Made by a program: the position numbers and the translations under genes. DNA of 56,974 nt from a virus (lineage: Duplodnaviria; Caudoviricetes). Positions within the stretch are counted from its first letter, which is position 1. The number at the start of each line of letters is the position of its first letter. Positions 1 through 56,974 of this stretch are shown here, one piece after another. The notes below the pieces were generated by a model that searched no databases, had not been told where the DNA came from, and saw only the letters and a list, made by a program, of their open reading frames with translations. The stretch covers positions 1 to 56,974 of the IMG/VR virus record IMGVR_UViG_3300044806_000037; one strand, given 5' to 3'.

Positions 1-127
1 ATTGGGCTTTCGATTTCTGCCCAGTGTCCGCTTGCGTTACATTTGATACATGCTTGGTTCTCTGGTAGTTCGTTGTAGGTGGTTGAACACCATACGCAAA
101 TGATAGTTTCGATACACTTGGTTCCGT
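1..127. repeat. 127-nt direct repeat identical to 56848-56974 (circular assembly overlap)
   Basis: Bases 1-127 (attgggcttt...gttccgt) recur exactly at the window end; 127 is a common assembler k-mer size. Confidence 0.95.
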
Positions 128-140
128 TTAGTTCACACAT
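1..140 (-). CDS. small Cys-rich (putative Zn-binding) protein, 56 aa, spanning the circular junction (140->1 then 56847->56817)
   Basis: Manual translation MCELNGTKCIETIICVWCSTTYNELPENQACIKCNASGHWAEIESPIGQLALSRKA*; two CxxC pairs; stop abuts the next ORF start at 56815. Confidence 0.65.
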   Translation of the reverse strand, partial: MCELNGTKCIETIICVWCSTTYNELPENQACIKCNASGHWAEIESP

Positions 141-171
141 GTTTTTATCTTTCTACTATTTTTTACAAGAG

Positions 172-202
172 GTAATCCCCCCTTGCGTCAAGGGGGGCTT
201 AC
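172..202 (-). terminator. GC-rich stem-loop after the DUF669 gene (possible terminator or processing hairpin)
   Basis: GTAATCCCCCCTTG-CGT-CAAGGGGGGCTTAC inverted repeat; no clear U-tract. Confidence 0.45.
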
Positions 203-213
203 ACTCATACGGG

Positions 214-714
214 TTAGAACGCTTGCTTTGCCTTAGCTGCCATTACTTCGGCCTGAGCAATGTCGAAGTGAGACGCCACTTCTTCAACAAACTTTTCTAC
301 TTCTGCCTTTTGGGTAGATAGTGCGAACGAGCCAATGTCGTTGGTGGTGTTGCCATTGCGTGGTGTCCATACGACAATGTTAGCGGCAACGAAAGCGCCA
401 ATCAATTCGGCAGGGTTTGCTGGAACATACATTCCGCCTAGGTGGTGTTCAGCGGCTTCTACAAGGCTCTTGGTCTTGTATGCTGAAGGGGCGCTAGCGT
501 CAAGAACGCATAGGGTGGTTACATAACGACCGCTCTGCTTTGGACCGTTGATACGGAACTGAACCCACAAACGCTGTTCACCAGTAGACTTTACATCTAC
601 GAAACGAGCGTCTGTGATAACGCCAGCGTAACGACCAACAGGGATAAGCGTGTATTCTCCGCCACCCGATACTGCGTTGAAGTCGAACGAAATTGCCTTG
701 TTTTGCTTTGACAT
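214..714 (-). CDS. DUF669-like phage ssDNA-binding protein (second copy)
   Basis: YTLIPVGRYAGVITDA..KSTGEQRLWVQFRI pattern parallels YDPIPKGTYATTIFTA..GKPQLKIQLRV of 16455-16940. Confidence 0.6.
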   Translation of the reverse strand: MSKQNKAISFDFNAVSGGGEYTLIPVGRYAGVITDARFVDVKSTGEQRLWVQFRINGPKQSGRYVTTLCVLDASAPSAYKTKSLVEAAEHHLGGMYVPANPAELIGAFVAANIVVWTPRNGNTTNDIGSFALSTQKAEVEKFVEEVASHFDIAQAEVMAAKAKQAF

Positions 715-888
715 GATGTTTTACCTTATCTATTTTATGTTTTACGCCTACACGGTGTGTGTCTGCGTTACCAACCACCAAAAGAATCGAGGGGGCCGGC
801 TTGTCGGTCCCCTCTAATCTTTCAACTAAAGGGGACCACGAACTAAAGTGGTGCGTGTAAGGGGGGTGCAGGGGGGAACGCCCTGCTT

Positions 889-1155
889 TTATCCCCTCAT
901 CTTTTCCACATACTCAACTAACACATCCCCATGGCAAGCCGCAGGCTTGCAAAAGCATCCTAATCTCATGCCTTCCAATTCACATAAAAGCACACTCAAC
1001 AATTCCACATTTATGCTCAACATCTTTTCATATTTTTCAATTACCTCTTCCCTACTACCATCCTTTCCTATCACAAAAGGATTACCCCACTTACTACCTC
1101 TACCAATATAAACATCATATTCATCTTTATATTTATTCACAACAACGCTTTTCAT
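889..1155 (-). CDS. DUF4326 family protein
   Basis: YDVYIGRGSKWGNPF...LGCFCKPAACHGDVL is the characteristic DUF4326 signature. Confidence 0.85.
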   Translation of the reverse strand: MKSVVVNKYKDEYDVYIGRGSKWGNPFVIGKDGSREEVIEKYEKMLSINVELLSVLLCELEGMRLGCFCKPAACHGDVLVEYVEKMRG

Positions 1156-1343
1156 TACTACCTTTCAGCAAGGACGAGATGCCCCAGCGTAGCGGGCATC
1201 ACGACCTGCCAACACCCACAAATAACCACAATATCCACACCACAGGTTTTATTGGTGCCACCAGGAAAACAACTAACTATCTATCTATACGCAGCATGAA
1301 CCACACAAAAATGTGCGCGGATTTTCCCTGCCCAAACAACAAT

Positions 1344-1390
1344 AAAAAAAGGGCAGACCCACACGCCACAATATGCGTGTAGATCTGCCC
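1344..1390 (-). terminator. intrinsic terminator
   Basis: GGGCAGA..ACACGC/GCGTGT..TCTGCCC hairpin followed by T7 on the minus strand, just after the stop at 1400. Confidence 0.65.
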
Positions 1391-1399
1391 AAACTTTTA

Positions 1400-1642
1400 C
1401 TACTTCTTGTTGAACTCTTCCTCAGCGTCCAACTCAGCCTCATACAGCTCACGCCATACATTGTCCAACTCATACAAACGCTGGTCCAACGCTGCAATTA
1501 CCTTCTTCTGCAAACGCTTCGGCCAACCAATGTCCTGCCCAAAGTCTGCAATAACGCGTTCATAAGCGTCAACAAGCTCCTGCAACGACTCCAACTGCAA
1601 CTCAGCGTTTGATTTCTCTTTGATTTTCTTTGAAACGCCCAT
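1400..1642 (-). CDS. hypothetical acidic helical protein
   Basis: ORF track 1400-1825; ATG at 1642 has an AAGGAGAG RBS. Confidence 0.6.
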   Translation of the reverse strand: MGVSKKIKEKSNAELQLESLQELVDAYERVIADFGQDIGWPKRLQKKVIAALDQRLYELDNVWRELYEAELDAEEEFNKK

Positions 1643-1849
1643 AAGGCTATCTCTCCTTGTTATAAAATCATGGCAAAGGCCATGTTTTTCGGATTTCACA
1701 CGGCACGATGCGCGCATGAAGGGTGTTTTGAGCCTTTTTACATCTTGCTCGGGATGTGTTGCTAGTTTTTTGCTAGGTGTGCTTGGAATTGCCAGTAGAG
1801 CATCATTTCTCCGCACACATCGCATGTGATGACTTCGTTGTTTGATTTG

Positions 1850-2908
1850 TCATCGCCAGTCATCTACACGACCCCATAGTTCGGTTTCTGAGGGTTCTTT
1901 TCGGCCTTGGCTGTGTTCTTCTAGCCATGCACCGTATTTGAAGTCCTCGTATTCGTCCATGAGTTGTTCGATGTCGCCAATCATGTCGCCGTTGCCGTCG
2001 TAGAATACTCCGCCTACTTCGCTGAAGCATGCTCTGAAGTCTGCGAATGTGTTGATTCCCCAGTTTGCCATGTCTTCGTGGTTTGGTGTGTATTCTGTGA
2101 TGCCTCCGCCTATGTCTAGGCCGGTGCCGTAGGATTCCCATGAACTGTTTGGGTTGCCTCCGGCTGTCATGTGACGGTATTTGTCGTAGTAGCTTGGTGT
2201 CCAACGTTCTTCGTATGCTGGGTCTAGTTCGACTACATTTTCAAAGTTGGTTACTACACCTTCGCTTACGGTGAACATTTTGCGTTCTCCGACTTCGTAT
2301 ACCCATTCGTAATCAATTTTGGCACGGTCTAATGCTGTGCATAGGATGTGTTCGGTTGATGCGAAGAAGAATGAGCCGTCTCTGCTTTGTGCGACCCATA
2401 CTGGTGAGTGGTTGATTCGTGCTACTGTGATTTGGTTTCGTAGGTCACTGTCTAACCATGCTACTGCAGCGTCGCCGTCGAGCATACTGAACTTGTCTAC
2501 ACCGTATTTTTGCAGGATTGCTGGGATTACTGATGTGTCTACTTCTGGTAGCTGGTATGGTAGTTCGCCTCGCACTTTGGTGTGGTTGTAGATTACACCG
2601 TTGTGCACGAGTGCGATGTTACCGTTTGGTGACATTACTGGGTGGTTGTTGGCGTTGACTGATGCACTGCCGTGTGTGGCTAGGCGAGTGTGCAGGATAG
2701 CATTTTTTGCGTTGCGTGGCATGTGCCACATGCTTAGTTTGGATCCTGCAATGTCTCGTTTGTAGACACCTGATGATTTTGCATTTTCCCATGCATAACC
2801 TGAGGCCATTGAGCCTCTGGCTTCCATTTCGGTTAGTAACGCATGCGCTACTTTGCGTGGGTTGATTTTGCTTTGTTTGGATAGGCTAAAGCCACCGATT
2901 CCGCACAT
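1850..2908 (-). CDS. class II glutamine amidotransferase (Ntn hydrolase)
   Basis: N-terminal MCGIGG (catalytic Cys2), RG..ASG, HTRLATHGS, NNHP, HNGVIYN and VDTS motifs; AAGGAG RBS before 2908. Confidence 0.9.
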   Translation of the reverse strand: MCGIGGFSLSKQSKINPRKVAHALLTEMEARGSMASGYAWENAKSSGVYKRDIAGSKLSMWHMPRNAKNAILHTRLATHGSASVNANNHPVMSPNGNIALVHNGVIYNHTKVRGELPYQLPEVDTSVIPAILQKYGVDKFSMLDGDAAVAWLDSDLRNQITVARINHSPVWVAQSRDGSFFFASTEHILCTALDRAKIDYEWVYEVGERKMFTVSEGVVTNFENVVELDPAYEERWTPSYYDKYRHMTAGGNPNSSWESYGTGLDIGGGITEYTPNHEDMANWGINTFADFRACFSEVGGVFYDGNGDMIGDIEQLMDEYEDFKYGAWLEEHSQGRKEPSETELWGRVDDWR

Positions 2909-3052
2909 ATTGTGTTTCTCCTTAGTTTGGTTGTGGGGGCCATTTCTGACCCCCACATTTTTTATTCAACAAAATAGTGGACCTAATGCGATTATTAGGA
3001 ACACTGTGAAACTGACGCACATTGCGATAGTTTCTTCTACTTTATTTCGTTT

Positions 3053-3352
3053 CTATTTCTTCTCCTTTGGAAGGTCTGGATTGTATCTCATGTATACTGT
3101 CCAGAGTTTTTTATCTGGGTGGGTCACAGACAGGTTGTTTCCGCCTGTCTGTGCTACCTCGATTTGAGCGAATCGTTCTGAGATTCGATACGCCCAGGCG
3201 TGTGAGTTTACTTTCACTGGATATTCTGCCCATGCGTTTGGGTTTGCATAGAGTTCTTCCATGAATTGTGTAACCTCGTAACGGACTTTGCGACCTGATT
3301 TGATTTTTAGTATCTCTTCAGTGTCTACCCATTTCATTTTGACTTTAGCCAT
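3053..3352 (-). CDS. hypothetical protein
   Basis: ORF packed between the amidoligase and amidotransferase genes. Confidence 0.65.
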   Translation of the reverse strand: MAKVKMKWVDTEEILKIKSGRKVRYEVTQFMEELYANPNAWAEYPVKVNSHAWAYRISERFAQIEVAQTGGNNLSVTHPDKKLWTVYMRYNPDLPKEKK

Positions 3353-3356
3353 TTGA

Positions 3357-4859
3357 CTAAGCAACCTGGAAGGTGCGTGTTACTTGACGGTAACGCGAAC
3401 CGTATGGGTCTTCAACTTTTGCTGTTTCTTCGCTGAAGGTGAATCCGTATTTTGCGTAAATTTCGACGAAATCGGTGATGTTCTTTACTGCAAAGAAGTC
3501 AGTGATTTGTGCGCCGTTCTTTACGGTTTGGATGAGTCCACGAGCCATCCACGCCATGAAGGTGATTCGGTCGAAGCTGAAGTTACAGTCCATTTGACGG
3601 AACTCTAAAGTGCCTCGCTCGTTTGCTGCGTGGTGTGTGTTGATGGCTGTGAATTTGCCAACGTGATACAGAGTGTCAGTGCGTAGTGTTGCACTGATTG
3701 ATTCTGCTGGAATGTGGTTTGCGTAGGTTCTGCAACGACCATCGTCGTCGTTTACATTACGGCCACAGATTACATCCCAGATACGCTGTGTGATTGCGTA
3801 ACCTGCTAGAACGATACCAATCTGTTTTGCAGTCAAGTCTTTTGCAAAGACGTGAATGTGTGTTCCAGCGGTTTCGTTCTTTTCTGTGTCCTTGATTTGG
3901 TCAAGGAGCATACGAAGTCCTGGGTGCAGTGCACGGGTGATGCCACCGGTGGTGCGGAATTCGTAGGATACAATGTTGTTGCAGTCACTGTCGTTGCAGT
4001 GTTCTGGGTCGTCATTGTAGTCGTTGCAGTTGCCACAGTCGCATGAGTGGTAGGTGCATGAACGACAGTCGCATTCGCAACCGTCTGTGTCGGTTTCGTA
4101 TGATTCTACTGAACCGTCTGATCCTGCTTCTACACCCATTGGTGTGCGAACACCTGAGCCTGGGTTTGGTGCTTCAATTTCCCATCCCCATGTTCTGGAT
4201 ACAATGTGGTTACCAATTTGTGTTTGGTATTTTTGTATCTCGTCTTCGATTGCCATCCATTGTGCTGGCTCTAGTTCTTGAGCTTGACGATCTGCAATCT
4301 TTTTGCTTAGGCCTTCAGTGGATTGGTTTTGACCGTTGATTCGCTGGTTACGCTCGTAGTGTGCGAAGTAGTCTGCGAATGTGCGGTTGTAACTTGACAG
4401 TCCGTATGCTAGGAATTCTACACCGAATGTCATGTCTTCCATTACAATTTCTAGCATTTTCTGCAACTGTGCTGAGTCTGCAAGATTGATACGGATGTAG
4501 TTGCCATCACTGTATGTTTCAATGCCTGCTTCGTTGAGTAGGTTGCTTAGTTCGTAACGGAACTGCATCCATAGGATTGCGTCGTTGCGATACTTTTTTA
4601 GCATTTCGTATGTTGTTTCTAGCAGGTAAATGTCCCCGTTGTCTGGGTCGCTTACTAAGCCTTTGAATGTGATACGACTTACACCACCGTAGTATGCGAT
4701 ACCTACACCGTTGATGTTGTTTGAGTCAATGAATGAGTTTAGTTCATTGATTGATTCAACGCTTATCTGTGATGCGGTTTCGGTGAATGTTCCGTGTGTT
4801 GCTGCTACTTCGTGTAGCTTTTTTGCGACTTCGATGAAGTCTCGGTTGAGATTTCTCAT
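3357..4859 (-). CDS. putative amidoligase (COOH-NH2 ligase, Amidoligase_2-like)
   Basis: TWGWEIE, DGSV, YEFRT, TAGTHIHV, KFTAIN and TLEFRQ motifs; adjacent class II amidotransferase. Confidence 0.8.
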   Translation of the reverse strand: MRNLNRDFIEVAKKLHEVAATHGTFTETASQISVESINELNSFIDSNNINGVGIAYYGGVSRITFKGLVSDPDNGDIYLLETTYEMLKKYRNDAILWMQFRYELSNLLNEAGIETYSDGNYIRINLADSAQLQKMLEIVMEDMTFGVEFLAYGLSSYNRTFADYFAHYERNQRINGQNQSTEGLSKKIADRQAQELEPAQWMAIEDEIQKYQTQIGNHIVSRTWGWEIEAPNPGSGVRTPMGVEAGSDGSVESYETDTDGCECDCRSCTYHSCDCGNCNDYNDDPEHCNDSDCNNIVSYEFRTTGGITRALHPGLRMLLDQIKDTEKNETAGTHIHVFAKDLTAKQIGIVLAGYAITQRIWDVICGRNVNDDDGRCRTYANHIPAESISATLRTDTLYHVGKFTAINTHHAANERGTLEFRQMDCNFSFDRITFMAWMARGLIQTVKNGAQITDFFAVKNITDFVEIYAKYGFTFSEETAKVEDPYGSRYRQVTRTFQVA

Positions 4860-4877
4860 TTTTCCTTTTTTCCTTGG

Positions 4878-5195
4878 TTATACCTGAAAAGTTAGTTCTT
4901 CAGGTAGGTTTGAGTGGAACCAGCCCATGTATATGATTCTGGCGTAATCGATTAGTCCTTCTTGTTTGAATTCTTCCCAGTCTTGCCCGTGTAGTGGGAT
5001 TAGGTTTACTAACTGGTAGAAGGATTCTTCTCGTTTTGTGATACCGTTTGTTACCCATATGTCACATTGGTTCAACGATTTGTTGAATGTGAACAGATAG
5101 TTTGGTATTACATCTACTTCTACGATTTCACTGTCGCCTTCGTCGATTCCGCGAAGTTTGTCAGTGATTTCTTCGTAACTGTGTAGTTTGCGCAT
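4878..5195 (-). CDS. hypothetical protein
   Basis: 105-aa ORF in a tightly packed operon. Confidence 0.65.
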   Translation of the reverse strand: MRKLHSYEEITDKLRGIDEGDSEIVEVDVIPNYLFTFNKSLNQCDIWVTNGITKREESFYQLVNLIPLHGQDWEEFKQEGLIDYARIIYMGWFHSNLPEELTFQV

Positions 5196-5201
5196 TGTCT
5201 A

Positions 5202-5579
5202 TTACCTTTTTAGTGATAGTGGTGAATAGTCTGGGAATACGAAACTTCTAGTTTGGTGGTAGAAGTGACCTGCATCAAGTAGTGCTTGGTTGAATCCGCT
5301 TTCTAGTTCTAGGTCTAGGTATTCGGTTTCAACTTCTTGATACTGGTTGTAGCGTGTTGGGTATTCCATGATTAGTTTGCCGTTTTCGTCGGTTTTGTTT
5401 GCTAACCATGAGTATCCGATGAACTTGTGGCATGGTGTCCATAGTTCGTCTACATAGTCTCTGATGTATCCGAAGTCTGCGTCGTTTTCTTTGAGAACTA
5501 GCTCGTATCTTGCTTCGGATGTTACAGGGTCTATTTTGTAAATTACTTTGAATAATTTACGCGAATCTCTTAGATTCAT
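5202..5579 (-). CDS. hypothetical protein (first gene of the leftward operon)
   Basis: 125-aa ORF with AGGAGA RBS. Confidence 0.7.
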   Translation of the reverse strand: MNLRDSRKLFKVIYKIDPVTSEARYELVLKENDADFGYIRDYVDELWTPCHKFIGYSWLANKTDENGKLIMEYPTRYNQYQEVETEYLDLELESGFNQALLDAGHFYHQTRSFVFPDYSPLSLKR

Positions 5580-6320
5580 TTTTTCTCCTATGTTTAGTTG
5601 TTTGTTTTTATCGAGCCGTTGGGAGGCGAGCTCGTAGAGTCGCCTACCAAAGGCGTAACTACAGTTTTTGTTTTTTCTGTTGTTTCTGTTGTTTCTTTAT
5701 TAGCCAAGGCGGACCCCGGCCTTTAGGGGTCGACTTGGGCCTGGCTGTATTTGCTGAATACTGTATGTTTAATGCTGAATGCTGAATTCTAAATGCTGAT
5801 TGCTAATGTCACATTCTAAATTTTGTGATCTGTAGTGATGCTAAATGCTGCAGTATTATTTGTTGCTTTACACAGGTGCTTTTTTTGAAAAATATGCGGG
5901 GTTTTAGACGCAGGGCGGTGGTTTGAAAATTCTGCGCGGTTTTCATATTTAATTCCTAAAGTTTTGGTTTGGGTCTCTATCTGTATTATTTATATATATA
6001 TTATTATATATAATAATTAGATAGACTGGGAGATTTTCATTTTGTCCCTTTTCTCGATTGAATATGGTAAATTATACTCTTTTTCTCATTGTTTTTATCA
6101 TATTCAATTCCAATATCTAAACGCTACATCCGTAAACACTATTTATTTTCACTAATGAAATAGTATTTTTTTGAAGGAATAAAATAGTGTTTCTGGAAAT
6201 AGTGTGGGGTAGTGGTGGTTGAATATGGTAAAACTTATCATAAATAATTCTTTGACTATTTTGCGTTTTTTGCTTGACAAGCCTCTAAAAAGGACTAAAC
6301 TGGACTTATAACCAATCGAT
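5580..6320. promoter_or_regulatory. AT-rich divergent intergenic control region
   Basis: About 740 nt with no ORF between divergent operons; hairpins, an alternating-AT tract near 5990-6018 and repeated motifs. Confidence 0.7.
6274..6301 (+). promoter_or_regulatory. sigma70/SigA-type promoter
   Basis: TTGACA-16-TAAACT upstream of the first rightward gene. Confidence 0.7.
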
Positions 6321-6334
6321 CAAAGGAGGCCCAA

Positions 6335-6520
6335 ATGGCTAATGAAAGAGTTTACGATTATGCATTCGACCACGAAATTGCCGGTAGTTTGACAATTTCC
6401 ATTGTTGGCAAAGAAAGTTGGAACCACGAAATGTTTGACAGCGTGGCCTATGACACATTGGAAGAGTTGGTAAAAGTGCCAGGCGATTGGAGCATGAATG
6501 ATTGTTGGGAAACAACTTGA
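6335..6520 (+). CDS. small acidic hypothetical protein
   Basis: AAGGAGG RBS; 61 aa. Confidence 0.7.
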   Translation: MANERVYDYAFDHEIAGSLTISIVGKESWNHEMFDSVAYDTLEELVKVPGDWSMNDCWETT

Positions 6521-6544
6521 CAAACATTCAAAAACCACTAAACT
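6517..6544 (+). promoter_or_regulatory. sigma70/SigA-type promoter
   Basis: TTGACA-16-TAAACT, same layout as the 6274 promoter. Confidence 0.7.
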
Positions 6545-6574
6545 AGATATATGACAACAACACAAGGAGAGATA

Positions 6575-6769
6575 ATGACTAAAAAATATGTAGCATGGGC
6601 TAGCATGACTGAAACTATCAAATACTATTTTGAGGCTCCATCAAAAGAGGAGGCCGACATTCTAGTTGCCAGAGTAAACGCTGGTTACATTGACCTTGAA
6701 GATTTGCACAAGGGTAACTTCTCCAGCAAGGGTTATGAAGTTTTGAGTGAATACCCGGAGGAGGCCTAA
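6575..6769 (+). CDS. small protein, DpnD/PcfM-like (EAxSxEEA) domain
   Basis: KYVAWASMTETIKYYFEAPSKEEADILV; AAGGAG RBS. Confidence 0.55.
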   Translation: MTKKYVAWASMTETIKYYFEAPSKEEADILVARVNAGYIDLEDLHKGNFSSKGYEVLSEYPEEA

Positions 6770-6773
6770 GACC

Positions 6774-7016
6774 ATGGAATATTTGATGGACACTAAGCAG
6801 TGGATTAGCGGCGACAATTACACAGTCATTGCTAGGCGAGACCTTGAGACCAGACCAGTGTTTATTGTGTGTGAGATTAGCGTTACCACTATTGGTGATA
6901 TTACTGTTCATGGCACATTCAGCACCTTTGATGATGCGTTGGCTCGTCAAGTAAGAGTTCATAAAGAAGAAGATGATTACATTCGTTCTTTCAACACAGT
7001 AGAGGAGTTGGTATAA
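6774..7016 (+). CDS. hypothetical protein
   Basis: GGAGG RBS before ATG 6774. Confidence 0.6.
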   Translation: MEYLMDTKQWISGDNYTVIARRDLETRPVFIVCEISVTTIGDITVHGTFSTFDDALARQVRVHKEEDDYIRSFNTVEELV

Positions 7017-7214
7017 ATGCCAAAATACATTTTAGAAACAGTAGAAACAATAAACGGCTATTACGAGATTGAGGCCGCAACAATTGAAGAGGCTAGAGAG
7101 ATTGCTTTGAGCGACGACTTTACCGAAACTTATAATATTGAGTGGGTTGACGGCTATACTGAATGGGACGAAGATTATATTTACGAATTCAAGGAGGCAC
7201 AAAAGAATGGCTAA
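7017..7214 (+). CDS. small protein, DpnD/PcfM-like domain
   Basis: MPKYILETVETINGYYEIEAATIEEAREIAL. Confidence 0.6.
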   Translation: MPKYILETVETINGYYEIEAATIEEAREIALSDDFTETYNIEWVDGYTEWDEDYIYEFKEAQKNG

Positions 7215-7425
7215 AGTGGTAGCGTTTTACACGCCAGAAGATAGTGTTTTGGTTCAAGCGTTTGGCACTCTAAAGAGTGCGAACACTTGGCCAGACCGCA
7301 ACAACTTCTACCGGGTTGAGTATGAATACTTGACCCTTGATCAAATCAAAACACTAAGTTACACCCAGGCCACTTTCTTTGAAGTGGTTATGAAAGCGAG
7401 GAAAGATATTTATGACAACTTATAG
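7207..7425 (+). CDS. hypothetical protein
   Basis: AAGGAGG RBS; overlaps neighbouring genes. Confidence 0.6.
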   Translation: MAKVVAFYTPEDSVLVQAFGTLKSANTWPDRNNFYRVEYEYLTLDQIKTLSYTQATFFEVVMKARKDIYDNL

Positions 7426-7669
7426 AGTGATTGTTGCAAGCGAAGACCAGATGGTTTACACCAGCCCATTACTGAATGGCTTTGAGGCTGCTAGGGAAAT
7501 GTTGGTTACTCAGTTGTTGGATACGGCTGAGAACGATTGGGCTGTTCAGGCTGAAGAGATTGATGCTGTTGTTTCTAAGGCTGAAGTGTTGACTTTGGAA
7601 GAGGCTACAGTCCCAGTTTTCTTAGGAAATTATGTTCACATAATTCTTGAAGAAAAACTTGACAACTAA
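7412..7669 (+). CDS. hypothetical protein
   Basis: 85-aa ORF in an operon. Confidence 0.65.
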   Translation: MTTYRVIVASEDQMVYTSPLLNGFEAAREMLVTQLLDTAENDWAVQAEEIDAVVSKAEVLTLEEATVPVFLGNYVHIILEEKLDN

Positions 7670-7687
7670 TTCCAAAACCTATAAACT
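7659..7687 (+). promoter_or_regulatory. sigma70/SigA-type promoter
   Basis: TTGACA-17-TAAACT. Confidence 0.7.
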
Positions 7688-7723
7688 GAATTTATAAACA
7701 AAAACCGAACAAAGGAGAACCGA

Positions 7724-8095
7724 ATGAAAAGTTACTTACTACCATTTACTACTACCACTACTGGCACTTGGGAAATCCACGCTGAGAGCCTTGAGGATGT
7801 GAAGAAGATTATTGGCATGGGTTGGCCTTATGAGCATGCCCAGTATGAAGAAGTTGTTGATGTGAACACTGTGTGGGACATTGATGCTGTTGTCGTAAAA
7901 GAGGAGCAGCCTGACCTTGTGTTTAGAGATTACATCATTGAGGCTAGTCAACGCCGGTATTTGTCTGTGACTGTTCAGGCTGTGTCTTATGAAGAGGCTG
8001 AACTGATTGCTGAAGAACTACTGACTGAGGATTTCAAACTTGACAGCACCGACTTTAGTATCGATAACATTTACAGCAAGATTGAGGAGGACTAA
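7724..8095 (+). CDS. protein with two tandem DpnD/PcfM-like domains
   Basis: WEIHAESLEDVKKII and VTVQAVSYEEAELIAEE repeats. Confidence 0.55.
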   Translation: MKSYLLPFTTTTTGTWEIHAESLEDVKKIIGMGWPYEHAQYEEVVDVNTVWDIDAVVVKEEQPDLVFRDYIIEASQRRYLSVTVQAVSYEEAELIAEELLTEDFKLDSTDFSIDNIYSKIEED

Positions 8096-8201
8096 TACAT
8101 GGCAAAAATGGCTAGTTTACAGGAAGAAAGCATGACATTACCAGATTGGTATATTGCAAAACTTGAAGAGGCATATAACATTACACAAGGAGAAGATAAC
8201 A

Positions 8202-8447
8202 ATGAGTAAAGTAAACACAGTAGAGTATTTCATGGAAATCTTGGAGAAGATGGATAAGGATGCCGAAGTGGCTATTCCGTTCATTTGGACTAAGGCAGAT
8301 TTGGAAGACCTTTATGGTCAACCAGTCAGCGACTTCGATTGGTCTGGCATCATTGAGGCTTACAACACCAACGACTTCTTCTGTGAGGTATCGATCAATA
8401 CGCTAGTAGATTATGCGGCACATGAATTGGGTGGTTACCCTGAGTAA
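8202..8447 (+). CDS. hypothetical acidic protein
   Basis: AAGGAG RBS before ATG 8202. Confidence 0.65.
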   Translation: MSKVNTVEYFMEILEKMDKDAEVAIPFIWTKADLEDLYGQPVSDFDWSGIIEAYNTNDFFCEVSINTLVDYAAHELGGYPE

Positions 8448-8679
8448 GCCAACATTGGTAGAACACTTTGTCGTTACTTACAACCATTACACAGGCTTTT
8501 GGGGCATTGACCTCGGCCAGTTGGGTGAATTTACCGGCTCTGGTGATGTTTACGATTTTGAAACCTGTGAATGGTCTTACATCAACGACACACCGCTTGA
8601 CCCTGCTGATGCTAAAAAGCGTGTAGGCTTTTTGATGGATGCAATTGCGGTCATGAACGACTTGACAGACCCAGAATAA
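8413..8679 (+). CDS. hypothetical protein (start uncertain)
   Basis: 88-aa ORF on the operon strand. Confidence 0.55.
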   Translation: MRHMNWVVTLSKPTLVEHFVVTYNHYTGFWGIDLGQLGEFTGSGDVYDFETCEWSYINDTPLDPADAKKRVGFLMDAIAVMNDLTDPE

Positions 8680-8690
8680 TCTGGTAGTTT
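8662..8690 (+). promoter_or_regulatory. sigma70/SigA-type promoter
   Basis: TTGACA-17-TAGTTT upstream of the SSB-like gene. Confidence 0.55.
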
Positions 8691-8720
8691 AGATTTATCA
8701 ACGAAACAAAGGAGAGATAT

Positions 8721-9089
8721 ATGAGCATTTATATAGCAAGTAACACACTGGTAGCAACAACCCCAAGGCACATTGTTACGCAGGATGGCATGCCCATCAC
8801 TTCGTTCCGGGTTGCCGAGCCAACGGAGAGACAGAATGTAACCAACAACTGGTTTACTGTTACAGTCTTTGGCGACATGGCTATTTGGGCGGCCGCTAAT
8901 GTTAGTAAAGGCGAGCGTTGGGATGTTCATGGCGAACTTTACATTCGCGACTGGGACAACGGCGAAACTACTGGCACATCAGCAGAGATTGAGGCTGCTC
9001 TTCTAAGGAAGACTGACAGCCCCGAGGACAATCACGAATGTAATTGTCCAAACCACAAAGGAAAAGAAAAACTAGAGAGGAAACGATAA
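8721..9089 (+). CDS. ssb: bacterial-type OB-fold ssDNA-binding protein (short, no acidic tail)
   Basis: TTPRHIVTQDGMPITSFRVA...WFTVTVFGDMA..AANVSKGERWDVHGELYIRDWD matches the SSB OB-fold. Confidence 0.8.
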   Translation: MSIYIASNTLVATTPRHIVTQDGMPITSFRVAEPTERQNVTNNWFTVTVFGDMAIWAAANVSKGERWDVHGELYIRDWDNGETTGTSAEIEAALLRKTDSPEDNHECNCPNHKGKEKLERKR

Positions 9090-9091
9090 AT

Positions 9092-9403
9092 ATGTATACA
9101 AACAAACTAATCATCAACGGAGAAATTGACGAAGTAACTTCAATGGCATCACCATTCACTCATGAAACGCCTACCGGCTTTTTTGATCGATTGGGTGACA
9201 CCGAGGTTCTTGAGGTTGTCATTGGTCAGTCGCTTGGCGAGGGCTTGTTCACTGCTCATGTAGCGTTCAAGAGTTCGGTTGAGCCTACTATTGACGACCT
9301 GACCACTTATCTCAAGGAGTATGAGAACACTGACACTACTGTGTTCTTGGAAACCGAGAGCGGTATTCTGCTAGCGTCTGGTGGCGTTGGGGTGTCGGTA
9401 TAG
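9092..9403 (+). CDS. hypothetical protein
   Basis: GAGG RBS; operon packing. Confidence 0.6.
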   Translation: MYTNKLIINGEIDEVTSMASPFTHETPTGFFDRLGDTEVLEVVIGQSLGEGLFTAHVAFKSSVEPTIDDLTTYLKEYENTDTTVFLETESGILLASGGVGVSV

Positions 9404-9404
9404 T

Positions 9405-9884
9405 ATGACCCGACTATCGCCCCACGCAAAAGCCAGTCTTGATGCTCTGGCTGAAAAGCACTTGGCGTTCACTATTGCCAAGGCGACTATCGAGGCTGAA
9501 CTCAAGGCTCAGTTCGAGGAGCGTATCTCTTCCTATCGCATGGATAGAGATATGGCTCTTCGGCTGGCTGACGAGGCCGGTGTGCCGCGAACCCAACTGG
9601 GTAAGGCTATTGGCACAACTAACTATAAGACTGTTCAGGAAATCCTGGAGGTCACAGAACACATGGCGCACACTCAGGCAGATGCGCATGGTAAGTGGTC
9701 TCTTGTGAAACTACCGACTGGGTTGTATAACTTGTCTATCTTTGAGTTGGGTGCTGGTTCAGCATCTGGTTCTGCCGAGATCGAAATGACTGATGACGAC
9801 ATTGTGTTTGTGTCGGGTGACGAATTTGTTATCCCACAAATCTATCGTGCAGGTTATTTGGAGCAGGTGTTAGCATCCAAGTAG
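9405..9884 (+). CDS. putative HTH DNA-binding protein
   Basis: ALRLADEAGVPRTQLGKAIGTTNYKTVQEIL resembles an HTH. Confidence 0.5.
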   Translation: MTRLSPHAKASLDALAEKHLAFTIAKATIEAELKAQFEERISSYRMDRDMALRLADEAGVPRTQLGKAIGTTNYKTVQEILEVTEHMAHTQADAHGKWSLVKLPTGLYNLSIFELGAGSASGSAEIEMTDDDIVFVSGDEFVIPQIYRAGYLEQVLASK

Positions 9885-10031
9885 TAGGAATACTTATAGT
9901 GCTTTCTCCACTTTGGGCTGTTCTTCCATATTTGTTATGGAGGGACAGCCGAGTGAAGAACCCTAAGTCTAAACTTTATGACCCTGGTTCTAGTATTGGG
10001 GCTATTGAGCAGAGTTATTGGATTGATAACA

Positions 10032-10154
10032 ATGGCCGGAACTAGCAAGTTTGGTTGGTGTTTGTCACCTAACTATCACACAGAATGTATTGAACACATA
10101 GGAGAATTGGTTTGCACATGCGAATGCCATTCACCAGACAAGGAGAGCAAATAA
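10032..10154 (+). CDS. 40-aa Cys/His-rich putative metal-binding peptide
   Basis: Manual translation MAGTSKFGWCLSPNYHTECIEHIGELVCTCECHSPDKESK*; TAATG coupling to the next gene. Confidence 0.55.
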   Translation: MAGTSKFGWCLSPNYHTECIEHIGELVCTCECHSPDKESK

Positions 10155-10420
10155 TGTATTATGACCATGATGATGACAGTTTCTTGCGAGAGATTGATTT
10201 TGAAGCCTACCAGAGCGATGTTGACTGGGTAAAGGGTATTGTTGATGAAGTTGTGCCTATGACGGAGAACCTTGAGATTTCTTGTTGGCTTGCTGACAGC
10301 GAAACTGCTGAGTGCGGCGTTGAGGGTGGGCGTTTTGACAAGCCTGTGTATGAGAATGACCCTGACGAATTGTTCAAGGTTATCAAGCAGGCTTACCCTG
10401 AACTAAACTGGGAGGTCTAA
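10154..10420 (+). CDS. hypothetical acidic protein
   Basis: AAGGAG RBS; TAATG overlaps on both sides. Confidence 0.65.
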   Translation: MYYDHDDDSFLREIDFEAYQSDVDWVKGIVDEVVPMTENLEISCWLADSETAECGVEGGRFDKPVYENDPDELFKVIKQAYPELNWEV

Positions 10421-11817
10421 TGGAGCAGCCACTAATTCCGTATCAGTATCAACTCGCTGACATTGACAAGATTGTTGCTAATGGTGGTTCGGGTATTGTT
10501 GCTACACAGGTTGGTGGCGGTAAGACCCTTATTGCTATTGAAGTTGCGAAGAAGATGCGCTTTTCTAGCGTTTTGGTTATCGCCCCTAAGGGAACGCACA
10601 AGAGGGCTTGGGAGCGCACTATCAAACGCCAAGAACCTTTGGCTACTGTTCGTTACATCAATAGCACCAAAGATGGTAAGCAGGCTTACGCTGATTTGAT
10701 GTTGGGTCGCCCGGGTTGGTTTTTGATCAGTCCAGAGTTCTTCCGCAGGTTCAGTTGGTCTGCTTTCAAAAAGGTTGACATGGCTATTTTTGACGAGGCT
10801 CACCGAGCATCTAACCGCAAGGCTAAGACTGCTGTTGCTTTGCACTCTTTGAAGAGTGAGGCTCGTCTGGCTATGTCTGGGACGATTGCTGGTAACCGCA
10901 TTGATGGCATGTGGTCTATTTTGAAGTGGGTGTTCCCTGACTTGGCTGGCCGGTCTTACTGGGCTTGGGTTGGAAAATTCCTAAAAACCCGCGACGATTT
11001 TTTCGCGGGGAAGGTGCCTGATGGAGAAAAAAATCCTGGGGAAATTGTTGCAAGCATTCCTTGTTACATCCGTCACCTCAAGCGTGAGCAGTGCTGTCCG
11101 GAACACCCGGCCGGTATTGATGGCCAGTTGCCTGAGATGACAGTAGAGGAACGAGTTGTGCAGCTGTCGCCTGAGCAGAAAAAGATTTACAAACAGTTGG
11201 AAAAAGATTTGTTGGTCTGGCTTGGCGACAACCCTTTGGTTGTGGATGTTCCTGTGGCTATGCGTGTTCGCCTACGCCAAATTACTTTGGGTGTCCCGAC
11301 TGTCGCTGATGATGGGTCGATTGATTTCGATATCAACTGTCGTTCGTCTAAGTTTGACGAGCTGGGTGAAATCATTACGGACAGTCCTGTGGGTGAACAA
11401 ATGTTGGTGTTGACACACTCGCAAAAGTTTGCTAGGGTCGTAGTATCAAGGTTGCGTAACCTTGGGTATCAGGCTGAAGAGTGGTCTGGTGCTGTCACCC
11501 AGAAACGGCGTGACGAGATTTTGGAAACTTTCATCGAGGGCAAGGTTCAGTTCATTGTGGCTGTTATCTCTGCTATTGGTGAGGGAACGGACGGCTTGCA
11601 GGAGGCTTGTTCAACAGTTGTGTGGTTGTCTAAGGATGACAACAGGCTGATGAACGAGCAGGCCGCAGGTCGACTTGACAGGCGTGGTCAAAAGCGTAGT
11701 GTTGTTTCGTATGAGATTATTGCGGAGGACACTTATGACGAGGGCCAACTGTCTAAGTTAGTTCGTGAACAGTTAGCAATGAATGAATCATTGCGCGAAA
11801 AGGAGAATGGTAGATAA
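10420..11817 (+). CDS. superfamily 2 (SNF2-like) DNA helicase
   Basis: VGGGKT Walker A, DEAH, MSGT, EGTDGLQ and QAAGRLDRRGQ motifs. Confidence 0.92.
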   Translation: MEQPLIPYQYQLADIDKIVANGGSGIVATQVGGGKTLIAIEVAKKMRFSSVLVIAPKGTHKRAWERTIKRQEPLATVRYINSTKDGKQAYADLMLGRPGWFLISPEFFRRFSWSAFKKVDMAIFDEAHRASNRKAKTAVALHSLKSEARLAMSGTIAGNRIDGMWSILKWVFPDLAGRSYWAWVGKFLKTRDDFFAGKVPDGEKNPGEIVASIPCYIRHLKREQCCPEHPAGIDGQLPEMTVEERVVQLSPEQKKIYKQLEKDLLVWLGDNPLVVDVPVAMRVRLRQITLGVPTVADDGSIDFDINCRSSKFDELGEIITDSPVGEQMLVLTHSQKFARVVVSRLRNLGYQAEEWSGAVTQKRRDEILETFIEGKVQFIVAVISAIGEGTDGLQEACSTVVWLSKDDNRLMNEQAAGRLDRRGQKRSVVSYEIIAEDTYDEGQLSKLVREQLAMNESLREKENGR

Positions 11818-12419
11818 TGAAGATTCTAAATTTGTATGCCGGCATTGGTGGTAATCGTCGCTTGTGGGGTGACGAACATGAGGTTACTGCGGTTGAGTAT
11901 GACCCTTCAATCGCTAAGGTTTATCAAGACCTTTACCCGAATGACAATGTGATCGTTGGTGACGCTCACCAGTTTTTGTTAGACCACTATCACGAGTTTG
12001 ATTTCATTTGGTCGTCGCCACCTTGCCAGAGCCACAGCCGTTTCCGGTTTCACATTGGGGTTCGTTATCGCGGCACTAAGCAGGTTTACCCTGACATGAG
12101 CCTGTATGAAGAGATTTTGTTTCTTCAGCACAACTTCAAGGGTATTTATGTAGTTGAGAATGTTATTCCGTATTACAAGCCGTTCCTTGACCCTCAGCAA
12201 ATCAACCGCCACTTGTATTGGGCGAACTTTGAGATTGGTGACTTGCCTAAGGTGACTGAGAACTTGCGTGATGCACAGATTCCACAGTTGCAAGTGTTGC
12301 ATGGTGTAGATTTGAGTGGTTACAAACTAAAAAATAAGCGTCAGGTGTTGCGTAACTGTGTTCATAGTGAAACAGGTAAAGCGATTCTGGATGCCGCAAT
12401 TAGAGGAGGTAAGAAATGA
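11817..12419 (+). CDS. short C5-cytosine DNA methyltransferase
   Basis: LYAGIGG (motif I), SPPCQ (catalytic), VENV, RNCV. Confidence 0.85.
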   Translation: MKILNLYAGIGGNRRLWGDEHEVTAVEYDPSIAKVYQDLYPNDNVIVGDAHQFLLDHYHEFDFIWSSPPCQSHSRFRFHIGVRYRGTKQVYPDMSLYEEILFLQHNFKGIYVVENVIPYYKPFLDPQQINRHLYWANFEIGDLPKVTENLRDAQIPQLQVLHGVDLSGYKLKNKRQVLRNCVHSETGKAILDAAIRGGKK

Positions 12420-12634
12420 GTAAGTATCCATTGAGTTTCCCTCAAGGTGTGACTGTTGTGCCTAACACTTTGTTGCTAGAGGTTACCCAGGGCAATGAGG
12501 CCATCAGGATGAAAGAGCAGGAACGCATTATTGCGTTGTTATCTGATAGTTGCGAGTGTGATGGCACAGACGATGGTTACAACTACTGCATTTACCACAA
12601 AGCGGTAGACCTTATCAAGGGAGAGAACAAATGA
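12416..12634 (+). CDS. small protein of the ERIIxLL...LIKGENK family
   Basis: EQERIIALL..CEC..YC..LIKGENK. Confidence 0.65.
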   Translation: MSKYPLSFPQGVTVVPNTLLLEVTQGNEAIRMKEQERIIALLSDSCECDGTDDGYNYCIYHKAVDLIKGENK

Positions 12635-12774
12635 ATGAACGCAAAGCAATTACTGATTGGCTGAGAAGTCGCAGAGCGTCAGAGCCTATGCGTTTGACGA
12701 TTGAGCGTTTGGCTGAACTAATTGACCAAGGCAAACACCTTGAACAGAGCAAGAGTGAGGGAGAGACCAAATGA
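12631..12774 (+). CDS. 47-aa hypothetical protein
   Basis: Manual translation MNERKAITDWLRS...EGETK*; ATGA-coupled on both sides. Confidence 0.6.
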   Translation: MNERKAITDWLRSRRASEPMRLTIERLAELIDQGKHLEQSKSEGETK

Positions 12775-12965
12775 GCGACTTCAGCGAAGGACATGACTTG
12801 GGTAAGTTACAAGGCAAGCGTGAAGAACAGTCACGCATTATCAAACTGCTAGAAGATAAAGGCGAACATGAAACCCTTGAGATGCCTACCTTAAAAGATG
12901 AACACATTAAAGAATTGTGCATGACTTGTAGCAACATCGCTCTTATCAAGGGAGATAGCAAATGA
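12771..12965 (+). CDS. small protein of the ERIIxLL...LIKGDSK family
   Basis: EQSRIIKLL...CMTC..IALIKGDSK. Confidence 0.65.
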   Translation: MSDFSEGHDLGKLQGKREEQSRIIKLLEDKGEHETLEMPTLKDEHIKELCMTCSNIALIKGDSK

Positions 12966-13138
12966 GCAAGACCATAAAGGTCACTGTGAAGAATGTGATC
13001 GAGTTTGAAGTTGATGATGATTTTGAAATGTCTAACTATGACATGGCAAACTTTGTTGCTTTAGCTAAGAAAGCGGTGCTACAAATTCCTCACAGTGCTT
13101 TGATGAATGATGCTAAATATAAGGTAAAAGTTAAGTAG
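12962..13138 (+). CDS. 58-aa hypothetical protein
   Basis: Manual translation MSKTIKVTVKNVIEFEV...KVK*; ATGA coupling. Confidence 0.6.
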   Translation: MSKTIKVTVKNVIEFEVDDDFEMSNYDMANFVALAKKAVLQIPHSALMNDAKYKVKVK

Positions 13139-13202
13139 ACGACACATTAGCTTGTCACAAAAATGTGGGCAGGTTTACAGTAAAATAATATTAGGAGAGA
13201 TA

Positions 13203-13451
13203 ATGGAAATATATTTTTGTAAAGAACATAACGCTGGCGGAACTGCTAAAGAGTGTTCAAAGTGTTTAGAGGAATCTGTTAAGAGCCCACACGACCTGGG
13301 TTGGGCCTTGGCTAAGGCTAGCGAACTAGGTTTTGAGCGTGGGCTGATTCAGGGCAAGCGTGAGCAGCTTTTGCGTGTTATCGAAAAGCTTGACAGCGCC
13401 GGTATCATGACTGAGGTTGAAGCCTTTGAGCTGCTTAAGGATGGTAAGTAA
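13203..13451 (+). CDS. hypothetical protein with CxxH/CxxC
   Basis: AGGAG RBS; CKEH..CSKC; QGKREQ motif shared with the 12771 gene. Confidence 0.6.
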   Translation: MEIYFCKEHNAGGTAKECSKCLEESVKSPHDLGWALAKASELGFERGLIQGKREQLLRVIEKLDSAGIMTEVEAFELLKDGK

Positions 13452-13517
13452 TGGAGGTTGTGGGTTGGATTGTTGGCCTACTAATTTGTGCCATTATTGT
13501 TATAGCGATTGGGAGTG

Positions 13518-13808
13518 ATGAAGATTAGCGAATACGAAATCATTGATGAAGTAACTGGTGAGATTGTTTCTGTGAAAACAGAGGTAGACCTTACACTTCT
13601 TGAAGCATACAATCAGTGGGTGATTGACCGGAAACTGTCGCCACCTACTTATTCACCGCAAGAGTATGCAGAGTATTTGGAGGGTGAGTTCGCGAAGTAT
13701 CGTGTAAAGCTTGCTATCGAATACATTGAAAGGTATGACTTGGACACTGCTTGGCCTCCTGAGATGTATCGAAGACTATTGGGTGACTTGAAGAATGCTA
13801 AGGAATGA
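13518..13808 (+). CDS. hypothetical protein
   Basis: ORF on the operon strand. Confidence 0.6.
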   Translation: MKISEYEIIDEVTGEIVSVKTEVDLTLLEAYNQWVIDRKLSPPTYSPQEYAEYLEGEFAKYRVKLAIEYIERYDLDTAWPPEMYRRLLGDLKNAKE

Positions 13809-14367
13809 AGTGACAGGTTTTGAACCAATATATAACCCAGTTAAACATGAGTTTATGGAAGAGGAAGATATGACTATAGAAGAACAATTTGCTGAAAAGC
13901 AAGCAGAGGCTCTGCTTAGAGTTGAAGCCCCTAAAAAGAAGAGCGCTAGACTAAACCCTGATGCTGTGCCAGTCCTGGCGACAGCTGTTGGTTTGGTTAG
14001 CATCCTGATGATTTCATCATTTGCAGTATCATTCACAGGCATTTATGAGGTGTCTGCGTGGACTGGGTTGCCAGTCAACTTGCAATGGTTACCGGCTTTG
14101 TTTATTGATGCCGCGATCCTTGCTTACACAATTTCATTGATCGTATTCAAGGCTCGTGGAGAGTCGGTTTGGAGGACTCTTGCGGGATTATCTGGTTTTG
14201 CTTTGGTATCAGTTGTTGCGAATATTGCTCATACCTTATCATTTTGGAATGGCAGTCTTGTTGACTTTCGTGCTTGGATTGGGGTTCTTATTACTGCTAG
14301 CGCTCCTATCGCTGTATTACTCGCTTCCGAAGAGATTACGAGATTGGCTTTTGAGGAACAGAAGTAG
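13795..14367 (+). CDS. multi-pass membrane protein, DUF2637-like
   Basis: About four hydrophobic helices; SFAVSF..WLPALFIDAAIL..SVVANIAH..APIAVLLASE. Confidence 0.7.
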   Translation: MLRNEVTGFEPIYNPVKHEFMEEEDMTIEEQFAEKQAEALLRVEAPKKKSARLNPDAVPVLATAVGLVSILMISSFAVSFTGIYEVSAWTGLPVNLQWLPALFIDAAILAYTISLIVFKARGESVWRTLAGLSGFALVSVVANIAHTLSFWNGSLVDFRAWIGVLITASAPIAVLLASEEITRLAFEEQK

Positions 14368-14702
14368 TGTCGAAGAGGCGAAAGCTTAACGATAGTCTCT
14401 ACCCAGACCTCGGGGTAAAACCTGAGGCGGTAGAGCCTCTAAATAAGTTTCTTGACAAGATGCTTGAATTAGAGGATAATGGACAAGTAAGGAAGTGCGG
14501 CGACGATTTCTGGTCATACACAGAGCAAGAAAATCTTACAGCGGATGATGCTGAAGAACTATGTTATGGCTGTCCGTTGCTAAAACTTTGTTACGATTAC
14601 GCAGTCGCTGACGAAATTAGTTGGGGAGTGTGGGGCGGAATTGACTTTTCGCCAGAAGATGATACACTATTTACATTAGGAGAAGAGGAGGACTACAAAT
14701 GA
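14367..14702 (+). CDS. whiB: WhiB-family Fe-S transcription factor
   Basis: C...AEELCYGCPLLKLC...WGVWGG. Confidence 0.88.
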   Translation: MSKRRKLNDSLYPDLGVKPEAVEPLNKFLDKMLELEDNGQVRKCGDDFWSYTEQENLTADDAEELCYGCPLLKLCYDYAVADEISWGVWGGIDFSPEDDTLFTLGEEEDYK

Positions 14703-15430
14703 TTGCTGATTCAAGAATTAGAGACATGGCTCTAGGGCTATTCAAGCAGGAGTCTGCGCGTGACCAACAGAAGAAAGTTGGCGCATCAGATTTCAGCGAC
14801 CCATGTGAACACCACCTGGCAAAGAAGTTGCTAGGCGCACCGGCCGGAGAGTTTAAATACTTCCTGGGTGCAAAGATCGGGACTGCTACTCATGAGTTTT
14901 TGGAGGCTCGCATTGAGACTGCTGACTTAGAGGAGTTCCCAGAGTTCAAGTCTGCCAAGATTGAGGAAACAATTATCTTGGGTGAGCTTGAGGGTTACGG
15001 CACTGTGAAGTCTAAGCCTGACCTTGTGCTTGTTGATGGCAAACACTTGGTTGACTGGAAGACTTCTAAGCGTGATAAGTCTAAGCAGTTGCAAGCTGTT
15101 GTTGATGGCATCGCCAAAGACACTAAGGCGGCAGCTGAGGCGCTTTACTCGTTGAAGAAGTATTACGCACAGGCACAGATTTATGCGTGGGGCTTGAACA
15201 AGTCCGGCACTGAGATCGATGCGTGTTCGCTAGTGTTCATCAACCGAGACGGCTCTTACGACCCGGATGTGTGGACTTACACTTTCCCTTATGATGAAGA
15301 GTTCGCACAGTCTATGTGGGATCGCTTGGAGCGTATTTGGAAAGATGTTTCATCAGGGCGCGACCTTGAAGACTTTGAGCGTGACCCAATGTGTTTCAAC
15401 TGTAAGGTTATGGATGGTATCGATGGATAA
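14699..15430 (+). CDS. Cas4/RecB-like PD-(D/E)xK exonuclease
   Basis: ASDFSDPC, GTATH, KPDLV..VDWKT, QAQIY, CFNC. Confidence 0.85.
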   Translation: MIADSRIRDMALGLFKQESARDQQKKVGASDFSDPCEHHLAKKLLGAPAGEFKYFLGAKIGTATHEFLEARIETADLEEFPEFKSAKIEETIILGELEGYGTVKSKPDLVLVDGKHLVDWKTSKRDKSKQLQAVVDGIAKDTKAAAEALYSLKKYYAQAQIYAWGLNKSGTEIDACSLVFINRDGSYDPDVWTYTFPYDEEFAQSMWDRLERIWKDVSSGRDLEDFERDPMCFNCKVMDGIDG

Positions 15431-15674
15431 CAAACAGCTCCCCACGCTGGGAAGATTGAGCATGACTTTCTGGGTTGCGGTAACACCCATAATTGTGCTA
15501 AGATTCCTAATAGCAGCTTTTCTTTTCAATGTTGGTCTCGATTTGACAGACGAAAAGAAAACGCTTATACTGGTAGGACTAGGTGTTTACTTCGGTATCG
15601 CCGGTGTAGTAACAACTTTCAGAGCAATTAAGAACCATTCCGCTCTGAGAGAACAACTAAAAGAAATGCTATAA
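15423..15674 (+). CDS. small two-TM membrane protein
   Basis: Two hydrophobic stretches; ATG 15423 overlaps the upstream stop. Confidence 0.6.
   Translation: MDNKQLPTLGRLSMTFWVAVTPIIVLRFLIAAFLFNVGLDLTDEKKTLILVGLGVYFGIAGVVTTFRAIKNHSALREQLKEML
15543..15571 (+). promoter_or_regulatory. near-consensus SigA promoter inside a CDS, upstream of the AAA/SSB/ncRNA unit
   Basis: TTGACA-17-TATACT. Confidence 0.6.
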
Positions 15675-15729
15675 ATGTCACAGGTATGTGATAAGCTTTC
15701 AAAACAAGGAAAATAAGGAGGAAGATAGA

Positions 15730-16455
15730 ATGACTGAATTCCCAGCACTGCCGTTTCAATCGGCAATCAAAAAAGCTGAGGCTCTCAACACACCAAAAAC
15801 TATTTTGGTTTACGGAGACCCTAAGCGAGGCAAGTCTTGGTTCGCCGCATCCGCGGCTGAAGTCGAGGCACTATCACCAGTATTGGTGATTGACACTGAG
15901 GGTGGTTCATCCGCTATTGCCCGAGACTGGAAAGATGTGGATGTTGTTGAAGTTGACAGCCACGAAAAGTTTCAGGCAACCATCTCTGCATTAGTTTCAC
16001 AGCCACACAAATACAAGACAGTTATTGTCGACACACTTGGCGTGGCTATGGATCGTGCTGAGAAGTTCTTTGGCGAAAAGCCGGAGAACAAGAACAACAA
16101 GTTTGGCCGTTGGGGCGACCTGAAGAACTGGACGAATGATTTCATTCGTGCATTCCATGGCGCACCGTTCCTGTCGATCATTGTCACCCATGCACAGGAT
16201 GACAAGGACGAGAACACTGGAGCTGTCAAAACTATTCCAATGCTACCTGGTTCATCTAAGGGGACTCTCCCAGCGATTCCAGACATTATTGGATACATGA
16301 CGAGCGAAAAGACTGAGGATGGCATGCAGCGTGTGTTATACTTGCAGTCTTCCGATCGATTCGTCACCGGAAACCGCTTTGGTCTTGGTCCAAAGCTTTA
16401 TGCACCAAGCATCAAGAAAATCATTGATGCAATCAACACCGTAGGAGGTAAATAA
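15730..16455 (+). CDS. AAA_24 / Sak4-like ATPase (recombination)
   Basis: YGDPKRGKS Walker A, IDTEGG, VIVDTL, IVTHAQ; lies between the exonuclease and SSB genes. Confidence 0.85.
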   Translation: MTEFPALPFQSAIKKAEALNTPKTILVYGDPKRGKSWFAASAAEVEALSPVLVIDTEGGSSAIARDWKDVDVVEVDSHEKFQATISALVSQPHKYKTVIVDTLGVAMDRAEKFFGEKPENKNNKFGRWGDLKNWTNDFIRAFHGAPFLSIIVTHAQDDKDENTGAVKTIPMLPGSSKGTLPAIPDIIGYMTSEKTEDGMQRVLYLQSSDRFVTGNRFGLGPKLYAPSIKKIIDAINTVGGK

Positions 16456-16940
16456 TGACAAGCATTAACATTAACATTTCAAACGACGATCTAGCGTCGA
16501 CCAGCTCTGGTTCATATGACCCGATTCCAAAGGGAACTTATGCAACCACCATCTTCACCGCGGAACTTGTTCCTGTGAAGAACGGCGAGAACGCCGGCAA
16601 GCCTCAGCTGAAGATTCAGTTGCGTGTATCTGAGGGTCAGTTCGAGAACCGCCGTCTGTTCACTTTCGTTCCGCTTTACACTGGTAAGGCTTTCTGGAAG
16701 ACTAAGGCTTTCTTTGAGGCTCTTGGTTATGACATGGAGGCTGGCACTTTCCAGGTTCCTGATGTTACTGAACTTCTCGGTAAGGCACTAGGCGCTAAGG
16801 TTGCGGTTGTAGCTAACAGCGTTTCTGGTGAAGACGAGAACAATGTCGGTGGTTTCACTGGCGCTGCATCAAGCACTGACGAGTTGCTAAAGGGCATGGG
16901 CGCAATCCCAACTGGCTCTGTCGGCAGTCCCTGGGCTTAA
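16455..16940 (+). CDS. DUF669-family phage ssDNA-binding protein
   Basis: YDPIPKGTY..KNGENAGKPQLKIQLRV..RRLF; C-terminal SPWA; context next to the Sak4-like gene. Confidence 0.75.
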   Translation: MTSININISNDDLASTSSGSYDPIPKGTYATTIFTAELVPVKNGENAGKPQLKIQLRVSEGQFENRRLFTFVPLYTGKAFWKTKAFFEALGYDMEAGTFQVPDVTELLGKALGAKVAVVANSVSGEDENNVGGFTGAASSTDELLKGMGAIPTGSVGSPWA

Positions 16941-16976
16941 TGGGCAACCCTGAGCATGGTTTAAAACTGCTCACAC

Positions 16977-17046
16977 GCCCCCACTGGTGGAATTCAGGCT
17001 CTTCTCCTTGGCCTGTATAGTTCGAGTTCGATTCTCGACCGGGGCA
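16977..17046 (+). ncRNA. degenerate tRNA-like element (possibly derived from tRNA-Glu CTC)
   Basis: GCCCC/GGGGC+A acceptor end, perfect T arm TCGAG-TTCGATT-CTCGA, CAGGC/GCCTG arm with an oversized TCTTCTCCTTG loop; D arm and inner acceptor pairs are defective. Confidence 0.6.
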
Positions 17047-17226
17047 CGTAAGACGAGGGTCTGAATAACTCTCGTGACTGCTACTACCTCCGAAGCCTTC
17101 ACTGGCGGCATCGATAGTAACTGAGTTGGGTAAGCGTTCAGGCTGAGACCATGTAGGTGACCGTCTAGGAGGATAGAGTCGTTGGGAATCTCTTGGGAGA
17201 CGAACCATGTTCCACGAACGACAACT

Positions 17227-17299
17227 GCCACCTTAGCTCCAATGGTAGAGCGCCGCCTTTGTAACGCGGATGTTATCAGTTCGAGTCTGATAGGTGGCT
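17227..17299 (+). tRNA. tRNA-Thr(TGT)
   Basis: GCCACCT/AGGTGGC acceptor, GCTC/GAGC D arm, TTTGTAA anticodon loop (one C-C mismatch in the stem), ATCAG-TTCGAGT-CTGAT T arm; CCA not encoded. Confidence 0.9.
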
Positions 17300-17397
17300 C
17301 AGGGCTCAGTTGAGCATAGAGTATATCGATCACTCTCTATGCGCAGGCTGGTGAGGTAATTACTCTGACGTGCTGGGCGTTGCCACTCTCCCAGTAA

Positions 17398-17475
17398 GGG
17401 TCTGGATGGTTTCGACTGTGCTTAAAGCCGTATACGGAAGTGCACAGGACCTGGGTTCGATTCCCAGCAGATCCA
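17398..17475 (+). ncRNA. minimal tmRNA-like tRNA domain (TLD only, no mRNA-like domain)
   Basis: GGGTCTG/CAGATCC acceptor with G3.U70 and discriminator A; stemless D-loop GATGGTTTCGAC; TGTGC/GCACA stem; GGAC connector; CTGGG-TTCGATT-CCCAG T arm. Confidence 0.8.
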
Positions 17476-17596
17476 CTATGCACCCATAGGGGTGCAGAAG
17501 CCCACAGTTCGGTGGGTTACTCTAATCGTAAGGTTAGATGTTTATGGTCTAGGGACGCCTAGACAAGGTTTGGTCTCCTGCGGTGCAAAACGACCA

Positions 17597-17660
17597 GGGT
17601 AGCAGTCAGTCCCTTCTGGGTTATATTGAGAATGCTTCAGGTGCGAGTCCTGACTACCCA
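17597..17660 (+). ncRNA. truncated tRNA-like element (acceptor plus T arm)
   Basis: GGGTAG/CTACCC+A and TCAGG-TGCGAGT-CCTGA; no normal D or anticodon arm. Confidence 0.5.
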
Positions 17661-17760
17661 CGATGTGTGGTGGTTCGCACATTAAGGTAAGATTGATTTC
17701 TTATTTGGTTATTTGTTCATTGGTAACAGGTTGGCCCCCCTGTCTAAAAAGGGGCCACTT

Positions 17761-17833
17761 TGGGACATAGCTCAGATGGCAGAGCGTTCGACTGTTAATC
17801 GAAATGTCGCAGGTTCGATCCCTGCTGTCCCAG
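17761..17833 (+). tRNA. tRNA-Asn(GTT)
   Basis: TGGGACA/TGTCCCA+G, GCTC/GAGC, TTCGA-CTGTTAA-TCGAA, GCAGG-TTCGATC-CCTGC. Confidence 0.95.
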
Positions 17834-17864
17834 CGTTACAAGGAGAAGTATTACAATAGGAGGT

Positions 17865-20072
17865 ATGATGCAAGCAATAGATTTTTTTGAAACAGTCTTA
17901 GGCACTGGCGCAGGGTATGCGACAATCGTAACTAAGGATGGTAGTGGCAACCCTACAGTCCAAAAGTTTTTCAGCTACCCTGACGAGATCGATGCCATGG
18001 CTGCTTACGCAAAACAGTTTGAGAACGAGGACGTTTACTTCTCGCCAATCCTGTTTTATGAAACTCGCCGTATCCGCGAGAACGCTAAGAGCGTGTCCGC
18101 TGTGTATTCGGATGCTGACACTTGCGACCCAAAGAACTTCCGTCTACAGCCGTCAATCATTGTCAAGACTTCTGAGGGTCGTTGGCATGCATACTGGATT
18201 CTGGATGCTGAAGCTGACCCGCACCGCGTAGCAATGGCTAGCAAGCAGGTTGCTTACGGACACAAAGACCAAGGCTGTGACCTTTCAGGCTGGAACCCTA
18301 CCAAGCTTCTTCGTGTGCCTAACTCACGCAACACCAAGTATGGTGATGCACAGGTTGTAGAGGCAACTAACACTGGGCTTGTTTATAAGCTTGAAGAAGT
18401 TGAAGCAGCTTATGCTGACGTTAAAGTTGATGCAGTGCTAGAGCCGTCACTCGCGCCAATGCCGGAGATTACCCCAGACGTTATGGGCATTCTTGGCAAG
18501 ATCAAAAGCAATACGGAAGTGTTGTCTTTGTTCATGGACGAGCCTGGCCCGAACGCAGACTACTCTCGCATGCTTTGGAAGCTTGAGCTAGAACTCTTCC
18601 GTCAAGGTTTGACTATTGACGAAGTGTTTGCTGTCGCTAAACACGCTCGTTGTAACAAGTATCGTAGACCAGACCGCCCAAAGCGTTCTGACCCGGACGG
18701 CGACCTGTGGCGTGAGATTCAGCGCGCCCAGCAAACTTTCCAAGTGCCTGCCGAGGTTGAGAGTGTAGAACCAATCTACATTGATGATGTTCCTGTTGAG
18801 AAACCAATCAGTCTGCTCACTGATGAAGAGCGCGCTATTGTGTCGAACACAGAAACCTTTATCGACAGGTATGTGAACTGGGCTCGCAAGAAGACTGATG
18901 GTGCTGTCGAATACCAGATTGCTAGTGCGTTTACTTTACTTTCAACCTGTTTCTCGGACATTGGTTACGCTACGCCAAAGTATGGCAAGCTTGGTCTGAA
19001 CCTTTGGTTCATGCTGTTGGGTGAAACTACTCTGTCGCGTAAGTCAACTTCGCGCCAGCTAATGCTACGCACACTCCGTTCGTTTGAAAAGTTTGCTGGC
19101 TACCAGATCGATATCGGCTCTAACGTCACTGCTGAAGGTTTAGTAAAGCACTTGGCAGGTCGCGACAAGCTGACCTCGCTGTTCCACCGCGATGAAGTCC
19201 AGGGTATGTTTAAGGAGTTCGTGACCAAAACTTACATGGCCGCGGCTGCAGACCAGTTCACTGAACTTTACGACGGACATGTTCCTGTGGTTATTCGTGC
19301 CACTGGTGCGGCTTCTGGTGTCAAGGCTGTCCAGTCGGAACGAGCTGAAACAAACTTCCTAATGTATCTGATGGGTATCACTAGCAAGGTTGCTGAGATT
19401 CTAACTGTGGACTATTTCCGTTCCGGTTTCTTGGCTCGTTTCATTTATGTGATTGCTGATTCACCAGAGCGCACATTCGAGAGTGAAGCCATTGAGCAGT
19501 CTGCTGAAGTAGAAGTGCTTAAGCAGGATGACGAGATGGAAGCCATCGTGCGCACACTGTATGACAGCACTTTGTATTGGCAGAAGAAAGGTGCGCCTTT
19601 CCCACGCCCAGTCCGTATGACTGACGATGCGCTAGCTCGCTTCAACAAGTTCAAGTGGGACATGGGGAACTACTCCCAGGGCCACCCTAACGAAGAATCG
19701 ATTGAGCCATCGCGTCAGCGCCTAGCACTATCGATCTGGAAGTGTGCAGTGCTTATCGCAATGTATGACAAGTCTGATGAAGTGGAAGAGAAGCATGTCC
19801 TTGTGGCTGTTCACTATGCAGAGCAGTGGTTTAAGAACCTTGTTCGCATGGCTGACTCAATCTCGGCATCAGAGTGGCAACGTGAAGTTGATGAACTTGA
19901 AGCTCTACTTGTTACTAAGGGTGGACGTATGCGTTATGAAGACGCTTACAAGAAGTTCGGTAACAAGCGTAAGCGTGAGTTCGACGAAATGGTTGACGCA
20001 CTTAAATCACAGGGCCGCATGGTCGTTAGAACAGAGAACATGAGAAACTTTTTGGAGGTTACATCACGATGA
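17865..20072 (+). CDS. RepB-like (AEP) DNA primase fused to a DUF3987-like helicase domain
   Basis: YSDAD, KTSEGRWHAYW and LLRVPNSRNTK in the N-terminus; GETTLSRKST, TAEGL, RDEVQG and SGFLARF in the C-terminus. Confidence 0.8.
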   Translation: MMQAIDFFETVLGTGAGYATIVTKDGSGNPTVQKFFSYPDEIDAMAAYAKQFENEDVYFSPILFYETRRIRENAKSVSAVYSDADTCDPKNFRLQPSIIVKTSEGRWHAYWILDAEADPHRVAMASKQVAYGHKDQGCDLSGWNPTKLLRVPNSRNTKYGDAQVVEATNTGLVYKLEEVEAAYADVKVDAVLEPSLAPMPEITPDVMGILGKIKSNTEVLSLFMDEPGPNADYSRMLWKLELELFRQGLTIDEVFAVAKHARCNKYRRPDRPKRSDPDGDLWREIQRAQQTFQVPAEVESVEPIYIDDVPVEKPISLLTDEERAIVSNTETFIDRYVNWARKKTDGAVEYQIASAFTLLSTCFSDIGYATPKYGKLGLNLWFMLLGETTLSRKSTSRQLMLRTLRSFEKFAGYQIDIGSNVTAEGLVKHLAGRDKLTSLFHRDEVQGMFKEFVTKTYMAAAADQFTELYDGHVPVVIRATGAASGVKAVQSERAETNFLMYLMGITSKVAEILTVDYFRSGFLARFIYVIADSPERTFESEAIEQSAEVEVLKQDDEMEAIVRTLYDSTLYWQKKGAPFPRPVRMTDDALARFNKFKWDMGNYSQGHPNEESIEPSRQRLALSIWKCAVLIAMYDKSDEVEEKHVLVAVHYAEQWFKNLVRMADSISASEWQREVDELEALLVTKGGRMRYEDAYKKFGNKRKREFDEMVDALKSQGRMVVRTENMRNFLEVTSR

Positions 20073-20458
20073 ATTCAATACTAAATCTACAAGCAATTAA
20101 CCTGGCTATCTGGATTCGAGACAACGCTCTAAAGGTAGACCGCAATCTATTGATAGAGCAGATTCAGGCGCTCGCGGAATACGAGATCTTCTCGAACCGC
20201 CAGCTTGAAGCGATTTGCAAAAAGCGTGTAAGTTATGCTACCATCGGAGGATACACTCGCAAAAGCACTAAGAGCGGTGGCCGGCTAAATCCCGACACGC
20301 TTGAAGACTTGCGCGAAGTGTTGTTCCTGAAGCACAACGGACGTATCGCCTATAGCAATATCAAGAACGCTGTGGATAACGGAACTTCACAGAACATGGT
20401 CTCGCGGCTTACAGGCGTGGCCCAATCAACAATCAGTAAGCACTTTGGAGGAAACTAA
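20069..20458 (+). CDS. HTH DNA-binding protein
   Basis: GTSQNMVSRLTGVAQSTISK. Confidence 0.65.
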   Translation: MNSILNLQAINLAIWIRDNALKVDRNLLIEQIQALAEYEIFSNRQLEAICKKRVSYATIGGYTRKSTKSGGRLNPDTLEDLREVLFLKHNGRIAYSNIKNAVDNGTSQNMVSRLTGVAQSTISKHFGGN

Positions 20459-20700
20459 TGATTAAAATTTATACAAACCCTAACTGTGTCCAGTGCGACA
20501 TGACCAAGAAACAGTTTGACAAGCGCGGTATCGAATACGAGAGCATCGACCTGTCAACTGTGCCAGAACTTCTTGAGCAGTTTAAAGCTGAAGGCTACAT
20601 GGCTGCGCCTGTGGTTGTTACTAACCTTGTAACCTGGGCTGGCTTCAAGCCAGAGCTGATTAGCCAAGTTGCTCACCCAAGTTATAGAAGTAAGCTTTAA
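20458..20700 (+). CDS. nrdH: NrdH-like glutaredoxin
   Basis: IYTNPNCVQC..TKK..GI.Y...APVV...WAGFKP. Confidence 0.92.
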   Translation: MIKIYTNPNCVQCDMTKKQFDKRGIEYESIDLSTVPELLEQFKAEGYMAAPVVVTNLVTWAGFKPELISQVAHPSYRSKL

Positions 20701-21224
20701 TGTCTTTTGATATCAAGCAGGCTACATGCCTGAATGAAGACCCAGACATGTTCTTCTCGGACGATGAAGATGAACCGGACTGGGAGCTAATCAAGAAAGC
20801 CAAAGCCATATGCGCTTTGTGCCCAGTAATTGCAGACTGTTTGCAAATGGCTTACGAAGAAGAGGCTGACGGCATTTGGGGTGGCACAACAACTCGCGAG
20901 CGTAGGATTACTTTGAACAGGGAGATGCGAGGCTACGTGCCAATCCCTAGGACTGTTTCAGAAAATGCTAAGCAAGCTGTTGCGGCTGTTAATAAGGCTA
21001 AAACTATTGCAGTCTCAGATCGTGACAGAGAACTATTCCAGCAAGCGCTTGACATGTTTGACGACCTAGACGATTTGACTGAGATGCTGCTACAGTTAAG
21101 GATTAACAATCCTACACATTCGTTAGCAGACTTAGGCCAGGAACTAGACCCACCAATATCAAGAGATGTTGTTGCCGGTCGTTTAAGAAGAGTAAGAGAA
21201 AGGATGGAGAATGGAAAAGGATGA
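20700..21224 (+). CDS. whiB: WhiB domain fused to a WhiA-like C-terminal HTH
   Basis: N-terminus C..DPDMFF..AKAICALCPVIADC..GIWGGTT.RER; C-terminus LRINNPTHSLADLGQELDPPISRDVVAGRLRR. Confidence 0.82.
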   Translation: MSFDIKQATCLNEDPDMFFSDDEDEPDWELIKKAKAICALCPVIADCLQMAYEEEADGIWGGTTTRERRITLNREMRGYVPIPRTVSENAKQAVAAVNKAKTIAVSDRDRELFQQALDMFDDLDDLTEMLLQLRINNPTHSLADLGQELDPPISRDVVAGRLRRVRERMENGKG

Positions 21225-21435
21225 CGTATTTATAGACAGCACAAAAAACGGTATCTTTGAAAGTAAAGCAAAGTTTATTGATGTTGCACAGAGTCGATAT
21301 GCTTTAGATGCCCACTATCGAAGATACCTTAAAGGCGAGAAATATAGCCTAAGTAAGCAATGCTTTTTGCACATTGAAAAGCTTGCTAGCGAGGGCGTTG
21401 ACTGGGCTCAAAAGATCAAGGCAGGAACATTCTAA
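21211..21435 (+). CDS. hypothetical protein
   Basis: Coupled ORF. Confidence 0.6.
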   Translation: MEKDDVFIDSTKNGIFESKAKFIDVAQSRYALDAHYRRYLKGEKYSLSKQCFLHIEKLASEGVDWAQKIKAGTF

Positions 21436-21884
21436 TGACAACAATGTTATGTCTAGACCCTGGCGGAACTACCGGCCTAGCGGTCATGAGCTTTGAGCCA
21501 GAGCAAGAAGTCTCCCTCGTGCATTACGAACAAGTCCCTGGAGGGCTTGAAGGCTTTATTAGTTGGTATAAAAGCGAGCGAGAAATCTGGAACTGGGACA
21601 TGGTTGTGTGTGAAGACTTCACGCTACGCATGAACGTAAAGTTCCCAGACCTGTCCCCGGTCTATATTATTGGTGCGTTGGAAGCTTTTGAATGGCCTGA
21701 CAAGCCTACATACCAGCAACCAACACAGAAGCCTCTGTGTGATGATGATAGACTTAAAGTATTAGGTTTTCATAAGCCCGGCAAGGGACATGCAAACGAT
21801 GCCATAAGGCATGGGATAATTTATCTAAGGAAGAATAGGCACATGCCTACACTAAAGAAAGGATGGGCGATCAATGGGTTGTAA
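21435..21884 (+). CDS. RuvC-like Holliday junction resolvase
   Basis: LCLDPGGTTGLA, VVCEDF, HANDAIRH. Confidence 0.8.
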   Translation: MTTMLCLDPGGTTGLAVMSFEPEQEVSLVHYEQVPGGLEGFISWYKSEREIWNWDMVVCEDFTLRMNVKFPDLSPVYIIGALEAFEWPDKPTYQQPTQKPLCDDDRLKVLGFHKPGKGHANDAIRHGIIYLRKNRHMPTLKKGWAINGL

Positions 21885-23184
21885 ACTATGCACACTTCTG
21901 CCTAACGCAGAACTAGAATCAATGCTGTTAACAAAGTCAAGTCGCTACATTGCTAGCAAGTTTGACATTGGGCCAACCACAGTCAACAAACACCGCAAGA
22001 AATGTATGGGCGTTTATGTTCCAAAGAACACAGACCGCCAAATGATTGAGGAAGAGAACCAGTCCATGACTTGGAGTGGCGACAAAGGTGTTTGGAACAC
22101 TGGGCTTCTTGACGCAGCTCTTGAGGGCATCTCGCACGAAAGCATCCTAGCCAAGTTTGGGCACAACCCAGACAAGGTTGCTATCCGCGGTGTGTTGCGC
22201 GAATCTCACAAAGAGTATTGGTCTCGCGACCTGGAGAAGATGCTGTGGAAGCACAGCTACTCGTTCTCGGTAGAGCGCAAGACTGAATCGCTTGTTGAAG
22301 AGATCGACCCTATTGCAATCATCAAGTCACTTAATGCGTCTTCGCGCGTAACAGAAAAAGTTACTGGCGCAGACTCGACATTCGTGCTTGCTTGGGGTGA
22401 CTGGCAGTTCGGTAAGAAAGAGGGTGGCGGAACGCTAGCCCTTATCGAACGACTAGACACTGCTTTCCACCAGGCTGTTGAGCGAGTGCAAGAGCTACGC
22501 AAGATCGGGCGCAAGCTTGACGAGCTAGTAATCATCGGCGGTGGCGACATGATTGAGGGTTGTGTAATCTACCCTCAGCAATCCTTCGGCATTGACGGCA
22601 ACCGACGTGAGCAAGTTCGTGGCACAGTAACCGCCATCCTGCATGGGCTAGCAATCCTAGCCCCACACTTCGACAAGGTTCGCCTACAAGTTGTGCCAGG
22701 AAACCATGGCGAACACCGCATCATGGGTAACCGCACTGAGATTGGCGACAATGATGACTTGCTAGTGTTTGAGATGGCTCAGGTAGCTTGCGAGAACGAC
22801 CCACGCTTTAAGCATGTGTCATTCGAGATTGCTGAAAAAGAAATCTCAACAGTAACAAACATCCGAGGCTGGATTTACGGAGCCACACATGGCGACGTTT
22901 ACGGCAAGGGAGGAGGAACCGGGGTTCGCAACAAAGTGTTCAACTGGTTCAAAACAATGGCTGCGAACCGACACTCTGTTGGTAGCGCAGACGTATTAGT
23001 AACATTCCATTTTCACCATGACGCACAGGAAGACTGGGGCAACACACTATGGGTTCAAAGTCCAACAATCGACGGAGGAAGTCACTACTTCAAAGAATAC
23101 TCGGGGCACGACACAAAGCCTGGAATGCTCTCTTGGGTCGTAACCGAAAGCGAGAGGTTCCAAGACAAACAGATCCTGAGATAG
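21874..23184 (+). CDS. calcineurin-like metallophosphoesterase with an N-terminal Cys/HTH-like domain
   Basis: GDWQFGK, GGDMIEG, PGNHG, THGD, FHFHH; N-terminal CKLC...HRKKC. Confidence 0.8.
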   Translation: MGCKLCTLLPNAELESMLLTKSSRYIASKFDIGPTTVNKHRKKCMGVYVPKNTDRQMIEEENQSMTWSGDKGVWNTGLLDAALEGISHESILAKFGHNPDKVAIRGVLRESHKEYWSRDLEKMLWKHSYSFSVERKTESLVEEIDPIAIIKSLNASSRVTEKVTGADSTFVLAWGDWQFGKKEGGGTLALIERLDTAFHQAVERVQELRKIGRKLDELVIIGGGDMIEGCVIYPQQSFGIDGNRREQVRGTVTAILHGLAILAPHFDKVRLQVVPGNHGEHRIMGNRTEIGDNDDLLVFEMAQVACENDPRFKHVSFEIAEKEISTVTNIRGWIYGATHGDVYGKGGGTGVRNKVFNWFKTMAANRHSVGSADVLVTFHFHHDAQEDWGNTLWVQSPTIDGGSHYFKEYSGHDTKPGMLSWVVTESERFQDKQILR

Positions 23185-23189
23185 TTTAT

Positions 23190-23369
23190 ATGGTCTTTGA
23201 CCAAGAAACTGAACGATTCGTTGAGGTTCAACCTTATTGCGAATGTGGTGATGTGTTTTACGCAAACGGTTTCGGTGGTGCTTACTGCCAGCACTGCGAC
23301 CGTTTGTGCGAAGACAAAGACTGTTTCATGTGTCAAGCTTTAGGAAGGAACTTTGATGCCAGTATATGA
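23190..23369 (+). CDS. small Cys-rich Zn-finger protein
   Basis: CECG..CQHCDRLC..CFMC. Confidence 0.6.
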   Translation: MVFDQETERFVEVQPYCECGDVFYANGFGGAYCQHCDRLCEDKDCFMCQALGRNFDASI

Positions 23370-23556
23370 ATATAAATGCAACACCTGTGGGCACACGCAG
23401 GTTGAAGAGCGTGGGATGTATGAAGAAAGCAAGATCCCAGCTTTGTGCCAGGAAGAAAAGTGTTCAGGAATAGTTGTCAAAAAGTTTGGTTTTGCACCAG
23501 CTTTTAAAGGCGATGGATTCTACACGAACGATAAACGAAAGCCAGTAGGCGAATAA
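23356..23556 (+). CDS. FmdB-family zinc ribbon protein
   Basis: MPVYEYKCNTCGH...C....C...FKGDGFYTND. Confidence 0.85.
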   Translation: MPVYEYKCNTCGHTQVEERGMYEESKIPALCQEEKCSGIVVKKFGFAPAFKGDGFYTNDKRKPVGE

Positions 23557-23592
23557 AGAAAACCCCCAGCTAAACACTGGGGGTTTTCTCTT
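23555..23592. terminator. bidirectional intrinsic terminator between the convergent arms
   Basis: AGAAAACCCCCAG-CTAAACA-CTGGGGGTTTTCT. Confidence 0.85.
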
Positions 23593-23608
23593 GTCGGGCT
23601 CCGACCTA

Positions 23609-23854
23609 CTATTGTAGGAGGCTTAACGCAGCGACTAGCACTGCAACAACCGAAACAACAATCGCAATTGTGTTGCTCTTGTTATCACGCTGAGTTTTTA
23701 ACTCTGTGATATCACGCTCAACAGTCGTTAAGCGAACATCCTGAGCATCAAACTTGTTTTCGAGTCTTTCTTGACCTCGTTGCACGTTATCGACTTTCTC
23801 TTCAATTCGCCCAATGGCTATAAGTATGGTAGATTCGGTATTGTTTTCCGGCAT
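23609..23854 (-). CDS. coiled-coil protein with C-terminal TM (lysis accessory, XhlA/holin-like)
   Basis: Coiled coil followed by a hydrophobic C-terminus; lysis cassette position. Confidence 0.6.
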   Translation of the reverse strand: MPENNTESTILIAIGRIEEKVDNVQRGQERLENKFDAQDVRLTTVERDITELKTQRDNKSNTIAIVVSVVAVLVAALSLLQ

Positions 23855-24132
23855 TAGATTTCTTCGACCTCATCTTTTGGAGTGTTCTTTTCAGCAATCT
23901 TACCGAAAGTGCGGTTGATCTCTTCTGGATCGATCTTTCCGTCAGATAGGTAGCTACGTGATAGTTCTTGCGCCACTTCCATAACACCAGCAATAGCAGC
24001 CATAGCTGCGTTCTGCCAGAGTTCAAGTCCGATGGCGGCACCACCAACAAAGCTTCCTGTAACTTTAAGAACGATTACAGCGAGGGTGCGGCGAATAATG
24101 TCAAATAACATTTTATTTCCATTCTCACCCAT
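23854..24132 (-). CDS. putative holin
   Basis: Two hydrophobic helices, DGKIDPEEIN tail; follows the endolysin. Confidence 0.6.
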   Translation of the reverse strand: MGENGNKMLFDIIRRTLAVIVLKVTGSFVGGAAIGLELWQNAAMAAIAGVMEVAQELSRSYLSDGKIDPEEINRTFGKIAEKNTPKDEVEEI

Positions 24133-24162
24133 TTTTCCAAATGCGCCCTCTTCAATTATACC

Positions 24163-24984
24163 TTATGCGATTTTGCTCCAGGTTTCTTTACCAACAGTCC
24201 CTGAAGGGTTGATGCCATGCTTTTTCTGCAAAGCCATTACAGCCTTCTTTGTTGCTGGACCAAAAACGCCATCAGCGTCGATCTTCAAAGCTTTCTGCAA
24301 ATACTTTACAACTGCACCTTTAGACCCTACTTTTAGGGCTTCTGTGAGCGCAGGCTTAGCCGATTTGACCACTGTTGGTGGGACAACTTTAGCTTCGGTC
24401 GGAACTGCTACTGTTGCCACATCAGGCACAGAGTGGGTTGGTGCAATGGTTACAGGAGCGTCTGCTGGGGTTTCTAGTGGGGCGTCTGCGTGAGCTTTTT
24501 CAAACTCGATAACAGCCTTGCAGAAAACCATTGGGTTGTAATAGCCTTTACCGTTGTGGAAGCCTGCCATTGGTTGACGCTTAATGTGGCCTGCCCAGAT
24601 TTCCCAGTGCAAGTGCTTGCCTGTTGCGAAACCAGACTGGCCCATTTTGCCAACAACCTGACCAGCTTCAATGCGCTGGCCTTTCTTGACTTTGATTGAG
24701 CCAGGAACCATGTGGAAGTAAGTCCATGTTACTTTCTTGCCCATGACTGTTGACTGAACATCTACGCGGTGCCCTGAAGAGTTCGGGTTGTCGCTTTTGT
24801 AAACGGCAATAACTTTACCGTCAGCCCATGCCTCTAGGTAGGTCGGGTTTTTGCCTTGCCAAATGTCGACACCGTTGTGATGTTTCTTGGTCTTTTTGAT
24901 TGGGTGCATACGCCAACCAAATGGGCTAGTTACTTCCCAGGCTTTGCCAGGTTTGCCATCTATAGGCCATTGTGATTTTGCCAT
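24163..24984 (-). CDS. endolysin: M23 peptidase plus peptidoglycan-binding domain
   Basis: HNGVD, YFHM, TGKHLHWE; VKYLQKAL..DGVFGPATKKAV..LQ. Confidence 0.92.
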   Translation of the reverse strand: MAKSQWPIDGKPGKAWEVTSPFGWRMHPIKKTKKHHNGVDIWQGKNPTYLEAWADGKVIAVYKSDNPNSSGHRVDVQSTVMGKKVTWTYFHMVPGSIKVKKGQRIEAGQVVGKMGQSGFATGKHLHWEIWAGHIKRQPMAGFHNGKGYYNPMVFCKAVIEFEKAHADAPLETPADAPVTIAPTHSVPDVATVAVPTEAKVVPPTVVKSAKPALTEALKVGSKGAVVKYLQKALKIDADGVFGPATKKAVMALQKKHGINPSGTVGKETWSKIA

Positions 24985-24986
24985 TT

Positions 24987-25670
24987 TTATTCCTTAATAT
25001 ATGTGTAGTTTAATACGATATCTGCTTCGTCAGCTAGGTCTGTTCCAATGGCTGTGATTACGCCGATACCGCCAGAAGATAGGTATGAAGCCGCTAGTGG
25101 ACCAGATGAACCGCTAACGCCTGGAGCGTTGCTAACTGGGCGGTAGCCTGAGTTAATGTTGAAAACGTTTTCGTTAGTAATGTTTCCGCCAGAAAGTGCG
25201 CCACCTTTTCTTTTGGCGCTGACTGTTAACATTGCTATACCGCTGCGTTCAGTGTAACTGTAACTGTTTATAGCCCATTCAGCTGAGGCGTATGTGCTAA
25301 GAATACCAGTTGTAATTGTTGTAACAGCTTTTTCCCAAACAATTTTCCACCCAAGATCGGTGGTGTAAGTGTAGAGTTTGTCGTTCGTCGAATCCCAATA
25401 CATTGAACCTTCAACGCCAGAGTTTGACGGCGCACCGCTAGGGGCACCAGCGCCATACTGTAGGTTTAAAGCTAGTCTAGTGTCTAAAGCGTCAACGTCA
25501 GTAGCAAGGCTAGCTATTGTTGCAGTTGAGTTTGCTCCACGAATGTTTGCTTTTAAAGCTGTTAGTGCTTCGTCCGTAGAAACCGCTAAAGCTTCAAAGT
25601 GGCTTTCGAGCGGGGTAATCGCACTTGTGCCATCCGGGTAATCTATTTCGTGTGTTGTTGTTGTTGGCAT
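24987..25670 (-). CDS. minor tail / receptor-binding protein
   Basis: Tail-end position; GAPS..GSMYWD; LPSGYRP-like INSGYRP motif. Confidence 0.65.
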   Translation of the reverse strand: MPTTTTHEIDYPDGTSAITPLESHFEALAVSTDEALTALKANIRGANSTATIASLATDVDALDTRLALNLQYGAGAPSGAPSNSGVEGSMYWDSTNDKLYTYTTDLGWKIVWEKAVTTITTGILSTYASAEWAINSYSYTERSGIAMLTVSAKRKGGALSGGNITNENVFNINSGYRPVSNAPGVSGSSGPLAASYLSSGGIGVITAIGTDLADEADIVLNYTYIKE

Positions 25671-25682
25671 TTATTTACCTTC

Positions 25683-26504
25683 CTATAATGCTTCGTATAC
25701 GCCAGCAATGCGCAGGATACATCCGGTCGCGTAAGTTGCTGGTGCTGTTGAAGAAAACTGACCTAACTGGCCAACCGCGCTAGACTGAGTTAACGGCCTA
25801 AAAAATGATCCAGTAATCCATGTGTTTTGAAGCACATAAATATTTGACATCCTCAGAAGGCCCGTGCCGGCTGGCATGTCAGGCTCAGCTGTAGTAGTGT
25901 TTGGTGGCACTGGCGGAGTGATAGTCATGCTTGAAGGCGCTGAAGCTCCACCAGTTATTTTAATTTCATAGTAAATGTTTTTACCATCTTGACGGTATCT
26001 CGCATAGTTCACTGTAGAGCCAGTCCAACCAGCAACAGTTGGGGTCCAAGCCTTCCATTCACCAATCCATTCAGATCCAGTCCAATAGCAAAACTGGGCA
26101 ATGTCATTAACGTAACAAGTATCACCTTGATAAAGGTCTTCGCCTAGGACGGCGTTACGCTCAGAAAGGCTGCCGAAAATAAACTGCTTAGATAATGGCA
26201 TCCATTTTCCAGTATCGCCATCTTTGTTCCACATGAACTGGCGCTTGTTTGTATTAATAAAAGATAGATCGCCTTCTTCAAGATTTGGTTTCCCAGAGGT
26301 TTCACTCTTGGGCTCGCCAGTCACTTCATCGTAGTCATCTGTATCTCTTAGGGTGACATTTTCATACTTTAAGTGCTTCACCTGGAAACGGTCTGTAATT
26401 GCCTTGTCCGCGCTACTTGCAAGCGCCGCAAAATGGGCATGCAAAGGGACAAGAACTGAGTCTGCGTCTGGTGAAACTATCCCAAGCGGTTCTGTTTGTG
26501 CCAT
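25683..26504 (-). CDS. minor tail / fibre protein
   Basis: WKAWTPTV..YARYRQDGK..ITPPV motif; N-terminus shared with the 24987 gene. Confidence 0.65.
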   Translation of the reverse strand: MAQTEPLGIVSPDADSVLVPLHAHFAALASSADKAITDRFQVKHLKYENVTLRDTDDYDEVTGEPKSETSGKPNLEEGDLSFINTNKRQFMWNKDGDTGKWMPLSKQFIFGSLSERNAVLGEDLYQGDTCYVNDIAQFCYWTGSEWIGEWKAWTPTVAGWTGSTVNYARYRQDGKNIYYEIKITGGASAPSSMTITPPVPPNTTTAEPDMPAGTGLLRMSNIYVLQNTWITGSFFRPLTQSSAVGQLGQFSSTAPATYATGCILRIAGVYEAL

Positions 26505-26525
26505 TTTTTTTTTCCTTTTCTACTA

Positions 26526-27323
26526 TTAACTAATAGTATACGTTACTGTGAGATATGGTTTAGAAGAGTATGCTGCGCCATAAAAATATGAATATTGTGA
26601 TATAGAGTTTGGGGCTGAAACACCAAGCGAGAAACCTTTTACAGTCCCAGCTTGCAAGCCTGAGATCACTCCAGAAGACAGTGCAATCGTCTTTCCCTGG
26701 CCGTAGGAGAAGCTTGAAGTAAAAGCGTTTGTAGAGGCTGTAGGCTTTGTTTTAGACTGGTAAGCGTGTGTCGCAAGGTAAGCCGTTCCACCAGATGAGT
26801 AGTAAAAGTGTTTATTCTTTAAGTAAAGAGTTGCAGATTCAATTGTAACCCCAGGTGCCGTCAATTGTGCCAAATCCGCACTAGAGAACCAGAAAGAACC
26901 AACAGTTTTTGGCGAATCACGCCCATCCTGATAAAGCATGTTAGCATCAGTATATTCACCGTTGCCAGTAATAAGCCCATAATTGTTCCAAGTAGCAGAA
27001 CCTGAGGCATTAATCTTTACAGTCTTAGTTACAGGCTCAGCCAAAGGCTCAGGAACAATCTCCCCAATGCTTGTAATCTTGTCCATCTCAACTTTAAAAG
27101 CTGCATAATCCGCAGACTCTTGCACCTTTTCAATAATATATTTCAACTGGTAAGTTAGAGTTGCCATGTTCTGCTGGTAACGCAAGTCATTAGCCGCAAT
27201 GCGATCCATCTGCGCCTTAATGACAGGAATAGCACCTTCACCTAGTTCAGCGATCTGGGTGTCAACCCAGCGAGACCACTGTTGCATCTGCGCTGGCGCG
27301 TTAGATAAAGGTCTAGTTTCCAT
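26526..27323 (-). CDS. minor tail protein
   Basis: IESATLYL...KPYLTVTY beta-sandwich pattern; position in the tail module. Confidence 0.6.
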   Translation of the reverse strand: METRPLSNAPAQMQQWSRWVDTQIAELGEGAIPVIKAQMDRIAANDLRYQQNMATLTYQLKYIIEKVQESADYAAFKVEMDKITSIGEIVPEPLAEPVTKTVKINASGSATWNNYGLITGNGEYTDANMLYQDGRDSPKTVGSFWFSSADLAQLTAPGVTIESATLYLKNKHFYYSSGGTAYLATHAYQSKTKPTASTNAFTSSFSYGQGKTIALSSGVISGLQAGTVKGFSLGVSAPNSISQYSYFYGAAYSSKPYLTVTYTIS

Positions 27324-28977
27324 ATTTATACAGCGTATCTCCAAGTGGGTTGATAGTCATTTCATTAAATGTCATATCAGTATAGTATTGTTCAAGTTCT
27401 TCAAAAGTTCTAGCGGGATAGTCGTCGTTGAACTGGCTGAAAACTTGCCCACTATATTGCGTATTAAAAGTTGTAAAAGTATCTGTTGGCTCAAATCCAG
27501 ATGTTTCAGTAAATGTATTAAAGCTTACAGAATATATACTAATTATATCATCGAAACGTGTGTCAACCCTTGCATTTATTGACACAGAGCCACCATTAAT
27601 CGTTGCGGTCTTAACCCTATAATAGCCGTTGTCATAAAAGAATCGTGCACCAGGAAGGTCGGTAAACTCATTCGCTAACTGAGTGAAAGGTAACGTTAGG
27701 CTCAAATCAACTGTTGGTCCGGTAGCGTAAGCCGCGGCTTGAAGTAAATGAAAACTCGCGTCGCTGATGAATGGGTTATCGATTGTTGCTTTGCTATCTT
27801 TTGCAATGAAAGTTCTGTCAGCACCTGTGTCAACTTTTCGGAAAGTCTTAGTAACTTTAACACCCTCACCGCAAATATAAAGCGCTGGGCGAGGTTCAGT
27901 GTCATATTCAGCAATACGGAAAGGTTCAGTGTAAGCAGAGTTCTTTTGGTTAGGCGCTTGAATTATAAGTTCCAACTGCATAGGGTTATCTTCAGAAACT
28001 TTTACAGTAATCTTACCGCCGTTATTATTCCACCAATCTGGTGATACCGGAATGTTAAGATTATCAATAACAACGTAAGGAGACTTTCCGATACCGCCCT
28101 CGAAAGGGATTGGTTGAATTGCTTGAACGCACACTGGTTTAATGATCTTGTCGGTCGTGGTGGAGTTTTTGATATCGACAAGTTCTTTAATTCTTTCACC
28201 CATGTTAACCTGATAGCTTGTGTTAGCTGCAAAGATAACTGTGTCATCCTCCCAGGAGCAGTCGTAGTCATAAAGTTCTACTGTGCGCGAAGTTCCCAAT
28301 GCTGTAACTGTTCGCGAAATGCCAGAAGCTTCATCAACAAAGATTTCAGTCATGCCGATAGGTTTTAGTATTACGTTACCTTCGGGCCCTACGAGAATGT
28401 CAGCTTTGTTTGCGACACAAAACATTTTCATATATTCCCAAAGGTTGCCTTTCCAGCCGGGGTATGCAATAGGTGTGTTAAAGTGGTCGTCTACGTCATC
28501 AGGGTTAACTATGATCTCAGCCAAGCTGCAATAATAGATGAAAGCAGTCTTAATGGTTGCCCCATCACCAAAGTGTGGCTGTGCCGCTTTTTCGGCGTTC
28601 ATACGAAAAAGCACACCATCCACAGATATGGAAAGGTTTGAGCCGGACATGTTTATTGAGCTAACGTTGCCATGGTAGGTTCCGCGACCCTTAGTTAAAC
28701 CCTGATAGTCCGAGGGCAACTCTCCGTCAAAAATTCCAAAGTCAGATAAGTAAACTTCACGACCAAGCAGTGCCGTTGAGCGACGGCTTGCTGTAAGGTT
28801 TACGCGGTTGCCGTCTTGGTCATATTTAGTGAAGGTCCCAGGTGCGCTAATGTCAAGTGTGCCAGTAGAACCAGAGGAGTCGGTGGCATCTGTTGGGATT
28901 GATTCAAGATTTAAAGTGTAATTCTGAATGTCACCAATCTCAGCCTTACCAGACTTAGCGACAAGTTTTACAGCCAT
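27313..28977 (-). CDS. minor tail (hub/Tal-like) protein
   Basis: Second gene after the tape measure gene; 554 aa. Confidence 0.6.
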   Translation of the reverse strand: MAVKLVAKSGKAEIGDIQNYTLNLESIPTDATDSSGSTGTLDISAPGTFTKYDQDGNRVNLTASRRSTALLGREVYLSDFGIFDGELPSDYQGLTKGRGTYHGNVSSINMSGSNLSISVDGVLFRMNAEKAAQPHFGDGATIKTAFIYYCSLAEIIVNPDDVDDHFNTPIAYPGWKGNLWEYMKMFCVANKADILVGPEGNVILKPIGMTEIFVDEASGISRTVTALGTSRTVELYDYDCSWEDDTVIFAANTSYQVNMGERIKELVDIKNSTTTDKIIKPVCVQAIQPIPFEGGIGKSPYVVIDNLNIPVSPDWWNNNGGKITVKVSEDNPMQLELIIQAPNQKNSAYTEPFRIAEYDTEPRPALYICGEGVKVTKTFRKVDTGADRTFIAKDSKATIDNPFISDASFHLLQAAAYATGPTVDLSLTLPFTQLANEFTDLPGARFFYDNGYYRVKTATINGGSVSINARVDTRFDDIISIYSVSFNTFTETSGFEPTDTFTTFNTQYSGQVFSQFNDDYPARTFEELEQYYTDMTFNEMTINPLGDTLYKYGN

Positions 28978-29870
28978 GCGCCTATCTCCTTAAGGTTCAC
29001 AGACATGTTGATAAGCCTGCGACCATCAATGATTCCGTTATATGTCATTGTCGGAGCTGTTGACATTACACAACCACTGAAACCTTCACCAGAAGTCCAA
29101 GGGTCAGAGGTAACAATTGGGGGGTGACCGTGGTTACCTGAAGCCGCAATTTTAGCCATGCCACCACGGATAGTAATAGTAGAACTTGTGTTGTCTGTTC
29201 TTGAAATGTAAACTCGAATCGCACGAACCCTGTTAGGGTTTCCTGTTTCGTTTGAGAACGTGTTGCTGTAACGGTTAACTCCGTTAGCCAGCAGTTCGGT
29301 CAAAACAATTGTGCTACCATCAGTTCCATCAGGCAAAACTTGAACTGCACGAATAGCGGCCGTTCCAGTTTTCTCGTAAACAAACCCAATGGTCAAAGTG
29401 TGCTCTTCCGGAATGAGTAGAGTTAGGGATCGTGAAGTTTCTGTAGTGTTTGTTACAGCATATTTTGCACTCTGGTAAGGGTAGCTGTTAGGGTTAGTGC
29501 TGTGAGTCACAGGTTCTGGCTTGTTACCTGAAGAGATCAGGCTAGGCCAGTCACGCACAGTAAGCATGGGGGCAGCCCAGTGCGGGGGTAGTATGTTATC
29601 GGCAAAGGGGTCTTCCCAATAGATTAACCCACCGCCATAGATTCCATCTTTGAAATCTTTAACAACTTGTAGGTCGGCGCGGTCCCCAACCCAAGACATG
29701 TCAAAGTTTCGTGCCGAACCGAAAGAAGCTTTAACAAACTGGCCACCGTTATTAAACTGTTGTTCTTCAGCAAAACCATTAGCGGACGCGCCCATACCGG
29801 CTAGCGGGGCTTTAATCCATCGTGCGTTTCGGGCGTTGCCGAACCAAACTTTGCCATCATAAACAGCCAT
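28968..29870 (-). CDS. minor tail (distal tail-like) protein
   Basis: Directly follows the tape measure gene. Confidence 0.6.
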   Translation of the reverse strand: MAVYDGKVWFGNARNARWIKAPLAGMGASANGFAEEQQFNNGGQFVKASFGSARNFDMSWVGDRADLQVVKDFKDGIYGGGLIYWEDPFADNILPPHWAAPMLTVRDWPSLISSGNKPEPVTHSTNPNSYPYQSAKYAVTNTTETSRSLTLLIPEEHTLTIGFVYEKTGTAAIRAVQVLPDGTDGSTIVLTELLANGVNRYSNTFSNETGNPNRVRAIRVYISRTDNTSSTITIRGGMAKIAASGNHGHPPIVTSDPWTSGEGFSGCVMSTAPTMTYNGIIDGRRLINMSVNLKEIGAWL

Positions 29871-32800
29871 TAGTTGCTTCCTCTCATTGCTAGTAGCATG
29901 TTACCTCGGTTGGCAGAGCTAGCAATCTGTCGGTCGTCGCTGTAAAGGTTTACAGGTCGGTTTGCGATTGCCATGATCTGCATAACTGCACTAGACGATA
30001 ATTCTACCACAGTTGTTCCACCAATTGCGCCAGCTGTTCCGATCATACCACCAGATGCGTAACGTGGGATTTGCATGTTGTTGATGGCGTTCATGAAGTC
30101 TAGGCCATAGTATTGCACAGCTGGTTGTGACTGGATGAATTCACCCGAGCGAATACCGATGATTCCGCCTGGACCACTTGCAAGCAAGTTGTCAACGCTT
30201 GGGTTTTGCGGTGACTTTCCGGGGATTAGACCACCAGCTGCGTAACCCTTGACTACGCCGCCGCCGAATGCTCCTGGGTTAACAATTTCAGCGTAGATAG
30301 GCTTGTTTTTGCTAGTTCCTGGAGCGGCCTTAAGCGATTCTTCGTAACGCCTTCTATCATTGTTTCTTTCGTTACGCAAGGTTTCCATAACCCCACCGCC
30401 AACAGCTTTATCCTTAATGTCTTTGGTTCCCTTTTTAGAGTCCTTGTCAAACATTGGGTTGACTGTTTCGGTGTAAGGGTTAAACTCTCCAGGGTATAGG
30501 CGAGCGTGTTCTTCGCCCAAAGCTTTGCGAGTCTTCTTGTTCTTTAGCGCATCAGCAAGCTTTTTGTCAACTGCCCCGGCTGGGTTTACTTGACCGTTGT
30601 AAGGGTTGTATTCTCCAGGGTGTATAGCGGCGTGAATTTGAGCCTGAGTCTTTAGTGTGACTATTCCCTTGTCGCTAACAATCTTGTTGGACTTTGGCCA
30701 AGGGTTAACCTTTCGGTTGAATGGGTTGTATTCGCCAGGGTATTGCTTAGCGTGTTGAGCGGCCGATTCTTTTAGGGCACTTGAGCCAAGGCCTACACTA
30801 GCATAGTCAGCTTCAATTTTAGTTGACTGAGCATCATTTGTAACGTTTTGGTTATACTTTTTCCACTCGTCACCAGTCTTTAATGCAGACTCTAGCTTGA
30901 AACCACTTAAAATATCTCTTGCATTTTGATCAACATTCCCCTCAACCCTCGAAGGATATGGGGTCGTGCTCTCTTGTCCCTTAATTGGTGGGTTGAACGT
31001 GCCGTTAAATGGATTCCAAGCGCCAGGGCTTGCCTTAGCATGCTTTTTAGCAAGTGCCTCAAGATCTTCTTCAGACGCACCTGATTGAATTGCAGATCTA
31101 CGAGTCGAACCAAGCTCCCACTGGCGAAGCCTGCCCTCGTATTCTTTGTTATAAGCTTTTGCTTTGTCTGTGTTGACAGTAACAAATTCTCTATTGTATT
31201 TTTCAGACTCTGCGATATCTTCAGCGGTTCCGCGTCCATTGTTTACAGCGTTTCCATCAAAAGCAGTTCTAGCAGCCCAGGCTGCTGGGTTTAGTATGTT
31301 TCCAATGTTACCCCAAAGGTCAGAAAAGGCTGCTAAAACAAGGTCGCCTTGACCCGCTTCCTTTTCAGGCCTAGACATTTCATTGTCAGCACTCCATTGC
31401 GGGGTTGACGGCTTTTTCCAAGTTGGCTTTTCAGGCTTACCATCAGGCGCGGAGCCTGGCCCGCCAGAGTTAGACGAGTTTTTCTTGCTAGATCCACCAC
31501 CACTGTTTTGCTTAACCTGCCATTCCATGAATGCGCGAGTTGCAGGATCCGCATCAACGCGAAGAGTAAGTTCCTTTGGAAGCTTGTCAACAATTGTGCG
31601 GAAGTCCTTGAATGACTTAGCGTAAGGATCCATTTCCTCTGCGGAGAATCCTAGAGCTTGGCCTTGGGCAAGCATGTCAGCCTTAGCTTCTTTTGCTCGC
31701 TTCTTCAATTCCTTCTGAGACAAGTTGGTGTTAGCAAGTGATTCAAGATACTTGTTGTAATCCTGAACAAGCCCACGCATAACAGCACGGTTATCTGCGG
31801 CTGCTTTAGTATTACCTACAAGACTGGTGCTTGCACTGTCCTGAGCAGTTCCAAGTTCTTTATTCTTATCAGCAATCTCTTTGTCTTTAGCTTCAAGTTC
31901 TGCACGAAGCTTGTCGGCTCGCATGTTGTCGCCATACTTGAGGGCAATGTTAAGTTGGTATTCAAGGATGTTGCGGTCTGCACCCATAGCCTTGATTTCA
32001 TCTTGAATCTTTTCAATTGCTTTACGAGCGTCATCAACACGGTTCTTTACGTTTTCCCATGAAGCCGCTAGTGCATCTGTGGCTTCTTCCTTACCGTAGC
32101 GAATTGTGAAAGCGGCGCTAAGGATTGAAGACAGGTCGCCAACATAGTCAGTTAGCGTATAAACTCGTGCGATTGTGTTGTCTAGCTCGTTATTAAGGTC
32201 GCCAGCGCCATCATCAGCTACACCCATTGAAGCTCCAAGGGCCTTCATGATCTTAGAGTTTTCAACGCCGGACTTAGTTGTGCCATCTAGGGCATAAGCT
32301 ATATTTGAGAGGTCTTGATAAAGGTTTGGCGCTACAGCCCTTAGCTCAGCTGAGCTAGTAAACCAGCCTTCAAGGTATTCAGATGCGCCCTTACCTGGAT
32401 CTTGAAGGGCCATGCCAACCATGTCTTGAAGGCTAATGTTAGCCTGTTTAGCTAGCTTGTCAAGGTCTTGACCCATGTTGAAGTAGCGTTTAAACATCTC
32501 TTGAATCTGGTCGTCACCCATAGCGGCTTGGGCTAGCCATTCCATTGAGTTAGCACCAAGGGCAAGGGTTTGCTCGGTAATGCTGTCAGTTGTTTCAGTA
32601 ATAGCGTTTGTTAGTTTTGCGGATGAACCTGTGGTTGCCTCCATTGACTGCGCCCAAGTAGTTAGCTCAGTCTTAGAGGTTGTAACCTTGCTTTGAACAG
32701 TTCCAATGGCTTCGCCATTTTCTTTCCAAGCCGCGGTGTCCTTGTAGATTGCTTCGCGGAATGAGTCTAGTCCGCCACCGGCTTCCATTAGGTCGATCTG

Positions 32801-35800
32801 GAAAGACTTGTAAATTTCGCTTGCTGTGGCAATTAGAGTAAGAATTAGACCAATAGCCCCAGCTGCTTTAGTAGCGAATCCAACAGCTTTACCAAACCTG
32901 GTGGTGGCAACGCTACCCTTGTCAGCTTCTGTAGCAACGCTGTCAAGGCCAGCACCCATCTCGTCAAGCGAGGCTGTGCTCTGTTCAACGCCAGCAGTAA
33001 CTTCGGCTGGCACGATATCTTCTGGCTTAATTGTTGGGGTGTTCAGAGAAGAAAGATTTTCATCTAAGCCTTTCTCTAGGCTGTCAAGCCTGTTAAGTTC
33101 ACGAGTGCTAGCAGCGGATTGAGCCGCAGCCGCTTCAGCAGCGGCGGCATCGCCCTGAGCCAATGCATAAATGCGTAGCTTCTCTGAAGACTCAAGAGAA
33201 GCCTGAGAAAGCTCTCGCCTAATTTGAATAAGCTGCTTGTTAACAAGAATCTGCTCTTGCACTTGCGCCACCGTTGGGCCTTGGCTTGCAAGGTTTGGCA
33301 AAACAGCTCCAGGGGTTTCGCTTAGCGGTCCAAGCGTAAGCCCATTCTTAGCAGCAATTTCTGCATCCATAGATCCAGGAGTTGCGGCTTTACGCACATC
33401 AACTCCGGCCTTCAAAGCTCGATCTACAGGGCTTCCCTCAGGAACAATTTTGCCAAGTTCTTTCATCTCTTCAAGGCGGTCTTTAGTGATTGAGCGTAGT
33501 CTACCGTTTGAGTCGATAATCATTCGCTCTTGACCTGTTAGCACATCTAATAGTCCCTTGACGCCGGTGTTCTCTCCACCCATCTTGCCAAGCTGAACCA
33601 TAGCAGTTTTCATAGCTAGAGTTGCTGCTGTAGCCTTGTAGGTTACAACCTGGTAGGCAACAAATCCTGCTACTAAAGCGGTTAAACCTGCCGCAATGCC
33701 AGTGATAACTTTACCAATTGGGCTTGCAGTAAGTTTATTAATAAACTCCATAGCCCCACTCATTATATCCAGTAGCATCTTTAAGCCAGGAGCAAAAGCT
33801 TCACCGAAGTTATCCTGAAGGATCTTCAACTGGTTGTTTAGAATTTCAAGCTTGGCACCAACATTGTCTTGAGTCTTAGCGTAAGCTTCACCTAAGAATG
33901 TTCCGTTGGCGTAAGACTCTTGAGCATCAGACATGGACTGGTTGTAAACGTCCATGTTCTTAGCCAAACGCTGAAGCGTGTTAACTTCACGAGTCTCAAC
34001 AATGTTTAGCTTGTCAAGTGCTGTTGTCATGCTTCCAGCTTTAGACAAGTTCTCAAGCATGCGCTGGAAGAAAGCTTGTGGGTCAGTTTCCCAAAGTGAC
34101 TTGGTTTCCTTAGCAGTTAGGCCAAGGTGCTTAGAGTAAGCTGTAAGTTCTTTACCACCGTTTTGCATTCCACGCTCAATGTCGCCAAAGAGTCGCACAA
34201 TAACACCGCGAGCCTGTTCAGGGGCAATACCTAGCGAGGAGATCGCGGTAGCTAGACCGATAGTTTCGTCAGCACCAAAGCCAGCAAGGTTTGTTGCAGC
34301 CGCAATAGACTCTGTAAGAGTAATAATTTCTTGGTCGGTTGCTACAGCATTAATACCAGCGAAAGCTACAGCTGAAGCAAGCTTGTTGAAGTCATCCGCT
34401 GGGATATCGGCTAGCTGGCTAATTCGACCAAACTTTTCAGCAACAGTGTCAGCGGACATTCCGGTAATGGATGAATACTTTACGACCTGTTCGGTGAAGT
34501 TGTTGATACCATCGGCGTTAATACCCATCTGCCCACCAAGGGTTGCAATCTTTGCAAGCTGGTCAAACGCTACAGGTAGCTCTTGTGTCATTAGCACAAG
34601 GCGTTGACGCATGCCATCGAGTTCGTCTGGTAGTGGCTGCATTACGCGTTCTACAGCTGTGAAGGATGTTTCGTATGAAGCGTTGACCATAACAGCTTGA
34701 CGGATGTATGAGGTTAGAACGTTTAGCTTCTTGCCCATGTCTTCGTAAGTGCTGGCAACGTCGTATAGTGAGTAGCGGGTTGAGATCCAGCTGTCAACCA
34801 TTTTGCGGTTAGCGTCAGCAACAACCTTTTCGTGTGCCTGAACAGCTTTGTTCATTCCCTTAAGGTCATTGGCGTGGCGTTTAGCTCTTAGCTCACTTTG
34901 CTCAATCTCCTGGTCAATCCAAGCCTGGTGCTGGTTTCCAGTGATCTTTCCATCCATGAGATCCTGATACTCAGGAGTTGGACTGTCAGGGCCACCAGGA
35001 ATGTCGTCTGGTGGGCGAGGGCCAGGAGGCCTACCTCCACCACCATTGCCTCCACCTGGAGGGCGAGGGCCCCGAGGCGTAGGTGTGCGCTCACCGGTCT
35101 CAACTTTAATTTCGTTGATCTTACGGTTTACACGGTCGATAGCTTTCTGGATTGCGTCAGCAAGTTCACGAGAAGCCTTACCTAGTGTTGCTGTGAAACG
35201 CTCTGGAACCTTACCCCAACGCGAAGCAATCTGACGTTCAACCTCAGCAAAAAGCTCTGGGTTCTTTTTAGCCTCATCAACGATAGCATTATTCTTTGCA
35301 AGTCTAGCTTTATCCTTGTCCTGAATTACGCGGTTGTTGATTGGCGAGTTAGTAAGATTGTCGAAACCGATTCCGCGGTTTTCCGACATTGCTTCAATAA
35401 CTTTTTCAGCTTCATAAAGTTGCTTTAGTCGTTCACGCTCAAGCTTGATACGCTGCTTTTCAACTTCACGTTGTTCTTCAAGTTTGGCAAGTTCTTCTTC
35501 AAGGATGCGCATTCTTTCCGCATCGTTCATCGCTGAATCTACATCAACAGTTTCATCGTCAAACAGTGTTGGCTGAGCTGGGATTGGTTGAGCCGATGGG
35601 GCGCGTCTTGGAACACTTGGCACAGAAGGTTGCAGTTCCCCAGTGTGCACAGCTGACTGGCGGTTGTAGCTGTCGAGAACCTTAGGGTCTCTGTAATCCT
35701 TCTTTGGGTCACCCTTGCCGGCACCGAAGCGGCGGAATCCGCCAATAGCATCCGAAACAGTTGTCCAAGAAGCTTTAACGAAATCGGTTACAGCTTTTGT

Positions 35801-38800
35801 GATTGTGATTTGCTTTGCGCCAACTTCTTCAGCCATCTTACGCATAGAAAAAGCAATAACACCGCTAGCCTGAGCGTCGATAAGCGGGTCGTGCGCTTCA
35901 GCGGTATTGCCAGTGTATGCTGGTGCGACACCCTTTTTAGGGATAAGCTCTGGGCCCGGAACTTTTCCAGTAAAGAATTGATAAATACCTGTAATGCTCT
36001 TTGGAATATCTTCACCAAAAAGCTTCTTAAGCATGTTAGCCATTGACTGAGTTTCAACCAGAAGCCCGGCTTCCTCAAACTGCTTGCCAGTTGGGGCTTC
36101 AATTCCGTAGTTAGCGAACTCTTTACCAAGAGTTGTAAGGTCTGGTAGCGAACCTCCATGTAGCGTTAGCGGGATCTGTAGCTCATAAATTTTGTTAAGC
36201 AAGAAAGCAACGTCTTGCAACTGGTCTACATAAGTTTGCTCGTCGCCTTTTTGCTTGTCTTCACCGATGCCAAGCTGTTCCATGCGCTTAATAAGGTTTG
36301 GAAGAATCTGTGTATTGGATTCATTGTCTTCAACTAGACCAACACCCTTAGCGGCTCCACGAGTGAATCGAGTTCCTGACTCTGGATCTTTTGGCGGAAC
36401 AACCATGCCAAACATGAGGCCTTCGGATTGTGGCACAACAGCTGGAACGTTAGGGTTACCAGCAGCGCGACCTTCAGATTCGACACCAAAAGCTGCGGAT
36501 GCGCCAACTGCGTAAACCATTGCGCGCTTACCAGGCTTTGCAGGCTCTCCGTCCTTTGCTGGCGTCGGGTTTAACCCACCACTGTGCTCAATGTCAAGGG
36601 CGATAAGAAGATCATCTTGGCTTTCGGCAAGTTTTTTAAGCTTGTCAGCAAGCTCCTTGTTTCTTTTAGCAACTTCTTCTTCGCCCCTGAGAACAAAACC
36701 TGTTTCCGCACTGCCTGGTTTTCCAGGCTTCTTGTCCTGAGCTGGTGCTTCACGCATCTGCTTCTTAAGAGCTTCAGCCTGCTTTGTTAGACCAGCGTTT
36801 TCAAGTTCCTGAATCTTAGCAATAGCATTGACCTTAGCCTGGTCGGAGTATCCTGCGTTAAACGATTCGGCAAGTGCACGACCTGCGTCGTTAAGGTCTT
36901 TCAGGCGTTTCTGCGCACCAACAATTACACCCTCAGCGGCGTCATCAGCGGCGTCAATAAAGTATTGTGCTGGAGAGTTTCGACCGATCTGTTCGTCAAA
37001 GCCATCACCAAGAGCCTGGCCCATGTCAGCACCAGCTTGGCCAATCTCACCTTCTTTAGCTGATAAGCCTTGAGTTAAGCCAGCAACAACATCCGAAGCA
37101 ACTCCTGGGTCAAGCTGAAGAAGCTCATTAGGGTCGTATCCAGGGATGAGTTCAACAGGTCGCATCAAGTCTTCTAGTTCAAACTTATACAAGTCCTCGC
37201 CCAGGTTAGGGTTAGCTGAAGGCTTTTCTCTTTCAGCGTTGAAAGCTCTAGGGTTTGGTCGATCACCCATCTGTTTCTTAGCCTGGTCAACAGACCATTT
37301 AAGAACCGGACCATTCTTTAAATCTTTAAAGCTTGGGGTTTGGCTGGTTAGGTCAATGTCATCAACATAGCCTGATAGAATTTCAGAAATCCAGTTATTA
37401 AACTTCTGGCGCACAGCCTTGATTTGGTCACCCATCGCAATTGGGGTCCCCTCGTCCCCAGCGAACTCTCCAGACTCCAACTGCTTGACAAGAGTTTCTT
37501 CAACTCTTTCATATTCGCTTTGGAAATATTCTGCAAAAGGCTTTGCGGCATCAAAGACTGCTGAATCAAAAACGTCTTCGCTAGCTCCACCAAACTTTGC
37601 GGTTGCCTCTGTGAGCACAGAAGATTCTCTCATCCACTGCTGGCGGTCGCGCTCGTTGAAACCCATTCTCGAAGGGTCTTGAGAAGCATCATACATGTTT
37701 CGGTAGCTTGCCATCTCGCCACGCGAGTAAGGCCCGCCGTTTGCGGCTGTAGTGGTTCCCTTTTCTAGGGCTGCGTCAACCTGTGGCAAAGCCTGTGTAA
37801 TGTCACCAATCATTAGACGCTGAGTGTGCTTAGCAATGTATTGGAAGAAGGCGTCGCGGTTCTTTACAAATGCTTCACCATAGGTCATTCCAATTACGTT
37901 GGAGTCGCCTTCTTTTGCGCCTTCTGGGGCTGGCTTAAATGTTGCGGCATCAAATAGTCCGCTCTTGCCAATTAGATCCTTAAAGCCACCGCCGTAAATT
38001 TTGCGGAAATCGTCTTCAAGAGATTCCAAAATCTTTTGTAAAGGGGAGAAGAGTTTAACCCCAATCTCATTTCCGCCCATGTAACTGCCAGGTGTTGAAC
38101 CAGTAGAGGTAGAAGAAGATTCTTTACCAGTTGTTGGGTCAATAAATTTAACTGAAGCGCTTGGTGAATAGTTGTTTTGATCAAAAAGTTTTTCAAGGGT
38201 ATTCTGGTTTGGGATGTTTGAGTTCCCCATACCAAGTTTAGATAGCTGTGCCCCAGAGCTTTGAAGGTTATCTGTGAGGATTCCCATGAAAATGCCGGCC
38301 TGTTCAGCGACACCAATAAGCTTTTGAAGTCCAGGCGCAAGGTTTGCAAAGTCTTGCATGAATGAATCCCATTGGGAGTTAACTAATCTTCCAACATTAG
38401 GATCTTCTTCGCCCGGCTTAACCACAGGGTTGCGAGCGCCGTAAGTGATCTTCTGAACCATTTCCCAAAGCTTTTTGGTCATGTCCTGGTTTGGTCCAAT
38501 TTGAGGAATTCCACCATTTATGTCCTGCTGTGTGTCAGAGAACCAAAGACTCGATGAACCTTTCTTCTTGCGCTTATCTTCTAAGGCGCGCTTGTCCCAA
38601 GCGTCCTGCGCGGCATTGCGACGAGCAATTTCAGCGGCGAGGTCAATCTTTGTTAGTTCACCGCTGTATTCATCTTCAGAGCTGTAGAAAGGTTTAGGGT
38701 TTTGCTGAACGATGCCTGGGGTTGGAACGCTTCCGCGCACATTGTCTTTGTTAACAATTTTAAGCGCAACAGTTGCGTCAGTAAAAGCGCGAATAAGATC

Positions 38801-40744
38801 ATCGGCTGCGATTGTTAAGCCACCATAGTTCGGGTCGTCTTCTTCGCCAAGTTTATTGATTGGGAAAAGACCACCGATGTAGTCAAGCGGTGCAACACCG
38901 CGACTGTTCATTCCAGTTTCAGGGTCGTAAGTTGAACCAATCTTTGAACCCCTTAGCCCACCGACTTCGTTGCCGAGGCTAATCATCTCAAGGATGGCCA
39001 TTACAAGATCGTTTTTCTCCTGAGCTTGCTTGCGTAAAGCTTCCGCTTCGGTTGTAATGTCTGAACCAATACCAAAGTTAGAGCGCTGGTTACCTAAGTC
39101 ATCAGCCCTGTTCTTGTCGTCCGCAGAATATTGCGACCTTGCAATTGATTCTGCTTCGTCATCGTCGCGATTACTCTCTAGAACTGTTAGAATATCGCCA
39201 AGCGTTCTAGCCTGATCAATTTCACTGTCTGTTTCTTCGTTATCGGAATCTTCTTCTTCTACTCCATTAGCTTTCATCGCTTGACTTACAATGTCGCCAA
39301 TGTCTTCTTTACGCACACCGATGCCGGTAAAACTGATACCGCCAGAGGTTAGCGCTGCTTCAATTTGACTTCCTAATGCAGTTGAAAACTCTGGGGTAAA
39401 GTCAGTGCTTTCAACACCAGTTTTTCCAACAGACGACCTGGTAATTGCACCTTCGACTGTAGGTGCAGCTTCTTCAGTTAATGCTTGCAGGCCTGCTTTG
39501 CTTTTATCTTTCCGACCAGCGCTAAGAGCTTCACCAGCTAGCTTTAGCACAGAAGATTCGCGTGAGGAAATTACTGCCGCGGCTTGCTCTGCTGTGATAA
39601 CATCACGCTTAACAAGCGCTTCAATAATCAAATCATTTAATGCACCGCTAGATGGAACGCCAGACTTTTTGATTTTAGTTAAGAATGACTCGGCAACAGC
39701 CTCAGCAACCTGAGTTGTTACAGCATCCGCAACTAGCTTGTTCTTTCCATCTTTGCCCTTTGTAGGGGTAAAGCCCTGGCCAAGCGCACTAAGCGGGTCA
39801 TACTGGACTAGCCCCTTCTTCTTGCCCTTGTCGAGCTTATTAGGCTTGTAGCCACTTCCAATCTCGCGTAGAGGTAATCCGGCAGATTCTAACTGTAGCT
39901 CTGCATACTCAATATACTTGATTGTTTCATCTCGCCACTCCCTGAGGTCTTTGAGTTGCTCCGCCAGTTGCTTATACTCTAGTGTGGCAGCGCCAGAATA
40001 GTTTCTCCTCAACTTTGTTGAACGAGAAGTCATAGCAGCAATTTCAGCCTCTAAACGCTTCTCTTCCTCAATGAAAGGGCTCTGCTTTTGGCGCATAGCA
40101 ACAACATGCTTTTTGCGAGTTTCATTAGTCTTTGGGCCGTCGCTAGCTTTCCACTCGGCCATGGATTCGTCTTTGACCTTTTTGATCCTGCCACGGGCGG
40201 TAGCAAGTTCTTTATAGGCCAACTGAAGCGAGCCGGTAATAGATTGTAGTTCGCCACTAATGTCAAGCTGAGCCTCTGAAGGCTTCATAGACTTTAGGCG
40301 TCTATCTACCTTTTGGATTTCGGCATTCAACCGATTGGCAAGCACAACAGGCTCGCTAGTTAGTTTACGGAACTGTGCAAGCAACTGTTGCTGAGCACCC
40401 TCGTTAAGTCCGATACCCTTTTTAATGTCTTTCATGCGACTGCCACGAGCCGACTTTGTTTGTGGGGTCATACTGTCCCACTCGCGGCTCATGAGCTTGC
40501 CTAGCTCTTTTTGTTCTTTCTTAAGAACTTTAGAGGTTTGCCTGACAGTATTGATTTTACTTATCATTGTGTCAAGGGACTTTGCATCATCAACGAAGTG
40601 AATTGGCACAGCCATGCCACCCAGGCGCTTCTCTAACTTCTTCTGTTCATCTAAAGCTTCCTTGCTGAACCGCTTGAAGTCGAGAAGGGCAGGCCCAGTG
40701 TCAAGACCGAGTGATATGTTAAATCTTTCGTCCGCCAAAGCCAT
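29870..40744 (-). CDS. very large tape measure protein (3624 aa) with extra domains
   Basis: TP901-type core (YETSFTAVERV...LAKIATLGGQMGI...APEQARG), TM segments, C-terminal YAAGG..GEF..YASGG; follows the tail chaperone genes. Confidence 0.9.
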   Translation of the reverse strand: MALADERFNISLGLDTGPALLDFKRFSKEALDEQKKLEKRLGGMAVPIHFVDDAKSLDTMISKINTVRQTSKVLKKEQKELGKLMSREWDSMTPQTKSARGSRMKDIKKGIGLNEGAQQQLLAQFRKLTSEPVVLANRLNAEIQKVDRRLKSMKPSEAQLDISGELQSITGSLQLAYKELATARGRIKKVKDESMAEWKASDGPKTNETRKKHVVAMRQKQSPFIEEEKRLEAEIAAMTSRSTKLRRNYSGAATLEYKQLAEQLKDLREWRDETIKYIEYAELQLESAGLPLREIGSGYKPNKLDKGKKKGLVQYDPLSALGQGFTPTKGKDGKNKLVADAVTTQVAEAVAESFLTKIKKSGVPSSGALNDLIIEALVKRDVITAEQAAAVISSRESSVLKLAGEALSAGRKDKSKAGLQALTEEAAPTVEGAITRSSVGKTGVESTDFTPEFSTALGSQIEAALTSGGISFTGIGVRKEDIGDIVSQAMKANGVEEEDSDNEETDSEIDQARTLGDILTVLESNRDDDEAESIARSQYSADDKNRADDLGNQRSNFGIGSDITTEAEALRKQAQEKNDLVMAILEMISLGNEVGGLRGSKIGSTYDPETGMNSRGVAPLDYIGGLFPINKLGEEDDPNYGGLTIAADDLIRAFTDATVALKIVNKDNVRGSVPTPGIVQQNPKPFYSSEDEYSGELTKIDLAAEIARRNAAQDAWDKRALEDKRKKKGSSSLWFSDTQQDINGGIPQIGPNQDMTKKLWEMVQKITYGARNPVVKPGEEDPNVGRLVNSQWDSFMQDFANLAPGLQKLIGVAEQAGIFMGILTDNLQSSGAQLSKLGMGNSNIPNQNTLEKLFDQNNYSPSASVKFIDPTTGKESSSTSTGSTPGSYMGGNEIGVKLFSPLQKILESLEDDFRKIYGGGFKDLIGKSGLFDAATFKPAPEGAKEGDSNVIGMTYGEAFVKNRDAFFQYIAKHTQRLMIGDITQALPQVDAALEKGTTTAANGGPYSRGEMASYRNMYDASQDPSRMGFNERDRQQWMRESSVLTEATAKFGGASEDVFDSAVFDAAKPFAEYFQSEYERVEETLVKQLESGEFAGDEGTPIAMGDQIKAVRQKFNNWISEILSGYVDDIDLTSQTPSFKDLKNGPVLKWSVDQAKKQMGDRPNPRAFNAEREKPSANPNLGEDLYKFELEDLMRPVELIPGYDPNELLQLDPGVASDVVAGLTQGLSAKEGEIGQAGADMGQALGDGFDEQIGRNSPAQYFIDAADDAAEGVIVGAQKRLKDLNDAGRALAESFNAGYSDQAKVNAIAKIQELENAGLTKQAEALKKQMREAPAQDKKPGKPGSAETGFVLRGEEEVAKRNKELADKLKKLAESQDDLLIALDIEHSGGLNPTPAKDGEPAKPGKRAMVYAVGASAAFGVESEGRAAGNPNVPAVVPQSEGLMFGMVVPPKDPESGTRFTRGAAKGVGLVEDNESNTQILPNLIKRMEQLGIGEDKQKGDEQTYVDQLQDVAFLLNKIYELQIPLTLHGGSLPDLTTLGKEFANYGIEAPTGKQFEEAGLLVETQSMANMLKKLFGEDIPKSITGIYQFFTGKVPGPELIPKKGVAPAYTGNTAEAHDPLIDAQASGVIAFSMRKMAEEVGAKQITITKAVTDFVKASWTTVSDAIGGFRRFGAGKGDPKKDYRDPKVLDSYNRQSAVHTGELQPSVPSVPRRAPSAQPIPAQPTLFDDETVDVDSAMNDAERMRILEEELAKLEEQREVEKQRIKLERERLKQLYEAEKVIEAMSENRGIGFDNLTNSPINNRVIQDKDKARLAKNNAIVDEAKKNPELFAEVERQIASRWGKVPERFTATLGKASRELADAIQKAIDRVNRKINEIKVETGERTPTPRGPRPPGGGNGGGGRPPGPRPPDDIPGGPDSPTPEYQDLMDGKITGNQHQAWIDQEIEQSELRAKRHANDLKGMNKAVQAHEKVVADANRKMVDSWISTRYSLYDVASTYEDMGKKLNVLTSYIRQAVMVNASYETSFTAVERVMQPLPDELDGMRQRLVLMTQELPVAFDQLAKIATLGGQMGINADGINNFTEQVVKYSSITGMSADTVAEKFGRISQLADIPADDFNKLASAVAFAGINAVATDQEIITLTESIAAATNLAGFGADETIGLATAISSLGIAPEQARGVIVRLFGDIERGMQNGGKELTAYSKHLGLTAKETKSLWETDPQAFFQRMLENLSKAGSMTTALDKLNIVETREVNTLQRLAKNMDVYNQSMSDAQESYANGTFLGEAYAKTQDNVGAKLEILNNQLKILQDNFGEAFAPGLKMLLDIMSGAMEFINKLTASPIGKVITGIAAGLTALVAGFVAYQVVTYKATAATLAMKTAMVQLGKMGGENTGVKGLLDVLTGQERMIIDSNGRLRSITKDRLEEMKELGKIVPEGSPVDRALKAGVDVRKAATPGSMDAEIAAKNGLTLGPLSETPGAVLPNLASQGPTVAQVQEQILVNKQLIQIRRELSQASLESSEKLRIYALAQGDAAAAEAAAAQSAASTRELNRLDSLEKGLDENLSSLNTPTIKPEDIVPAEVTAGVEQSTASLDEMGAGLDSVATEADKGSVATTRFGKAVGFATKAAGAIGLILTLIATASEIYKSFQIDLMEAGGGLDSFREAIYKDTAAWKENGEAIGTVQSKVTTSKTELTTWAQSMEATTGSSAKLTNAITETTDSITEQTLALGANSMEWLAQAAMGDDQIQEMFKRYFNMGQDLDKLAKQANISLQDMVGMALQDPGKGASEYLEGWFTSSAELRAVAPNLYQDLSNIAYALDGTTKSGVENSKIMKALGASMGVADDGAGDLNNELDNTIARVYTLTDYVGDLSSILSAAFTIRYGKEEATDALAASWENVKNRVDDARKAIEKIQDEIKAMGADRNILEYQLNIALKYGDNMRADKLRAELEAKDKEIADKNKELGTAQDSASTSLVGNTKAAADNRAVMRGLVQDYNKYLESLANTNLSQKELKKRAKEAKADMLAQGQALGFSAEEMDPYAKSFKDFRTIVDKLPKELTLRVDADPATRAFMEWQVKQNSGGGSSKKNSSNSGGPGSAPDGKPEKPTWKKPSTPQWSADNEMSRPEKEAGQGDLVLAAFSDLWGNIGNILNPAAWAARTAFDGNAVNNGRGTAEDIAESEKYNREFVTVNTDKAKAYNKEYEGRLRQWELGSTRRSAIQSGASEEDLEALAKKHAKASPGAWNPFNGTFNPPIKGQESTTPYPSRVEGNVDQNARDILSGFKLESALKTGDEWKKYNQNVTNDAQSTKIEADYASVGLGSSALKESAAQHAKQYPGEYNPFNRKVNPWPKSNKIVSDKGIVTLKTQAQIHAAIHPGEYNPYNGQVNPAGAVDKKLADALKNKKTRKALGEEHARLYPGEFNPYTETVNPMFDKDSKKGTKDIKDKAVGGGVMETLRNERNNDRRRYEESLKAAPGTSKNKPIYAEIVNPGAFGGGVVKGYAAGGLIPGKSPQNPSVDNLLASGPGGIIGIRSGEFIQSQPAVQYYGLDFMNAINNMQIPRYASGGMIGTAGAIGGTTVVELSSSAVMQIMAIANRPVNLYSDDRQIASSANRGNMLLAMRGSN

Positions 40745-40771
40745 TCCTACCTATCGAAGTGTATACACCTA

Positions 40772-41200
40772 TTATACACTATCGCGGTCGGCTAAAGACT
40801 GCAAATAATCCGACCTGGAAGGCATAGGGCCGTTGTCATAAGTGTAAGCAACAATGTAAGGATACTCCCCATAACTCTTCTTTGTGCTCTTCTTCTTCGA
40901 GTCTTTTTCGAGCCATTTATCCAGCTCAGCCTTGCCAAAGCAACGTCCAGTCTTAATCTTAAAACCAACATTGCTAGCATCTTCATTACGGCACACCCAC
41001 ACAGGGTTGCCACACTCATTACAAGTTTCATCCTCAAGCGTCTGATACGCTTCTAAAAGCAAAAAATCGAACGGAACCCAAGGGTCGCTAGGCTGCTCAT
41101 GGAACAGCATAGCGACCGGACGAATCCCATTCTTAACGGCAGTCTTAACTCTGACGAGATATTGGCGATTGCCCTCCCAGGTTAAGACTTCGGTAAAAAA
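40772..41200 (-). CDS. tail assembly chaperone, -1 frameshift extension (gpGT-like)
   Basis: The -1 frame is open from slippery TTTTTTA (41194-41200) into ORF 40772-41110. Confidence 0.8.
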   Translation of the reverse strand, partial: FFTEVLTWEGNRQYLVRVKTAVKNGIRPVAMLFHEQPSDPWVPFDFLLLEAYQTLEDETCNECGNPVWVCRNEDASNVGFKIKTGRCFGKAELDKWLEKDSKKKSTKKSYGEYPYIVAYTYDNGPMPSRSDYLQSLADRDSV

Positions 41201-41796
41201 CCTGCATCCGTTAGTTGTTCAAAATAGCCACTGGCAAGAGTTAGCTTCTGCATAGTATCTGCAAGCACATCCCAAGCGTCACGAGTAAGCTGTTCACGAA
41301 GCTCATACATGTCTTCGACAGTAAAGATCTTCTCGTCAACATTGCCATTAGCGTCAGTTACACGAATAATGTTCTGCGCAACAAGGCTTGAGACATAGAA
41401 CTTAACCCACTCAGGGTTGTTACCATTAGCGTCATCACGTGGGTGCTTTTCATTTGCGTCAGCCATAACCTTATCAACAATCTTCTGGCTAACGCCACGC
41501 ATTGTGAAAGTAAGAGCTGATTCACGAATCTTTTTAGCCAAATCTTGTGCACGAGTGTCTAGCTCTGCACGATAATCGGCGTCAAGAAAATCATTCATCT
41601 CTTCGTCAATCTGGGCAAGGTTAAACGCAGCCTCAGCGTCAAGATAAATTGTTACATCCTTTGTAGGGAAACCACGTCCCTTAATAACCTCACTGAGGTT
41701 AAACACTCCCTTAGCCTGAGCTTCCTTAACGATAGCAAGAGTTTCCGCTACCTGATCTGGGATCTGCTCAGTTGTTGCTGTTGTTTCTTCGCTCAT
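41182..41796 (-). CDS. tail assembly chaperone (gpG-like)
   Basis: Between the major tail and tape measure genes; ends GGT TTT TTA CCG AAG TCT TAA; AAAGG RBS before ATG 41796. Confidence 0.8.
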   Translation of the reverse strand: MSEETTATTEQIPDQVAETLAIVKEAQAKGVFNLSEVIKGRGFPTKDVTIYLDAEAAFNLAQIDEEMNDFLDADYRAELDTRAQDLAKKIRESALTFTMRGVSQKIVDKVMADANEKHPRDDANGNNPEWVKFYVSSLVAQNIIRVTDANGNVDEKIFTVEDMYELREQLTRDAWDVLADTMQKLTLASGYFEQLTDAGFLPKS

Positions 41797-41890
41797 TATT
41801 GCGCCTTTCGTAGAACTGCCCATTGTGGAAGTTTAAGGTTGGAGCGGGGCAAATGGGCGCAAGTCCCCGCTCCAACCGGTCTAGTTAAAC

Positions 41891-42967
41891 TTAGTCAGTA
41901 GCCGAAACCATTACGCCAAGCTTACCCTGTGGGGCAAAGTTGACCATGAACTTAACTGAGTCTTCGCCTTCGGTGTTGTCCATGTAAGCGTCTGCAATGA
42001 ACTTGTAGACAGATACAACATCGTTGTTAGCGTAAGCGCCAGTGGCAGCCTTGTTGATTCGGGTAACTAGGTAACCCTGTGGGCGTGTGCCATCAGTCGA
42101 AGCCTTGAAAGCTTCGCGAGCGATAGCGTATGCACCAGTGGTGTCCTCTAGGTCACCTTCACGGAAGAAGGTTAGCGAACCGCTGAACTGAGCGAATCCA
42201 CGAACCTGAACCTGGCCCTCGTCGATGATCGAACGGTCGTCGATCTTGTTCGAGTCCTGAGCACCAAGGTCGTAACCGTCCCAAGCAATAGCTGAGGTTA
42301 GTTCGATTCCGTCGTTTAGGATAGCAATGTCTGGACCTGCAAGGAATGCTGATTCGTTTGTTACGTCAGCAACAGGAACCCAGGTAACCTTTACTTTACC
42401 GTTAGAGGTCGACTTTGTGCCAACGGTTGAAGCAAGAGCTGGGCCAACGCCAGCAGTTCCAGCAGCAACAGCAACGTTAACAGCAACTTCACCAGTGGTT
42501 AGGAAACGAGCGCCTAGACGCACCATCTCGCCATCACCAATAAGCTCAGTTGGGAAGTCAGTCTTCACACCGAAGATGCTGATTTCCTGAGCTGCCTCGA
42601 AGGCTGCGTCGTGCTCAAAACCAACACGCTTGATTAGGTAATACTTAACATCAGCAGTCTTGAATAGGTCGCGGAACTTGTTGTAAACCGAAGTTGCACT
42701 TAGGTTCTCGTCGCGGAAGCCATCAAGCGAAGCCTCGTAGTTGTAGTAGGTTGGGGTGGTAACATCTGCGTTGTCAACGATCGACAGCGAGTTGTCTGAC
42801 TGAGATTCAGTCTGGTTTAGTGTGTAGTCGTCAGTGACGGCCTGTGAAATGTTGAACACCTTAGTAGCGTCGGTGATTTCTGTAAGGGTAGGAGCCTTCC
42901 AGTCAGCGAACGCATCTCCGGCTGCAACGTAAATACCCACATTAGGGCGTAGCATCTTAGTAGCCAT
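41891..42967 (-). CDS. major tail tube protein (two tandem tube domains)
   Basis: APTLTEI motif, strong codon bias, gene position; internal duplication. Confidence 0.85.
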   Translation of the reverse strand: MATKMLRPNVGIYVAAGDAFADWKAPTLTEITDATKVFNISQAVTDDYTLNQTESQSDNSLSIVDNADVTTPTYYNYEASLDGFRDENLSATSVYNKFRDLFKTADVKYYLIKRVGFEHDAAFEAAQEISIFGVKTDFPTELIGDGEMVRLGARFLTTGEVAVNVAVAAGTAGVGPALASTVGTKSTSNGKVKVTWVPVADVTNESAFLAGPDIAILNDGIELTSAIAWDGYDLGAQDSNKIDDRSIIDEGQVQVRGFAQFSGSLTFFREGDLEDTTGAYAIAREAFKASTDGTRPQGYLVTRINKAATGAYANNDVVSVYKFIADAYMDNTEGEDSVKFMVNFAPQGKLGVMVSATD

Positions 42968-42970
42968 GTT

Positions 42971-43186
42971 TTATTCCTCGTTAGTCTCGATGGTTGGGGT
43001 TTCGCCCTCTTCGGCTTCTACCTCAACAGGTATCGCCACTGGAGCTTCTTTCTTCTGCTTCTTCTCTGGCTTTGCCGGAGCTTCAGCATCTACTGGAATG
43101 AGGTTCTTTCCCAATACAGGGTTAAGAGCATAATGCGCAGGGGCATCAATAATCTCACCAGTAAGCTTGTGTTTAAAAAGTGCCAT
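42971..43186 (-). CDS. small hypothetical (possibly virion-associated) protein
   Basis: AAAGGA RBS; 71 aa. Confidence 0.6.
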   Translation of the reverse strand: MALFKHKLTGEIIDAPAHYALNPVLGKNLIPVDAEAPAKPEKKQKKEAPVAIPVEVEAEEGETPTIETNEE

Positions 43187-43208
43187 GATGGTCCTTTCTT
43201 ATCTTATA

Positions 43209-43640
43209 CTATGATACCACATCAGTATTTACGAAAAATATGAATGTGATCTCAGAAATATATTTAATTGGTTTGATGGTGTTGTCAAATACTAGGGATC
43301 CAGCATTCGGTGCTGGAGTTAGTTCTCCAGCGTCCACCGGCTTGAAACCGGTGAGTTTGTTGAGCACAAGGTCTGCGACCTGTCGTGCTGAGCGTTCGGT
43401 TGGTCCAACACATGCGACTGTGACGTAGCTTTGCCCAAGGTCGTCACGGACGCTGGTGATTCCTCGGCCCTGGTATGCGTGTGCGTATCCTCCGTAGATT
43501 GGCACAATAAAAGGTAGCATAGTTCCGCCACTGTATTCTAGTTGGTCGTCTGCTGGTGCTGTGTTCTCGTAGACCGACTGAGGTAGCTCACGAAGCTTTG
43601 TTGTGATCTGGTCATGCACAGCGAGGAGTGATAGAGCCAT
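43209..43640 (-). CDS. tail terminator-like protein
   Basis: Position and size; VTVACVGPTERSARQVADLV. Confidence 0.65.
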   Translation of the reverse strand: MALSLLAVHDQITTKLRELPQSVYENTAPADDQLEYSGGTMLPFIVPIYGGYAHAYQGRGITSVRDDLGQSYVTVACVGPTERSARQVADLVLNKLTGFKPVDAGELTPAPNAGSLVFDNTIKPIKYISEITFIFFVNTDVVS

Positions 43641-44182
43641 TATTTAACCTTCTTGTATAGTTTGCCGAACTCTTGCATAGCGTATTTCTCCGCCACAGCT
43701 AGAGCTCTACGAGTTGCATGCATACCAACTTTGACGTTTGAGCCTGGCATTTCGGAACCATATTCTTGCATAGCAATATAATTTTTGTCTGCTGCCCAAG
43801 GGCGGAACTTTGGATTGCGCATAGAGTTTACACGCTTCTGGTATTTTGCTGATGAACGAGTGTCTCGAATACCTTTAAAGCCTGTTGGGGAAAAAGGAAA
43901 ACCAAATGAAGCTTCCCACATTTTTGTTTCAGGATTCCAAACTGGTCTACTAAACTTTACGCTCTCAAACATTTTACCAGTCTCTTTACGAGCACCAAAT
44001 TGGTTTCCACGCATCTTGTTAATCATCACATGCCATTGAGACCCGGTAGGTGAACCACCAAGAATATTCTTACGAGTTTCTTCCGCGCCTAGCCTTGCTG
44101 CGCGACCCATAATTCTACGGATCTTTTCGTCTTGGCTTTTAATCCAAGCTTCTGCATCGATAAGTGTTGATCTTCTAGCCAC
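43640..44182 (-). CDS. neck / HK97 gp10-like protein
   Basis: RKETGKMFESV..YIAMQEYGS; basic; position. Confidence 0.6.
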   Translation of the reverse strand: MARRSTLIDAEAWIKSQDEKIRRIMGRAARLGAEETRKNILGGSPTGSQWHVMINKMRGNQFGARKETGKMFESVKFSRPVWNPETKMWEASFGFPFSPTGFKGIRDTRSSAKYQKRVNSMRNPKFRPWAADKNYIAMQEYGSEMPGSNVKVGMHATRRALAVAEKYAMQEFGKLYKKVK

Positions 44183-44648
44183 GGACTGGCCTCGATTCCT
44201 GATTCACCTCACAGGTAATACCGCGTGACCAAGAGTTTGAACTGTTGATTACGGATTTAACTGTGTATTGAAAACCTGTTAACAGAGGGTCTGCGACAGC
44301 ACTTATGACGATTACTTCATATCCTGGGCGAATATCCGCCAGGGTGTTGTCCCAGTCTTCCATCAAATTCTTTTTAAGGTTGAAGAACATGGAAACGTCT
44401 TTGCCGGTCATTGGAATAAAGTCGTTGCTTGATTCAGAAATTGTGGACTGGCGTAGTGGCTGGATTCGTGCCCAACCTTCGTAAATGATTGCAGTTGATT
44501 CTGTCCAAGTGTTTGTTTCTGGGTCGTAAGTTTTGTCAATGGCGTTAGGTCTAATAATCTGAATGAGCGCAAGCCCCAAGCCATCCTCGACTGGAGTGTT
44601 GTGGCTTGTCCATTTAGGGTGCAAAACCGGACGAGTGTTTAGAGCCAA
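44175..44648 (-). CDS. head-tail stopper-like protein (DUF6093-like)
   Basis: YDPET..IYEGWARIQP...DPLLTG. Confidence 0.6.
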   Translation of the reverse strand: MALNTRPVLHPKWTSHNTPVEDGLGLALIQIIRPNAIDKTYDPETNTWTESTAIIYEGWARIQPLRQSTISESSNDFIPMTGKDVSMFFNLKKNLMEDWDNTLADIRPGYEVIVISAVADPLLTGFQYTVKSVINSSNSWSRGITCEVNQESRPVRG

Positions 44649-45043
44649 TCGTTATCCCACTTTGTTGTTGGAGAAACTACCATAAAGGTTTCAAAAGAAT
44701 CAACCATGTCATCCTGATTTGCTTCATCCTGAAGCATTTTAGCTTGTGCGCGAAGTTCTGCACCAAGCTTGGCTCCGTCGGTTGTGAAGTCGTAGGTTTT
44801 GATAACCTTGTTGATTAGGGCTTCAGAGGTGGCTAGGACAAGCTTGGCTTGTGCTGCGGCGCGCTTAACGTTGTTGCCATAAAGCACGAGGAATGCCTGG
44901 ATTTGGGAATCCCCGAAAAGGTAGGCCGGTGTTGCTTCAGGGTCTCTCGGGTCGTCTAGTTGCTCTACGTCGGGAATTAGAAGTCGAACCTGACCTACGG
45001 CTGTTGAGTAGTCTGGTGGGGTAATGTCTGGAATGATTGCCAT
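44639..45043 (-). CDS. head-to-tail adaptor
   Basis: DYSTAVGQVRLLIPD...FGDSQIQAFL..NVKRAAA..TDGAK. Confidence 0.75.
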   Translation of the reverse strand: MAIIPDITPPDYSTAVGQVRLLIPDVEQLDDPRDPEATPAYLFGDSQIQAFLVLYGNNVKRAAAQAKLVLATSEALINKVIKTYDFTTDGAKLGAELRAQAKMLQDEANQDDMVDSFETFMVVSPTTKWDNDWL

Positions 45044-45063
45044 TGTCTAATTATACCTTATTG

Positions 45064-47034
45064 TTATGTGTTTTCTGAATTTTGTGGCCTCATTTGCACA
45101 GCCAGCCAATTTACAACTACTGGAGTATTGTTTGGAATAGCCACGTTATCTATTGTTTTGAGAGTTATGGTCATTGTTGTAGTTGTAACGTTAGAAACTG
45201 TGGCTAAAATATTTTTCACATCTGTAGTTAGGGTGATTATTGGTTGGTCAGCAAATGGAATTTCTGTAGTGTCTGCAACAAAACTTATGTTGTTGGTTAC
45301 CTTCTCAGCAGAACCGGATCCATATATTAGCTGCCTACCTGCCACCATATTAAATGGTGTTCCGCCAATTCCAGGAGCGGCTACTGTTCCGTTTTGTATT
45401 TCTTCCTGGAGCGTGTCTTGAACTGCGGTTCCAACGTTAGATGAAGTAACCAAGGTAACCCATTCAAAATGGTAATCAACATCGCTTACTTTTGCTAAAA
45501 CCTGATCTCTGCTTCCGCCAATTGGAAGTCCGATTCCATCGTTTCCATCAACACCTCTGACGACAAATCTTATAAAATCTGCTTCGTTATCAACAAAAAC
45601 TTGATTATAATTTTTTCCAGTATTATAATCTGTGAATTCTCCGTTTGGGTCATAATCTTGATACCAGTTTAACTGCTCACTAACTGCGATTTCATAAGCA
45701 CTTAATCCAATGTCACCTTGCGGACCAGTCGGCCCACGAGGCCCCTCAATGCCACGTTCGCCTTGAGGACCTTTTACATAACCAGCATTTGTGTCTGTAG
45801 AAAAAGAATCAGTAGCTGGGTCGTATATTCTGTATACTAAATAGCCGTCTTCTAACCTAAAAGATGCTGCATACTTGCCTTGAACACCTTGAATGCCTTG
45901 CTCGCCTTGGGGTCCTTGGTCACCAGTGTCACCCTTTTCTCCTGCTGGAATTCCAAAGTTAAGAACATTTATTTCAGAACCATAATCCCCTGTTCGCGTA
46001 ATGTTCACATACGGATTTTCATAAGATTCAAGGACTGTAGCCGAACCGGCCTGAACTGAGCCAATCTCGCCTTGAGGGCCTCTTACGTAACCAACCTCTT
46101 CCCACCCAGTTCCGTCTGTTTTATAGAGACTTAATATTCCATCTTCTACATTTGCACTGGTATAACCAGGCCCACGAACATCCCCAGAAACAGATATAGA
46201 TGTGTCATCACTCATGTTGAGGGTCATTGAGCCATATGCGCTAACGCTCGCGCTTTCAATGTATGGCGCATCTTGGCCGTCATAACCAACAACTCGGCCC
46301 AGATTTTCGCTAGTGCCATTATCGTAAAATAATGTAAGGTTATTGTTATAAATTTCAGCATCTTGGATTGAAACTCCAGTATCACCCTTTTGCCCCTTAA
46401 GTGAGGCGATCCACTCAGATTCAGAACCCACAAAACCATTTTGCAAAGCTACAACATAAGCTGAATCACCAGCACCAGAACCCGGAGCACCCTGTGGACC
46501 ACGAGGACCTTCTGCGCCTTGAGGACCCGGAGGGCCGCCAGGAGTTCCTGGGGGCCCTTCTGGTCCTTGAGGGCCAACGTCGCCCCTGTCGCCCTTTACA
46601 TACAGCACACCATTGGAATCTTGCAAAGGCATAGCGCTAGTTAAATCAATGGTTTCTCCAGCCTCAACACTGAATGAGTAAGAAGGGATTGGCCTTGTCG
46701 GCACACCGAGTTCGTCGGTTAGGCGGAAGTCTACCGTCCATGTCCAGTCGACGGGGTTGTTTTCTGCAATGTTAGTCGCTAAAAGTTTTACCCCAACAGA
46801 ATCGTCGATTCCTAAAATATTTCCGCCTGAATCAAGCTGGCATTCAACGGTCGCTGGCAGGAATGTTAAGTCTTCTTCTGCGTTTACGATGAAAGCTGGG
46901 GAGGGGGTGAAGAGGACTGTTCCGCCCGCAGCAACCCAGTCAAGATCAGAGTTTTCATCAGAGCCGTCGGTGTAGGCAAGTAAGAACCTGCCAGTGACGG
47001 TCCCGTAAGCGTTTTGAATTGGCGGGTTTACCAT
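45064..47034 (-). CDS. collagen-like fibre protein with an N-terminal beta-sandwich anchor domain
   Basis: Several Gly-X-Y blocks; SAY.VA...GF.G.E.EW..SL motif; C-terminal NWLAV (H-type lectin-like). Confidence 0.75.
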   Translation of the reverse strand: MVNPPIQNAYGTVTGRFLLAYTDGSDENSDLDWVAAGGTVLFTPSPAFIVNAEEDLTFLPATVECQLDSGGNILGIDDSVGVKLLATNIAENNPVDWTWTVDFRLTDELGVPTRPIPSYSFSVEAGETIDLTSAMPLQDSNGVLYVKGDRGDVGPQGPEGPPGTPGGPPGPQGAEGPRGPQGAPGSGAGDSAYVVALQNGFVGSESEWIASLKGQKGDTGVSIQDAEIYNNNLTLFYDNGTSENLGRVVGYDGQDAPYIESASVSAYGSMTLNMSDDTSISVSGDVRGPGYTSANVEDGILSLYKTDGTGWEEVGYVRGPQGEIGSVQAGSATVLESYENPYVNITRTGDYGSEINVLNFGIPAGEKGDTGDQGPQGEQGIQGVQGKYAASFRLEDGYLVYRIYDPATDSFSTDTNAGYVKGPQGERGIEGPRGPTGPQGDIGLSAYEIAVSEQLNWYQDYDPNGEFTDYNTGKNYNQVFVDNEADFIRFVVRGVDGNDGIGLPIGGSRDQVLAKVSDVDYHFEWVTLVTSSNVGTAVQDTLQEEIQNGTVAAPGIGGTPFNMVAGRQLIYGSGSAEKVTNNISFVADTTEIPFADQPIITLTTDVKNILATVSNVTTTTMTITLKTIDNVAIPNNTPVVVNWLAVQMRPQNSENT

Positions 47035-47036
47035 TG

Positions 47037-47441
47037 TTACACCTGTGCTATATCAGCTAAGTCTTCTGTGGTTCCACCAATAACATGGAATGAGAACGAG
47101 TCTACTCCACGGGTTGGGATTCCTTCAGCGTCAGTTAGTCTGAAGTCTGCTTGCCAAGTCCAGTCGCTCGGCACATTGTTTTGATTGTCTGTTGCTAAAA
47201 GCTTTACGTTAATGTAACCCTGAGCATCTAACTGTGCTTCAACAGTGGCCGGCATAAATGTCACATTCAGCGTAGAGTTCTTCAAGAAAGCCGGTGACGG
47301 AGTGAATAGGACAGAGCCCTTACAAGCAACCCAGTCAAGATCGGTATCACCATCTGGCCCATCAGTATAGGCGAGCAAGAACCTTCCGGTTATTGTGCCG
47401 TAGGTTATGTTTTGATTTGAGGGCTGATTTGTGATAGTCAT
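47037..47441 (-). CDS. stand-alone paralog of the fibre N-terminal domain
   Basis: YGTITGRFLLAYTDG.D...DLDWVA..G.VLFTPSPAF nearly identical to the N-terminus of the next gene. Confidence 0.75.
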   Translation of the reverse strand: MTITNQPSNQNITYGTITGRFLLAYTDGPDGDTDLDWVACKGSVLFTPSPAFLKNSTLNVTFMPATVEAQLDAQGYINVKLLATDNQNNVPSDWTWQADFRLTDAEGIPTRGVDSFSFHVIGGTTEDLADIAQV

Positions 47442-47455
47442 ACACTAATTATACC

Positions 47456-49789
47456 TTACTTAGCTTCTAAAGCTTCTAGTCTGGCAGTCAAGTCCGCAAT
47501 TTGTGTTGCCTGGTGTCGGGCAACAGCCTGTAATGCAGTAACATACATGCTGTAATGAATACCCTCAATTGAACCGTTTTTACCGTAGTCAACTAGCTGA
47601 GTTAAACCTGCATCATGCAAGTCTTCAGCAATCATACCTAGCTCGATTGGGGCTTGGTCGCCAAGTTCTTCAACTGCGCTAATGTATCTAAAGAACTTTG
47701 GTTCGATCTCTAGCACGGCGTCGACGTTTATTTCGGCCCCTGTAATGTCTTGTTTTCTTTCACGGCTTGACGAGGCGTAACCGAAAACACCAGCAGAGCT
47801 CATCCACATGGCGCGACGAGTGGTAGTAATTTCGTTTGCGTAGGTGTCGTTGGAGTCTAGTAGCCCACCGAACTGAACTGTTCCACCACCAGAACCATTT
47901 AGAACGAGGGTCGCACCAACACCGTTAGTTAGGACCTCAATCTCGTTATTATCAATTCTTAAGTTGGTGCTAGAAGTTTCACCGATCTGGAAGTTGTGGT
48001 CTGTAGATGTTGCTGAAAGGTCTACAGCTGGGTTTAGTCTAATCCTAGAAGCGTTTACAGAACCGCCAAGAGTTAAATCGCCACCAGCATTAAATGTTAC
48101 ACGAGTATTTGTGCCTTCAATAAAGCGCAAGTCTGGTGTGCTAGTTGAACCAAAAGCGTCAATACCCCAAGCCATTTCATTGTCCAGTGCACGAGCAAAG
48201 TCAAGTTGTCCACCTTCAGAGGCGGAGTTGGTGCGGTGAAGCTTTGCATCAACGTTAGGCATGATGCCGGCTTCTTCAAGGGTCTTGTTTTCCCACAGGT
48301 TAGAAGCAGTGCGTTGGATTACTTCACCAGTTGCTGGCGAGCTAATCAGAACATCATGCAGCTCATTCAACTCGAAACCGTTTTGAGGCTTAACAAAGAT
48401 CTCACCATTGTTAGAGTTTGACCTTGTAACAACACCGATGAATACGAGATGTGCTGGTGCGACTGGCTTGTTTGCCAAACCATAAATTAGGTTGCCATTG
48501 GTCCCAAGCCACACAGGGTCGCCAGCTGTGGCTGTAGATGTGTCAAGTCCGGAAAGTAAACCTTCAGCGATTAACTTCACTTTAGCGTTAGTTGAACCAC
48601 CTAGTTCAAGCAATCCCATAGTCTTTGAAGATGTGGCCTCCGAAGCGTTAGAAGCCTTAGAGACAATCATGTTTGTGCCGTCAGCAGAGCTTACATAAAC
48701 AGCTTGACCTTTAGAAATTGATTCGCCCAGTTTAACTTCGTGCTTAACTTGCGAAGTCCAGTTGGCGTAGTTGTCAATCCAGGTAGTGCTGTAGTCTGTT
48801 CCGTCAAGCTTTGCAAGGATTTGTCCAGCATCTCCGCCGGTTGGAATACCAACGCCAGGGTCGCCTTGAGGCCCAGTTGCACCATCGGCACCGTCGGCAC
48901 CTGCGGATCCTGTAGGACCAGTTTCGCCTTGAATGCCTTGCTCCCCTTGAATACCCTGTGGACCCGTAGGCCCAGTGGGGCCAGTGGCTCCAGTTTCACC
49001 TTGCGGGCCTGTGGGACCTGTAGCGCCGTCTGCGCCATCAGTTCCGTCAATTCCATCCGCACCAGCTGGTCCAGGCTCGCCTTGAGGCCCCTGAGGGCCT
49101 GTTTCACCAGTTAAACCGTTCTCGCCCTGGACACCTCGCTCACCCTCCGGCCCCTGTGGGCCAACCAAGCTAGCAAGCCACTCAGTCTCAGTGCCTGTGA
49201 ACCCTTCAACCTGCGCAACCTGATAAGCACTAAGTCCAGTTAGTCCATCTGATCCAGCCGGTCCTTGAGGACCAGTCGCACCTGTCGCACCAGTAGCCCC
49301 AGTCGCACCTGTCTCGCCCTGGATTCCTTGGGGACCAGTAGGCCCCACTTCACCCTGTGGACCAGTAGCACCAGTTGCACCTGTAGCTCCGTCAGCTCCG
49401 GGTTGTCCATCTGCACCATCAGCTCCCGCTGGGCCCTGAGCCCCATTCTCACCTTGAATACCTTGAATACCTTGCTCACCCTGAATACCCTGCTCTCCTT
49501 GAGGCCCTTGCGGACCAGTTTCACCTTGCGGACCCTGCGCGCCATCAGCGCCATCAGCCCCATCAATACCAGGCTCACCCTGCAAACCCTGTGGCCCAGT
49601 CGGACCGGCAGGACCTTCCGGCCCCTGTGGCCCAGTCGGACCAGGTGTGCCAGTAGAAGAAGTAGAGTCTCCCCCACCACCGCCACCGCCACCAATAGGA
49701 CGCTTATCAAGCTTCTTAATTTCGCGCTCGACAGTATCGGCCCAGTCTTGCGACCCGCCTGGAAGATTATTGTCTGGAAAGATTATCAT
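47456..49789 (-). CDS. collagen-repeat fibre protein with a C-terminal S74-type intramolecular chaperone
   Basis: About 250 aa of Gly-X-Y; [32 protein letters not shown]. Confidence 0.85.
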
Positions 49790-49805
49790 CCTCCAATTCT
49801 ACCAC

Positions 49806-49867
49806 AAAAAAGCGCCACCCTGGAGTAAAAACTCAACAGGGTGGCAGTCGCGAAGGAGGCGCGCGAC
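49806..49867 (-). ncRNA. predicted 62-nt sRNA with an anti-SD loop
   Basis: TGcTATAAT promoter (49874-49882), hairpin GUCGCG-CGCCUCCUU-CGCGAC, terminator GCCACCCUG/CAGGGUGGC plus U6. Confidence 0.6.
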
Positions 49868-49885
49868 AATACTATTATAGCAGGT

Positions 49886-49917
49886 AAAAGAAAACCCCCA
49901 CCGAAGTGGGGGCTTTC
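49886..49917 (-). terminator. intrinsic terminator after the major capsid gene
   Basis: GCCCCCAC-TTCG-GTGGGGGT followed by TTTCTTTT. Confidence 0.85.
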
Positions 49918-49929
49918 ATTGTGAAGCTA

Positions 49930-51039
49930 TTAGCTAGCGGCACCAGTCGAAGCGATGGTTCCGGTTGGAAGCAAGAAGCCACCAGTAGCAATGTGACGGA
50001 TTCTCATCTCGAAGTCGTCGTTGTCGAACGAACCTTCGCGAGCTGGAACCTGGCCACCACCAAGGTATAGACCCGAGTTTGCCTTCACGCGAAGCTCTGG
50101 AGCTTCGTGTCCGCGTAGGAAACCAAGAACGATACCTGGGTTGATTGTGTCCGAAGGCACAGGTAGCAAGAACCACATCTTGTCAGCGTTGCTGTTGTTG
50201 TAGATCTTCTTAATCCAAGGGTTTACAACGATCTGGATCGAAGAAGCAATTGGGTTACCCGAAACAGTCGAAGTAACAGTGCTTCCCGAAGTGATCTCGT
50301 TGCGAACCTGCTGGATAGCAAGGATCTTCTTAGCAGTTAGCTCAAGAGCCTGTGGCACAACAAGCACGAAACGGCTTAGAGGTGTTACAGAGTTACCATT
50401 GTAGGTCTGAACGTTTGCTGCGGTGATAGCTGCCTCAAGAGCCTCTAGCGATAGAACTGGGTTGCCCGAAAGCAAGTTCTGGTTACCAGACTTGAAGTTG
50501 TCGGTGTTTAGACCAGAAGCGCCAACAAGCTGCTTCGTAACTTCTTCGTCTTCCTTGCCAGCAGCCTTGCGGGCTAGCTCCAAAGGTAGACGCTCTAGTA
50601 GCGAGATGTTGCCATCGTTAACGATTGATTCCCATGAGAAACGAACGCGCGAACCGGCCTTCTTCACAGAGAACTCAGCCTCTGAGAAAGAGAACCAACC
50701 AGCGGTAGGATACTCGTCGTATTCGCCAACAGTTGGAAGCGAACCATTGCGGAACTTGTCGCCAGCGTTGTCAAGACCTTCGTCTTCGTAAGCTAGGTTC
50801 ATGTATTGCTGTGGGCGGAAGTCATCAACAACAAGCTTGGTAGCGAAAGCGTCCCAAACCTTTGGCTGCTCTGCATAGTTTGCAAGCATAATCTTGTTGA
50901 TGGTTGGGGCAAGCTGAACTGGCAGGTCAGAGGTAGAGATACCTTCCTGTAGCTTTAGCTTGTCCATGCGGTCACCGCGTAGAGCACCTTCGAGGAGCTT
51001 TGCGGCTTCAACCTGGCGGGTTGTAATGTTTTCAGTCAT
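49930..51039 (-). CDS. major capsid protein
   Basis: EGISTSDLP..VDDFRP..LPTVGEYDEY..SWESIVND..GFLRGHEAPE..FDNDDFEMRIRH; position and codon bias. Confidence 0.9.
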   Translation of the reverse strand: MTENITTRQVEAAKLLEGALRGDRMDKLKLQEGISTSDLPVQLAPTINKIMLANYAEQPKVWDAFATKLVVDDFRPQQYMNLAYEDEGLDNAGDKFRNGSLPTVGEYDEYPTAGWFSFSEAEFSVKKAGSRVRFSWESIVNDGNISLLERLPLELARKAAGKEDEEVTKQLVGASGLNTDNFKSGNQNLLSGNPVLSLEALEAAITAANVQTYNGNSVTPLSRFVLVVPQALELTAKKILAIQQVRNEITSGSTVTSTVSGNPIASSIQIVVNPWIKKIYNNSNADKMWFLLPVPSDTINPGIVLGFLRGHEAPELRVKANSGLYLGGGQVPAREGSFDNDDFEMRIRHIATGGFLLPTGTIASTGAAS

Positions 51040-51051
51040 TTTTACCTATCC

Positions 51052-51378
51052 TTAGTTCTGGTGTAGGCGAACGACTACATAGCCGGTGCCTGCCTTGATA
51101 GCGTGACCAATAAGCTTGTTGCTTGTGCTGGTAGTGGTAACAACGCCTGCGCTGCTAACATATACCTTTGCACCAACAGAAATTGTGTCTTCGGTTTCTA
51201 GTTTGAATGCGCCAGTAAGCTTAAGGGTAGCGTAAGTGTTGCCATCCTCGCCTTCTTTTGCGTCGTGCTCGGCAATACCAACAATCTGACCAACCTGAAC
51301 TAGATCTCCCGAAACAACGGTGTCTGCTACAGGAAAGACCAGGCTATTAGCTACTGCATAAATCTCGTTAAGAGCCAT
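51052..51378 (-). CDS. DUF2190-like capsid decoration protein
   Basis: VVSGDLVQVGQIVGIA...GAF....GAKVY..N.LIGHA. Confidence 0.8.
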   Translation of the reverse strand: MALNEIYAVANSLVFPVADTVVSGDLVQVGQIVGIAEHDAKEGEDGNTYATLKLTGAFKLETEDTISVGAKVYVSSAGVVTTTSTSNKLIGHAIKAGTGYVVVRLHQN

Positions 51379-51391
51379 GATTTACCTTTCT

Positions 51392-52348
51392 TTACTTACC
51401 AAGCATACGAGAAACAACGCTGTCGAAGTCCTCTGCTAGGGTTGTGGTTGACTTTGCAGCCGACTCGTGGACAACGCCAGCGGTCTCGGTAGCAACAGGG
51501 GTGATAGCTTCTGTCAACGAAGCAGCGTAAGCCTTTTCGCTTTCAAGTAGCTCGTCAAGTGACTTGACGTTGGTCTCAACGCTAAGAGCCTCAGCTACAC
51601 GCTGAAGGGCAATCTTAGGTAGACCTGATTCGTTGAACTTCTCTGCAATGTCTAGTGCGCTAAGAGCAGGAACTTCCTGGCCCTCTTCGCTCTCGACAGG
51701 CTTTGCAGCTTCTACCAACACCGAGACAGACTCGACTACAGGTAGTAGTGCCTCAACGAAGGCAGTTTTGAGGTCAGCAATTGCTGCATCAAATTCTTCC
51801 TTAGTAATGGACATACCATTTCCTTCCGTTAGTGATTCGGTAACTTCTGTTAACGATTCTCTTGTGTAACTTTCGAGGAGAGTAAGAAACTTACCCCCAG
51901 CTCCGGCTACGGTGACAACATCGACGCTAGTCAAAGGATCTTCAATCAGCGACTCGACGATAGGGCCTTGTCGACCCTCTGCTTCTCCAAGCTTGGCATC
52001 GCCAAAAGCGTGGATCGACAAACCTACATCTCCAGCCATCTCACGGATAACCGGAGCGTAACTAGAGTAAAATTCAATATCTGCAAAAAGAGCATTCTCT
52101 TTAAAAACTGCATCGCTTACAAGTTTACCAGCAAGCTTCTGCACATCACGCTCAGGGCGGTCATTTAACCCAGGGTGATTCATGAAAACTTTTGTGCCAG
52201 CTTTAAAAACAGATGGTCCATCCGCTTCTAGCACAGACGCAGGGTAATAACCTGAAGAACCCCAGCCTGCCTCAATGATCTTGACGTGCCATTTCTTCTT
52301 GGTTTCACTGGCCTCGAAGCCAAGTGATTCACTAAGCTTAACGGTCAT
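51392..52348 (-). CDS. capsid maturation protease / scaffold fusion
   Basis: IIEAGWGSSGYY..FMNHP..RDV..GLSI..SVDVVTVAGAGG followed by an acidic helical C-terminus. Confidence 0.8.
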   Translation of the reverse strand: MTVKLSESLGFEASETKKKWHVKIIEAGWGSSGYYPASVLEADGPSVFKAGTKVFMNHPGLNDRPERDVQKLAGKLVSDAVFKENALFADIEFYSSYAPVIREMAGDVGLSIHAFGDAKLGEAEGRQGPIVESLIEDPLTSVDVVTVAGAGGKFLTLLESYTRESLTEVTESLTEGNGMSITKEEFDAAIADLKTAFVEALLPVVESVSVLVEAAKPVESEEGQEVPALSALDIAEKFNESGLPKIALQRVAEALSVETNVKSLDELLESEKAYAASLTEAITPVATETAGVVHESAAKSTTTLAEDFDSVVSRMLGK

Positions 52349-52403
52349 AAAAACTCCAATACATAAAATGTTTTTCTATATGTAATGATACCATACTCTT
52401 TTT

Positions 52404-53828
52404 TTATGCGGTTGGGTTGCCGTCCATATCGCGGAGTGTGTTATCGCTGTTAGACATTTTACCAACAGCACCAGACTGGCCTTGACCAGAAGAAGCCGGA
52501 GTATTGTTGTCGCCAGAAGAATCTTGCTGGCTGTTAGCGTTAGCTTCAAGACCATCAAGCTTAGACTGAGCCATTGGCGAAATACCCTTGTGCTGTGGCA
52601 CAACATCCAACTCGTCCAAAACAGCAGAACGGTATTCGTCTTCCCAAAGGGCCCCAGCCTCATAAGCCAACGAAATCGCTTGGATCTGACGGTAAGTAGC
52701 TTCCTGCTCCATCTTAGGCCATTTCACACCAGACTTAGCACTAGCACCAAAGAACTTCAACACGCGACCAAACAACTGCTCCCAAATCTTTTGACGAGCC
52801 TGCATAGCCTTAATGGTTGGAACATCCAAAGTCTGTGCAGTTCCGTAAGCACCAGACGAACCAGGATCCGACATAAGCGTAACAACAGAAACCTCCAAAG
52901 CAGAAGCCACCATAGCAGCCAAAGCGCGACCACTACCCAAGTCGACACTGTTAGAACGAGGCAAAGCATTCAACTCCATGTCCGAACCAGTAATAGCCAT
53001 CGAACCAGCAGCCTGTGGCGTAGCAATCGAAGCGGCAGCTTGTGTCGCACCGTTACGGCTCTTAGCTTTCAACTGCCAAGCAAACATAGCCAACGACTTT
53101 AGAATGCGAGAACCATCCTTCAAATACTCGTTATAAGCGTGAGCCCAAGGATAAGCAGAGATAGCGTCAGGCACACCCCAAATAGTTCCAGCGCGTTTGT
53201 TAACCGCAGAAGTAAACATTACCTTAGTAGGGTCAACCGGCACACCCTCAATCGAAGAAGGGAAACGACCCATAGGAGTGTAAAGGTCAGAAGGATACCA
53301 AGCCGAAACCTGAACAGGTTTGCCACCATTCTCAGGGTGACGAGTCCAAGAACGCTTGTAATAGCGCACAAACTCCATGTCATCAGGGTCTGTAACCCAG
53401 CCAGTGATCTCGTTAAACGGAATGCGCTGAAGGTTTTTGTTGCTCATGTTACCTAGAATAAAAAACTGTCCAGCAGTAAAATGTGAGTGCTCATTAATCG
53501 CCATCGCCTGCGAACTGAACAAAACAGCCTGATTTTGAGGAGACTCAATAAGTTCCTTAACACGAGCCGAAATGTTATCAAATTCGACCCCCTTACCAAA
53601 AACATAGCTTGTGCGAAGGCCCAAACCGCGCTTTAACAGCGGGTTACCATCCACACGCTCAGACAGCTCTTTAGCGATATCGTGCAACGCACCAAGGCTA
53701 AAAGCGTCTAATTCAGTGGCAAGTTCACCCAAAGGCGTCCAACCCTGGTCATCAAGAGCCAAAATAGCTCGTGCCATGTCGTTGTAAGACTCGTCAAAAA
53801 GGTCCGGATTTGTCAAAATAAGCTCCAA
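52404..53828 (-). CDS. portal protein (start possibly TTG 53816)
   Basis: DDQGW..NPLLKRGLGLRTSYVFG..WGVPD; follows the large terminase gene. Confidence 0.85.
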   Translation of the reverse strand: MELILTNPDLFDESYNDMARAILALDDQGWTPLGELATELDAFSLGALHDIAKELSERVDGNPLLKRGLGLRTSYVFGKGVEFDNISARVKELIESPQNQAVLFSSQAMAINEHSHFTAGQFFILGNMSNKNLQRIPFNEITGWVTDPDDMEFVRYYKRSWTRHPENGGKPVQVSAWYPSDLYTPMGRFPSSIEGVPVDPTKVMFTSAVNKRAGTIWGVPDAISAYPWAHAYNEYLKDGSRILKSLAMFAWQLKAKSRNGATQAAASIATPQAAGSMAITGSDMELNALPRSNSVDLGSGRALAAMVASALEVSVVTLMSDPGSSGAYGTAQTLDVPTIKAMQARQKIWEQLFGRVLKFFGASAKSGVKWPKMEQEATYRQIQAISLAYEAGALWEDEYRSAVLDELDVVPQHKGISPMAQSKLDGLEANANSQQDSSGDNNTPASSGQGQSGAVGKMSNSDNTLRDMDGNPTA

Positions 53829-53852
53829 AAAGTTAAAATATCTACTATTATT

Positions 53853-55364
53853 CTACCACGTCCACGAGTTGTAGAAAGGAAAACGCGAATCCATCATGTC
53901 AGCATCCATCAAAACCCTGTCACCAGGGCGAGAATTAGCAAACGGCGAACCCAAAAGCTTAGACATATCCAACGCCGCATACATGGCAGAGTCCAAACGG
54001 TCAGGAGACTTCATACCCCTAGAACGCATGTCATCCTTAGACTCAATCTGAATCGAACCCTTAGCACTAAACTTGTATTTAATGCCCATCATCTCGTCCA
54101 ACAAGTCCTTGTCATCCAAATCCAAATCGATCCTGCCCATAATCATGCCCTCACGCAAAGAATCATAACCAGCGGCACGGGCATTCAGCCAACGAGTGTT
54201 ATCAGGTGAAGCCGCCGAACCAATAATGCTAATAACAATATATTTGTTATCACACATAGTCGCCAACATATCCACAACCGGCGCACCCAAACCGGTAGCA
54301 TCCACACGAACCTCAGTCGCACCCAAAGCCACAGCAGCCTCGTGGACGCGGTTAGCCGACTCAACAGCGTTAGCTTTGTTCCATGTCGCATAATGGCGCA
54401 GAAGGCCCCCTCTGTTCGTGTAAATCACCGAATCGTCATCACCGAAGCGCGCCAAGTCCACACCCAACACAACCGGAATGTTCATATCCTCTTCGATCTC
54501 CAAATCCACAGCCTTATCAATAGCCTGCTGACTAAAAAACGTGGTGTCATCCTCTTCAGGGAACTCAGCCAAAATTTTAGAACGGTAACGAGCCGAATCC
54601 TCACCCCACGCAATTTTTTGACGATCCACCCACGTCGGTTGAATCAACAACGGCGTCAAATTCTCTGGAACTTTTTCCCCAGTAAAATTCGGTGTATCAA
54701 ACGCAGAAATCTGAATTTTATTCCAAGTCTCGTCCTCACGGAAAATGCGGTGAAACTCTGTGCCACGACGGTCCGGGTTACCAATCGCTAAAACACGCGA
54801 GTCAGCAGTAGTAGTAACAGCTTCAGCAGCAGTATACAAATCAGTAGGGATACCTCCAGCTTCATCAAGAACCACCATAACGTATCGACGGTGAATACCC
54901 TGGAAGGCAGAAACAATATCGGTGTCAGCAGGACGACGACCAAAACCAACCAAAGTTCCATACTCATCGTCCAACTTCCATTCCTCAGACTGGTTAATGT
55001 GCCCAGGCAAATTAAACCCACGCAAAGCCGCAGCCTTATGGTTATCCTTCAACTCACGAAACAAAACACGCGCAATCTGAGGATACGTCGGAGCCGAAGC
55101 AATCAACGCCACCTCATACGGATCATGCACCGAAACCCACCAAGCACCAGCCATACCCGCAATAGCAGACTTGCCAGCACCATTACAAGACACAACAGCA
55201 GTGTGCGTATTGTCAACAAGGGAACGCATAATATCAGCCTGCTTAGACCACACATGCTTACCCAACACATCCGCGCACCAAGCCACAGGATCCGTCAAAT
55301 ACAAAGAATTCTTAGAACGGCGCTGAATATCAGCAACCACCCCATCAATCACACCATCAATCAT
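53853..55364 (-). CDS. terL: terminase large subunit
   Basis: SCNGAGKS, APTYPQ, LDEAGG, IGNP, LGVDLARFGDD, SPDRLDS. Confidence 0.95.
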   Translation of the reverse strand: MIDGVIDGVVADIQRRSKNSLYLTDPVAWCADVLGKHVWSKQADIMRSLVDNTHTAVVSCNGAGKSAIAGMAGAWWVSVHDPYEVALIASAPTYPQIARVLFRELKDNHKAAALRGFNLPGHINQSEEWKLDDEYGTLVGFGRRPADTDIVSAFQGIHRRYVMVVLDEAGGIPTDLYTAAEAVTTTADSRVLAIGNPDRRGTEFHRIFREDETWNKIQISAFDTPNFTGEKVPENLTPLLIQPTWVDRQKIAWGEDSARYRSKILAEFPEEDDTTFFSQQAIDKAVDLEIEEDMNIPVVLGVDLARFGDDDSVIYTNRGGLLRHYATWNKANAVESANRVHEAAVALGATEVRVDATGLGAPVVDMLATMCDNKYIVISIIGSAASPDNTRWLNARAAGYDSLREGMIMGRIDLDLDDKDLLDEMMGIKYKFSAKGSIQIESKDDMRSRGMKSPDRLDSAMYAALDMSKLLGSPFANSRPGDRVLMDADMMDSRFPFYNSWTW

Positions 55365-55860
55365 CTTCAGCCATCAACTCATGCTTAGCCAACAAAAGCC
55401 CCTCACCAACAAGCGCATCCAACTTATCCGAATCAACATCCGGATACTGCTCCTTCAACTGCCTCTTAGCAAACCCCAAAGCCGAATCCATAGCCCTTAG
55501 CAAGATACCCTGCTGAAACTCAGACAAACGCAACACCTGCTCATCCAACTGTGCCTTCTGCGAATCCAAACGCCGACCCAACTCAGTCAACGTCTGCAAC
55601 AACAACCTAGCACTCGTCGGATCCTTAAACTCAATCGCATTCTGCTGCAACGAATTCTTCAACTCATTCAACTCATGCACCAACAACTGCCTCTGCTCAA
55701 CCTCAGACCACACATCCCTTCTAGCAAGGATGTTCTTCACATGCACAACAGCCTGCGCAGCCGGAATACCCGTCAAACGCTCAATCTCCTCACCAGACTT
55801 ACCCGAAGCCGCAGCCCGCAACAAAGTCTCGTCAAGTAAACTAATCTCGCCTCTAGCCAT
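55357..55860 (-). CDS. putative terminase small subunit
   Basis: N-terminal HTH (GKSGEEIERLTGIP), helical, directly upstream of and overlapping terL. Confidence 0.6.
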   Translation of the reverse strand: MARGEISLLDETLLRAAASGKSGEEIERLTGIPAAQAVVHVKNILARRDVWSEVEQRQLLVHELNELKNSLQQNAIEFKDPTSARLLLQTLTELGRRLDSQKAQLDEQVLRLSEFQQGILLRAMDSALGFAKRQLKEQYPDVDSDKLDALVGEGLLLAKHELMAEDD

Positions 55861-55863
55861 CTT

Positions 55864-56013
55864 CTACTTCTCTAACAACTTATCCAGCTTCTCATGCAAA
55901 AGCTTAACCTCATTAAACACAATAAACACCATCTCCGCCAACTCATTCAAATCAACAGCATCCTCAGACGTCTCCTCAACATCCTCAGCATCATCAGTAA
56001 TTCCTCTAGACAC
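55864..56013 (-). CDS. 49-aa acidic hypothetical protein
   Basis: AGGAGG RBS then GTG TCT AGA...GAG AAG TAG. Confidence 0.55.
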   Translation of the reverse strand: MSRGITDDAEDVEETSEDAVDLNELAEMVFIVFNEVKLLHEKLDKLLEK

Positions 56014-56151
56014 GATTAAACCTCCTGGCCTTCCTCTGGTTTTTATTTTTCTTACGACGCGAAATTTTTTCCGGCTTAGAAACCGAAGACGGATAAATCT
56101 CAGCTGAAGTTTTAACCTGATTCAAAGTTAAAAGCATCCGCTGAGACTGAG

Positions 56152-56361
56152 TTAACCCAACCACTCCAACTCCTCATTCAAACACTGCACAGCCACCTGC
56201 ACCAAAGACCAAAACGGAACATCCGCCGTAGCCTCAAAAAACACAACATGCTCATCATTAAAAGTCGCCACATAAACAATCGACTCATCACCCTCATCAT
56301 AAGCGGCAAGGTGAAGAGAGATCGGCTCATCCGACCAAGTAGCATCAATAAAAATATTCAT
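56152..56361 (-). CDS. hypothetical protein (probably leaderless)
   Basis: TGGTAGGAT -10 six nt before ATG 56361. Confidence 0.55.
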   Translation of the reverse strand: MNIFIDATWSDEPISLHLAAYDEGDESIVYVATFNDEHVVFFEATADVPFWSLVQVAVQCLNEELEWLG

Positions 56362-56599
56362 ACACACATCCTACCACACCATTTTCACAAAACAGCTTCC
56401 GATACGCATGTGGGGGGAGAACACTACCTTATTTATCTTTTCGGCTAATAAATTGAAGTCTTTGATACCACACTGGAGGGCTGGCGGATGCGAGCGTCGC
56501 TGGCGGCGTGAGTAGACGACAATTGGCCGAATTAGGAAAAGGCCGATAACCGAAGGGGGAGTTCGATTACCGGCTTTCCTGTCTAGCGTGAAGGGGGGG

Positions 56600-56815
56600 T
56601 TACGCTAGAAACTTGCGAACAGCGTGGGCTGTTGCGGCGATTGTGGTGAGTAGCATGATTGTTAGGCTTGCGGTGAAGAACATGTTTCCGTGTTCTAACG
56701 CTTTGGCTATGCTGGTTTCGCCGTCTTGTAGTTGGCGGGCTATGCTGTCGTTGTTGGCTTGAACGAACCATGCGAGCGTGAGTGTGGTTGTCCACATTAG
56801 GATTAGCGTTTTCAT
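56600..56815 (-). CDS. small two-TM membrane protein
   Basis: GAAAGG RBS; two hydrophobic segments. Confidence 0.6.
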   Translation of the reverse strand: MKTLILMWTTTLTLAWFVQANNDSIARQLQDGETSIAKALEHGNMFFTASLTIMLLTTIAATAHAVRKFLA

Positions 56816-56847
56816 TTTACGCCTTTCTGCTTAGTGCTAGTTGTCCG

Positions 56848-56974
56848 ATTGGGCTTTCGATTTCTGCCCAGTGTCCGCTTGCGTTACATTTGATACATGC
56901 TTGGTTCTCTGGTAGTTCGTTGTAGGTGGTTGAACACCATACGCAAATGATAGTTTCGATACACTTGGTTCCGT
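56848..56974. repeat. copy of 1-127
   Basis: Exact match to the window start. Confidence 0.95.

What the first reader, a model, noticed from the sequence alone, without database searches (positions are those of the whole stretch)
49806..49882. Self-contained late sRNA displaying a 16S-tail mimic (GCCUCCUU)
Seen on the minus strand, just after the capsid terminator: an extended -10 TGCTATAAT, the same 6-nt spacing as the leaderless promoters, then GUCGCG-CGCCUCCUU-CGCGAC, a 9-bp terminator stem and U6. The loop is the perfect complement of AAGGAGGC, the RBS of the first rightward gene (6323-6330) and of the 7207 gene (7191-7198). Inference: a trans-acting anti-SD RNA that silences early phage or host SD-led mRNAs late in infection while leaderless late genes escape. 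It may work with the other C/U-rich loop RNAs at 16977 and 56534.
Basis: partly seen in the sequence, partly recalled or inferred. Interest (0 to 1): 0.75.

Follow-up and report, generated by a model that had tools for sequence, protein, structure and literature searches.

The report
Conserved phage small RNA mimicking 16S tail
A family of uncultured freshwater phages of actinobacteria keeps a roughly 60-95-base RNA gene in front of its tail-fibre gene, and its first hairpin always shows the sequence that ribosomes use to dock on messenger RNAs, so it probably blocks ribosome-binding sites, though no transcript or target has been seen.

Summary
The element is a conserved structured RNA. A covariance model finds one strong copy in the window and in 63 of 80 related viral loci, and 29 more among 74 pattern-picked metagenome stretches.

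- **Structure:** both stems covary (15 of 18 pairs with double changes, 0 of 500 shuffles as good).
- **Loop:** it keeps CUCCU in 49 of 49 distinct copies and CCUCCUU in 36 of 49. That matches the 16S 3' end read from three genomes of the likely host family.
- **Own signals:** a -10 hexamer lies 4-8 nt before hairpin 1 in 51 of 53 copies. A second -10 lies 6-11 nt before the next gene's ATG.
- **Position:** it sits 17-37 nt before the fibre start in 62 of 62 loci that hold that start.

Transcription, late timing and any target are not shown. The anti-SD reading is likely (about 0.45). It has weak support from stronger loop pairing with rightward (putatively early) genes. A cis role at the tail operon is the main rival.

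There is no Rfam match. The RNAs at 16977 and 56534 are not relatives. The scan noted analogous phage anti-SD RNAs on other DNA, none alike in sequence.

The parts
49890..49917 (-). Intrinsic terminator of the capsid gene (12-pair stem, UUCG loop, U tract). It lies upstream of the element and is not part of it.
   Evidence: Terminator scan and sequence. In relatives, other genes are inserted between this terminator and the element.
49874..49882 (-). P1: extended -10 promoter TGCTATAAT (hexamer 49879-49874), with no -35 match.
   Evidence: Sequence. A TAnnnT hexamer lies 4-8 nt before the first stem base in 51 of 53 distinct copies, with TGn in 40 of those 51. Activity is not tested.
49806..49867 (-). 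Predicted small RNA of 62 nt, from the predicted start G49867 to the end of the U tract.
   Evidence: Fold at -30.7 kcal/mol, z = -4.95. Covariance model hit at 64.1 bits, E 4.4e-11, the only hit in the window. The ends are inferred, not measured.
49847..49867 (-). Hairpin 1: a 6-bp stem (49867-49862 with 49852-49847) that starts at the predicted 5' end.
   Evidence: All 6 pairs show changes on both sides, with 97.0% of cells paired in the model-fitted alignment. All 6 also show double changes in the unfitted MAFFT alignment, where some rows are misaligned and 71.1% of cells pair.
49853..49861 (-). Loop CGCCUCCUU. The core CCUCCUU is identical to the anti-Shine-Dalgarno part of the 16S 3' tail.
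   Evidence: CUCCU is present in 49 of 49 distinct copies, CCUCCU in 39 of 49 and CCUCCUU in 36 of 49. The 16S 3' end reads ...GGAUCACCUCCUUU in three genomes of the likely host family.
49814..49845 (-). Hairpin 2: a terminator-type stem with the conserved core CCCYG-U[UAC]-GAG...CUC-CRGGG and a 2-nt bulge.
   Evidence: Of the outer 8 pairs, 7 show double changes and 99.8% of cells pair. The inner GAG/CUC never varies. U-G pairs at one position in 23 of 50 rows show that this strand is the one that folds. The bulged form occurs once in the window, and all 40 exact matches in the 80 loci lie inside the element.
49806..49811 (-). U6 tract after hairpin 2.
   Evidence: Sequence. At least 5 U among the 9 nt after the stem in 42 of 51 copies.
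49796..49804 (-). P2: TGGTAGAAT (hexamer 49801-49796), 6 nt before the fibre ATG. This is the promoter of a leaderless mRNA.
   Evidence: Sequence. TATAAT or TAGAAT lies 6-11 nt before the ATG in 48 of 50 copies. The hexamer starts 10-26 nt after hairpin 2.
47456..49789 (-). Collagen-like tail-fibre gene (777 aa), the first gene after the element.
   Evidence: ORF list and translation with Gly-X-Y repeats. DNA matches to annotated tail-fibre and collagen-repeat genes. The element lies 17-37 nt before this start in 62 of 62 loci that hold it.

Best explanation
This is a small-RNA gene of a lineage of uncultured freshwater actinobacterial phages.

**Shown by comparison**
- The unit is conserved as a whole: promoter P1, hairpin 1, hairpin 2 with a U tract, then promoter P2.
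- Both stems are kept by compensatory change.
- The hairpin-1 loop keeps CUCCU, mostly CCUCCUU, which is the anti-Shine-Dalgarno core of the host family's 16S tail.

**Inferred**
- Host RNA polymerase starts at P1, 6-7 nt after the -10 hexamer. The RNA would then begin with a paired 5' end, which should make it stable.
- Transcription stops at hairpin 2, giving about 62 nt in this phage and 60-95 nt in relatives.
- The open loop pairs with AAGGAG[G/A] ribosome-binding sites and keeps 30S subunits off them, as C/U-rich loops of other Gram-positive and alphaproteobacterial sRNAs do.
- mRNAs with strong sites would be hit hardest. In this phage these are mainly the rightward replication-side genes, and probably host mRNAs too.
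- Leaderless mRNAs, such as the fibre mRNA that starts just downstream, have nothing for the loop to bind.

Timing, abundance and targets are unknown.
For: **Family**
- The model gives one strong hit (40-72 bits) in the window and in 63 of 80 capsid-related loci.
- It gives 13 hits of 49-70 bits among 17 further viral loci and 29 hits of at least 47 bits among 74 metagenome stretches.

**Structure**
- 97.9% of cells pair against 72.1% in shuffles, and 15 of 18 pairs show double changes, with 0 of 500 shuffles as good.
- The unfitted alignment agrees for hairpin 2 (99.2% of cells paired).

**Loop**
- CUCCU is present in 49 of 49 copies while the stem varies freely.
- The loop matches the 16S tail read.

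**Own transcription signals**
- P1 sits at a fixed distance in 51 of 53 copies, and the U tract and P2 are also kept.

**Independence of the downstream gene**
- The unit persists where that gene is different (L056; L238 and L260).
- A look-alike stands in unrelated podovirus-like contigs after a terminase-like ORF.

**Pairing bias**
- In the window the loop pairs better with rightward genes than with late-arm genes, p = 0.0012. The two best sites are the genes at 6336 and 7207, at -14.3 and -14.7 kcal/mol.

**Precedent**
- C-rich loops of the actinobacterial 6C sRNA bind G-rich ribosome-binding sites without a chaperone (PMC6486639, passages read).
- Cuckoo RNAs keep only an aSD-like loop while their stems covary (PMC4615179, passages read).
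Against: - No RNA evidence exists. Contigs of two metatranscriptomes cover the capsid and fibre genes of a relative but not 49756-49879. This shows nothing either way.
- The unit is almost always welded to the fibre promoter: 62 of 62 viral loci and 27 of 29 metagenome hits. A cis role explains this more directly.
- Hairpin 2 has a conserved sequence and a conserved bulge that a plain sRNA terminator does not need.
- The early-versus-late bias is weak in relatives. It runs the same way in 7 of 9 and is significant alone in none. The one relative with a UCUCCU loop goes the other way (L079: early -4.0, late -5.4).
- Late genes, including the capsid gene, still carry short SD sites (AAGGA) that the loop could also bind.
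- Gene starts in these counts are crude ORF calls.
- Exact AAGGAGG sites are no commoner than chance.
Confidence: 0.45

Rival explanations
1. The unit is a cis-acting control unit of the tail operon, and the RNA matters only for the polymerase that makes it or for the neighbouring promoter. Three variants are possible:
- Hairpin 1 is a protein-binding loop, in the manner of lambda boxB, and hairpin 2 is a tunable terminator. P1 transcripts then read into the tail genes only when a phage factor is present, in the manner of lambda PR'-tR' (both recalled).
- Polymerase that stops at hairpin 2, 10-26 nt before the P2 hexamer, occludes or feeds P2.
- The pair is an insulator that keeps heavy capsid transcription out of the leaderless fibre promoter.
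For: - The element is fixed 17-37 nt before the fibre start in 62 of 62 loci.
- At least six kinds of insert land between the capsid terminator and P1. The only insert seen downstream, L260, lies after P2 and not between hairpin 2 and P2.
- A P2-like hexamer was found in 50 of the 51 copies scored, with narrow spacing.
- Hairpin 2 has a conserved core and bulge found nowhere else in these genomes.
- An invariant loop on a covarying stem is also what a protein-binding hairpin looks like.
Against: - P2 gives the fibre gene its own start, so read-through from P1 is not needed.
- A leadered read-through mRNA would have no ribosome-binding site in most relatives.
- The terminator ends inside the P2 promoter region, so the adjacency can be explained by overlapping signals alone.
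- Hairpin 2 shares its core with plain terminators of the host family, two of them after EF-Tu-like ORFs.
- In the window a 1-nt linker leaves no room for an alternative antiterminator fold.
- The loop being the exact 16S tail core would be a coincidence under this reading.
Confidence: 0.25
2. The RNA is a decoy of the 16S 3' tail for a protein, not for mRNA. The exposed CCUCCUU would soak up a factor that recognises the ribosome's tail. One candidate is a MazF-type toxin that cuts off the anti-SD sequence during abortive infection. Another is a 16S maturation factor.
For: - The loop is identical to the 16S tail core.
- An actinobacterial toxin that removes the anti-SD sequence by cutting at CACCU exists: MazF-mt11 (PMC12274833, abstract read).
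- Invariance of the loop with a free stem fits protein recognition as well as it fits pairing.
Against: - CACCU is present in only 2 of the 49 distinct copies in the list (the CACCUCCUU type), so a MazF-mt11-type site is not conserved.
- No such toxin or factor was looked for in a host genome.
- The order of helix and tail differs from that in 16S rRNA.
- Nothing here tests binding.
Confidence: 0.1
3. There is no RNA function beyond termination. A second terminator and two promoters were kept by descent, and the loop motif is a passenger.
For: - Hairpin 2 with its U tract is a good terminator.
- Terminator-promoter pairs are ordinary at operon borders.
Against: - The loop is invariant and P1 keeps its distance while the flanks, spacer and stem letters turn over, in lineages whose capsid proteins are only 71-98% identical.
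- A passenger motif would have drifted like the stems.
Confidence: 0.07

Closest known systems
Cuckoo RNAs (CcsR / alpha-r14 type) of Alphaproteobacteria (PMC4615179, passages read)
   Same: - The hairpin loop carries an anti-SD-like motif.
- The motif is the only conserved sequence, while the stems change by compensatory mutation.
- The proposed action is occlusion of ribosome-binding sites.
   Different: - Cuckoo RNAs have 2-4 hairpins that each carry CCUCCUCCC, and they are chromosomal in Alphaproteobacteria.
- Here there is one CCUCCUU loop plus a conserved bulged terminator, and the gene is phage-borne.
- There is no Rfam hit at the gathering score or up to E = 10.
6C sRNA of Actinobacteria (PMC6486639, passages read)
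   Same: - It belongs to the same host phylum.
- Exposed C-rich loops pair with G-rich ribosome-binding sites without Hfq or ProQ.
- It is a small, hairpin-built RNA.
   Different: - 6C uses two C-rich loops and is a host gene with specific targets (panD, dnaB).
- Here there is a single C/U loop equal to the 16S tail, in a phage.
- No Rfam match was found, and no homologue was found in 151 sampled genomes of the likely host family.
csRNAs of streptococci (PMC3091779, passages read)
   Same: - They are 51-202 nt RNAs predicted from a promoter plus a terminator.
- Most have two stem-loops.
- They carry sequence complementary to SD sites.
   Different: [quoted passage not shown]
- Here the motif sits in the apical loop of the first hairpin, and no conserved anti-AUG was seen in the consensus.
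Lambda PR'-tR' 6S RNA and nut/put-type leaders (recalled, no paper read here)
   Same: A strong promoter is followed within about 60-200 nt by a terminator, at the head of a long block of structural genes. The RNA hairpins have fixed loops.
   Different: - The downstream gene here has its own leaderless promoter.
- No antiterminator protein or site was identified.
- The unit lies between the head and tail modules, not at the start of all late genes.
Other phage anti-SD-loop RNA candidates noted by this scan (e1-5901034, e1-6221688, e1-6018617; AI notes, untested here)
   Same: They are conserved phage RNAs that expose CCUCC-type loops. One is in phages of a Curtobacterium-type host, which I recall as belonging to the same bacterial family as Rhodoluna.
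   Different: - They share no sequence likeness with this element.
- Their architecture and position differ: two loops before the packaging genes, or an antisense copy of the phage's own ribosome-binding hairpin.

Membership tests
Trans-acting sRNAs with anti-SD-like loops (kind: cuckoo, 6C, csRNA, RNAIII hairpins) | Independent small transcript with its own promoter and terminator | tested here: inconclusive
   The signals are conserved: P1 in 51 of 53 copies, and a U tract with at least 5 of 9 U in 42 of 51. No RNA ends were observed, and the RNA contigs gave no cover.
Trans-acting sRNAs with anti-SD-like loops (kind: cuckoo, 6C, csRNA, RNAIII hairpins) | Unpaired C/U-rich motif complementary to SD, conserved while the carrying stem covaries | tested here: met
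   CUCCU is present in 49 of 49 copies and CCUCCUU in 36 of 49. All 6 stem pairs show double changes. The loop is unpaired in the MFE fold.
Trans-acting sRNAs with anti-SD-like loops (kind: cuckoo, 6C, csRNA, RNAIII hairpins) | Base pairing with ribosome-binding sites of target mRNAs that lowers their translation | not testable with these tools
   Only predicted duplex energies are available. They are suggestive in the window and weak in relatives.
Cuckoo RNA family | 2-4 adjacent hairpins that each carry CCUCCUCCC (PMC4615179) | tested here: not met
   There is one motif-bearing hairpin, and the motif is CCUCCUU. No Rfam family matched.
6C RNA | Match to the curated model; two C-rich loops | tested here: not met
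   There is no Rfam match at the gathering score over the window, and none up to E = 10 on 49760-49900. Only one loop is present.
csRNA | Anti-SD plus anti-start-codon in the unpaired stretch between two stem-loops; CiaR-type promoter (PMC3091779) | tested here: not met
   The motif lies in the hairpin loop. In the window the linker is 1 nt. The promoter is a -10-only type.
Intrinsic terminator (hairpin 2) | G+C-rich stem followed by a U tract | tested here: met
   The stem has 9 outer and 4 inner pairs followed by U6. The U tract is kept. The core is shared with terminators in the host family. The simple scan did not list it, because its loop and bulge exceed that scan's rules.
Promoter-proximal attenuator or antitermination leader (lambda PR'-tR', nut, put; recalled) | Downstream genes depend on read-through from the upstream promoter | tested here: not met
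   A separate -10 hexamer lies 6-11 nt before the next ATG in 48 of 50 copies. Read-through itself is not measurable here.

The most novel reading that the evidence does not exclude
The RNA is a stoichiometric copy of the ribosome's mRNA-docking tail: a general sponge for Shine-Dalgarno sites. It would be made from many phage genome copies in very small host cells that hold few ribosomes. It would shut down SD-dependent initiation on host and replication-side phage mRNAs, and hand the ribosomes to the phage's leaderless and weak-SD structural mRNAs. The first of these starts 17-37 nt downstream of the RNA gene. That would be a phage-driven switch between the two bacterial modes of translation initiation.
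Probability: 0.2. Interest if true: 0.85.

Novelty: new member of a known kind. Interest (0 to 1): 0.55.

Why it matters
Small RNAs of phages are few, and almost none have a known role in actinobacterial phages.

This one is a clean, testable case:
- It is a short RNA with one invariant 5-7-nt loop equal to the 16S tail.
- It is present in about a hundred contigs from many freshwater samples.
- It sits next to a leaderless promoter, in a host group where leaderless mRNAs are common.

If the loop does bind ribosome-binding sites, it gives a simple handle on how a phage can favour one mode of translation initiation over the other.

If the cis reading is right instead, it is a new kind of promoter-terminator-promoter control unit for tail genes.

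Either way, the covariance model built here can annotate the element in freshwater viromes.

Tried and rejected
- **Rfam:** no family at the gathering score over the whole window except two tRNAs and a tmRNA-like hit near 17.2-17.8 kb. On 49760-49900 nothing scored better than E = 1.9.
- **Cultured phages:** blastn of 49400-50400 against 50,697 phage records matched only the collagen repeats of the fibre gene and nothing over the element. The best capsid match by tblastn is 42% identical.
- **Expression:** of 22 runs listed I laid three RNA runs and one DNA run, all kept as contigs. In X5 a relative's capsid and fibre genes are covered, but 49756-49879 has no cover. X18 and X21 cover little. 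Small RNAs are usually lost from such libraries, and the relative may differ here, so this says nothing.
- **Further copies in the window:** none. The bulged hairpin occurs once.
- **Host homologue:** a scan of genome contigs gave 30 pattern matches, of which only L134, a 9,473-base contig of a Rhodoluna sp. MAG, scores as the element (64.9 bits). All other pattern matches scored 26.8 bits or less, and by their sequence they look like chance matches in G+C-rich DNA; reading frames were not checked. In 151 sampled genomes of that MAG's family the only real hit is that contig itself. The three weak hits are plain terminators. I write 'not found in those searched', not 'absent'.
- **+ strand ORF for the AAGGAGG:** none starts within 46 nt.
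- **Riboswitch-like alternative fold:** rejected, because the window's linker is 1 nt and both hairpins are very stable.
- **Loop flavour against SD flavour:** I wanted to test whether CCUCCU or UCUCCU loops follow the SD flavour of each phage. There was no power. Only one contig with a UCUCCU loop also gave an early-region locus (L079/L195), and there the early genes do not pair better.
- **Supplements:** I opened no supplementary files of the papers. They may hold loop and target lists for 6C and cuckoo RNAs.

Full report
**What is there**

The window is a complete 56,974-base virus record with terminal repeats. On the minus strand the capsid ORF ends at 49930, and its terminator hairpin lies at 49917-49890. 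After it come these features, all read:
- TGCTATAAT at 49882-49874
- six bases of spacer
- a 6-bp hairpin, 49867-49847, with the loop CGCCUCCUU
- one base
- a longer hairpin, 49845-49814, made of 9 outer pairs, a UU bulge, 4 inner pairs and a UUUU loop
- U6 at 49811-49806
- TGGTAGAAT at 49804-49796
- six bases, then the ATG at 49789 of a 777-aa collagen-like fibre gene

The 68-nt stretch folds into exactly these two hairpins at -30.7 kcal/mol, z = -4.95.

**Is it more than chance?**

The single sequence cannot say. The two 'perfect' AAGGAGGC sites at 6323 and 7191 are real and lie in front of start codons. But AAGGAGG occurs 4 times in the window against 6.88 expected.

The comparative evidence decides it. 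The capsid protein found 133 relatives in the viral collection, and the best 80 loci (71-98% identical) were fetched. A covariance model built from 41 distinct copies finds one strong hit (39.9-72.3 bits) in the window and in 63 of the 80 loci. Its only other hit is weak, at a capsid terminator.

On the model-fitted alignment (50 distinct rows, the weak row included):
- 97.9% of cells pair, against 72.1% in shuffles.
- 15 of 18 pairs show changes on both sides.
- No shuffle out of 500, and no slid register, comes close.

Because that alignment leans towards the model, I repeated the count on the plain MAFFT alignment. Hairpin 2 is 99.2% paired there, with 7 of 12 pairs doubly changed. Hairpin 1 shows double changes at all 6 pairs but only 71.1% pairing, because MAFFT misaligns it in some rows. 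U-G pairs in 23 of 50 rows at one position show that the folded strand is the minus strand.

**What is conserved besides pairing**
- The hairpin-1 loop keeps CUCCU in 49 of 49 distinct true copies, CCUCCU in 39 and CCUCCUU in 36. Eight copies have UCUCCU.
- Hairpin 2 keeps CCCYG-U[UAC]-GAG ... CUC-CRGGG, with a 2-nt bulge.
- This bulged form occurs once in the window, and all 40 exact matches in the 80 loci lie inside the element.
- Many distant relatives have a GU-rich linker (UGUGUUGUGUG) between the hairpins. The window has none.

**The 16S comparison rests on data**

A scan of genome contigs gave one real copy of the element, on a 9,473-base contig of a MAG titled Rhodoluna sp.. This is a host lead, not proof. 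In three small genomes of that MAG's family the 16S rRNA ends ...GGAUCACCUCCUUU. The commonest loop core, CCUCCUU, is that tail. Some loops extend the match (CACCUCCUU, UACCUCCUUU).

**Transcription signals**

Counts come from 53 distinct copies with flanks.
- A TAnnnT hexamer lies 4-8 nt before the first paired base in 51 of 53 copies. The spacing is 6 nt in 26 copies and 7 nt in 13.
- TGn precedes the hexamer in 40 of those 51. The RNA would therefore begin with a paired 5' end.
- After hairpin 2, at least 5 of the next 9 bases are U in 42 of 51 copies.
- A second hexamer, TATAAT in 27 copies and TAGAAT in 21, starts 10-26 nt after hairpin 2 and ends 6-11 nt before the next ATG, in 48 of 50 copies. 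This is the geometry of a leaderless mRNA.

None of this is activity. It is conservation of signals at fixed distances while the letters around them change.

**Position**
- The element does not belong to the capsid gene. In relatives, nrdH-like genes, genes I read as reductase-like and lipoprotein-like from their first residues (not searched), HNH-like genes and other inserts sit between the capsid terminator and P1.
- In 62 of 62 loci that contain the fibre N-terminus, the element ends 17-37 nt before the fibre start. One locus (L056) has the element before a different gene. The other 17 loci have neither.
- A pattern scan of the viral collection gave 43 stretches. Of the 41 new loci, 37 are followed by the fibre-type start. 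The four exceptions are L089, L093 and L117 (one type) and L100.
- Among 74 metagenome stretches, 29 are real by the model (at least 47 bits). By reading, 27 of these precede a fibre-type start. The script's own flag marked 23, and I added three MVFFPD starts and one mis-picked ATG by eye.
- In L260 an HNH-like gene follows P2, and in L238 a different gene does.
- So the constant unit is P1-RNA-P2, and the gene behind P2 is usually, but not always, the fibre.

**How it most likely works**

An invariant, open, 16S-tail-like loop on a freely varying stem is the signature of the known sRNAs that pair with ribosome-binding sites:
- Cuckoo RNAs: only the loop motif is conserved and the stems covary (PMC4615179, passages).
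- The actinobacterial 6C RNA: C-rich loops bind G-rich ribosome-binding sites without a chaperone (PMC6486639, passages).
- Streptococcal csRNAs (PMC3091779, passages).

I therefore take base pairing with AAGGAG[G/A] sites as the most likely action (0.45).

In the window, predicted loop-leader duplexes are stronger for 22 rightward genes (median -8.0 kcal/mol, 13 at -8 or below) than for 24 late-arm genes (median -5.9, 6 at -8 or below), one-sided p = 0.0012.

In nine relatives with both regions in hand the direction is the same in 7, significant alone in none, and the pooled p is 0.03. Two of the nine are near-identical, and gene starts are crude.

Late genes are not free of SD sites. The capsid gene has AAGGA. 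'Late genes escape' therefore holds, at best, by degree.

**The main rival**

The welding of the unit to P2, the narrow spacing, and the conserved sequence and bulge of hairpin 2 are what a cis-acting device would show. Such a device could be a protein-bound loop with a tunable terminator, promoter occlusion or hand-over, or an insulator.

Against it:
- P2 makes read-through unnecessary.
- A read-through mRNA would lack a ribosome-binding site in most relatives.
- The terminator ends inside the P2 promoter region, so there is simply no neutral place for an insertion.
- The hairpin-2 core is the same as in plain terminators of the host family, two of them after EF-Tu-like ORFs, apart from the UU bulge.
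- The look-alike in podovirus-like contigs argues for a movable, self-contained RNA gene. It has a 9-bp hairpin with a GCCUCCUUA loop, a second free CACCUCC, and the same bulged terminator with U7, after a terminase-like ORF. It was picked by a pattern that did not ask for hairpin 1. It scores only 31-33 bits.

I give the cis reading 0.25, a protein decoy 0.10 and 'no RNA function' 0.07.

- 'Late' is an inference from position. P1 is a -10-only promoter like the others of the late arm, while the first rightward gene has a TTGACA-type promoter. But such promoters can also be constitutive.
- The RNAs at 16977 and 56534 are not relatives of this element. The other is the terminator of the gene at 56600-56815, with a CUCCCCC loop. 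Whether they act together cannot be tested here.

**Novelty**

No Rfam family matches. No cultured phage in the collection holds the element. Four literature searches listed no paper whose title or abstract start describes such an RNA in freshwater actinophages. I read only the listings, apart from the papers named above.

The kind, an sRNA with an anti-SD-like loop, is well known. This scan has also noted analogous phage candidates on other DNA, none alike in sequence. I therefore rate it a new member of a known kind.

Its less ordinary sides are the exact 16S-tail core, the fixed place in front of a leaderless promoter, and the conserved bulged terminator, which remains unexplained.

Noticed in passing
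L002-L081, between the capsid terminator and P1 (window equivalent about 49883-49889): This is a hot spot for inserted genes. Relatives carry nrdH-like genes, genes I read as reductase-like and lipoprotein-like from their first residues, HNH-like genes, a small very basic ORF, or extra non-coding stretches here. All are upstream of P1. These labels were not checked by any search.
   Followed up: partly
Alignment A2, linker between the two hairpins (absent in the window; for example L026, L012, L059, L066): Many distant relatives have a GU-rich linker (UGUGUUGUGUG-like) of 10-30 nt. Its role is unknown, and no conserved partner was found.
   Followed up: no
L089, L093, L117 (viral) and L286 (metagenome): A look-alike lies in unrelated, higher-G+C, podovirus-like contigs, directly after a terminase-like ORF. 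It has a hairpin with a GCCUCCUUA loop, a second free CACCUCC, and the same UU-bulged terminator with U7. It is followed by an SD-led small gene and a portal-like ORF. It scores 31-33 bits and was selected by pattern.
   Followed up: partly
L157-L159, just after the 16S 3' end: In three genomes of the likely host family the 16S tail CCUCCUUU is followed after 2 nt by AAGGAG. The precursor could therefore fold back on its own anti-SD sequence, and the phage loop could in principle pair with that trailer too.
   Followed up: no
L154 and L156 (host-family genomes): Terminators after ORFs with an EF-Tu-like C-terminus carry CCCCGGAGC...GCUCCGGGG. This is the core of the phage's hairpin 2 without the UU bulge. 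L155 has a UA-bulged version after an unrelated ORF.
   Followed up: partly
L134 = G001:C48 (9,473-base contig of a MAG titled Rhodoluna sp.): This is the only real copy of the element found in the genome collection, and so a host lead for this phage family. It may be a mis-binned phage contig or a prophage piece.
   Followed up: partly
L260 and L238 (metagenome contigs): In L260 an HNH-like small gene starts 6 nt after the P2 hexamer, where the fibre gene normally starts. In L238 a different gene (MAVNDIPS...) follows P2.
   Followed up: no
window 56520-56590, minus strand: The terminator hairpin of the gene at 56600-56815 has a long stem and a CUCCCCC loop. It is not matched by the model.
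   Followed up: partly
window 6260-6340, plus strand: The first rightward gene has a TTGACA-type -35 with a TAAACT -10, and the strongest SD of the genome (AAAGGAGGCC). The late arm, by contrast, has -10-only promoters.
   Followed up: no
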